DNA of 64,000 nucleotides from Eledone cirrhosa (Eukaryota). Below are positions 1 through 64,000 of this stretch, piece after piece. Position 1 is the first letter of the stretch, and every line of letters begins with the position of its first letter. The notes under the pieces were generated by a model that did not search any database, had not been told where the DNA came from, and saw only the letters and a program-made list of their open reading frames with translations. Made by a program: the position numbers and the translations under genes. The DNA lies in assembly GCA_964016885.1 (NCBI GenBank), contig OZ024756.1, forward strand, positions 33,108,001-33,172,000. The letters run 5' to 3'.

Positions 1-59
1 CATAAATGGTATACATAACTGGTATGTAATACCTGAGCAACGCCGGGCACCTCTGCTAG
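1..59 (+). mobile_element. Helitron 3' terminus (element continues upstream of window)
   Basis: tacctgagcaacgccgggcacctctgCTAG|t: GC-rich imperfect hairpin, then CTAG at 56-59 followed by T. Closely matches the reverse complement of the Helitron end at 20646-20676. Confidence 0.6.
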
Positions 60-458
60 TTCGAAATAAATTAGTTCCCAAGTACATAAATTCTTCCTAG
101 CCTGAAATTTTAGTATCATACATTTTAAAACTGTTTACAATATCGTAAATGAGAGACATACATAACATGATAGTAAAGCTGCTGCTAAATAAGAAATTCA
201 ATGCGCAGATGATGAAGAAATCAAAATAGAATGAAATATGAGGTGTGGAAGAAATAAAAGAAAACGATATATTTCAATGAATAATAATAGATTTTCTCTT
301 CTTTTGTTTGCTATTACGTGAAAGAATTCAGAAAATTCCTACTGGCAATAGTATCCTACAATAATACCATCTCTTCACATATACACACATAGAAAAACAC
401 ACGTATGGGACCATAGAAACGAATACTTATAAATATGATTACAGTCATCACATATATG

Positions 459-494
<36 letters not shown>

Positions 495-783
495 CGTGTG
501 TATGTGTGTGTGTATTTTATAGAATTTAAAGCGTTCACACCTATATGAGAATGATTACAATACATTAGATGCACACACACACACATACAAACGCACACAC
601 ACACAGAGTCACACATGTATATATATATATATATATATATATACAGACTGTAATTTTCGAATTATTGTCATCTCTATATAAACCTACGCAATAGGATACT
701 GAATATAGTAAGATGGATGCAACTGAATGATTAACCTAATTTAACATTACAATAGACATAGTTGATGTTTAACTCATCTATTG

Positions 784-826
<43 letters not shown>

Positions 827-940
827 AGTGTGTGTATGTGTGTGTATATGTGTTTGTGGGAATGTATATATACACACATACACATTTAGGTATATATACA
901 TACATAAATATCTACATATCTATATATATATATATCTATA

Positions 941-995
<55 letters not shown>

Positions 996-1068
996 GTATA
1001 TATGTATATATATATATATATGTGTATGTGTGTATATATATATATATATATACATAAATATCTCTCTA

Positions 1069-1141
<73 letters not shown>

Positions 1142-1162
1142 ATATGTATATATATATGTATG

Positions 1163-1213
<51 letters not shown>

Positions 1214-1215
<2 letters not shown>

Positions 1216-1306
1216 ATAATTGTTTCTACTTTAGGCACAAGGCCAGCAATTACCCAGTTAATTACTGGTACTTTATGTTATCGACCCCGTAAGGATGAAA
1301 GGCAAA
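1214..1306 (-). mobile_element. SINE family A, 3' half
   Basis: taattgtttctactttaggcacaaggccagc...tactggtactttat..tatcgaccccgtaaggatgaaaggcaaa matches the other family A copies. Confidence 0.85.
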
Positions 1307-1362
1307 AATTTATATATAGTAATAATAATAAATTTGAAGACTAAAATCTGTTATTTTAATAA

Positions 1363-1413
<51 letters not shown>

Positions 1414-1695
1414 AGTATATGTCTATGTATCTATCTACACCTACCTATCTATTTATATATATCACTATATATAAATAAATATATATATATATATAAATAT
1501 ATATATATATACATATATATAGAGAGAGAGAGAGGGGGAGGGAGAATGGGAAAGAGATGTAGGTAGCTAGATAGATAGATAGATGTATATATTATAAGAC
1601 GACACATTTAGCGACTGTTTCCCCACCATTAAAGAGGAGGTTATATCGAGACTTCAAATTCAATTTTAGAATGACACACCCACACACAGGCATGC

Positions 1696-1767
<72 letters not shown>

Positions 1768-1867
1768 GAATTTATATATGTGTATATATATGTACATATA
1801 CAAATATATATATAGATATATAAGTACATATATAAGTATATATATACATATTTATATGTATGTAATA

Positions 1868-1937
<70 letters not shown>

Positions 1938-1967
1938 TTATATATATATGTATATATATACTATATA

Positions 1968-2012
<45 letters not shown>

Positions 2013-2109
2013 TTTATATATGTGTATATATATGTACATATACAAATATATATATAGATATATAAGTACATATATAAGTATATATATACATATATATATG
2101 TATGTAATA

Positions 2110-2261
<152 letters not shown>

Positions 2262-2544
2262 TTATATATATATATATATATATGCATATATACACTATAT
2301 ATGATATATATATTATATTTATATAATTACACTCTTTACTGGACATTTATTACGACCACATATAGAAGAAATTATATCTATTAGTTCAACCATGGAACAA
2401 ATGTTTCCATCTCATCACCTCATCTGAAATACGAAGTGAACACCTCGCTTAAGTATATTAGATTTCTCTAGTATATTTTTAGCTTAATGTACACTGATAG
2501 CTTCGGCTATGAATATGAAGGTATATATATATATATATACACAC

Positions 2545-2725
<181 letters not shown>

Positions 2726-2846
2726 CACTAACACACACACAAACTTATATCTATATATATATATCACAGAATCAATAACGTTTACCTCATACTATATTTC
2801 TTACTTTAACATATGAATTTTTTTTTTAACGAAAATTATATATATA

Positions 2847-3014
2847 GGGTGTGTGGTAAGGAACCAGATGGACCATAACACACCAGAGTACTTAATGCCT
2901 AGGGTAGTAGAGTGGGTAATATGAAAATGTTTAACCCCAACGGCAGAGCTCACGCCGTTTCGACGGCTATTTCAGTCCAGAAATAGCCGTCGATACGGCA
3001 TGAGCTATAAACGT

Positions 3015-3020
<6 letters not shown>
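2847..3020 (-). mobile_element. TA-embedded family B (Penelope pLTR/retrozyme-like) with fold-back
   Basis: Homologous to 18568-18763. Inverted arms gagctcacgccgtttcgacggctatttc / gaaatagccgtcgatacggcatgagct; flanked by (TA)n. Confidence 0.75.
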
Positions 3021-3072
<52 letters not shown>

Positions 3073-3442
3073 ATATATGTATGTGTTTATGTATGTATCT
3101 ATGCATGTATGTATATATGTATATATGTAAGTAGGTATGTATGTATTTATGTAGATTCGTATGTATATATACGTTAATAAGGTGTTAACTTACTAGAGTC
3201 GTACATATCATACACCAATCATTGAACTGTCATGGCAATTCTCTCTCTATATATATATGTGTGTGTGTGTGTATCTGTGCCTGTGTGTTAGTGTGTACAG
3301 GCAGAGAGAAAGACGGACAGAGAGAGATGGGGACACATAGACAGAGGGGGACAGAGCGGAACAGAGCGAGAGAGAATCAAGCATAGATTACTAATTTTTC
3401 GAATAAAGTCCTTTATGTGATAACATCTAATTCCTTCAATGA

Positions 3443-3632
3443 AATAATTGTTTCTACTTTTGGCACAAGGCCAGCAATTATCCCAGTGTATTACTGGTGC
3501 TTTATTTTATCGACCCCGTAACGATGAAAGGCAAAGTTAACTTCCGCGGGATTTGAACTCAGACTATAATGGTCCGTAACTCTTTGCTGCAAAGCATGGT
3601 GTCCGACCCTCTACCGATACTGCCAATCCACG
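3443..3632 (-). mobile_element. SINE family A, near full length (tRNA-like head)
   Basis: Reverse complement reads tggattggcagtatcggtagag (A-box-like) ... gagttcaaatccc (B-box-like) ... gcctttcatcgttacggggtcgataaaataaag ... agaaacaattatt tail. Confidence 0.9.
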
Positions 3633-3998
3633 CTACTTCATCTGCTTCACACCCATCACAATGTCTGTGTTTGTGTATATGGGGCCGTGTGCATGACAGT
3701 TAACGCATTGGATTGTTAAAACCTGGCCCTTAAAATAAACACCAGAGGTTTACGATTTGTGTGAATATAATCAAATAAATGTCATTAAGATGGTATCCCA
3801 AATTGCCCTCAAGTTAGTGAGTAGGAACAAATAGGAACGAATAACTAGAGATGACAATAAAGAACAGGTCGTGTCTTTCGCCGTCTTCTTAATTCTTAAG
3901 CTCATCATTTATGTAGCAACTACTCTTGTTTTCATCGTCCAATTTTACTAATTAGGACAATGTTGTCCTTCATATATATATATATATGTGTGTGTGTA

Positions 3999-4041
<43 letters not shown>

Positions 4042-4050
4042 GTGTGTGAA

Positions 4051-4088
<38 letters not shown>

Positions 4089-4091
<3 letters not shown>

Positions 4092-4165
4092 TTATTAAAA
4101 TAACAGATTAAACTTTAAGCAAAGAATCGCTGCTTTCACTCTTAACGGGATCTTCTGAAACTAAC
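4089..4165 (-). mobile_element. TA-embedded family E fragment
   Basis: Reverse complement of 10831-10905 (gttagtttcagaagatcccgttaag..tgaaagcag..ttctttg..tttaatctgttattttaataaata). Confidence 0.75.
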
Positions 4166-4216
4166 CATGACTGAATCTTAACCATCTACTATGTCAGAGT
4201 ATGTCATGCACCATCT

Positions 4217-4283
4217 TATTTTATCTGATGAGTACGTACTGTTGAAGTTAACTCAGTACCTCTGAAATATTTATAATAAAATA
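4217..4283 (+). ncRNA. Type I hammerhead ribozyme-like motif (AUA triplet)
   Basis: Stem I tattttat/ataaaata; CTGATGA at 4225; stem II gtactg/cagtac; GAAA at 4264; minimal stem III; ATA at 4273-4275. Confidence 0.6.
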
Positions 4284-4401
4284 TACTTAATCACAATAAT
4301 ATATATTTTGTTAATATTTTGAATTAATATTTATATATATATAAACATGTTTGTATATATATATACATATACACACATATACACACATATATAAACATAT
4401 A

Positions 4402-4568
<167 letters not shown>

Positions 4569-4708
4569 ACACACATATATAAACACACATATATATATAT
4601 ATACATAAACACATATATATATACACAGATATATACATACGCACACACACACATACACAAACACACATATATATATACACATACATATATATATACTTAT
4701 ATATATAT

Positions 4709-4762
<54 letters not shown>

Positions 4763-5142
4763 CTGTATTTTTGTATTCCTTTATGGTCCACTAAGTATTG
4801 TTATGGTCCACTAAGTATTTTGATGATCAATAGAAAATAATATAAGTTGTGTGAAAGGAACAATGCCAAATGAATGCCTGATTGAGGATAACTTTGACAA
4901 TTGGGATTTAGCCACAGACTATGGATAAATCATCGTTGAAGTCACGTTACATTGTGATGTTAATGGCGGCTATCAACTATTTAGACATCGTGAATGACGA
5001 AATTATGAAAATAATGTGCCAAGAATAGCAAATAGGGTGCCGACATTTCCCATCAGGTTACAGACGTCAGTGATATATGTAGAATGCGAATGCATGTATG
5101 TATGTAGGAATGTATATATGCATACATGCATTCCTACATATG

Positions 5143-5187
<45 letters not shown>

Positions 5188-5189
<2 letters not shown>

Positions 5190-5424
5190 TCTTTTGTCTC
5201 TTGTTCACGATTTCACCGAGTTTATATTCATAGAAATCTGGGACTTGTCTCTTTCTTCTCACTTTCCGTTGCTTAAACCATTTTGTTTGTTACCCTAACG
5301 TCCCCTTTATTTACGTGTCCCAACGACTTTTTTTAGCCGTTGTTCGCACCAACCTGAAATATATGGCCCTTAAAGCCATGAAATGCCTGGGACGGTTGGA
5401 GGGTCACTGATGAAGGACTTACTT

Positions 5425-5430
<6 letters not shown>
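5188..5430 (+). mobile_element. TA-embedded family D with truncated HHR start
   Basis: Homologous to the reverse complement of 37790-37910 (cgcaccaac..atatg..ttaaagc.atgaaat..ggttgga...tcactgatgaaggact); flanked by (TA)n. Confidence 0.65.
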
Positions 5431-5486
<56 letters not shown>

Positions 5487-5707
5487 ATATGTGATAGTAA
5501 TAATGAAGATAATAATACAAGAACGGTTTGTTAAGCCTCCATTGCGTTTATTGATTTGTGAAGCACCTTTCGCTATTGATCAGCTCAAGGTTTGATCATC
5601 TGTATCTATCTGACCCGACTCTGGAATCAATGAAAAGCTCGTTGGACCTCTGTTTTAGTAATTACAGAATACCTGGGTGAACCCACAGTAACATCACGTT
5701 ACACTCC

Positions 5708-5798
<91 letters not shown>

Positions 5799-5802
5799 AA
5801 TT

Positions 5803-5887
<85 letters not shown>

Positions 5888-5888
<1 letters not shown>

Positions 5889-6035
5889 AGATAGAGTGTG
5901 GTAAAAACCAGCTAGACCATAACCCACCAGATTATTCATACTTGCGGTTTTAGAGTCGGTAATATGAAAAGATTCACCCCGACGATGAGCTCCAGCCGTT
6001 TCGACAGCTAGATCCGAACTACAGTTTGGATGTAG

Positions 6036-6040
<5 letters not shown>
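5888..6040 (-). mobile_element. TA-embedded family B variant
   Basis: gtgtggtaaaaaccag..gaccataac..ccccgacg..gagctc..gccgtttcgacagcta with terminal hairpin gatccgaact/agtttggatg. Confidence 0.7.
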
Positions 6041-6072
<32 letters not shown>

Positions 6073-6075
<3 letters not shown>

Positions 6076-6290
6076 TTTTTATTTTTATTTCATTTTATTT
6101 AATCTTATTTATTTAATTTTATTTAATTATATCTTATATTATATTATTTTATTTTAGTTTATTTTATTTTATTTTATTTTATTTTATTTTATCTTATTTT
6201 ATCATTATATTATATTATATTTTATTTTATATAATTTTAATTTTAATTTTATCTTATTTAATTTTATTTCATTCCTTACCCTGTATCACT
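6073..6290. repeat. (TTTTA)n-like low-complexity tract
   Basis: Degenerate attttattttatttt run upstream of the HHR at 6652. Confidence 0.85.
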
Positions 6291-6651
6291 ATTATCTGTA
6301 TATTTTATATGTATGTTTTTTATATTTTCTTATATATATTATATGTCTATTTTTTACCTACTTTTCACCTATTTTTTATCTATTTTTTATCTATTCTTAC
6401 CTACTCCTATCTATCTTATTTATTCTCGTCTGTTCTCTTATCCATGTGTATGCTTGTATGTAACTATATGTTGACAGCACCCCGCCCAACTGTGACTGAT
6501 AGCACCCCTTATTTTTCAATTATTTTTCAATGTTTATTTTTCAATGTTTACTTTTATTTTTATTTTTACTTCCTCAATATTTTTTATCTTTTATTATTTT
6601 TTATTCTTCAATGTCTTGGATTTGTTATTGCTTGTGTGATATGTAATCAAC

Positions 6652-6709
6652 CTTTATGCTCTGATGAGTCCCACTTATAGTGCGGATGAAACAATGTTAG
6701 CAAGTAAAG
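6652..6709 (+). ncRNA. Minimal type I hammerhead ribozyme (GUU triplet)
   Basis: Stem I cttta-tgct / agca-(ag)-taaag; CTGATGA 6661-6667; stem II gtcccac-ttata-gtg(c)ggat; GAAAC-aat-GTT. Confidence 0.75.
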
Positions 6710-7201
6710 ATATGCATATGCTATAGGCGTTCTTTGTTGTTGTATATATATATATATATATACATATATATACACACACACATTCCGTTTTTCTAATTGA
6801 TTTGCAAGTGGCGGGGTGTTAAGCTTACAATCGTAACTTCGTACATTCCCTTAATGGTTATACTAGAACGTTTCTCGAGGTTATATATGTATATATGTAT
6901 ATACATGTGTATGTATATAGGTATATATGGGTAGGACTGTGTGGACGTATCATACAGAAGGACGAACAGTATATCTAAAAGTAAACAAAATTGTGTAGAA
7001 TATATTTTACTAGTAAAAGAATGCCGAATACCTGTGTCTGTTGATCAATGGTTCATCGTGTGTGCATTTGTTAAATATAAACATAACCACAATTGTAGAA
7101 GATGCCTTTAGGTTTACACAGACCTGTAATTGTAAAGTAGTTAATTAAACATTACATTTATACTCTTTCTACCCACAAACATTTTATCGAATATTTCCTT
7201 C

Positions 7202-7438
<237 letters not shown>

Positions 7439-7439
7439 G

Positions 7440-7513
<74 letters not shown>

Positions 7514-7542
7514 TATATATATAAATATATATATATAAATTG

Positions 7543-7613
<71 letters not shown>

Positions 7614-7652
7614 AATATAAATATATATAAATTTATATATATACATATATAA

Positions 7653-7802
<150 letters not shown>

Positions 7803-7803
7803 T

Positions 7804-7879
<76 letters not shown>

Positions 7880-8111
7880 AAATCTATCAGTTTGAAAAGT
7901 CACTTGTGTCCGTACATGTGCATGTGTTCTACTTGTTTGCGTATTTTACAGTATTCGTATGCTTGTAAAATTGTACTTGTGCTTATCTATCTTTGCAATG
8001 TATTGTCTAAGACAATATGTGAGAGATACATATCAATTAATCAAAAAAATAAACGTGTGTACGGAGAGGATGAAACACACATATACATATATTTACATAC
8101 ATATACGACCT

Positions 8112-8149
<38 letters not shown>

Positions 8150-8428
8150 GAAATTTCATGTTTTCCATTTATATTCTCGGTACCCCTGGCCGACTAACTC
8201 ACTCGATATGCAAATTTGGCTACTCATCCGTTAATATGCATAAGGAAAGTATATACATTCAAACGTTCTATCAACTAACAGGAAGGTATACGGTGCTGAT
8301 GAGAGCTAATAAGCTAGAAACTAATTCATCTTTCCTTTGTCAGTGTTGAACAAAATGGCAACGCTGGTTACCGAACACTGAACGGCTAATAATTCGGGGT
8401 GTTTGTTTACAAATATATATATAATATA

Positions 8429-8548
<120 letters not shown>

Positions 8549-8694
8549 ATGTATGTATGTATATACGTACTACTGTACATCTGTATACATATATGTATGT
8601 ACGTATAGATACTTATATTTGAGTATCAGCCGTACTAAGAGTGAGAAATGAAATTTTATTTTTTCCATTTATAAATATATGTATATATATATAT

Positions 8695-8757
<63 letters not shown>

Positions 8758-8759
8758 GC

Positions 8760-8818
<59 letters not shown>
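8695..8818. repeat. (TATC)n/(GATA)n head-to-head microsatellite palindrome
   Basis: (ctat)n-ctagctag-(atag)n. Confidence 0.9.
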
Positions 8819-8819
<1 letters not shown>

Positions 8820-8851
8820 AGGAAAATAAAAATATAGATAGATATATTAAA

Positions 8852-8952
8852 GGAAAATAAAAATAAAGGAAAAAGAAATCTGAAGAAGCCTATCGTATAT
8901 ATATATACGATAGGCTTCTTCAGATTTCTTTTTCCTTTATTTTTATTTTCCT
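8852..8952. repeat. Inverted repeat around (TA)6
   Basis: ggaaaataaaaataaaggaaaaagaaatctgaagaagcctatcg-(ta)n-cgataggcttcttcagatttctttttcctttatttttattttcc. Confidence 0.9.
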
Positions 8953-9471
8953 TTTATTTGAGGCGTTAGGAAACAAAGCAAATGAGTATCAGTAAATCAT
9001 ATTAAGACATATGCATGGTACAATGTTAGAAATAAGCTTCACCATGTCTATTAGATGTTGAACAATATATTTCAACACACAGTGGTGTATAATTTTCATT
9101 TGCTTTCAGGCACCATAAATGTGTTAATTGCCTACGACCCCGAAAGACATATATATATTACAATTAGTTTCGTTGTACATGTCGTTGTTCAGAGGAGAGA
9201 TTCACAACTTAATGCTGATAGGCTTAACACTGTTTCCTTACTGGCTCATGCACTGTAAAGTAATGGAATAATTTGAGAGGACGAACAGTCTGTTCGTATG
9301 ACACATTATACCGAAAACGCGTTAACGATATTGAAGATATTATTCAATCGTATTAAAAACAATGATTCTCTTCACCGTATGCTAACCTACAGGCAACATA
9401 ATTAAGTATCACACACACACACACATATATATACATATATATATATTTTATGTGTGTGTATATATATATAT

Positions 9472-9526
<55 letters not shown>

Positions 9527-9534
9527 ATGTGTGT

Positions 9535-9612
<78 letters not shown>

Positions 9613-9881
9613 GTTTCTTTTATTTGCCACTAGGGCATCAAAAGTGGGACATATATATATCTATATATATATATATATATATAGATAGATAGACAGATAG
9701 ATAGATATAGAATTTATATAGATATATGCTTATAAATATATTTGTGTCTGGTTTTGGAGTCATAGCAGATAAGACATTAATAATTGTATAATTTTCTTAT
9801 TCAAAGATACAATTTGTTGTGTCAGTGATATAACAACGGCGCCTCCTCATCAGTATTCCTTATCCTTATATCTAAGTATAC

Positions 9882-9938
<57 letters not shown>

Positions 9939-10035
9939 AGGTGAGTTTTATTTAGTACAATAAAGCAATGCAGATATCGGATAAGAAGCACTCTACAGAA
10001 TGTAGGACTGGAGTATACATAATATTTAAGATCAA

Positions 10036-10104
10036 ATTTTATCTGATGAAAACACAAATGTTATTGCATGATGATATTTGTTTTTGAAATACGCATAATA
10101 AAAT
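10036..10104 (+). ncRNA. Type I hammerhead ribozyme-like motif (AUA triplet)
   Basis: Stem I attttat/ataaaat; CTGATGA at 10043; long AT-rich stem II aaacacaaatgttat/tgatatttgttttt; GAAA at 10086; AT-acgc-ATA. Lies in a TA-flanked island of about 9937-10135. Confidence 0.65.
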
Positions 10105-10135
10105 ACATGGAACTCATTTAACCATCTTTTGATCT

Positions 10136-10275
<140 letters not shown>

Positions 10276-10495
10276 GTGTATAAATATTTAAGTGCCTTTG
10301 TGTGTGAGACAGAGAAATATATACTTTTAATCGTATTTAATTACAATTTTTGTAAAGTAATCTATAAACGAATCAAACACTATGAATTAACAAATACAAT
10401 GAAAACCAATTATAATATGCCAGCAAATATATACAAACACACACACATATTATATATACATGTATATATATTTATATATATATTCCGTTCCTTAT

Positions 10496-10530
<35 letters not shown>

Positions 10531-10532
<2 letters not shown>

Positions 10533-10905
10533 GTTCGCTGGCAAAGAACGGGAAAAAAACGTATTATCTTGGTTTTTTTCGTTCATTGCCAGAGAACGTA
10601 TCTATGAACCACCTAAGAGAACATTAGTCTACGACCTCTTTTATACCATAAACGTGGTTCTGTCTTTGCGCGTAATTGTTTTTCACCGCTCCTTTTAATG
10701 ACGTATTATATTCGTTTTTTTCCCGTTCTTAGCCAGCGAACGTTTCCACGAACCAAGGTATCGTCTTCCTGTCTTCCTCCGGTTGATACGTTTTTTGAAA
10801 TATCCAGTTCTGCGTTTACAGATTGACTTTGTTAGTTTCAGAAGATCCCGTTAAGGGTGAAAGCAGCTATTCTTTGTTTAAACTTTAATCTGTTATTTTA
10901 ATAAA
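10531..10905 (+). mobile_element. TA-embedded family E element with internal inverted repeat
   Basis: acgttcgctggcaaagaacgggaaaaaaacg (10531) is inverted at about 10713-10743. 3' part shared with 4089-4165 and 22551-22642. HHR-like cagaaga-tccc-gttaa-gggt-gaaag-cag-cta. Confidence 0.7.
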
Positions 10906-11096
10906 TATATATATATATATATATACCTTTATATATGTCCATATATATATACCTTTATATATGTATATATATATATATTTATATACATTTATATATGTAT
11001 ATATATATATATATATATTTACATATGTATATATATATATATATACATACATATTCTTTTAAATATATACATATATATATATATATATACATATAT

Positions 11097-11142
<46 letters not shown>

Positions 11143-11143
11143 G

Positions 11144-11181
<38 letters not shown>

Positions 11182-11271
11182 AAGGTATATAAATATATAT
11201 ATACATATATAAAGGTATATAAATATATATATACATATATCAATTTATATATGTATATATATATGTATATA

Positions 11272-11452
11272 TAACAAAGGAATTGTGGTAAGAAACCAGA
11301 TGGACCATAACGCACCAGAGTACTCAATACTTAGGGTAGTAGAGTGGGAAATAGGAAAAGGTATGACCCCGACAGCAGAGCTCAAGCCGTTTTGACGGCT
11401 AAAATAGCCGTTGAAACGGCTTGAGCTCTGCCGTCAGGGTCATACTTTTTCC

Positions 11453-11453
<1 letters not shown>
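11272..11453 (-). mobile_element. TA-embedded family B with fold-back
   Basis: Arms ggaaaaggtatgaccccgacagcagagctcaagccgttttgacggcta / tagccgttgaaacggcttgagctctgccgtcagggtcatactttttcc. Confidence 0.8.
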
Positions 11454-11499
<46 letters not shown>

Positions 11500-11540
11500 C
11501 ATATATATACATATATAAATGTATATATGTATATATATAT

Positions 11541-11659
<119 letters not shown>

Positions 11660-13364
11660 AGTAAAGATACACACACTCATATATATATATATACTGGCAA
11701 GTAGATACAATTTAACATGAATTTAAGAACAATAGGATTGATGATAACGAGATTGAGTGAGAGAGAATGGGAGAGAGAGAAAGAGAGAAAGAAACACGCG
11801 AATATATGTCTAATTGATGGCACTAGTAATAATGATTATTGTTGAGATAATCTATATAATTTATCTATGTTCAAAAGACAATTTTCTAGTGAATACGAAA
11901 TATATCTTACGATTTACGAGCTAGATAATGAAGAGAATACTGTTTAGACTGAGGCAGAGTGAGAAGAGGACGTTGGAGAGAATGTGTGGAAAGATTGTTT
12001 TGTGATGAGTGATTTGAAGTTTCGAGGACTTTTGATGAATAAGAGATAAGAAATAATAGAGTAATGTAGTTAGTTGTGTAAAATTAGCGGTTTGTAATTT
12101 GTATGTAGCATCATTCCATTTCACCGCCATCTTGAGAGACTAATTTTAGGACGTATGTACGGTGTATATTTATGTTTTTGCTGACTACCACATTGTCGGA
12201 TTCAATCATTCACTAAACTGTGATTTATGTTGAAATCTATGCTCCCACATATATCTATGTCTGATCTAATTTAATTTGCTACTAGGTGAGTAATTAGTTA
12301 AAAGGTGTGCCGAACAAATATATTCTGTTTTGGTCACATACACCTTGCTATACATGATTCTAAATTCATTTTGTTCTGACCTGTTGTTAATTGTTAATGA
12401 TTTGTTTCTTTCTTTTGATATTTATTTCATATGTAGTTTTGAAAATATAATTTTTTATATGACTGTACATTCATTTATATATGTATATTCTCATGAACAT
12501 TTTTGCGTATTCCTACGGCAAATGTGGCTTTTTCTTGTTGGTTTAATCTAATTGTTCTCAAGATTGGAAATACATGTTATCAGTGTTGTTGAAAATGAAG
12601 AAAAATGTGTTTAACCCAAAGGCTCTACAACTATTCTTAGTATACGCTGTTACATATTTTGAAATTATAAAATATCGATCGACCCTGAGCTCAACTTTAA
12701 GTAAATAAAATTCTGTCTTTCTCTCAATATAAAAAGAGATTTTACATGAACAAGAAAAAAAAAAAAAGGTCAAACCAAAGAAGCTATGCTGCGATTGTTC
12801 ATTGCTTAGTTGATATTATCTGGCAGGCACGGCTCTCAAAATGAAGTGGAATTTGAACAATATGTTCTCCTCTATACCATCAATTCTGTCACATGGACGT
12901 AAACCAACTATTTCTTGGTGAGGGGTGAGTTTTGTAAAAATTATATATTACATCATTTTAAGATTAAACATGTTTTCACATTGTGGTGGATGGGCAGCTT
13001 TTTTGAAAGATCTGATGTGGCGTTTAGTGTCAAGAATATGTGGTCCAATATAATCTCTTAAAGGTAAAAGGGAAGAATCGTTTAAATGTCGGATAGGATT
13101 ATTTATGTTATGGTTTCAGAATATATGCATTGTGTGTGCAAATCCCACCATGGCCAAATTTCAATTTAACGAGGTCGACAAATGAAATGTCCATTCAATC
13201 CTGGACACGATTCCTCATTTGTATCTTACTCTCAGGAGGAAATCGACTATGATCTGATCATGGATTTGAATGGAAGCTTTAATAATATTTAATTTACTTT
13301 CGTATTAAGTATAACATCTCATTATTCGATCTCTTATTCTGTCATGGAGCAACATTATATATCA

Positions 13365-13573
13365 GTGATTGGCAGTATCGGTAGGGAGTTTGACACCATG
13401 TTTAGCAGCAAAGAGTTACGGCCCTTTATGGCCTGAATTCAAATCCTACCGAGGTTAACTTTGCCTTTCATCGTTACGGGGGTAAATAAATAAAGTACCA
13501 GCAGCTTGGTCGATTTCATCGACTTTCCCCCTCTCCAAAATGGCTGACCTTGTGCCTATATAAGAAATCATTA
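13365..13573 (+). mobile_element. SINE family A, longer subfamily
   Basis: gattggcagtatcggtag..gaattcaaatcctaccgaggttaactttgcctttcatc..aaagtaccag plus an extra ggtcgatttcatcgactttcccc segment before the ccttgtgcc tail. Confidence 0.85.
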
Positions 13574-13611
13574 TATTATAAACTCTAATATCTAATGTAA
13601 AATGTTTATCG

Positions 13612-13859
13612 CAGGCGTCCATAATTCATATGTGGGGTTACATACTTGCAAACGTCCTCTGCGCCTTTTTTAATTCCCATTTTCCAAGGTGATTTATTCG
13701 ACTTATTCGCCTATTTAATAGCTATTATGCATCATGGCTGCTTTTCATAAGAAAAGCAAATATAATTTCCAATATTAAATAATTTTTCATTGTCGATGAA
13801 CATCACATTTTTTTAGCTGTCCTGATAGGGCATGGTCAACAAAAGGTGAAGAACCACTG
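13612..13859. mobile_element. Possible degenerate hAT-type MITE
   Basis: Right end caaaaggtgaagaaccactg (reverse complement cagtggttcttcacc) resembles hAT Charlie/Buster CAGTGGTTCTCAACC termini. Left end only weakly guessed. Confidence 0.3.
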
Positions 13860-14359
13860 ATAAGAACTATTTTATCAAATATAAACTCGAAAAATATTAA
13901 AATAATTTTGATTCCGCTGAATATTAACTTAACACTTCGATGATGATGATCTCGCAAATACTAAATGAAAATAACCCCCATCCTCCCAAACAAAAATAAT
14001 AAATAAGATAATATAAAAATCAGTAGGAAATTCCTGTTAAAGGGCAATTATAATCTAACACAATTTTATTTCCGAAGACGGTGTTCAATAAAACAGGCAT
14101 CAAAATAAAAATAATAGTAAATAGAGAAAGTATAAATTGAAATTTAGCAATCTAATTAATATTTCCTTCCGTCGTATCGTAAGACCTTAATGGTATACAA
14201 TAAATAGTATAGGTTCAACTCTCATCTGTTATATATATAAATCACTATTGACACTAAAATGTTGTAATTGTGTTTTGAACAATGGTTCTGATGTGCTCCT
14301 GTTGATCTTCTCTCTCTCTTTCTCTCTGTCTTTCTCTCACACACACACACAAACACACA

Positions 14360-14405
<46 letters not shown>

Positions 14406-14729
14406 CTGTCTCTGTCTATTTCTCTCTCTCCTACACACACACACTCTATCTCCCATCTCCCATTCGCTTTCTTTCTCTTCATCTCTCTTTGGGAAAAACA
14501 AAGCAAAACTAAAAAATAAAAGAATGAAAAGGAAATGAAAAATAAATCAAAGGAATTGCAGGAAAGAAAATAAAACTGTCCACTCTTTTATTAAGGAAAC
14601 AAAATGTATTGAAGGTGAAGTCAAATGTTTTGTATTTTCGAGATAATCGGTTTTTGTATTTTTTCCTACATTGCAATAACCAGATCATCTAACTATCTAT
14701 CTATCTTGCTATCTTTACCCCCGCACACA

Positions 14730-14934
<205 letters not shown>

Positions 14935-14964
14935 TTATATATATATATTATATATATATAATAT

Positions 14965-15121
14965 GGGCGGTGGATTGGTGGTATCGGTAGAGGGTCGGAC
15001 GCCATTCTGAGTTCAAATCCCGCCGAGGTTAACTTTGCCTTTCATCCGTACGGGGTCGATAAAATAAAGTACCAGTAATGTACTGTGTAATTTCTGGCCT
15101 TGTGCCTAAAGTAGAAACATT
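14965..15121 (+). mobile_element. SINE family A (deletion inside head)
   Basis: ggtggattggtggtatcggtagagggtcggacgccat|tctgagttcaaatcccgccgagg..gtagaaacat. Confidence 0.9.
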
Positions 15122-15145
15122 TATATATATATAATATATATATAT

Positions 15146-15325
15146 TTGGCAGTATCAGTAGAGAGTCGGACGCCATGCTTTCCAGCATAGTTACGTCCCT
15201 TTACGGTCTTAGTTCAAATCCCGCCGAGGTTAACTTTGCCTTTCATCCTTACGGGGTCGATAAAATAAAGTACCAGTAATGTACTGGGTAAATGCTGGCC
15301 TTGTGACAAAAGTAGAAACAATTAT
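15146..15325 (+). mobile_element. SINE family A
   Basis: ttggcagtatcagtagagagtcggacgccatg..agttcaaatcccgccgagg..agtagaaacaatt. Confidence 0.9.
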
Positions 15326-15349
15326 ATGTATATATATATAAATATATAC

Positions 15350-15545
15350 AGATGAGATTCTACAGGACTAGAACTGTTTCAATCTTTATAAATCATCAGG
15401 AATCTCTGATTCCTGATGATTTCTAAAGAATGAAACGGTTCTAGTCCTGTAGAATCTCATCTATATTAAAACGGTTATACTCTGCTATGTATTGAGTACC
15501 TTACTTACTGTGATTACCTCCGATTCAACCCGGAATAACGTAAAT
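15350..15545 (+). mobile_element. TA-embedded family C, head-to-head double HHR fold-back
   Basis: Arms 15350-15404 and 15408-15462. Tail tatactctgctatgtattgagtaccttacttactgtg shared with 29955-30095 and 52646-52825. Confidence 0.8.
15408..15456 (+). ncRNA. Type I hammerhead ribozyme (GUA triplet)
   Basis: Stem I gattc/gaatc; CTGATGA at 15413; stem II ttc-taaa-gaa (first pair T.T); GAAA at 15432; stem III acgg/ctgt; GTA at 15449-15451. Mirror copy on the minus strand. Confidence 0.7.
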
Positions 15546-15567
15546 AGATATATATACATATATATAA

Positions 15568-15623
<56 letters not shown>

Positions 15624-15735
15624 AAAATATATATATATTATATATATTATATGTATATATATATATATTATATGTTATATGTATATATATATCTATTATA
15701 TGTTATATGTATATATATATATATATATACATATA

Positions 15736-15775
<40 letters not shown>

Positions 15776-15863
15776 CACACATATATTCATATCTATATAT
15801 ACACATATATTCATATATATATATATACACACACATATATTCATATATATATACACACACTTA

Positions 15864-15921
<58 letters not shown>

Positions 15922-16165
15922 TGTGTGTGTATCTATATATATATTTATAATATGAATTGCAAGAGTGTCGTTGGAGTATCAGGAGACCAGTTCTTTTATA
16001 GGAATATGCTGTGGCACAAATAGCAGATGAGATTAAGTAAATTGTAGTGTCGATAAATTTGAATAATTCCTTAATGGTTTAACAGCAGAGGCAACGGGCA
16101 ACGTTCTTGTGCCATGGCTTCAAACGAATATGGATAATTTTTTTATACATTATCACTATCATATG

Positions 16166-16353
<188 letters not shown>

Positions 16354-18285
16354 TATTTGTATATATAACAATTGTAACACAATAAATTGTGTCCAAATGC
16401 ATCACTGATTTTTCGTTTTATATTATATCTCACACTCTGCTCCGTAAGAACATAGAGTGCTTAACTGGCATACCCTCTATGGAAGCATCATAGCTCCCAT
16501 TAAACACACATATATATTTGTATATATATATATATATATACCCCTAATACATAATCACATTTCCTCTACATTGCATTTTGAAACGACGTGGCAGCGAAAA
16601 CAAATTGCAATTGTTTCCTATTCGGTTCCTTCCTTCTCATTTGAATATACCTTGGATGAGTGAATTATGGAGTGTTATTTAGTAATAACATTCTATGTAT
16701 AAGATATATTACTTTTCATTCCTTCTACTTATTTCTGCTTGTTCCACAAAGTAATACTTCCGTTTTCTATCCACCCTGATTATTCCAACTTATACATGTT
16801 CAGATAGCATCTAATTTTAAAGGTGTTATACTATATAATACAAATGTATGTCAGTATTTCTCTGAGCGTGTTGGTATATGTGTTCCTGCATGTGTTTACA
16901 TGTGTGTTGTGTAACTGTTTGTGATTGTGTTCCTATATGTGTTAGTGTGTGTGTCGGTGCGCATGTTAGTGCACATGTTAGGGAATATATTTTAACATAC
17001 GTTAGTGCGTGTCTTTTTGCATGTGTTTCTGCGTTTGTTACGCATGGATTTGTGCGAACGCTTTTACGTTCGTACATCTGAATTTGTTTTAGTACGTGTG
17101 TTTGTAATAGTCTCGGTATATCGATTAATTTTCTTAAATGATTCATCTTCATTTCAGTATCTCTTTTACTTCAATAGAATTCATCTAATCAAATACGATT
17201 GTCTGGGTGTGTTATTCCGGAGTTTCCATCTTAACAGTTCCTGTAAACTTACGTTCGTATGTCTTACTCCCCACTAATATTGAAATCAGAATATCTAAAT
17301 ATATGGGAGATGTTGTTGCTATGATCGACAACGCAAACGTTTATTTTAATATCTTCAGTAAATGAAAGTAATTTAGTGTCCGACTTTAAATTACCTTGAA
17401 AGCAATTTTCTTCTTTTATTATTATTATTATTTTTATTTGAAACCTTGTAATGCGCCGTTGTATCAGGTCACATGTACAAAATAAATGGGGAAGTATTTA
17501 TGTAGCTCTGCTCTAAATAATAAGTGACTCGATGCATAGACTGTGCTTAATGTGAGGTAGTATCAGATCCCATATGTCAAATGAAGGTGGAATATATTTA
17601 TTTCGTTGACGGAGAAAAATGCAAACGAATTGAATTCTAACATTTCTCCTAGTGCAGATAATGTGTTAGAAAGATTTGTTATATGTCTATGTTTACAAAA
17701 GAGACAAATTAACAACGCTTATTGTTCTAGCTGAAAACATCAAACGTACACGTAGACTTAGTCACACGTGCAGTAAAACACAAACGCGAGCACACACACA
17801 CATACATATACAGAAACACACAGGCATACATACACAGACACACGTAGTCGCAAACACAGAAACACGGACACAGACAAACAAAGATATACACTACATACAC
17901 ATATACACAGAAGCAGATACACATCATATATGCTATAAAGCATATTTCAATTTTGTCTTCCAACGTCTTCACAAGAAGATCATTAGCGTCTTTGATATCT
18001 GGAATATAAGAAATAAAATATTTTCTGGCTATAAGAGATTCCAGTAGGTTTCTATTGTGATATGATTAATCATACGATGATAACATTAGAGTTGTCATAA
18101 CACAACGAGTACAATCACCCTCAATGGAATAGTGAGTTACTCTTATCTAGATGTATTATATTTTAGGTCTATATATATTTGATCATTTGCATGATTGCTA
18201 TACTGTCAGTTTTTTTTTCGGGGAGAACGCGTGCAGGTGTATGTGTGGAAATGTGAATTTGGAGGTGAAGAATTCACACACACAT

Positions 18286-18352
<67 letters not shown>

Positions 18353-18489
18353 AAAGATTCGCAACGCTTCGGAACTTAGCCATACATCGGAAGATGGAAG
18401 GAAATATAGAAGAAAAGATAAAAGACAGTAAGCATAGGGAGAAACAGATAAATATTTATACACACTCACCTAAACAGAATATATATCAT

Positions 18490-18567
<78 letters not shown>

Positions 18568-18570
<3 letters not shown>

Positions 18571-18760
18571 AACGAGTAGGACTCCGACGGCTGAGCTCAA
18601 GCCGTTTCGACGGCTAATTCTGGCGTCCAGAATTAGCCATCGAAACGGCTCGAGCTCAGCCGTTGGGGTCCTACTCGTTCCTATTACCCACTCTACTACT
18701 CTAAGTATTGAGTACTTTGGTGCGGTATGGTCCACATGGTTCCTTACCACATTTCCTTCG

Positions 18761-18763
<3 letters not shown>
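18568..18763 (+). mobile_element. TA-embedded family B, best-preserved fold-back copy
   Basis: Arms of about 55 bp centred on ttctgg-cgt-ccagaa, then tattacccactctactactctaagtattgagtactttggtgcggtatggtcc..ccttcgtta-(TA)n. Confidence 0.85.
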
Positions 18764-18821
<58 letters not shown>

Positions 18822-18824
18822 TAT

Positions 18825-18981
<157 letters not shown>

Positions 18982-18983
18982 GT

Positions 18984-19033
<50 letters not shown>

Positions 19034-19149
19034 GTGTGTGCGTATGTGTGGGTGTGTGTTTGTGTGTGTGTGTCTGTATGTGTGTCTGCATTCACTTGTA
19101 TGTGTTTAACACACCACTGTAAATGGTAATGGTAAAAATGGGTAAAGAT

Positions 19150-19305
19150 CTAAAATAAAGTAAAATAATAGTTTCGCTAAAGGCTGTCAGAAACTAGAAG
19201 TTATTTCTGAAGTAATAATCCCAGATGGCATCTCTAGATCTAATTTCTTCGTTACATTATCATGTGGCTTGTGTATTAGAGTTTCCTTCACCAAGTGAAC
19301 TCACA
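19150..19305. repeat. Left arm of a diverged ~150-bp inverted duplication
   Basis: Reverse complement ggtgaaggaaactctaatacacaagccacatgataatgtaacgaagaaatta..cagcctttagcgaaac matches 20400-20550. Confidence 0.8.
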
Positions 19306-19520
19306 TGTTTCCACGAAAAATCTTAGTAAATATTTTCTTTTTATTTTCGGCACCATGGGAAATTGAGATGAATTTTTCTGTCCATAATATCGTATTTGAG
19401 CGAGTTGCAATATTTTTTTCTCAAGTTTTAACGTTAATCATAAAATAAGTGAAATATTATGAATTTCCTTTCAAAAATAATTTACATTTCACACTCCAAA
19501 ACACACACAAACACACACTC

Positions 19521-19580
<60 letters not shown>

Positions 19581-19584
19581 AAGG

Positions 19585-19631
<47 letters not shown>

Positions 19632-19632
<1 letters not shown>

Positions 19633-19725
19633 GAAGGAAATCATCAGGAAACTTTCCTAATGATTTCCTTCGAATGAAACAGTTCTAGACCTCTAGAATC
19701 TATTTCTATAATAAACATTGTATAT
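19632..19725 (+). mobile_element. Family C fragment with short fold-back
   Basis: gaaggaaatcatcaggaaa-c-tttcctaatgatttccttc-gaatgaaacagttctagacctctagaatc. Confidence 0.7.
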
Positions 19726-20399
19726 ATTGGTAAAACGCTGCCTATACACCACTAACCTTTTTCATGAAACTAATATATACAAAGTTGAAGATTTGCCCTC
19801 ATATCTGTGGTACGTCGTCTATTAATTTATAGTATCTCACTGATCATATTATTTACGTGAATATTTAACACATTTAATACAGGGAATAACCAATGTTAAC
19901 CCAGGCACATATTTGTATTATCTATCAGCGAGTGGAGGCCAAAATATTCTTCAAAATTTCAACTAAATCTGCTCGGTATAGGATTTCTAATCGATTTACC
20001 CAGCGTGTCAGTACCACTGTATTCCTTATGTATACTGTGTACAGTTTAATTTTTCATAAGGCGAATTCTGTATATAGCAATCATTTTAAAATGTAATTAT
20101 AGTTTGAAATTATTAAAATTCCAAATTCCAAATTCCAAAATCTATTAAAATATATGTGTATACCCTGTGATTTATATTTCTATCTTTTTCACTATTTTAT
20201 GGTAAATAGAAAATATGAAATCATCATAACCAACCTCATCATCATCGTCTTCTTCATTATTATCATTATTATTATCATTATTGTTGTTGTTGTTGTTGTT
20301 GTTTTTGTTGTTGTTGGTGGTGCTGTTGTTATTGTTATAGTTCCCCATGATAATAGAAAATATTTAAGAAGACGTTGGCTAAAAACATACAAAATAAAA

Positions 20400-20550
20400 T
20401 GAGTTCAGGTGGTGAAGGAAACTTCAATACACAAGCCACATGATAATGTGACGAAGAAATTAAATCCACACTTCCCATTTGGGATGAATATTACAGAAAT
20501 TATTTCTACTTTCTATCAGCCTTTAGCAAAACAATTATTAAACTTACCTT
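20400..20550. repeat. Right arm of the ~150-bp inverted duplication
   Basis: Matches the reverse complement of 19150-19305. Confidence 0.8.
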
Positions 20551-20645
20551 ATTATTCTGTCTTATTTTTTAAGTCGCTCACCATAGATCATTAAATGTAT
20601 ATATATAATATATATATACCATAGATCTTTAAATATATATATATA

Positions 20646-21545
20646 CTAGCAGCAGTACCCATCGTTGCCTGGGTAGGTAAAATAATATCTGCTTTGATGA
20701 AAAGGTGTTGATCTTAGCGACTGCTTCTCAATGACTCATCTATGGCCACACACAGACCATGCAGGTGACTGATGAAGGGGCACGCTCGAGGAGGGAGTTT
20801 CGAATTTGAGCGAAATCGGTTGAAAAATGTGGGAGCTAGAGCCGAAAAAGTGGAAATTTGAGTCTAAAATTGGTATGTTTTAATATTTAAGCGGCTGCCA
20901 CGCCGTCCCTGAACAACAAATCCAAAATATAAAGCCATTACAGGATGTGCAATGATAAATTCTATTTTGCTTTAAATTTGAATTAAATCGGTGGGAAAAT
21001 GTGGGAGCTAGAGCCGAAAAAGTGGAAATTTGAGTCTAAAATTGGTATGTTTTAATATTTAAGCGGCTGCCACGCCGTCCCTGAACAACAAATCCAAAAT
21101 ATAAAGCCATTACAGGATGTGCAATGATAAATTCTATTTTGCTTTAAATTTGAATTAAATCGGTGGGAAAATGTGGGAGCTAGAGCCGAAAAAGTGGAAA
21201 TTTGAGTCTAAAATTGGTATGTTTTAATATTTAAGCGGCTGCCACGCCGTCCCTGAACAACAAATCCAAAATATAAAGCCATTACAGGATGTGCAATGAT
21301 ACATTCTATTTTGCTTTAAATTTGAATTAAATCGGTGGGAAAATGTGGGAGCTAGAGCCAGAAATCTTATTTTTCGATACCTCAAAAATGGTGACCCTAT
21401 CGATTTTTTCTTCAGAATGACTCCTGAATAAAAGGTCGATACGCTGATACATAGAAAACACTCCCCGATGAGTAATCTTTCAGCCTGTAAAGTTTCATGA
21501 AAATCGGTCAGACATATACACACACATACTTAATTTTATACATAT
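20646..21545 (-). mobile_element. Non-autonomous Helitron
   Basis: Minus-strand 3' end: hairpin taccca/tgggta (20656-20675) then CTAG (20646-20649) followed by T. 5' region tataaaattaagtatgtgtgtgtatatgtctgaccgattttcatgaaacttt is typical of small invertebrate Helitrons. Confidence 0.75.
20813..21359. repeat. 172-bp tandem repeat (~3.2 copies) inside the Helitron
   Basis: gggagctagagcc recurs at 20831, 21003, 21175 and 21347; units are nearly identical. Confidence 0.97.
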
Positions 21546-21569
21546 ATATATATATATTTATATATATAT

Positions 21570-21674
<105 letters not shown>

Positions 21675-21684
21675 GATATATATT

Positions 21685-21759
<75 letters not shown>

Positions 21760-21761
<2 letters not shown>

Positions 21762-21952
21762 AAGTGGTTACACAACAGTTGGTTCACGATACTGAGAACA
21801 ATTGCTTCACTTTAGCGGATCCTCTGAGGATCCGCTAAGGTGAAACAATTGTTCCCGGTATGGTGAACTAACTGTTGTCTAACCACTCCTACCTAACTGG
21901 TCCCATGGACTGAGTGCTCTACCACTACGGATATTACCTTCCAGTGTCCTAC

Positions 21953-21957
<5 letters not shown>
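21760..21957 (+). mobile_element. TA-embedded family I, fold-back centred on the HHR core
   Basis: Arms of about 63 bp meeting at ggatcctc-t-gaggatcc; CTGAGGA at 21824; tcc-gctaa-ggt; GAAAC-aatt-GTT. Same family at 37324-37430. Confidence 0.8.
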
Positions 21958-21993
<36 letters not shown>

Positions 21994-22071
21994 AAAGAAA
22001 AACGGCGACTATGAATCAAACAACACAGAATAATGAAGAAAAATATTAGTTTAACTTTTGATATGACTGGT

Positions 22072-22112
22072 AGGAACGTTTACGTTTCGGACACTTATCC
22101 TTCATTAGAAGA
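22072..22112 (-). ncRNA. Degenerate hammerhead core
   Basis: Reverse complement ctaatga-agga-taagtg-tcc-gaaacgt-aa-acgtt. Core G5 mutated and stem I not evident. Confidence 0.4.
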
Positions 22113-22348
22113 TAAAATTAGAAATAATAGATGAAACCGGAACATGGAGTGTCAGAAGAAGGAACGGAAAAAAATAGTTTATATTCAATATAGATCTGTT
22201 ATTTTTCTTTATTTTTCTTAATTTAATATTTAAAGTTAAGGATAACAAACTATATTGCTGTAGTTAGTATTTTTCACCCTAGCAAATTTGGTCCTTACGA
22301 TTCGAACACACGTATGTTTATATTAGTGTTCAACTTTCTTGTTTATTC

Positions 22349-22450
<102 letters not shown>

Positions 22451-22550
22451 TATAGTAATAATAAAAGTGAAAACTAAAATCCGAAGAGAGCTCGAGTAGG
22501 ATTATATATATATATAATATATATATAAACCCGAGGAGCAAATATGTATT

Positions 22551-22642
22551 ATAAGAATAGATTAAAGTTTAAGAAAATCCCTACTTTCACCGTTAAGGGT
22601 TAAATCACCAATTCTTTGCTTAAACTTTAATCTGTTCTTATT
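22551..22642. mobile_element. Family E fold-back
   Basis: aagaatagattaaagtttaag..ttcacc-gttaa-gggt..cttaaactttaatctgttctt; axis at the putative stem II loop gttaa. Confidence 0.7.
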
Positions 22643-23496
22643 ATATATATATACGAATATATGTCTGTAAAATAGGACCGAATGTCAGAGATTTTGAATC
22701 CTAGAATTAGTAGAATCTTTGAAGTTATTTATTAAATGTTACTCAACACTACTGCACATGGTGTAATAATTTATATTATAGTACATATAATATCTCCAAA
22801 CACGAAATATTTTCAGCTCTATCGATAATATAATATTCCTGCAGAATTCTTACCACTTTAAATTTAATTTAGCCGCATTTAATAAACCAGAACATTTATG
22901 TATGAAAGCACAATATATCTATGTATAATATTGAATCATCAAAAGAGATTTTTAAGGAGTGTCACTGAATTGGTAAATTTTGTATAATTTGGTAGTTTAT
23001 ATGCAATGCGTGTGAATATTCTTGTTTTATATAGATGCTGTTCAACATGGTTCCACAGTGGCTTATGAGTGAGAACAAATAAAACTTACCGGATATTTTA
23101 TATCCGATTTTTCTATTGAACTAACAATATTCATATTCATAATCGATTGGTCGTTCGTTTCCTAGTCACATGATCAACTTATCTAGGGCTGCTCTGCTAC
23201 ATAAATGTCTATTGTTAGAATGTTTCGCGCTAACTTTTACAATATTTGCTTTTATGATCGCAAGCTCTCTTGTTATTCCTTTGTAGAAGCATTACAATAT
23301 TTTATATCTTTCGACGCGTTTGTCAAATACAGACATTTCTTCTTGTATAGACATAAACATTACGATCGCATTTATATATTTATATATCTATTTATTTATC
23401 TATTTATACATATATACATATATATATATATATGTGTGTGTGTCTGTGTATGTATGTGTATATATTATATATATATATATATATGTGTGTGTATGT

Positions 23497-23591
<95 letters not shown>

Positions 23592-24528
23592 GTGTGTGTG
23601 TGTGTTTGTTTGTATGTATATATGTATTTTTGTATATATTTCATGGAAGTTTCGCTTTCATATTCTATACTATTTTGATACCATTTTGTTACCATTTTTA
23701 TGACTATGCTTCCTTGGATTATAACGTGAATATAAATTATTACATTTTAGAATTGTATCGTATGTATACAGAAGTATCTTGACGTCAAGCAGATTCACGT
23801 TTCTATGCGTATGCCAATAGAAATTCGTATATTTTATCAATTATTTTACATTTCCGCCACTGCAGTGTAATGCAAAATGGAAACATAGTAATGTCTGTTT
23901 AATCATGTTGTGGATCTGTTTCACTTCTATAATAATATTTACAATGTGATAAATATGCATACTAAACCGGAAACATATTTTTATGTCAGTATAGCCGTTA
24001 TTGTTATATACATTTAAACATATTTTCGAAATTAACAACACAAAACTGAATTGCTGTACATAAAAACTTCTCCAACGAAATGGCATTATTCTGCACATTA
24101 AACTTACTAACAGGACCATTCGAAATTCCCTGCAGTAACTCAGGAACTTATTTTAAAATAGATAATTAAAAGGAATCAGTACCCAGTACTCTTGATATAT
24201 CTAAAGCTGGATGGTCAATGCCACAGTTTTTTTTATCACATTTTAGAAGCCCTTTACATGGAAACTCAATTATAATTTCAAATAGTATATAGAACATTAT
24301 ATAATAATAATAGATGGAGAACCGTAGTGTTCTCCTGCTCAACAAAGCTGTCGAATTATTATCAAATCATATTGTTTTGTATGTAAAAACAACATTTCCG
24401 AACCAATTATTCTACCCCTACAGCCGTGCATTTAAAAATAATTGCGTAAGGAAGATTCACAGGGGCGTAAAGATGTGCATTTTCCAGTAACACTATTTGC
24501 TGTGAAATCATTCTAAATGCACCCTAAA

Positions 24529-24640
24529 AGCATGTGGCTTAGTAGCTAGTGTGTTGCAGTCCCGATCATACCGCGAGCGTTTTGAATCTTCGGTTAGTTC
24601 GTTGTTTCCCTCAGCATTGCACATCATTTTATGTTGTATT
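24529..24640 (+). mobile_element. Degenerate tRNA/CORE-type SINE relic
   Basis: catgtggcttagtagctagtgtgttg..cgttgtttccctcagcattgcacatcattttatgttg resembles 49638-49720 and 56950-57085. Confidence 0.5.
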
Positions 24641-25125
24641 TCCTGATAGGTGTGAATACCTTCTCATTAAAAGACACAAAAGATTTCTATGAGATACAGG
24701 TCAACTATATCTATATTAGTGTGAGCTGTGAAACTCATTTTACATTTCATTTTCCCAAGCCATTTAGTGACTTAAAATTGGCCACATGGTAGTAGAGCAG
24801 AGCTGAAATGTAAAACTCCATTCTGCTATGACACACTTCCTACATCGGTATTAGATTCGAATTGCTGAACTTCAAGTGGGCGTATCTTTCGAGTATTAGC
24901 CTTCACGACTTCTACAATTTTTATATCCTCTTCCACAGTTGCTAGATATTTAAAGGATCTATATTACGTTCATCTATAGTCTTTTCGGCGAATTATTTTT
25001 CTCTTGTGAATTTTTTAGTAATCCCCCTAGCTTAGCCTGGTGACCTTGCAACTCTAAACGATAGGTATGTGTATGTAAGCATTTGAAACACAGGACGGAA
25101 TAACAACAGTGTGTGTATTTTCCCA

Positions 25126-25206
<81 letters not shown>

Positions 25207-25239
25207 TCTCTCCCTCTCTCTCTCTCTCTCTATCTCTCT

Positions 25240-25278
<39 letters not shown>

Positions 25279-25668
25279 ATATATATATATAAGTGCCTTA
25301 TACATTATTCATTAATACAGTTTTCCGACTTGTTTTATCCGTCTCAATGGACGACATTAGATTTCCAATTTACTCGAGAAATGCATTAGCAGGATAAATG
25401 AAATTAAAAAGTCACAATTGGGATTTTAAACTTGGACATAGAAGATTATTAAATATCTATCGAAGAAATCTTTTTTAACGATCGATATCAGCAACAGCAT
25501 TGCGGTCGTGAGCCCTATAATTGTAAAGAATTAAAGGGACTGCTGACGGGTTCGACCTTGATTATTCCAATTGTCAAATGAACGAAAATATTTGTTCATA
25601 TGTACCCTTATCTTAATGCTCAGTGACTTGCAATGTAATAGAGTATAGCAATGATGGCGTTTTAAATT

Positions 25669-25780
25669 AATAATTGTTTCTACTTTCGGCGGGATTTGTT
25701 ATTAGGGCGTACAGAACCGGAAAAGATACAGTATAGCATTGTATGCGATGCTCTAACCCCACTGCCAATTCGACGTCTAA
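25669..25780 (-). mobile_element. SINE family A, internally deleted and diverged
   Basis: taataattgtttctacttt|cggcgggattt..agcattgtatgcgatgctctaaccccactgccaatt. Confidence 0.7.
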
Positions 25781-26159
25781 TAAGATATACAAACGTAATA
25801 ATATAATTTAGAAATGTTGATTGATTACATAAAAACAAGATTGGAATGTATAGAGAGAAGAAAAATCGATCATATCTATTTCATAACTTAATTGTTTTTT
25901 TATTTTATTGATCCCAGAAGGATGAAATAAATGTTGGTCAAGGCGAGATTTATGGTCAGAAATGTTAAATAGACGTAGCTAAATGACATGAAGTGGTTTT
26001 TCCAAAATTTTATGAATTCTGAAACTCATTGAATGCTTGAAATCGCTCACCAATATACCACTCCAACGTCTACTCCCTATTTAACTCAATCCCTCCGGTG
26101 CTCTCGATCTCTCTTAAATATCACTACCACAGTGTTATATATATGTATATATATATATT

Positions 26160-26547
26160 GTTATACTTTGGGAGGGTCATGTTACCAATAAGAAACACAC
26201 GCACCAGGTGTTTTCACTTCAATTTATTATATATTTATAAATTTACAAATTCACAAATTTATAAATTTCTGGTTGGTTGGTTGGTTCCACAACCAGATAG
26301 TTGTTTATATATAGTCATAGTCCTTTCGTCACACACTATGTGACCTCTTCAGTGACTGGGGATTCCTTTCTTTGTTTCTGTGCCTCTCCTTTTTTCTCTG
26401 TCCTACGCCATTTTGTTTCTGTGTGTGTGTTGTGTGCTCAGTTTGCGCATGCGCCACATCCGGCAACATGACCCTCCCAAATTATAATAATATCGGTTTC
26501 AACACACGATTTCAGATAAAGAATCTTGCTAAACAAATTCAGAAACG

Positions 26548-26550
<3 letters not shown>
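26160..26550 (-). mobile_element. TA-embedded family F with HHR and terminal inversion
   Basis: gttatactttgggagggtcatgtt is inverted at 26463-26487. Homologous to 47622-48203 and 54453-54695. Confidence 0.8.
26314..26356 (-). ncRNA. Minimal type I hammerhead ribozyme (CUA triplet)
   Basis: Reverse complement gtca-CTGAAGA-g-gtcaca-tagtg-tgtgac-GAAAG-ga-CTA-tgac. Confidence 0.7.
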
Positions 26551-26588
<38 letters not shown>

Positions 26589-26618
26589 TGTTTCGCTCTA
26601 CATGGCTGAATACAATAA

Positions 26619-26924
26619 ATGTAATCTGAGGTTTTCGAATATTAATAATAACATTCGATGCGTTTGCAATTATGCAAACACGCCTCGTGGTTAACGCCAT
26701 GTCAGTAGAATGAACCCTTCATTCTTGCTCTTGTGTCGGCATGTAAACAGAACTACAGCCGCTAATGTTTCTGAGTATCAACCTTCATCATTAGTATCTG
26801 CAGTTCTGTTTACATGCCAACACGAGAGTAAGAATGGAAGGGTTCATTCTACTCACATGGACTGTTTGCATAATTGCAAATGAATCGAATGTTAGTATTA
26901 ATATTCGAAAAACCCAGAATACAT
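26619..26924. mobile_element. Fold-back element G (~140-bp arms)
   Basis: ttcgaatattaataataacattcgat..tgcaattatgcaaaca..gtagaatgaaccctt..ggcatgtaaacagaact is inverted at 26790-26924. Confidence 0.85.
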
Positions 26925-27102
26925 ATATATATATGTAGAGGTTATATTTAATTTGTTGGGATACAAAAGCAAAATATTTTTATAACTGATATAAAGCACT
27001 CAACAAATTATTGGAGTAAATAATATCCAGGAGATTCCAACCAGAATGGTTGCATTTTTTCAGAGTATGTCAATATTTATTCATAAAACTAAACTATATT
27101 AT

Positions 27103-27166
27103 ATTTTATCTGATGAAAGCGCACCATAGTTTGCCTTGGTGGCCCTTGAAATATGTATAATGAAAT
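27103..27166 (+). ncRNA. Type I hammerhead ribozyme-like motif (AUA triplet)
   Basis: Stem I attttat/atgaaat; CTGATGA at 27110; stem II aag..cacca/tggtg..ctt; GAAA at 27148; at-atgt-ATA. 3' half repeated at 61328-61388. Confidence 0.65.
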
Positions 27167-27255
27167 AAATATGATTTTATAAATATAGTTTCTATTTGTT
27201 AATATAGTTTCCATTTGTTAATAGATTGTATATATATATATATATATGTCTGTGT

Positions 27256-27296
<41 letters not shown>

Positions 27297-27645
27297 TGTG
27301 TGTGTGTCTGTGTGTGTTTTTGTGTGTGTCCAAAGGTGGGCTGAACATTTCATAGGCAGAGTAATAAGGATTGATGCGAGAGCTGTGAAATATTGCATGT
27401 ATTAATTTAACTCTTCCTATGGATAATAACTGCATTGATTCTTTCTAGATATGATGTTGATAAATAAACCTCATTTGGTCATTCCAAGAGAGTATCTTGG
27501 GCAGCCTATGCAACTTTCAGCTGACCCGCATATATATACTTTTCCGGATACCATATAGCGAACCACGGCGTTGATTGATTAAGCTGGAACCTAGCATAGA
27601 TTGGTGACCTAAATTATCAACAAATTACTATACGGATATATATGC

Positions 27646-27716
<71 letters not shown>

Positions 27717-28703
27717 AGTGTGTGTGTTTGTATGTATGAATGTGTATGGATTTTGCGCTCATACGACAGCATGTGTAAGCATGTGTGCCATTGGTTTTAG
27801 TTTTTGTTGTTTTTATTATTTTGAGATCAGTACAATAAATGCAATAAATGATTAAATAAAATCGATCAGGCAAAGGCCCTGTTTTGTATTTGTTCTTGGT
27901 TTCAGATGTCGACAATTTGTGTTAATAATGCGCTTTGGAAATGTCGGAAACGAAAAGAACCGCCCATTAACCTTTCCTCGATGAGAACTCATAGACAACT
28001 TCCCCTCTCCGCCCGAAGATAACTACCATAGATTACAAATAGTCAATTATAAAATACATTCATTTGATGAAAATTAGTTTGTATGCATAATTTTGTAGAT
28101 CTAGGAAAACCAAATGCATAATTAAAACATAAACAAATGACTTGTTTTTTTATTCTCTTTTATTTCCTTAATACAAATCAATATTGTTCGACCAAAACAT
28201 AATTGCACTACGAATTGACATTTTGTTTTCACCAGAAGCTTTGATATAATTGACGGCTAAAAGGAAAAAGAAAATTGTAATGAAAATTTAATTATACCCT
28301 ACTGTTGATAAAATACATTTGAAAAAAGAGACAAAATGAGGGAGAATTAAATAATCAGATACGATGCTCAAATTAACAATAAAAAAAATAAAGACATGCA
28401 TGTGGTTTAAATAATCTATATGTGATATTTGTTGAAACACTGTAGACCGATTAATCTTTGGGTTAGTTTCAAAAATAGCCATCTTTTTTATTAGCTCACA
28501 TGGGAGTCTATTCATATCCAGTTATTCTGCGTGCTTTAACATAGTAGATGGACTTCGCAGTAAACTATTATCCTACTCTGGTAAATGGAGATACAGTGTG
28601 GCTGATTGTTTAGGGAGTTCGCTTTGCAATCATAATGGCTCGATTATCAATGTTTGTGCGTGTGGGAATGAATTTGAGACGTATATATATATATATATAT
28701 ATA

Positions 28704-28845
28704 AAGAGTCAGATCCCCGACGGCTAAGCTCCGGCCGATTCGACAGCTAGATCAGAACTTTTGCTATTAGCCACTCTACTACCCTAACTATCGAGTACTC
28801 TGTGCGTTATGGTCCAACTGGTATCTTACCACACCTTTTTTTGTT
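28704..28845 (+). mobile_element. TA-embedded family B variant (rearranged)
   Basis: ccccgacggctaagctccggccgattcgacagctag (inverted arm) joined to ctattagccactctactaccc..tatggtccaactggtatcttaccacac. Confidence 0.7.
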
Positions 28846-29077
28846 TTATATTTATATATATAAGCAAATATTTCACCAAGAAATTGATGTACTGAGACCG
28901 ACTTTCGTTGCTATTTCTATCAGTCGCAAAAAAAAGTCACCTGGATTCTGACTATGGGAAGGATATGCTCCTCTAGGGTTTAAATACCTCAAACCAGGCT
29001 GTGTATCAGTACGATGTCTTAACCATTCAGGAGGGGTTAAGAGCCATTTAAATCTCTACATCTTCATTGCCTGATAT

Positions 29078-29270
29078 TAATAATAATTGTTTCTACTTTT
29101 GGCACACGACCAACAAGTATCTCAGTGTATTACTGGTACTTTATTTTATCGACCACGTAAGGATGAAAGGCAAAGATAACCTCAGCGGGATTTGAATTCA
29201 GACCGCAAAGGAACGTAACTCTATGCTGCAAAGCATGGCGTCCGACCCTCTACCGATACTGCCAATCCAT
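29078..29270 (-). mobile_element. SINE family A
   Basis: taataattgtttctacttttggcac..ggatgaaaggcaaag..gggatttgaattcag..ctaccgatactgccaatcca. Confidence 0.9.
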
Positions 29271-29273
29271 CTC

Positions 29274-29378
29274 TAATAATAATTGTTTCTACTTTTGGCA
29301 CAAGGCCATCAAATACCCAGTATATTACTGGTACTTTATTTTATCCACCCCGTAAGGATGAAAGGCAAAGTTAGCCTC
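29274..29378 (-). mobile_element. SINE family A, 3' half (tandem with previous copy)
   Basis: taataattgtttctacttttggcacaaggcc..aaggatgaaaggcaaagttagcctc. Confidence 0.85.
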
Positions 29379-29650
29379 TAATAATAATAATGGAGTTTCA
29401 GGACTGCGTTTTCTTTGTGTGTATATATGCGTATTTATATCTGAGTCTGTGATGTTTTTACATCATTTGTTTGATATGCTTTTAATGTTATTACCAATAT
29501 ATTTGTCGTGACTCCACTGAAAAATCTTGCAGTGATCTTGTTAGTTTAGAAGCAGTAATATATTTTTATGTAGTAAATATTTTGGTCATACTGACCTTTA
29601 AAATAGTAAACATGTGTTTGATAACTTACTTTGTATATGCGTATGTATGA

Positions 29651-29681
<31 letters not shown>

Positions 29682-29685
29682 GTGA

Positions 29686-29729
<44 letters not shown>

Positions 29730-29792
29730 CTGTGTCTGTCTGTATGTGTGTCAGGATATTAAATGAAATAAATATAAACGTATCTATCTATA

Positions 29793-29929
<137 letters not shown>

Positions 29930-29954
29930 AATATATGGCTTTTGAAGATATATA

Positions 29955-30093
29955 GGCTGCCTGATGATTTCTCCCGTATGAAAGAGCTCTAGTCCTGTAG
30001 AAGCCATTTCTATATTAAATATTTATACTCTGCTATGTATTGAATACCTTACTTACTGTGGTTACCCACGATTTAACCCGGGATAAACTTATG

Positions 30094-30095
<2 letters not shown>
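29955..30095 (+). mobile_element. Family C with HHR
   Basis: ggctgc-CTGATGA(29961)-tttctcccgtat-GAAA(29980)..ctGTA-gaagcc, then the family C tail. Confidence 0.75.
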
Positions 30096-30148
<53 letters not shown>

Positions 30149-30168
30149 ATCTGTGTGTGTGTGTGTGC

Positions 30169-30221
<53 letters not shown>

Positions 30222-30981
30222 TATGTCTCTGTGTGTGTGCGTGTGTGTAAAGAAAGAACAATATTAGGGGGTTAAATTCTGGCGAATAAGATAGAAGTAT
30301 CAACAAATCGAAGATCAGAATTATGAAAATATTTTAACTCCATCACGTTGCTGGTACACGAACGACAAAATAAACATTTTACATTAAGTGTGTCTATTTC
30401 CTCACACACATTCATGCTTCCACGTTTATGTATAAACATATATATGTGAGTGCATGCGTATACAATCGTTTATCTACATGTATATATATATATATATATA
30501 TATTTATGTGTGTGTGTGTGTATGTGTGTGTGAGATTGGAATGTCTTTAAATGTCTGGCAATATTTCATTTTATGTTTCAACATATATACAATGTGACTA
30601 TATATATGATGTGTGTTTGTGTGAAGAGATTGCTTATGGCGAAATTGCGTTGTTTTAATGCGTTTACTAATATAATGGAATCATTTAGATATAGAGGAGA
30701 GAAATAAAGGAAGTTTTGTATTATATATATACACAATCTATTTTAAACATGACAGGATATAGGAGATTAAACGTTTGCTATAAAATTCGACTTTATAGAA
30801 AGAATAAAAAAACAAACAATTTGATGTATGTGAATCAATAATATAAAATATTATATCGACGAAAGTTTCGGGTGCCGTTAATGGAACATAATAAATCGCA
30901 ATTATTTTTTTAGGGAAAAATGTATAGAGACAGATATGCAGGTACATACATACGTACATGTATATAACCAGGCACATATAC

Positions 30982-31020
<39 letters not shown>

Positions 31021-31168
31021 CATACATACATACATATATACATACATACATACATACATACATACATACACTCATCAATCTAGCCTACTCTCTATGTATC
31101 TACCCGTTTATCCACATGAACTCCCCAATATCTGTCTGTCTATCTATCTATCTCAATATATATATATA

Positions 31169-31255
<87 letters not shown>

Positions 31256-31434
31256 AGAGAGAGAGAGTATATATATATATATAAAGTAAGAATATTTTCG
31301 AAACAGCGAGTTGGTTTGAAATTATTAGATATTGTAAGCTATCGCCGTATTTTGACTAAAGAAATTAAAGAAATTATTTAGCCTGATAGTGGGGTTAAGA
31401 ACGCTCGGAGAAATGGGAAAAGATGAGTATTGAC

Positions 31435-31495
<61 letters not shown>

Positions 31496-31529
31496 CATAC
31501 CCATTTATGTATGAATGTGTTTATCTATG

Positions 31530-31622
<93 letters not shown>

Positions 31623-31623
<1 letters not shown>

Positions 31624-31683
31624 TATACACAGGCACATAACCCATATATATATATATATATGGGTTATGTGCCTGTGTATATA
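31623..31683. repeat. Perfect inverted repeat around (TA)n
   Basis: tacacaggcacataaccca-(ta)n-tgggttatgtgcctgtgta. Confidence 0.95.
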
Positions 31684-31891
31684 TATATGTCTGAATGCAT
31701 AGAGGCAATAACTGTAATGATATATCATTTAGAATATTTGTTTAATATTTCTTTTGCATACCATAAATGGACTGAATGTATGTGTATGCAATACATATGT
31801 ATACGCATAAGTGTGTATGTTCGTACGAGCGTGAATATATGTAGTGGTCTGAGTTTATATCAATTTATAATTATGTATATACATATATATA

Positions 31892-32015
<124 letters not shown>

Positions 32016-32017
32016 GC

Positions 32018-32054
<37 letters not shown>

Positions 32055-32092
32055 CATGTGTCTATGTATATATATATATATATATATGTATG

Positions 32093-32127
<35 letters not shown>

Positions 32128-32729
32128 ATATACACATAAAAAGAAAATAATATTTTTATGATATATTACGATATCTATTGTCTTCAAGACGAATAATTTT
32201 GCAAATATATTCTCTCTCAATAGGAGTTAATTTTAATTGAAATATCAAGTTTACCAGTGAGATTGATTAGTGTCAGGTTACAAATGTTAAAGAGGTGTAA
32301 TTATGTTCTTCCTGGACAAAACATTATGTTTTATCATAACGAGACAAATGATTAGCAAACAACAACCGTTAATGTACTATCATTGGAATATTAGTTTTAC
32401 CGTGCGATAATGTATGTCTGTATCTATGTTAGAATGTATGTGTGTTAATGCATTATATTTTATAATTATCGTATACAGGCATAGATATACAGATGTACAT
32501 ATGTATTTATACATACAAGTACATATACAGACGCACACACACACACATATGTACATGTCTTCATATGCGTATATATACACAGATATATACAGATATATAT
32601 ATATACATTTTTGATTTTAATTTGATTTGCTGATTTTATGTTATTTTCTACATTCTTGATGTTTGCTTTTCTTTAACAGCCATTCTCGTTATTTTAAGAC
32701 AATGCCAATAATAATAATAATAATTATAA

Positions 32730-32761
<32 letters not shown>

Positions 32762-32782
32762 ATGATAATAATAATAATAATA

Positions 32783-33270
32783 AGCATCCAAACAGACCGA
32801 AAAATAGATGCAAATAGACCTGATATAATATTGAAGGACTTTCAAAGGAGGGTATGCCTGCTAATTGATATGTCTGTTCCAATAGACAAGAATGTATCTA
32901 TAAAAACATTTGAAAAATTGAGCAAGTATAAGGACCTGAAGATAGAAATTGGAAAAATGTGGAAATTGAGAACTAAAACAATACCAGTGGTTGTAGGCGC
33001 TCTGGGAATGATACCTAAGGGGTCTAACGACTACTTATCGCAAATCCCAGGAAACCCGCGTATAGGAGAAATACAAAAGATAATACTAATGGGAACTGCC
33101 CATATACTAAGGAAGATCCTGTCAATATAAGTACATCACAGGTCTAAACACTAAGGATGCATGTGTGAATATGTATGTTCTTTCTTGAACATGGCGGACC
33201 TTGTTGTCTCTTGAGGTCACTGGTTGTGACTTGGTGATAACTCGTATGAACATAAAGCAAGATAAATGCA
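32783..33270 (+). mobile_element. 5'-truncated R4/Dong-like non-LTR retrotransposon (restriction-like endonuclease C-terminus + 3' UTR)
   Basis: In-frame peptide 32783-33130 QTDRKIDANRPDII..LLIDMSVP..EKLSKYKDL..IPVVVGALG..TAHILRK has the PD-(D/E)xK RLE signature of R4-clade elements; flanked by (TAA)n on both sides. Confidence 0.9.
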
Positions 33271-33292
33271 AATAATAATAATAACAATAATT

Positions 33293-33455
33293 TGGAACTG
33301 CCATGAAGTCAAAGTGATCCCGATTGTCATAGGCGCACTAGGAACTATCTCAAAAAGTTTCCAGGGATGGTTAAAGAAAATTGCCCCCTTCACGCTTTTT
33401 GGAACGCTTCAAAAGGCATGCTTGCTGAGAACAGCAAGAACCCTCCGATACGTCC
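33293..33455 (+). mobile_element. Second, distinct R4/Dong-like C-terminal fragment
   Basis: WNCHEVKVIPIVIGALGTISK..LQKACLLRTARTLRYV aligns with the end of the preceding RLE domain; follows a (TAA)n tract. Confidence 0.8.
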
Positions 33456-34096
33456 AAAAAGTTTTAGTCACTATTGTTAAGGTCGTGGTCAGATATTTTA
33501 AGAAATACCGTGATTTAGTGAGGGCTATCATTATTTTCCTTCCTTGTTTTTGCATCTAGTTTAACACCTTTGAGGTCAACGTTATTGCAACATCCCTCGG
33601 TTTATCAATATTTAAAGGTTCGTACTTCTATATTAATTTCATTTAAGAAATATTTGTTATGTAATGTTCTCACTCCTATTTAGGTTAAAGTTGAACGTTA
33701 GTGATATGCTCAGCTTCATGCATGTTAACATCCTGAGCGGACTATATCATTGTCCAAAAGAGGTTCAACTGAAGAATAAATCTGTTTGCATAATATTCTG
33801 TGATGTAGAAGTTCATTTAAATAACCCATCTACAGAATTAATTTTCAACGTCGAAACTGACGGAGAATCTACGAAGAAAATATATATACAGAAAGTAAAA
33901 ATAATAAATTTAAAAAAAGGCGACACTTGTTTCCATCTTTGTAACATACAATTCAGTCAAGTCTAGCAATTTGTAATGTTTGCACTAATCGACAATTTAT
34001 ACAATGTACCAGCTACAGTGCCACCTGCTATTATACAAGAGGGATGTGATAAAATTGGTAGCTTTCTATTATCCAGGATTTGATATACACACATAA

Positions 34097-34191
<95 letters not shown>

Positions 34192-34229
34192 AATTTATAT
34201 ATGTATATATATAAATTTATATATATTTA

Positions 34230-34289
<60 letters not shown>

Positions 34290-34293
34290 AATT

Positions 34294-34411
<118 letters not shown>

Positions 34412-34506
34412 ATTTATATATATAAATATTTATATATATTTATATATATATAGTTTTATATATATTTATATATATATATATAGTTACTTTAGATCGTCTC
34501 TATTCA

Positions 34507-34571
<65 letters not shown>

Positions 34572-34636
34572 GTGTGTGTCTATATATATATATATATACA
34601 CGTATATTTAAAGATATATATATATATACATGTATG

Positions 34637-34673
<37 letters not shown>

Positions 34674-35051
34674 GTATATATATATCTGTATATATATATA
34701 TATATATATATATGGGTGTGTGTGTGTATGTATGTGTGTGTGTGTTTACTGACATTTCCGTCGTACAATGTTCTTTTCATTCCATTATCAAAATGTCACC
34801 TTCATCTAAATATCCTTCCACCAGTATTTTTACACGAGCTCGTCTATAATTTCTATAAAAACAATGGAAACTGTTAATTACACTTACAAAGACTTAACAA
34901 AATAGAGTAGTTGATTTTACAAAAGTCATACCTATATACAAGCAAACATATATACATGCCTATATATATATGTGTGTGTCTGTGTATATATATACACATA
35001 TATATATATAATTATATATACATATAAATGTGAATTGCATGTGTCAGCACA

Positions 35052-35148
<97 letters not shown>

Positions 35149-35301
35149 ATATACAATTATATATATATATATACAATTATATATATATATATACAATTAT
35201 ATATATATATATATACGATTATATATATATATATACAATTATATATATATATACAATTATATATATATATATATACAATTATATATATATATATATACGA
35301 T

Positions 35302-35348
<47 letters not shown>

Positions 35349-35349
35349 A

Positions 35350-35465
<116 letters not shown>

Positions 35466-35496
35466 TATGTATATACATATATATATATATATATAA

Positions 35497-35580
<84 letters not shown>

Positions 35581-35815
35581 GTATATATATATATATATGC
35601 TGACACATGCAATTCACATTTTATATTATGCTCATAATCATTGGCTTTGGTTTTTCTAACACCATTTCTAGAACACCAATCTAGCCCAATCTGCGCGGCG
35701 CTGTGAAATTACTTTTCCTCGTTGGAAATCTTGAGAGAATAGATAGAAATAAATTCGTTAATGGCTTTGTGCCAAAATTCTCTTTTGGACAAAACTCACG
35801 AGGGAAAAAATAACA

Positions 35816-35902
<87 letters not shown>

Positions 35903-36167
35903 TATATATACGTATATATATAACGAAATAACGTAGTAAATAGCCACTTTAAAACCAACGTCCCTGTTATGTTTGAAACAAAAGTTTCTTCTCTGAATAG
36001 AATAATAAAATGAAATGATTCGCATTGGTGATAACCATTTGCCAATATTGAGTAGAGTGTTTTTGAGTTGTGACATTAAACACCGTCAGGTATCCTATTC
36101 TAACAATGATGTTTCTGTCTTTCCTTCTTTCTTTGTTTATCTAATTCTCTCCCGCTATGTTTTTTTT

Positions 36168-36172
36168 TTCTT

Positions 36173-36260
<88 letters not shown>

Positions 36261-36389
36261 TCATTCTTCTTCTACTTCTTCTTCTTCTTCTTCTTCTTCT
36301 TTTTCTTCTTCTTCTTCTTCTTCTTCTTTTTTTCTTACTTCTTCTTCTTCTTCTTCTTGTTCTTCTTCTTGTTCTTCTTCTTCTTTTTT

Positions 36390-36424
<35 letters not shown>

Positions 36425-36486
36425 CTTCTTCTTCTTCTTCTCTATCTCTCCCTTCTATCTCTCATGTCTCTCTCCTCTTTCCTCTC

Positions 36487-36539
<53 letters not shown>

Positions 36540-36560
36540 CTCTTTCACACACACACAATC
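36168..36560. repeat. Compound microsatellite (TTC)n(TTA)n(TTC)n(CT)n
   Basis: Direct reading. Confidence 0.95.
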
Positions 36561-36651
36561 TCTATCTCACACCTGTCTCTCTCCCGTCTCTCTCTATATA
36601 TGTATATATACATGTATATGTATATAAATACATATATATGTATATATACAA

Positions 36652-36702
<51 letters not shown>

Positions 36703-36915
36703 GTAGATAAATCTACCAAGAGTTTCTGAAGACGGCGTATATATGTGTTTGGTATGTATATTTAATCTTGATAATTTGTATAATTTTGTATAATTTTGTA
36801 CATAGATCTGTTGAATATGCATACCAATTATAACACATATATACCCTAGAAACGATCGTTAAATAATGAACTTTTTTTGTTTAATATAAGGAATTGTTTA
36901 TTCATTATTTGTTTA

Positions 36916-36981
<66 letters not shown>

Positions 36982-37232
36982 GAGAGAGAGTGTGGATGTG
37001 TGTGTGATACATGTGTCTGTGTGTGTGATTGTGTCATTGTGTGTGCATGTGACCTATATTACATAACTTCGATAAGAATGTGATGCCCTACTCTAAAATT
37101 TCTTATGTGTAATTGTCGAAACCTTTCTGGCTTCAAATATGATATAGTGGATGATAGCGTGAATTTTTAATACGAAGTTGATATACATACAAATACACAC
37201 ACACATGCTTATATATATACATATATATATAA

Positions 37233-37323
<91 letters not shown>

Positions 37324-37328
<5 letters not shown>

Positions 37329-37430
37329 GTAGAGCACTCAGTCAATGGGACGTGTTAGGTAGAAGTGTTTACACAACAGTTAGTTCATCATACCAAGAAC
37401 AATTGTTTCACCTTAGTGGATCCTCAGCTC
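37324..37430 (-). mobile_element. Family I with intact-looking minimal HHR
   Basis: Reverse complement gag-CTGAGGA-tcc-actaa-ggt-GAAAC-aatt-GTT-ctt, then ggtatgatgaactaactgttg..gagtgctctaccacta as in 21824-21930. Confidence 0.8.
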
Positions 37431-37440
37431 ATATATGTAT

Positions 37441-37690
<250 letters not shown>

Positions 37691-37700
37691 ATGTTTTCTT

Positions 37701-37741
<41 letters not shown>

Positions 37742-38368
37742 AAACATGAGAAGAATGAATACTGCGTGGTTGCACATGGGTTACATATGATAAAAATAGT
37801 CCTTCATCAGTGATTTTCCAACCTTCATTGGTATTTCATCGCTTTAAAAATCATATAACTCCAGTTGGTGCGAGCAATAGCTAAATAAAGCTATTGGGAC
37901 AAGTAAATCGCGTAAAGCGAGCGAGACAGGTAAACAAACATAGAAGGATAGCAACGCAAAGATAGGAAAAACAAGCACATGGGAGTCCGATCAGCTTAAG
38001 CTGTGTGGATTTCATGAGCGAGAGACAGGAGACCGTCCGACGCGAGTGAGGGGTGAGCAAGAAAGGACCCCACTTAAGGCCAAACGGGAGGAAGTGCGAA
38101 GGGGAGAAGCAGAGAGTGAGTGAGTGGAAGTGCGAGGAAGAGGCCAGTCGAGAGAAAGGGTAACTGACAGAGGGGGAGAAAGAAGGTGAGAGAAACAGAG
38201 AGAGGGGGGAAGCAGTAAGAGAGAATCAGACAGACGCAGCTGGGGAAAATATATATAAAAAACATGAGAAGAATGAATATTGCGTGGTTGCACATGGGTT
38301 ACATATGATAAAAATAGTCCTTCATCAGTGATTTTCCAACCTTCATTGGTATTTCCACTCTTTAAACT
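37742..38368 (-). mobile_element. Family D partial tandem (518-bp unit + ~100-bp repeat)
   Basis: catgagaagaatgaata..tccttcatcagtgattttccaaccttcattggtatttc at 37745 and 38263, with a purine-rich spacer. Confidence 0.75.
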
Positions 38369-38370
38369 GA

Positions 38371-38535
38371 AAGCATGTTGTTCGACGCTCCACCGATACT
38401 TCCAATCCACCGAACAAGACTATAATGCGAGGTTCTTTCGTATATTTATGTATGTTCCATCATATGTTCCTGTATAGAAGTTAGACATTTTCATAAACGC
38501 CATTCATGATTTAGACTGTATTGTAACTTTAGGGA
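38371..38535 (-). mobile_element. SINE A head plus shared ~125-bp upstream module
   Basis: ccaccgatacttccaatccacc (SINE head) then gaacaagactataatgcgaggttctttcgtatattt..ttgtaactttaggg, the reverse complement of 50014-50140. Confidence 0.75.
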
Positions 38536-39226
38536 GATTTGCTTCTTATGTTCAGCAGGTCAAAACATTGCTCAGACTCCCCTAAGTTTAGCTTGTAATT
38601 AATTTCACTCATGATTAAGTTTTTCCTTTAGCAATCCTCCCTCAAATCGATATACACAGTAGATATATTGCATTGCTCATAAGTAGTGAGACAAAAATTC
38701 AAAATTATATTTACAATGTAATAAACGATTTTATTGGCTTCAATTCACACCCCCTCTTCATGGGTATAAAATAAGCTACGGTGATGTTTTAGCGTTGGTT
38801 TAATGGTCTATGTATTTTCTTCAGAATTGAGCATCTCGCTTCGATAAAAGAAATTAATATTATTGGCATATCATGTGAAGTCTCAGTTTAAAATATGTAT
38901 AGCTGCCAAGACAGAAAGTCAGTTGCTCTGGTTCTTAATACTGTCAACAAGTATAACCTTTGCCAATATCATATATAAGTTAACAACTCTTTTTTTTTCT
39001 TTTTTTTTTTTTGGCGGATATGGGAATTGTTTATGCAGTTGAACGGTATCATGATTCAAAATATTTCTATTAACCAGGAAATTAACTTTGTAGTGTTATA
39101 ATGAATTCAATAAATGCTTTGGCAATCAACGCACAAAGGGCTGTGAACGATCTAGTATGTAAACTGGAAATATTCTACTCATAGACCTATATCTATATCA
39201 TATATAAGGTGATATATTACATGCAA

Positions 39227-39273
<47 letters not shown>

Positions 39274-39544
39274 GCAGCAAGTGACTATAATAATGTGAGA
39301 CTTATAAATATAATCTTTATCATTTCAGTATATGTGCAATCGCCTACAGTACCTAGCCATTTCCACGTCCCCCACTTGTCAAATAAATAGATTTATGGGA
39401 CAGCAACATTTGCTTCAGCACCAACATAACCAACACCACCACCACCATTACCATCATAATCAATCGTACTACAACACTACACTATAGCACAACACTTTAC
39501 CACATTACGTTTCGAAAGTATCCTCAAATGAAACATGCCCCCAT

Positions 39545-40431
39545 CATCGCCAGCAAACCACATTACCCATCCCAGAAATTTGTTATCCCACTTTACACAT
39601 TTACCTCTTGTAAAGATCCTCACATCACCCCAAGCAACCCATACTCCCCATCCCAGAATTTGTTATCCCACTTTACCAATTTACCTCTATAAAGCTTCCT
39701 CACATCACCACAAGCAACCCATACTCCCCATCCCAGAATTTGTTATCCCACTTTACGAATTTACCTCTATAAAGCTTCCTCACATCACCACAAGCAACCC
39801 ATACTCCCCATCCCAGAAATTTGTAATCCCACTTTACAAATTTACCTCTTGTAAAGATCCTCACATCACCACAAGCAACCCATACTCCCCATCCCAGAAT
39901 TTGTTATCCCACTTTACGAATTTACCTCTATAAAGCTTCCTCACATCACCACAAGCAACCCATACTCCCCATCCCAGAAATTTGTAATCCCACTTTACAA
40001 ATTTACCTCTTGTAAAGATCCTCACATCACCACAAGCAACCCATACTCCCCATCCCAGAATGTGTTATCCCACTTTACGAATTTACCTCTATAAAGCTTC
40101 CTCACATCACCACAAGCAACCCATACTCCCCATCCCAGAAATTTGTAATCCCACTTTACAAATTTACCTCTTGTAAAGATCCTCACATCACCACAAGCAA
40201 CCCATACTCCTCATCCCAGAATTTGTTATCCCACTTTACGAATTTACCTCTATAAAGCTTCCTCACATCACCACAAGCAACCCATACTCCCCATCCCAGA
40301 AATTTGTAATCCCACTTTACAAATTTACCTCTTGTAAAGATCCTCACATCACCACAAGCAACCCACACTCCCCATCCCAGAAATTTATTATCCCACTTTA
40401 CGAATTTACCTCTAGTAAGGATTCTCACATC
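39545..40431. repeat. Minisatellite of alternating 80/81-bp units (161-bp higher-order repeat), ~11 units
   Basis: cacatcacc starts at 39621, 39701, 39781, 39862, 39942, 40023, 40103, 40184, 40264 and 40345. Confidence 0.97.
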
Positions 40432-41164
40432 AACGCTACCATTATAACCCTAGTCACCATCACTATTCTTATAATGCACAATATTGCTCTACGACCAACG
40501 TCTCTCTTTCGTTTCCCTCCTCTCACAATTTAAAGTATCTCTTGACACTTTGGGTTTTGTTTCTCTGTTTCTCTATTTGTAATTGTATAATTAAATTCGA
40601 TTTGTTCAATGTTTTCATTATGTATTTTTTTATTTTCCTCCTTCTCCTCCCTTTCTGCGTGTGTATTTCCTGATTTGTTCATTTCAATTAAAAAGAGGAA
40701 ATTTAATATTTTGACAGTTGTTATCAATATATTTAAGGTTACAGTGTTAGGACCGTGAAGTTTGCGTGTCAAATCAATATCCTAATACTAAATACGTAAT
40801 ATTTGTTATTTTATTTAATTAATGATTTCAACTCTATTATTTCTTTTTTGTTTAAAAATTTCCGCTCTGTATCTAATGTTATACATACACTGTCATGCCC
40901 CGAAGATTGTTATGGCTTTATAATTTTTAATATAAAAAAAGATCAATTGTGTTGCTTCATCTTATTCAGAGAATCTTTAAGAAATATTGAACGTTATTTT
41001 ATAGAGAATAATCTTATAAATATGATACATAAGATATATAAACCTATGATTGCTACCGTAATTCTTCTATTTCACCAACTACTATCTATTTATATTGTCG
41101 ATGTGCTTCAGCATAGGGAATAAGTTATTAAAAACGTTTAATTAACCATATGTATTGTACATGT

Positions 41165-41310
41165 ATACGCGAGTTCTAGTCCTTGAGTTGTTAATCCTAC
41201 GGTCGTAGGTCATGTGCCCTGTCCTCGGAGCAGGCTGCTCGATGTTCCCTCTTAAATATGGTACTTTATTAATCATTGCCCAGTACTGTCAGCTAAAATG
41301 TGGGGTGGGA
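41165..41310 (+). mobile_element. Highly degenerate CORE-type SINE relic
   Basis: ggtcgtaggt..gatgttccctcttaaatatggtactttattaatcattgcccagtactgtcagctaaaatg. Confidence 0.35.
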
Positions 41311-43599
41311 CATTGCGAGCAAATAGGTGTCTTGATGGGGTCTTTTATTATCAGTCATCTAAAAATTGCTGTCTGTGATGATGATATAATCTCTGTAATG
41401 AAGTATCTTACACACTGCAGCTACCTTTTAGAGTGACAATGTACACTATTCCCTTTATATGCAGACAGATATCTAGTTATAATCGGCTTATTTTTCCTTA
41501 GACTTAGAGATAAACTGTCATACATGCTTCAAAAATGTGTTTACAAACCGTGTACTTTATTTTACTCTTTCAGTAGGATTGTTGACCTAAATATTGCAGA
41601 TTAACAGAGCATTTGCAAAGCACATAGATTAGTCACTAAAGTTGAATCTTTGATGCACACAAAAACAAACACATACATGTGTGTAGGTTGGTTTGGCTGT
41701 GTGTGCCAAATAGATAACCGTAATAAATATATAGTTATGCGTTAAAGTCATTTCCATTGCGATTCTCTCTACGTAGTTACAGTTAAACTTAAAATAGTTC
41801 GCTTTCCAAATTCCAAACTTATATAATTAATTACGCGTAGCGTTCCACGGGTTTACACACTTCGTCTTGTAACCTGCATTCGTTAGTTTAGATTACATCA
41901 ATATCCTTCGATAACTTGCATTATTTGAATAAGCTTTCAAGCAGCTGATACTGCTAAATTTTATTCAATGAGCAGAAAATAAAAATATTTGACGCCCATT
42001 TATCAAGGAAAAAATATATATTCATTCAAAATTCATCAATTATCGATGCATTATTCAGTGATTAACATCTCATTGAATTCCAATTAAGCTACGTTTTTAG
42101 ATGCAATATAGAGTATGCATTCTACATTCCATTCAACATTTTTTCATTGCATCTTCGAACATTTTGTTTTTTTTGTACGCAGCATTTTCCGTTAATTTAA
42201 TCATATATGTGCATGTTTTATTATATTCTCTTCACATATTTGGTTAAGTGTTACACGTGACAGCAATATCTCGGTTACAAATATTTAGTTAATTTCTTGA
42301 ATTATTAATACTTTTTTTTCTTCAAAGTATGTAATGAAAGGGTATTATTATATTGTAGAGCAATTAGAGGTTACTTCATAATAAAATTTACTAAAGCTGA
42401 ACCTGATAGAAGGTATAATGGTGTATCAGGTAATGTTATTCATTATGTATTCCAAACAAGTTTTACAAACTCATACAACATTCATACAGTTTTGCCTTTA
42501 CTCAAGTAGTTAGTTTGAAATTGCGGAAATAAATGCGATTTAAACGAAATTAGTTACCTTCAATATTACACACCTGACTAATAAGAAGGCTGTGAACTAT
42601 ATTTATTATCCGACTTTTCCGAAATCTTCAAATTATTCAATATATTTCTTACTAACGCAATCATAGATCCTATCTTAATGAAATGGTTGTAGTTGTAAAT
42701 GCATTTTTCTGTCTATTATTTGGTTTATTCCGCATTAGAATGATAATCGTTCGAAGAGTAAATATGTGCGTTATCAATAATTAAATAACATTGCTGAACT
42801 AACGAGCATTTCACATCAGACAGATGTTGAGAGTATGAAGAAAAGAAGGAAGCGTAGGAAATGGAGCAATCAGTCATTTCGATTTAGGAAATGATATATA
42901 TTACGCTATGCCATCTAAATTAGAAGCAATTCAATCTATAACTGCGCAATTAGCGGCACATATATTCCATACAACCCCAGTCGTATTCTAGTATCGTTTT
43001 CTATGTAGTGAGGTTGACTTGAAGATCGATGTGGAAATAATGTAATGTTGTAATCCCAAAACGGGAATCAAATAATATAATATCCAGGCGCCACGTGACC
43101 TGACTAGTTTCCTCGTACCATTCTCCATATTGTGTAGTGAGGTTGATTTGAGGATGGATGTTGATGAAATGTTATCCCAAAAGGCACTCAAAATAGTTGA
43201 TATGGTTAATTCTACCCCACCTTATATAACTGTATTCAATGTAAAATCCCATGGTGGATCTTTAACACTCAAATAATCTATTAATGCAATAGTAAGGTAT
43301 TGCAATGTTCTAACTTGAAATATGTAATTACACTATTAACGCCTTAATATGTCAGAAAAAAAACAAAAACTATATTCTTGTATTATAAATCCAATGATTA
43401 CGAATAGTTAAGAATAATATATAATATATACAATTGTTTACTCTATTAGATGTATCAAAGTATAACGTCCGATATTATACGTACTGAATGATACCACATT
43501 CTAACTATTAGACCATCGTTATATACTGTTTATTCTAGAAGCACTTTTCTATAGTATTATATGGTATACAGGTATATATATATAATATTATATGGTATT

Positions 43600-44120
43600 G
43601 TCAGGTCGATCTCGAGTGTTACTGGTAACATGTTACCCAGTACAACCTATCTCATGGTCGGGTCGTAGGCGATTAATCCGGCAACCCCACCAAGATTGCT
43701 TGGCGGGGAGGTTGATATTTGGACACCCTGCGAGATAAATTACAAGACTCGGCAAAGGGCGGAGGAGATTCAACAGAGTCAGTGACCATCCAAAACGTTG
43801 TTTTATTTTAAAGTTATACGGAGAGTTTAAACTCCGAGGTCTGTCGTTGTATTTTCCGTTGACTGTCGTTGTATTTTCCGTGGCAAACATTTGCACCGAG
43901 GATATGTGTTGTCAGTTCCAAAAAGTGTGGCTGGTCCTACACAAGCCTTCACCACTTAAAACAAAATTTTGTGGTTCACTTCTCACATTTCCGCCTGCCT
44001 TTTGCAGGCGGAGGCCGTAGACGATGAGGATTGAAATATCACATGAGTGAGCACCGCCATCCAGAGAGCTGAACTTTTGTTGGAGACTCATATGTCGGTT
44101 ATCGACGGGAGAGTCCATCA
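43600..44120 (+). mobile_element. Internally deleted RTE-like non-autonomous element
   Basis: 5' ~190 bp homologous to the reverse complement of 51285-51474. The 3' part encodes a frameshifted C..C..GLKYHMSEH zinc-finger remnant and ends atcgacgggagagtccatca. Confidence 0.65.
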
Positions 44121-44893
44121 TATGGTATTCAAGAACTTTCCACAGAATTATTGTATAATATCATATACTATATATGGTCGAATATAAGGATTCTATACGC
44201 TCGGCAAAGGTTATGTACTGTGAATTGATTTAGTTTTCATTTAAAGTAGTATTTAATATTAGTGATGCACTTTCACTTAATATATTACGAAACTTTCTCC
44301 AATTTCATCTCGCTAATGTGTTTAATACAATGACTGTATTTAATAGGTTAGATATCTTAATGTATATTAACATGCATTGCATATCGTTTCTGGTTTCATT
44401 GGAAGCTAGATTGGCGAAACCATAGAACAGTTTTGTCGAGTGCATTCTAATGGTAATCTCCGTTAAAGTGTCTTAGAGTTCCCAATATATGATCAATATT
44501 GGTTTGATTTCAAACGTATGAGATTGCATCTTTCAGTTCTTCTCTTTACGAAATAGATCAGCAATAATCATTAATTTATTCAAATTGAATACACACAAAT
44601 ACACATACACACGGACACGCACACACTCGTACACTCACACACACATGCAAACACACACACAGGCACATTCACACATACACACACACACACACATATATAT
44701 ATTCTATTGTCTTTTAAAACGTCTATTCATAAAATTCAATGATAAACACCATTAAGCTTTCCTAATGAATTATAAATGAAATTTAAATGACGTTTATTCC
44801 TGTTACATCAAAATGGAGATTTTCGTCAAAGTCCTCTGAATGACTCTAAACAATTTGTAATTTTTTCCTACTGATTTGAATTGTTACATATAC

Positions 44894-45033
<140 letters not shown>

Positions 45034-45495
45034 TTGAATGTGTGTGCCTGTGTCACTCTGTGTCTGTGTTTGTATCTACTTGTGTATGCAATTTATAGCA
45101 ATTAATTATGTCCATAATATATAGGTGTACGTATATCCTTTTATTTTACTACTATTAAATTAAAAGCAGATTTGTTGTCAATTATATTAATAGTACATGA
45201 TCTTCATATTGTATGATAGGAATAAAACAATATGTTGCTTTAGTTTAATGTTCAAACCCCTCCTCGGCTTCTATATATAACAAGGTAACAATCTGCATGA
45301 GATTAGAAAACTAAAGTGCTTTAAATAATTAAAGTTAATCAGAACTCTATCAGGGGGTATAATTTATGGATTATCAACATTACTTCTCTTGTGCTGTGGA
45401 TGCTCTTGTTGATTTTGTTGTATGAATACGGTTCAGTCATATTGATAAATATCTCCAGGCTCACACTCATACACACTCACTCCCTCTCATATATA

Positions 45496-45647
45496 GTTCG
45501 GATAACAGTTCGGATCTAGCTGTCGTAACAGCCGGAGATAAGCCGTCGAGGTCGTGAATATTTTCATATTACCCAATCTACTACCCCATGTATCGAGTAC
45601 TTTGGTAGGTTATTCTCTACCTGGTTTTACCACACCTACCCTTTCTG
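45496..45647 (+). mobile_element. TA-embedded family B variant
   Basis: ggatctagctgtcgtaacagccggagatagccgtcgaggtc..catattacccaatctactacccc..ctggttttaccacac. Confidence 0.7.
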
Positions 45648-45745
45648 TATATACCCACATTCAAACACACAATATCTCTCTATCTCCCCCTCTCTCTCTC
45701 TCTCTCTCTCTCTCTCGCTCCCACTCTCTCTCTCTCTCGCTCTCA

Positions 45746-45807
<62 letters not shown>

Positions 45808-47017
45808 CCAGGAATATTCCAGCACCTTTTCCTATAAAGGATAAACAAGCAAAATATGGCATTTTTGTGATAGGATGTCTAGCATAGGCATGATTCTCAA
45901 CTTTAACTGGAGTGACGAAGAATTAAGATGGCAAACGTTTTGAAAGTAAAATGGACACGTTGGATAAAAATACAATATATTTACAGCTGAAGCACGTATG
46001 TTCATATGACTATTGGTTAAGGCCTTACATAGTGCAAAAGAAAAACGTTTTTTTTCTCTGAGATTACAATCAGGAATATATACTCGTTTAGAAAGGATTA
46101 TACAATAAAATGAAGTACACGCGATTTAAAAAAAAAAAATAAATAAATAAATTAGTTTTAAAATACGAAATTCTAAATTCGATGCGTTAAAATCATTATT
46201 TATTTATCTAGTCATTTATTTTTTTCAATAATTTAAATTTAATTCCGATTTTGAAATTCAGTTTTATTTTAGATAGTTTATTTATATTGGTTTAAAAAAC
46301 TATTTCAGATTCATAAATTTGAATTAATAGAGACAAAAATATATAAAACAAAATAAAGAGACCTTGCTAAATGAAAAGAAAAATCAAATATTGGAAAAAA
46401 TTGAATCATAACTAAATTTGAAATTTCTCATTTCTGTATAATACGTTGCACCCACGTTTATTAGAATCGCAGTCGACAATCGTGATACGATTTTGAATAT
46501 ATTACGTAACTACAGCAACTAATATATAGTAAAATAACTAAAAATATCTAAAATTAAGCGTGCTTTAGAATCTACAATTCTATCTATGAATAAATGGTAA
46601 ATAGTAACGGATATAAACAAATAATTTCAAAAAATAAAAATAAAAAGCATAACTAAGTCCATTGCAGAGTTTATCAGCAGATGATCTGAAATATGTTTAA
46701 GAGAACATATAGCGTGATAATATTGCTGATAGCAAAACGATTTCCAAAACCGGCAATATGAAACACTGTGAGATCTTAACGGCTATTATGCCGAAGTTAA
46801 ATTATACGGTATACGTTGCATTCATGACCAACATACTTAGTGTGTTACTATTTGATAAATTATTTCATTCTATTTTCACACTCATACTCACACATACATA
46901 TATAAGTGTGTGTATGTGTGTGTATATATGTGTGTGTTTGTGCATATATGTGTGTGTGTTTGTTACTATTTGATAAAGTATGTCTCTCTATTTGCACACT
47001 CATACACACACAAAGAC

Positions 47018-47049
<32 letters not shown>

Positions 47050-47240
47050 GTGTATGTGTGTGTGTGTGTGTGTACCTTTACCGAGAAAATGTATTATCTC
47101 CTCGCTATCAGCAACATTGGCAACAGGAACATGTTTCTCCAGGGATTATGTTAAAATGTAAAGCCAGTTAGCTAGGTGCCTCGATGTTAAAACCTTTGCT
47201 TGCTCTCAAATATACAATGTCATGCGAAAGTTTATATATC

Positions 47241-47602
<362 letters not shown>

Positions 47603-47621
47603 TAATATATATATATATATA

Positions 47622-48203
47622 GTTATACTTTGGGAGGGTCATGTTGCCAATAAGATACACATGCACCAAATTTTTCACTCCAATTTATTATAAATCTGAA
47701 AAAAAATAAAAATTTGTATTTCTTTTATAAATTTCTGGTTGGTTGGTTCTACAACCGGACGGTTGTTCATATATTGTCAAAGTTTTTTCGTCACACATTC
47801 TGTGACCTCTTCGGTAACTGGGCATTATTTTCTTTGTTTTGGGCCTCACCTTTGTTCTGTCCTACGTCATCTTGTTTTTATTTAAAAGACACATAAAAAC
47901 AAGATGGTGTAGCACAGAATAAAGGAGAGGCACAAAACCAAGAAAAGAAACCCCAGTCACCGAAGAGGTCACAGAATGTGTGACGAAAGAACGTTGACAA
48001 TATATGAACAACCGTCCGGTTGTAGAACCAGCCAACCAACCGGAAATTTAAAAAACATTTTTTTTTTTTATAATAAATTGGAGTGAAAGCAATTGGTGCA
48101 TGTGTTTTTTATTGGCAACATGACCCTCCCAAAGTATAACAATATCGGTTTCAACACACGTTTTCAGATAAAGAATCTTGCTAAACAAATTCAGAAACGA
48201 AAT
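47622..48203 (+). mobile_element. Family F, ~260-bp-arm head-to-head inverted duplication
   Basis: Arms 47622-47881 and 47892-48140. Each holds gt(c/t)a-ccgaaga-ggtcaca..tgtgac-gaaa..tgac. Unique tail to 48203 is shared with 26490-26550. Confidence 0.85.
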
Positions 48204-48530
48204 ATATATATATATATTGGATTAAATTTTCCTTTCATCCTTATAGTAAGCACTGTATTGACTTCTTACACACACACACACTCACACATATATATAAACA
48301 TTCACATACGAATTATATATATATGTGAGTGTGTCAGTGAGTGCGTGTGAGTGTGGGTGTAAATACATACGTATATGTGTATTCGAATTTCAGTAAATAT
48401 CCAATACAGTAATAGTGTAAATAAAACGTGATATTAAAATTTCTCAATATTTATTTCTATAAACAGTGGAAGAGAGTATGGGAGAGGAAGAGAAGTGAAA
48501 ACAAGAGAGTGAAAAAGATAGAATTATAGC

Positions 48531-48651
<121 letters not shown>

Positions 48652-49578
48652 TATATAAGTATATATATAGTATTGTCATTTCATTACTTTCTTGTACATA
48701 TTGTTTATATTTTGCTATCGTTACCTTATATTTACAGAGAATATGTTACAAGCATTACTTCGTATTTTATCATGCTAATACTATCTACGGGATATAGGAA
48801 TTTATGATATAGAAAAATATAGGTGTAAAAAGTAAGTTATTAGTATGGAACAAAATTGATTTCTTTAATAATTTTTACTGTTAAATTGCAATGTCTTTAT
48901 TAGTTAAGAAATATATAAAATGGAAACATTGGAATGAAATGCTCACAATGTCTTACTGTTTCAATATTTTTGTGGAAAATTCTTCGCATATATAAATTAC
49001 TCGACCAATGAGATTATCGTTAATGGGACTATATATATATATATATACAGGTATCTATCTATCTATCTCTATCTTTCTCTCTGTCGCTCTCTCTTTCTCT
49101 CTCGCTCTCTCTCTCTCTCTCTATCTATATATCTATATATATATATATATATATATACACCCACATATGTATGTGTGTATGTATTTAGGTATATGTGTGC
49201 GTTTGCATATGTGTGTGCTGCAGTAATAGTAGAATGCCATCATCTAAATGTATTTATTAGTGTCTTCTCTTCTGTCACACTTTTAGAAATATCTTATAAG
49301 AATCAATAAAATGTTTAAACCAGCACAGGAAAAAGGAATACATAATTTATTGGTATTGCACTGAAATATATGTGCCTCCCACGTACAGATCTGTAAATAT
49401 AAGAACGGGTTTAACTCAACTGTTACTGAAAATGTTTAGCAAATGGTACAAATGGACTTTCATCCCCCGCATTTTACCAGCTGATGTATGCAAAGATACT
49501 CTCTTATCGACCTCATCTTAGTCGAAACTCTTCATTAGGAAAATAAGCAAATTTATTCCCATACATACATACACACAC

Positions 49579-49637
<59 letters not shown>

Positions 49638-49639
<2 letters not shown>

Positions 49640-49720
49640 GGAAGGCACGTGGCTGAGTGGTAAGAGAATAGGATTCACAATCGTGAGGTTTTAAGTTTGA
49701 CACTTTATTTCACGTTGCTC
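49638..49720 (+). mobile_element. tRNA-headed CORE-type SINE fragment (internally deleted)
   Basis: ggcacgtggctgagtggtaagag..tcacaatcgtgagg..aagttt|gacactttatttcacgttgctc. Confidence 0.65.
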
Positions 49721-49944
49721 ATATATATGTATATTTATATACTGTATAGTCGATCGACTTTTTATCTAATCCGACCGAGAAAACAATGTTTCCGTTGGTC
49801 TTTCCAATTGCTAAAACTTTGTATATAGATATACAGTTATATATAATATGTATACACACAGTTACATACAAATATACAGACAGATGCACACACACACATA
49901 TATATATATATATTTCGTTATTATTATGTTGGGCTAATTTTGGT

Positions 49945-50325
49945 CTGAGGCGGTGGAGAGTCGGACTCTATGCTTTCCAGCATAGTTACGTCCCTTTATG
50001 TTCTGAGTTTAAATCCCTAAAGTTACAATACGGTCTAAATCATGAATGACGTATACGATAATGTCTAACTTCTATACAGGAACGTATGACGGAACAGTCA
50101 TAAATATACGAAAGAACCTCGCATTATAGTTGTGTTCGATTGATTGGCAGTATCTGTAGAAAGTCGAACAACATGCTTTGCAGCATAGAGTTACGAGCCA
50201 TTACGGTTCGAGTTCAAATCCCGCCGAGGTTAATTTGCCTTTTATCCTTACGGGGTCGATAAAATAAAGTACCAGTAATGTACTGGGTATTTGCTGGCCT
50301 TTTGCCTAAAGTAGAAACAATTATT
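49945..50325 (+). mobile_element. Composite: SINE A head + 125-bp module + full SINE A
   Basis: Head fragment 49945-50016, module about 50017-50140, SINE 50141-50325. Confidence 0.85.
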
Positions 50326-50862
50326 TTGGTCTAATTACATGTATTTTAGGATTATTATTGCATTTAACATAAGATTGACTAGTTTCTATTCAGTGACTTT
50401 TTAAAATGTTAATGAACATACTCTATCAGATACAAACGCTAGAACACCAGAATATCATAGCAACGGAACTGCGGAATGTAATAATTCTTTATCGATTTCA
50501 TATATCATTCACATCTGATGAATGACGGAATGGATACATATCAATAAATAATTGATGTATAATAACTATGCGATTGGCTAGACAATACAATTTATGTTTG
50601 TATTCATTTTTTGTTTCAATTTCAGATCTCAAAGAGAAGCGTTCACAAATTTCTCTCCGTATATATGTAAACTTGTTTTACATATATATATATACACATA
50701 GGTACATACACATACATACATACGTACATACATATATAGATACATACGTAGATACACATACATACATACGTGCATTCTTATATAGATACATACATACACA
50801 TAGATACGTACATAGATATATCGATACATACGTACATACACATATATACATCTATACATATA

Positions 50863-51474
50863 TGGTGGTGGCTGCCAACTCGTTTTCGAGTACGGCCACT
50901 ACTTTATATCCATGTAGGAGAACCCCTGCCGATGCGCTGAACGAGTGTGACTTTTTAGTCCAGCCAGCGACTTGATAATTATGGTACAAACACTACACTT
51001 GTGACAATTATTGACACATAGTGCTGGGCCCATGGTACCATGTGACGACAAGTGCAGAGAGATCTCCAGATATAAAGCAATGCCTGTGCCGTGAAGCTTT
51101 TATAGTGAGCAAAGGCACTGCACAAAGCCAGTCCCACTGTCTTAACCAAGATGATATTTACCAAAAAGAAGAACAAGTCAACATCATTGGATACCATCAG
51201 GGTTGCAGGTATTATATCAGAGTTTTCCTTCTCCTAGAATTCTGCCTTGACAAAGACTAAGGGGTTATCTCTCCCAGTGATTTTAGATGGCCATTGACTC
51301 TTAAGAGATCCTTTGCCCTTTGACAGGTTTTGTTTTTAGTGCTGCAGGATGTCCAAAGTCACCCTCCTCACCAAGAAACCTTGGTGGGGTTGCCAGTTTA
51401 GTCGCCAACGACCCGACCATGAGACGGTTTGTACTGGGATACATGTTACCAGTAGCACCAACTGGTAACCTGAC
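50863..51474 (-). mobile_element. Internally deleted RTE-like element, copy 1
   Basis: ~610 bp, highly similar to 51751-52360. 5' UTR-like part plus C2H2 remnant. Confidence 0.75.
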
Positions 51475-51638
51475 ATACATATATAGGTACATACGTACAT
51501 ACACATACATACTTATATAGATACATACGTGCATACACATACATACATATATAGATACATACGTATATACACACACGTACATACATACTTACATACATAC
51601 TTACCTACATAAATAGACATACATACATACGTAAATAC

Positions 51639-52360
<722 letters not shown>

Positions 52361-52402
52361 ACACATATATATATATATACACACATACATACGTACGTAT
52401 GT

Positions 52403-52517
<115 letters not shown>

Positions 52518-52593
52518 ATATTAATAAATGGAAACTATTATTATAAAACCATAATTATCTTTGCTATCCCAACAAATAAAATATAACTTCTGC

Positions 52594-52626
<33 letters not shown>

Positions 52627-52645
52627 ATATATTTATATATATATA

Positions 52646-52825
52646 AGTTTACCCCAGGTTCAATCGGAGGTAAGCACAGTACACAATTCATAGCAGAGTA
52701 TAAATATTTCATATAGAAATGGCTTCTATAGGGCTTGAAATGTTTTATTCGAGAGAAATCATCAGGCTTCCTGGTGATTTCTCCCAAATAAAACAGTTAT
52801 TTTCATCTAGAAGGCATTTCTATAT
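52646..52825 (-). mobile_element. Family C with fold-back
   Basis: atatagaaatggcttcta..gagaaatcatcagg-ctt-cctggtgatttctc..tagaaggcatttctatat; tail is the reverse complement of 15480-15535. Confidence 0.75.
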
Positions 52826-53061
52826 TAAAAACATACATACACACACACATATATATATGTGAGAAAAACCACAGACCCTCCATCTCAACTCTACTTTTGA
52901 AAAGCAGAAGAACTGCGAAACCGGTAAAGGAACCAAATAAATATATATATTTTAAAAAAAAATAAGACTCCAGTTGCATTTTCGATTTCATCTCTTTTTC
53001 TTTATACTTTCACTCGTGTAGGACACCTCGGTTATTTTTCAATTTGTAAAAAAAACCTCAC

Positions 53062-53123
<62 letters not shown>

Positions 53124-53643
53124 GTATATATATATATTATATAATGATAATTTTCGGATGATAATTTTCCAATCATCTTGTGTTACAGACAGCATAACCT
53201 GCAGATGTTCATTTATGTATTTAGTGTATTACATTCATTCATCTCGTTTTTGATCTGGGTCATTTAATTGGATTGATATATATTTATAATTGCCTGAATA
53301 TTTAGCAGCATTAATTCTAACCAGAATTCGTGGTGTATTCGTGCTTTCTTTTTTTTAAATCTGATCATATTAATCCCAGCTATATGACATCAAAGATGTA
53401 CAATGTCAGCCATGTAATAGAGGTGACAACATCAATGTTAATAAAGAAATATTTGTAATATCAAATTCAACTTGTCATCTATATGAAAATTATTTAAGGG
53501 AGAGCAACAGAGACGAAGAGTATTGATAACGTATGTTATTGATGTGTCATGAAAGATGCTTTTGTTCTTAATGGCTTAGCTAGAGGACAAATTTCTGTGC
53601 CTATTATGTTATTGTCAGACAAGCAATAACATAAAAATCATTT

Positions 53644-53816
<173 letters not shown>

Positions 53817-53946
53817 CCCTCCCTCTCTCCATATATATATATTTGTTTTGCAAGGTCTTTTATACGAAATCGTGTGTTGAAACAAATATTATTATATATG
53901 TATACATATGTATATATGTATACATATGTATATATGTATACATATG

Positions 53947-54052
<106 letters not shown>

Positions 54053-54452
54053 TTAGGATAGAACCAGTTTGAAACTGTTTAGACCATTGCTATACGAAGT
54101 ACTCGTTCCTCCTATAAGGAGTCGGGACACGATGGGTGAGTTGTTGTGGTTCCACCATCTGTGTCTGGATCTAGTTGTTGAAACAGTCATAACTCAGCCG
54201 TAGGGTATTGTTGATAAATGAAACAAAACAAAGCCCAAAAATGCTAAAGTACACAGTTATATTAGGTTTACAATTGGAGGAAGTGGATAAGGGCTCATCG
54301 TTGCGGACAGAAGTTCCTCTTCAGGATATTTCGGATAAGGAAAAAAGTGATGGACGTATGAGTTGTCTGAATCGGTCAGGATATTTGTGTATATATATAT
54401 ATGTTTGTGTATATATATATATATTTGTGTATATATATATATATATATATAT

Positions 54453-54695
54453 CGTTATGCTTTGGGAGGGTCATGTTGCCAATAAGAAACACACGCACCA
54501 TGCTTTCACTCCAATTTATTATAAATTAAATTTATAAATTTCCGGTTGATTGGTTTGTTCCACAATCGGATGGTTGTTCATATATTGTCAATGTTCTTTC
54601 GTCACACATTATGTGACCTTTTCAGTGACTGGGGATTCTTTTCTTTGTTTTTGTGCCTCTCCTTTGTTCTGTCCCACGCCATCTTGTTTTGGTGT
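54453..54695 (-). mobile_element. Family F copy
   Basis: gttatgctttgggagggtcatgttgcc..tgtcaatgttctttcgtcacacattatgtgaccttttcagtgactgggg. Confidence 0.8.
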
Positions 54696-55289
54696 GTATA
54701 TATATATATAGTATTAGCAATGGCGCTCAGGAAAATCGGATTCAGAAAACAATCACCCAAAGCATTTAGTATCTTAGTCAGATTCAGCGAGGAAATATGA
54801 TTCCTTGTATATATTTTTATAGGCGTGTTTCATCTATATTTATGGCATTACTTTAATTTGAACTCGAGGTTAGATATAAAATCTAGAAGTGAATACAGAA
54901 GTGCAACTATTAACCCAACAAAGTGGGTGGAATAAAACGATGCAACTTTCCAAAGAGTTTCTAGTGTCGAATAACTCGTTTGGACATTTCTTTTTAACTT
55001 TATTATATTTACATATATATTTGTTGATTTCGCTGTTTGTATTATCACCAACAGTGTTATTATTATTGTTATTGTTGTTGTACCTTTACTGTACTGTATA
55101 CTAGACAATTGTCCGTATTTATATATCTTATATAAACAAACATTACTTGCAGAATTCAAAGGATAAAAACATCGAATCAGCGTCTAGAGGTCTAAAATCG
55201 AGTATTTCTTAATTTTTAAATGCCTCTTCTTAAAGTTTTATCTATTGAGGTACACAAATCTTGTATTCTTGTCTCTTCCTTTGTTCGGT

Positions 55290-55552
55290 TTTCTTCTTCT
55301 TCTTCTTCTTCTTCTTCTTCTTCTTCTTCTTCTTCTTCTTCTTCTTCTTCTTCTTCTTCTTCTTCTTCTTCTTCTTCTTCTTCTTCTTCGTCTTCTTCTT
55401 CTCATTATTATTATTACTATTATTATTATTATCATGATCATCATCACCTTCATTGTCATCATCATCATCATCATCATAATCATTATTATTATTATTATGA
55501 TTATTATTATTATTAGTAGTAGTAGTAGCAGTAGTAGTCGCAGTAGTATCGG

Positions 55553-55622
<70 letters not shown>

Positions 55623-55651
55623 GCTACTACTACTACTACTACTACTACTAC
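55290..55651. repeat. Compound trinucleotide array (TTC)n(ATT)n(ATC)n(ATT)n(AGT)n(ACT)n
   Basis: Direct reading. Confidence 0.95.
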
Positions 55652-56030
55652 GGTGCCTATTATTATAGATATTATTTAAATTCGTGTGTGGTGTTTACAA
55701 TGTTAAAAACAAGCTGTAGTCATTGTCCATTACGGAAACTCTATTGAAAAAATATTGGGCGCCACCATTGAGGACTTTACTATATCGAAGTAAGTGCTGC
55801 ACAGCAGATATACAAGTCAATGAAGCAGTGAGATATTGGCGCCATATCTCACACTATCTTTTATATAATCACCAGTTTTATTGTTTGCTGGTTTGCAATC
55901 CATCACACTCCTAGAAATATAACAGCAAATCGACCATTTAAAATTTACGTATAAATGTATATATTTGTTATTGTATGAAGTGAAGGAACGTGGTTTTCGC
56001 TAAATAATCATTTCCTATATATCTTCCTGT

Positions 56031-56113
<83 letters not shown>

Positions 56114-56200
56114 GTGTGTGTGTATGTATGTGTGGTAGTGTTTGTGTATATATATATATGTGTGTGTATATTATGTATGTATGTGTGGTAGTGTGTGTAT

Positions 56201-56232
<32 letters not shown>

Positions 56233-56949
56233 TATATATATATTTGTGTGTGCGTATGTGACTGTATATTGGCGGGAGAAGTTGACACGGATTTTGAAAT
56301 TCGAAGTGGAAGGGCAGCTTCAAATCCCATTATAGATAGACATCCCACACTCTAATATAACAATTGGGTGTACTTTAAGTTCAGTACATGTCCATACTTA
56401 TAAGTATATTTATATTTATATAAATATATATATAAGTATATGTGTATATGTATATATCTGCGAGTATATATATATTTATATATATATATATATATATGCT
56501 ATATGAATATATGCTATATCTTCACATATTTCTCCATGCTCCTTCAACCGTTGTTATTTATTTATCTATCAATTTCTATCATTTTCATTCCATTCACATT
56601 AGACATGTCTAATCTCATACAAACATAAAATGGACGTTCGTACGGATGGACGCATATATATATACAAATTATAATTACTGATGTTACTGACGTAGACACA
56701 TTACCAAACATTTTGCGGGGAAGGGAAAGTGCGTTACTGGTATCTTATTTTAATGATCGCCATAAGGAGGAAATTAAAGCTAACATCGTCTAGATTTCAA
56801 ATCAGATTGAGTCAGCTGGTGATATTCACATGCACTTAGCTGAGCAGAAGACTTTAGACATGTTTATCCTGACCCAAATTTAGACGAATACTTAGAGGTA
56901 TCCAATCTGTAATAAGACTGACCATTTGAATTACAATTATAACTGCATA

Positions 56950-57085
56950 ATCTAGTTGATTCAACTGGAACAACGTAAAATATACAAGTATCTTGCTCAA
57001 GGTCACGAGATATGTCACAGGCCCGAAATCGAACTCACGACTTGACGTTGGTGTGACTAATACCATATACACTAAGGCACATACA
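56950..57085 (-). mobile_element. CORE-type SINE relic
   Basis: ctggaacaacgtaaaata..agtatcttgctcaaggtcac..cccgaaatcgaactcacgac..cactaaggcaca; CORE-like ccttgagcaagatact on the minus strand. Confidence 0.65.
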
Positions 57086-57287
57086 TACAAGATATCAAAC
57101 CAACTCAACTAATATTTATTTTGCAAATGTTTTTGCAAATATATATATGTATACATATATATTTTTGAAAATGTTTTGCAAATATATATATGTATACATA
57201 TATAAATATAAATATATATACATATGTAACATTTAAATAGAAATAACTACACAATTGGCACATATATCTATCTATCTATCTATCTAT

Positions 57288-57402
<115 letters not shown>

Positions 57403-57774
57403 GTATATATATATGTGTGTGTGGGAGGGTTGCTTGCGTATGTGTGTGTTTATACAGATTTTAGTGTAGAAATTCCCCATAAGCTGAGCATTACACTTTA
57501 CATTGCCCATTAACTCTTTTCGTTGAATCTTATCAGTTTGCTTTATTTTCATGTTGAAATATTTACAAAAATAAGTGAGCAAATAAGCTATACAACAGGA
57601 TAGAAAAGAGCTTTTAGCGTTCCCTATATTTTAAAGGATACATGTAAATATTGTCACTTTTTCATTATTTAACTATTTGTGTACGTAAACATTATATTGC
57701 AAATCCTGTAATCGTAGCACCAGTTAAGGGCAATGTTAGATGAACAAATGGTAATAAGAATAAAATGTAATGTG

Positions 57775-57998
<224 letters not shown>

Positions 57999-58188
57999 AG
58001 AAGTGAAGTGTATGTCAACAGGGTAAAATTGGCTTCGGTTATTCATATTCTCTGGTATATCTAGATTTCGGTGATAGCCATTATTCAATATCTATGACCT
58101 CATACTCAAAACTATATATATATACACACACACATATATATATGTAAGTATCTACACATCTGTATGTGTATATGTATATATATATACA

Positions 58189-58310
<122 letters not shown>

Positions 58311-58721
58311 AAGTACGTATGTACATATCTGTATGTGTATATGTATATATATACATATACAAATGTATATCTAAGAATAGAAAGTATATATGTATACATA
58401 AGTATATATGCATATCATATATCTCTATATATAGACGAATACACTCTTAAAAACCTCGTAAAAGCACGTCCTGTATAGATCTCAATGGAAACATTGAAAT
58501 AGTTTGTTAAATTCTAGTTTGCTAGAAGCAGAAATATAATGCATATTCAATTTTTTTTGATTTCTACATTCAAATGATGATGTTTCCTGACTTAACACCA
58601 ACGGCCTAGGCGTTGTCATTTGCAGCACATATCCAATACAATCACCAGGAAGTTTATGTCAAACAATTATTTGAAATGTTCAATGCGTCTATCTATCTAT
58701 CTATAAAGATATCTATATATC

Positions 58722-58810
<89 letters not shown>

Positions 58811-60105
58811 ATAATAATATATATATAAGAAAAGGAAGATTTTGTTCTAAAAAGAATCAAAAGAAAAAACGAGATATCTTCCACGAATAAAAGCATAAGG
58901 AAAAGATCATGTAACTGGTGTCTTTTAAGAATATTTATTTACCGGTTGCACAGTTATTATGCTTTTCAAATGTAAAATTGAGATAGAGGGTTTGTGTTCC
59001 CGTTGTGGTTTGCCTCGCATCTCTCTCGCTGACATTCCATTCCTGGTCTATCTCTTCTCCAATACACATGTTCCTCGTTCTCCTTATTGTTCATCTTCTA
59101 TATCATGAGGCACAAGATCAGGCGTTCGTCATGGAGGATTTGCATGTCACATTTGAAAAAATATAAGCAGAACGTCAGTCTAGTCTCAACTAAGAGATCA
59201 AAAGCATTGATAGACATAAACTACACCCATCTGACGCCCCGAAATAGGATAGCTGTATCCTGTAATCAATTGGATATCAGAAGGATTGTTCGCTGTTTTA
59301 AATGTTCAAACGATATGGCCCAAACCTATAGCAGAAATTCTTGGAATTAATGCTACCATGAATTCCGATTCATCTATATTTGGCTTATCTCCTCTACGTA
59401 TTATAGATTTTTTTTAACGATATTCTTTAGTGTTGAGATGTTTCAATGTTTACACAAAGTTTAATGAAGTTAGTTTTATCACATGATCACAACCAAACAA
59501 ACGAAAAGTAATTCCGAAACAGAAATTCCATTTCCAATTGTTAAAATATATAATTTTTACTTTTGCTCATTATACTGTATTTTTTGTTTGATTTTTTTTT
59601 TGTTTTTGTTAATGCTGGCCATTTACAAATCTAATATTTTCATCGGTATATAGATTTTTATGTTTATTGTAATTGTTTTAAAAATATTTTCACAGGCATT
59701 ATGTATTCTATTATTAATTCCATTTCCTTTTCTTTTCCCCCTTTAAAACATTCTTTTTTCTTCTAAGAAAGTTCTTATCAAAAACATCATCATATTGATT
59801 AATTTCTAGGCCCACCTCTCAGCTATTATTTGACGTCTTTTTCCCTTTGTTTTTTTTATTATTTATTTCATCAATGTTCAGCCTCTGTATGCACTCAGGG
59901 CAATTTTCGTTTTGTTTTCGAATATTGGAAATACTACTTTCTCTTTTGTATCAATACAATCAACTATAACCTTCCGCTATCTCCCTCACCCAACCTCGAC
60001 ACACCACACTTACAGAACATTCTTTTCCATTTCATCTCTACCTTTATTTATATTCTCTATTTTAAATGTAGGTTATATATTGATCGCTTTGTATGTGTCT
60101 CTCTA

Positions 60106-60208
<103 letters not shown>

Positions 60209-60246
60209 ATATATACATATATACATATATATATACACACATATCT

Positions 60247-60291
<45 letters not shown>

Positions 60292-60402
60292 CATATATAT
60301 ATATATACATATATATATACATATATTCAAATATGCATATATATACATATATTCAAATATGCATATATACATAGTTACATACATACATATATACATATAT
60401 AA

Positions 60403-60465
<63 letters not shown>

Positions 60466-60906
60466 AATGCATATATACGTATGTATATATGTATGTATAT
60501 ATATATATATGTATGTATATTTATTTATACATACGCATATGGTAATTTGACTTGCTGATCAGCTTAGCTAATGTATAGTTTATACTATTTCATATAGAAG
60601 ATTTTTGATGTTTGTGGGATAGAGAAAAGGGGCATTTGTTTCTTATTCTATTTTATATTTTCTCAATCATTTGTCTATCTATTATTGGACATTGGGAGTT
60701 GAGAAATTAGCAGAAAACACAACGCAAACAAGACAAAACGTAACAGGAAAACGCCTCCATTAACCCATTAACTACTAGTATGAATAATGAAATCAAAGGA
60801 TCACTCGCGGTTACGAAGTGCAAATAACATTACATTTGTTAATATCAATAGAGAAATCGAAAAAAAGTTGTATATAGAAATAAGGAATTTAATATGTATA
60901 GATATG

Positions 60907-60938
<32 letters not shown>

Positions 60939-61046
60939 TATATATATATATGTGTATATATATATGTATATATATATATATGTATATATATATATGTATA
61001 TATATGCATATATATATATATATATGCATATATATATATATATATA

Positions 61047-61089
<43 letters not shown>

Positions 61090-61092
<3 letters not shown>

Positions 61093-61139
61093 TTAGCCGT
61101 CGAAACAGCTTGAGCTCAGCTGTCGGGGTCTTACTGGTT

Positions 61140-61142
<3 letters not shown>
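61090..61142 (+). mobile_element. Family B micro-fragment (HHR 3' half)
   Basis: gaattagccgtcGAAAcagcttgagctcagctGTCggggtc in (TA)n. Confidence 0.75.
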
Positions 61143-61224
<82 letters not shown>

Positions 61225-61389
61225 ATATATATATATGTATATATACATATATATATATAGACATAAATATATATATATATATATATATATGGTAAATATA
61301 TATATATATATATATAATATGGTATCCCTGAAATATGTATAATGAAATAAATATGGTTTTATAAATATAGTTTCCATTTGTTTAATATC

Positions 61390-61488
<99 letters not shown>

Positions 61489-61939
61489 AATATACATATA
61501 CATATACACAGACATACATATATATATATATATATATATACCCCTCATGCAGAGGTCTACCATGAGAAAGTTATATATATAATACACACACGTATATAAT
61601 ATACAGTTATATATAATATGCATATATGTAATATATATGTACATTATATAAATTTATATTATATGTATATGTGTATAGTTAATTTCTCAGTGTAGCCCTC
61701 TGCATGATGTGAATATACAAATAATGATTTACTTTCTAAATATGCCAAATGGGATATAAAATCAGTATATCCTGAATATCTTCGCAATTTTAACCCCTAA
61801 AAGCCTTCTAAGTGCGTTCAAATGACAAAAAACTGGCCATTGCGAAAATTCCTATATACTGCAACTCGTCAAACACTTTTGAAACTATTTAAATTATTAA
61901 TAATTATTATTATCATTATTATTATTATTATTATTACAG

Positions 61940-62209
61940 TTGCATTTATCTTGCTTTATGTTCATACGAGTTATCACCAAGTCACAACCAGTGACCTCAA
62001 GAGACAACAAGGTCCGCCATGTTCAAGAAAGAACATACATACTCACACATGCATCTTTAGTGTTTAGACTTGTGATGTACTTATATTGACAGAATCTTCC
62101 TTCGTATATAGGGAGTTCCCATTAGTACTATCTTTTGTATTTCTCCTATACGCGGGTTTCCTGGGATTTACGATAAGTAATCAATAGAACCCTTAGGTAT
62201 CATTCCCCG

Positions 62210-62210
<1 letters not shown>
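61940..62210 (-). mobile_element. R4/Dong-like 3' end, same family as 32783-33270
   Basis: Reverse complement of about 33002-33270; flanked by (TTA)n on both sides. Confidence 0.9.
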
Positions 62211-62266
<56 letters not shown>

Positions 62267-62283
62267 GTTGTTGTTGTTGTTAA

Positions 62284-62475
62284 GGGGGGTGGATTGGCAG
62301 TATCGGTAGAGAGTTGCACGCTATGCTTTGTAGCATAGAGTTACGCCCCTTTATGATTTGAGTTCAAATCCCGCCGAGGTTAACTCTGCCTTTCATCATT
62401 ACGGGGTCGATAAAATAAAGTACCAGTAATGCACTGAGTAATTGCTGGCCTTGTGCCAAAAGTAGAAACAATTAC
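62284..62475 (+). mobile_element. SINE family A
   Basis: ggtggattggcagtatcggtagag..gagttcaaatcccgccgagg..agtagaaacaatt. Confidence 0.9.
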
Positions 62476-63097
62476 TATCATTATCTTTATACACACCAAG
62501 GTGGGTACCTTGCGGTATTACGATAAGTTGTCAGAAGGAGTGTCGATATTATGAAAAAGAAGTGATAAGGTATCACGTAAACATCCTCATTTCAATAAAT
62601 CCTCCTGTTGCACACATTTCAAAGACATCAAAATGGTTGCGTAATTTCAAGCTAGTGTGGTGTCGTCAGACAGGTATTCATGTATATATATATATATATA
62701 TATGTGTGTGTGGGGTGGGGGCGGCGTGCGTATATATGTATGCGTGTATGTGTGTTTGTCTCTGTATGCGTCTGCATCAACGTATCTTACGCGATGTGTA
62801 GAGTCTTACTAACAACTTTACATAAATCGACGCGCTATCAACTAGATTATTTGCATTTTTGTCACGTTATAATATACTTAAATTCCTTAACAAAAGGTTA
62901 GTTATGTCTCCTCTGTTTTGTGCCGCAGTAGTTTTTATTTGTATGTCCTTAGAGTATTGTCACCTTAGACTAGACATTTGAATAATTCAATAATTTTTTT
63001 TTATCTTTTAATGAACTTGAAGAGACTTTAGCGTTATTTAAAAAAAATTATTGATTTTATCTCTCCTTTTTAGTTCTTGCAAGGAATATGACATTCG

Positions 63098-63199
<102 letters not shown>

Positions 63200-63252
63200 A
63201 TATATATCGAATGATGTATTCCTAGCGTAAATAAAAGAGGAAAAGCAAAATC

Positions 63253-63460
<208 letters not shown>

Positions 63461-63468
63461 ATTATATA

Positions 63469-63515
<47 letters not shown>

Positions 63516-63517
63516 GA

Positions 63518-63706
63518 TAACGAAGGAATTGTGGTAAGTAACCAGGTGGACCATAACGCACCACCATACTCGATACTGGGTAGTAGAGTGGGTAATAAGA
63601 AAAGAGTCAGGACCCCGATGACTGAGCTCCGACCGTTTCGACAACTAGGTCTGAACTAGCTGTCGAAAAGGCCAGAGTCAGACGTCGGGGTCTTCACGCT
63701 TTTCCT

Positions 63707-63750
<44 letters not shown>
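63518..63750 (-). mobile_element. TA-embedded family B variant with fold-back
   Basis: aacgaaggaattgtggtaag..gaccccgatgactgagctccgaccgtttcgacaactag / ctagctgtcgaaaaggccagagtcagacgtcggggtc. Confidence 0.8.
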
Positions 63751-63751
<1 letters not shown>

Positions 63752-64000
63752 GGAAAAGCGTCAAAAACTTTCATTTATATGTATATATATATATATATAT
63801 TACTTGTGTAAATCTCCTCTCAGTTCAAGAAAGATATCTAGCTCAAAAGCGAATTTATTTCTTGCTGCTCTGGTCCAACGAAACCTATGCCAATACGACT
63901 GTTAGTTCAACATCTTTCCCACTAAGCCACGTGCTTATTATTATATATTCTCCTTATCCTATTCTCTCATTTGTATTTCTGGTTTCATTCTCTTCGATAT

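Follow-up and report, generated by a model that had tools for sequence, protein, structure and literature searches.

Penelope-like elements (PLEs) are known to leave insertions with an inverted copy and a one-sided tail, and a canonical hammerhead near the 3′ end has been described as an observed trait of the Hydra clade of PLEs, not as part of the definition of the clade (Craig et al. 2021, PMC8557442). Purified Poseidon PAc from Anolis cuts and extends both strands, and two internal starts bound the tail (Frangieh et al. 2024, PMC11167929). A U3-A8 pair is a natural covariation in the hammerheads of the Schistosoma PLE Cercyon (Cervera and De la Pena 2014, PMC4209133), while the ribozyme of D. 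virilis Penelope lies wholly within the transcript because the start is located upstream of the intron (Schostak et al. 2008, PMC2377424). The route to inverted one-tailed insertions and the in vivo role of the hammerhead are stated to be open in PMC8557442 and PMC11167929.

In this study, a repeat designated family B was analyzed in a stretch of 64,000 nucleotides from Eledone cirrhosa (the window), which is part of a 3.0-Gb genome, has 29% GC and is rich in (TA)n. Element positions are counted from +1, the A of AGTCC (L221:4848); for the tail arm of the copy at 18568, the window position equals 18623 + n. A blast search of 464 kb, consisting of the window, 200 kb of neighbouring sequence and 200 kb of spread stretches, gave 28 family B copies. 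By exact-pattern search, at least 31,748 exact tail ends and at least 27,871 arms reaching +1 were counted genome-wide, both numbers being lower bounds for the younger subfamily. The family comprises tens of thousands of copies, which are located in (TA)n. The features of the copy at 18568 and the other copies in the window are:

18523..18568, no strand: left (TA)n target tract
18567..18623, minus strand: tail-less arm (element +4..+60) whose TCCTA end lies in the left (TA)n tract
18624, no strand: one filler base at the head-to-head joint (0-29 nt of filler across 57 mirrored rows)
18625..18763, plus strand: tail-bearing arm (element +2..+140) whose TTCGTTA end lies in the right (TA)n tract
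18632..18641, plus strand: stem II 3′ strand of the predicted hammerhead, +9..+18; this copy lacks the natural partner strand, and G+16 is changed to A in the tail arm
18642..18664, plus strand: GAA core half, stem III (+22..+26 with +36..+40) and H17 (+41), which is T here and C in the family
between 18664 and 18665, plus strand: cut predicted from the hammerhead fold
18665..18669, plus strand: stem I 3′ strand, GGGGT, +42..+46; +42 is the minor 5′-end cluster of the family
18684..18763, plus strand: PLE "tail" of 80 nt between the two fixed 3′ ends
18690..18713, plus strand: hairpin H1, +67..+90, 6 nt past the +60 end and followed by ACTTT
18762..19030, no strand: right (TA)n target tract
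2846..3007, minus strand: family copy with tail arm on minus and a mirror arm (nhmmer)
5887..6024, minus strand: older-subfamily copy beginning at its own +1 (AGTTC), with a very short mirror
11272..11455, minus strand: family copy with tail arm on minus and a mirror arm
28701..28837, plus strand: older-subfamily copy with barely overlapping arms, the tail-less arm from +1 and the tail arm from about +45 to +55
37548..37707, minus strand: family copy whose tail arm extends about 20 nt into loop II, or stub plus filler; 6-nt mirror stub
45506..45639, plus strand: older-subfamily copy without mirror, beginning at +1
54163..54205, plus strand: weak, decayed older-subfamily piece without mirror (E 7e-4)
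61090..61144, plus strand: lone tail-less arm, +7..+60
63518..63709, minus strand: older-subfamily copy with mirror arm

A previous sequence-only reading had listed about ten copies of the family, and the repeat was present at all ten places, nine being strong and that at 54165 weak (E 7e-4). Also found was the hammerhead 3′ half that it had described, comprising the 3′ strand of stem II, GAAA, stem III, GTC and GGGGT, and arm length varies from copy to copy as it had stated. The upstream core, reported as missing, was indeed not found in the window copies: a profile with 60 upstream bases matched at most to column 37 of 200, at 37549. The inversion axis had been placed always at stem II; arms on both strands were detected by nhmmer in only five of the ten (2847, 11272, 18568, 28704, 63518); at 5888 there is a very short mirror, at 37549 a 6-nt stub, and at 45496, 54165 and 61090 none. 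The arms at 18568 meet at 18623/18625 (+4/+2), while the tagccgtc strand of stem II occupies +11..+18; the axis is in loop II, some 10 nt to the 5′ side of this strand. The gacggcta that had been taken for the stem II partner is the mirror arm, the natural partner G(A/C/T)TCGGCTA being located 33 nt further upstream. Rfam gave no match in the window at the gathering threshold. The window further contains two tandem repeats, one at 20813-21364 (172 bp x 3.2, 98% matches) and one at 39552-40432 (161 bp x 5.5, 95%).

Long copies were found by searching up- and downstream of the stump. Their order is endonuclease end, 3′ UTR, GGAATTACCCC, core, stem II 5′ strand, loop II (about 33 nt), +1 to +140, TCTAGCTCC and onward to an ATG at +232. 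The 5′ half matched 5,811 places and the extension past the tail 171. Longer copies, which had been supposed to be rare, are thus not rare; CTGANGA, which they had been expected to carry, is not what they carry. At locus L221, a pseudo-LTR, an ORF and a second pseudo-LTR follow each other, the period being 3,118 bp, and the ORF (L221:5079-7235) is unbroken over 719 aa. This single ORF combines a reverse transcriptase (RT; YRDD at 348) with a C-terminal GIY-YIG endonuclease (YIG at 606). It contains RLRWR at 35, with R for the K of RWK, DKT at 117 in place of DKG, the CxCx5C linker CNCPDRSIC at 572, CNLC (CxxC) at 670 and CKH (CxH) at 698, while an internal CCHH was judged by eye to be absent. 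Among 7,996 scored candidates, 2,054 were homologues, mostly of about 700 aa and about 40% identical, and the top homologue carries PF01541. Despite these 2,054 homologues, Pfam-A gave no family for the 719-aa ORF up to E 1; by tblastn, the ORF had no match in the window.

The parent has a single-ORF RT/GIY-YIG architecture, the RW(K/R) and DKT motifs, the linker and endonuclease motifs and insertion in (TA)n, all of which match the Hydra clade; the unit of 3,118 bp is slightly longer than the "generally <3 kb" given for this clade in PMC8557442. Judged from these sequence features, family B is almost certainly the 60- and 140-base end (pseudo-LTR) of a Hydra-type PLE inserted in (TA)n. The sequence-only reading was right in regarding the repeat as a retroelement end with the 3′ half of a type I hammerhead instead of a MITE, as the ACCCC stem I partner, the core and a strand that pairs with stem II are present in the long copies, and compensatory changes occur. 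A MITE with fixed terminal inverted repeats was rejected since the arms end at +60 versus +140, the joints vary and the parent is a retroelement. An animal non-LTR retrozyme, which consists of tandem non-coding units with a whole hammerhead, was also rejected: the stumps are single and core-less, the parent is coding, and the arrays at L191 and L224 are core-less, too. Two other open frames adjoin family B long copies, a 532-aa frame for a different PLE-like RT (L230:1-1596, minus strand) and a 396-aa LINE-type RT frame (L221:988-2175, minus strand), both assigned by eye.

The three stems around the core and the open helix I that define a type I hammerhead are present in the long copies only, the stumps holding the 3′ half. 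The three-way junction is the minimum free energy fold of the long sequence, although the hammerhead region folds no better than shuffled sequences (z -0.02). In 16 natural copies of both subfamilies, 91% of the cells are paired, and a two-sided change occurs in five of 20 pairs. None of 500 shuffles reached the pairing level of this alignment, a result which relatedness alone can produce; as the changes mostly separate the two subfamilies, the covariation evidence consists of few events. The core was TTGANAA (U3-A8) at 24 of 30 loci, CTGAGAA with a C3.A8 mismatch at five and different at one; among 55 long copies the respective numbers were 40, 14 and one. G8 was found in 35 places genome-wide, five of which have CTGANGA (C3-G8). 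In the older subfamily, two of three long copies have TTGATAA and one CTGAGGA, a fourth match being due to chance. According to these sequences, the long copies carry a predicted whole type I hammerhead with a paired U3-A8 core. Of the gacccc-CTGANGA that had been predicted for longer copies, the ACCCC stem I partner and a core at this place were found, while the core itself reads TTGANAA. A literal search for CTGANGA, as had been proposed, would for this reason have wrongly refuted the ribozyme.

CTGANGA at a distance of 4-30 nt from the stem II strand was rejected as the core: among 38 matches, the 30 that were viewed had no common upstream sequence and were located in joint filler or captured DNA. 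Of 41 CTGANGA matches 22-52 nt upstream, a handful lay in long copies and represent rare G8 mutants. Long copies of the CTACTCGT and ATACTTGT subfamilies (e.g. L215, L220, L205) mostly have the C3.A8 mismatched core and are nevertheless widely amplified. GAAA plus stem III was recurrently deleted between the AGCCGTC repeats at +12..+18 and +35..+41, in 15 of 100 rows of a sample described below (e.g. L360, L387, L403), which may reflect a polymerase skipping the hairpin.

The samples used for the breakpoint analysis come from the beginning of one contig and consist of young copies found by exact match. A sample of 90 arms was taken from the first 100 tail-anchored places on contig C1; ten of these arms read through into loop II (nine found by script, plus L255, which the script had scored as truncated), and the 80 others are truncated tail arms. 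A mirror arm at most 45 nt away was present in 57 rows, namely 55 tail-plus-short copies and two rows of one tail-plus-tail insertion; the script overlooked a few insertions, e.g. L247 and L328. By alignment, the tail-less arm ended at +58..+63 in 54 of the 55 tail-plus-short copies. The 3′ ends are fixed at +60 and +140, and each has 2-3 nt matching (TA)n. A hairpin follows each end: H1 in the tail, and H2 (+145..+166), which lies 4 nt past the +140 end and is present in long copies only. Both have a 4-bp stem, a 2-nt 3′ bulge, a second 4-bp stem and ACTTT in common, with differing bases that still pair. A descriptor of this hairpin matched exactly twice in the 3,118-nt unit (H1, H2) and never in 300 shuffles; having been derived from H1 and H2 themselves, it demonstrates rarity, not function. 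The enzyme would bind H1 and H2, cut both (TA)n strands and prime at +60 and +140 with 2-3 nt of TA pairing.

The very high copy number and the fixed length of 140 nt would also suit an independent short non-autonomous family, SINE- or MITE-like, amplified from short masters. Against such an origin, which we regard as very improbable, there is a separate long parent for each variant at +48..+55, the joint is different in almost all copies, and the stumps have neither hairpin H2 nor fixed terminal inverted repeats.

For the origin of the head-to-head arms, the sequence-only reading had proposed that the cDNA folds back on stem II of the ribozyme and self-primes the second strand. The mirror strand gacggcta does resemble the true partner G(A/C/T)TCGGCTA, and the axis is near stem II. 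However, the joint predicted by this model, in which loop II is kept, had no match in the genome. The furthest 5′ point of either arm was at or before +7 in 48 of the 55 mirrored copies and within +11..+18 in three, and long insertions have the same one-tail architecture with an axis hundreds to thousands of bases away. The tail-less arm extended at least 10 nt further 5′ than the tail arm in 15 of the 55 copies, the opposite being true for four (p 0.02); a fold-back on stem II cannot yield a tail-less arm longer than its partner. As the main route it is refuted, and we give it practically no credence in any role. The clustering of breakpoints, for which a check had been suggested, was nevertheless confirmed: 43 of the 80 truncated tail arms begin at +1..+8 (p 1e-28 versus a uniform distribution).

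In seven of the 55 copies, the arm pairs are non-overlapping or merely abutting, and at L221 the tail-less arm is about 5 kb long and its partner about 0.7 kb. The same +48..+55 variant was present on both arms in 34 of 41 cases versus 8.9 expected by shuffling. The joints contain 0-29 nt of filler, A/T runs, templated repeats and pieces of other PLE ORFs. Unequal and non-overlapping arms together with shared variants fit two cDNAs that were made from one RNA species and joined at their 3′ ends. The hairpin is likely the product of two separately target-primed cDNAs (twin priming), and a part of the arm asymmetry could come from later deletion at palindrome centres. At L033, L060, L032, L038 and L053, tail-less arms continue into fragments of other PLE families, either GIY-YIG coding sequence or palindromic termini, and one of them has a CTGA(A/T)GAGGTCACAG motif.

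A single cDNA reaching +1 might instead snap back on its extreme 3′ end and be copied as DNA, with the endonuclease resolving the product at +60 and unequal arms arising by later deletions of the centre. This would account for subfamily and even private variants common to both arms (L315, L342) and for the many near-symmetric joints with no filler, and Craig et al. (PMC8557442) ascribed the tail to endonuclease resolution. It is improbable in view of tail-less arms that are kilobases longer than their partner (L221, L252), of insertions with +42 as the end of both arms and extra bases in between (L373/374, L408/409) and of foreign PLE sequence captured between or behind the arms (L033, L060), as well as of the two-start result obtained in vitro (PMC11167929).

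The cluster at +1 lies inside loop II. Six direct tandem jumps lead onto +1 to about -2 (L153, L191, L193, L212, L214, L216), and others onto -21 (L224) and about -56 (L196), all at loci chosen for their 3′ extension. In the older subfamily, loop II is GC-rich and unrelated, yet TYAGT is retained; six of 13 copies match to their own +1, two of them extending further. A cap-copying signal, i.e. an excess of G at -1, was not present among 85 cases (G 11, T 47, C 25, A 2), and the exact 5′ end is uncertain between -3 and +1 because TTT is frequent. TCAGT and TTAGT represent the insect initiator consensus. For human promoters with an initiator and downstream elements, tcagtc or ttagtc and the key positions G+24, G+28 and G+29 are listed in PMC8384218 (Table 1). 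All three G residues are present in the older and two in the younger subfamily; these bases are also fixed by stem III, and the downstream promoter match is weak. On sequence grounds, we consider it rather likely that +1 (TYA+1GT) is a transcription start inside loop II that splits the ribozyme. Such a start would explain the missing core half and the surviving GUC site in most stumps. In the open-access literature searched, there was no report of a start site within a PLE hammerhead or of family B itself.

Twin priming might also be combined with a different cause of the +1 boundary, namely stalling or drop-off of the RT in loop II of a read-through RNA, due to a tertiary fold, a bound protein or an A/U run, or an end made by a nuclease. 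The absent cap-G signal would be in line with this, as would the copies that end between -25 and -1 (L020, L028, L099, L338 and the window copy at 37549). We nonetheless regard it as unlikely: the RT would stop after having passed stems III and II, in a loop which is alike between the subfamilies only at TYAGT; the tandem jumps and A-rich additions at +1 resemble those at an RNA end; and read-through RNA would contain the whole ribozyme. Two other sources of the +1 end were rejected. A 3′ splice site at TYAG is contradicted by an AG kept in only 20 of 57 rows and by the lack of a constant upstream exon joined to it, and no hammerhead geometry puts a cut at this position.

Tandem units occur in some arms. 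One arm at L191/L192 contains three 257-nt units (+1..+255). At L224:3440-5230 (G000:C3, about 214.146-214.148 Mb), the tail-less arm consists of six units of -21..+252, which are core-less and alternate in length between 273 and 274 nt; their variants alternate as well, as would be expected of copying from a dimeric circle of 547 nt.

For the minor cluster, copies intact from +46 but not at +30..+32 were collected, and the first 100 of 2,781 matches were examined. From these, 44 rows were set aside: 17 in which the arm was intact apart from an indel or substitution, 15 with a deletion between AGCCGTC repeats and 12 with a stem III microhomology joint. Of the 56 truncated arms left, 18 start at +42, 12 at +41, four at +43 and three at +40. 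Ten insertions that were listed twice were each counted once. In 11 of the 12 "+41" arms, the C is supplied by the partner arm. On the basis of insertions, 14 of 46 were at +42 versus one in 14 expected (p 2e-6; p 0.003 if only +40..+44 is considered). The independent 90-arm sample showed the same tendency, with five of the 36 other truncations at +41..+43 (p 0.003), a tally from which L342 was excluded as an internal deletion. In several insertions, among them L373/374 and L408/409, both arms end at +42 with few added bases between them, and tandem jumps to +41/+42 occur at L148, L199 and L207. The base +42 is the first after the predicted cut, whereas ends at +41 would be expected from stalling at the foot of stem III. 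The pure U3-A8 subfamilies showed no enrichment of +42 ends (12:9 versus 29:40, p 0.32), and many +42 cases belong to a subfamily in which most long copies (8 of 11) have the C3.A8 mismatch. The +42 cluster probably results from self-cleavage by the predicted ribozyme.

Our main reading, to which we assign a probability of roughly 0.6, is that the pseudo-LTR stumps are two cDNAs that are primed at two fixed sites and extend to the true 5′ end of an RNA, most frequently a likely transcription start inside loop II. Both cDNAs would be copied from the same RNA or RNA species. The common template would start at +1, lack the UUGANAA half and hence be unable to cut itself, which would account for stumps that have an intact GUC site but no core. 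Read-through or tandem RNA would hold the whole ribozyme, giving the +42 class when cut and long copies when uncut or circular. The 3′ ends of the cDNAs would finally be end-joined with trimming, A-rich additions and templated filler. Taken together, these steps allow a joint interpretation that we put forward tentatively, at slightly less than even odds: with the start inside loop II, one and the same sequence would yield an inactive half of the ribozyme where the mRNA begins and the complete ribozyme where it ends, the RT-start hairpins, being present only at the mRNA 5′ end, would turn most transpositions into stumps of 60/140 bases, and a few percent of the arms would record U3-A8 cutting in the germ line.

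Family B offers an intact ORF, two base-exact start sites, two copies of a hairpin that is a candidate for RNA recognition, and a pair of predicted 5′ ends of the RNA, and with these defined parts each transposition step becomes directly testable. Also, CTGANGA searches and a Pfam scan both miss an element of this abundance, and stumps shaped like these hairpins may be misread as MITEs. In LINE-1 twin priming, two primers on one RNA reportedly lead to an inverted 5′ part. Family B resembles this in the occurrence of non-overlapping arms (7/55), and differs in having a fixed second site and arms that mostly overlap, which means that the same stretch is copied twice.

The Hydra-type PLE kind and the insertion shape are already known. 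New are the occurrence of a U3-A8 long-loop hammerhead in the Hydra clade, the main 5′ boundary in loop II and a peak at the predicted cleavage site of a U3-A8 ribozyme. Repbase or Dfam may already contain the family, and related families could be included in the supplements of bioRxiv 10.64898/2026.07.22.740005. With the Hydra-clade PLEs of Craig et al. (PMC8557442), the parent shares the single ORF with RT and GIY-YIG, the RW(K/R), DKT, CxCx5C, CxxC and CxH motifs, the (TA)n target, the 3′ hammerhead, the inverted 5′-truncated copy and the one-sided tail. The Hydra hammerheads in File S2 of that paper all have CTGANGA and a loop II of 3-10 nt, whereas family B has U3-A8, a stem III of 5 bp and a loop of about 33 nt, in which the main 5′ boundary lies; its tail comprises 80 nt versus 30-40 in the clade (PMC8557442). 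Compared by eye, its hammerhead also differs from that of Hydra-1_Obim. Like Cercyon (PMC4209133), family B has U3-A8 in its pseudo-LTRs, a long stem II with unpaired bases at its 5′ end, G10.1-C11.1 and paired motifs on opposite strands, although the Cercyon hammerheads are minimal and without stem III, which family B possesses. D. virilis Penelope (PMC2377424) likewise has a TATA-less, Inr-type promoter in the pseudo-LTR that drives the downstream copy, the corresponding start in family B being predicted; in Penelope, 46 bp separate the start from a downstream intron, which reaches helix I at its 3′ end, while the putative start of family B is inside the ribozyme. An AT-rich target, two starts bounding the tail and a hammerhead upstream of the starts are shared with PAc (PMC11167929), as would be the cutting and extension of both strands that is proposed here. 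The start of PAc lies in an AC-rich stem-loop inside the ORF, whereas the sites of family B are in the 5′ UTR, each followed by one of the twin hairpins. Finally, according to PMC11167929, cleavage was not needed for PAc and no RNA reads began at the cut site, while in family B the genomic arms are enriched at the predicted cut.
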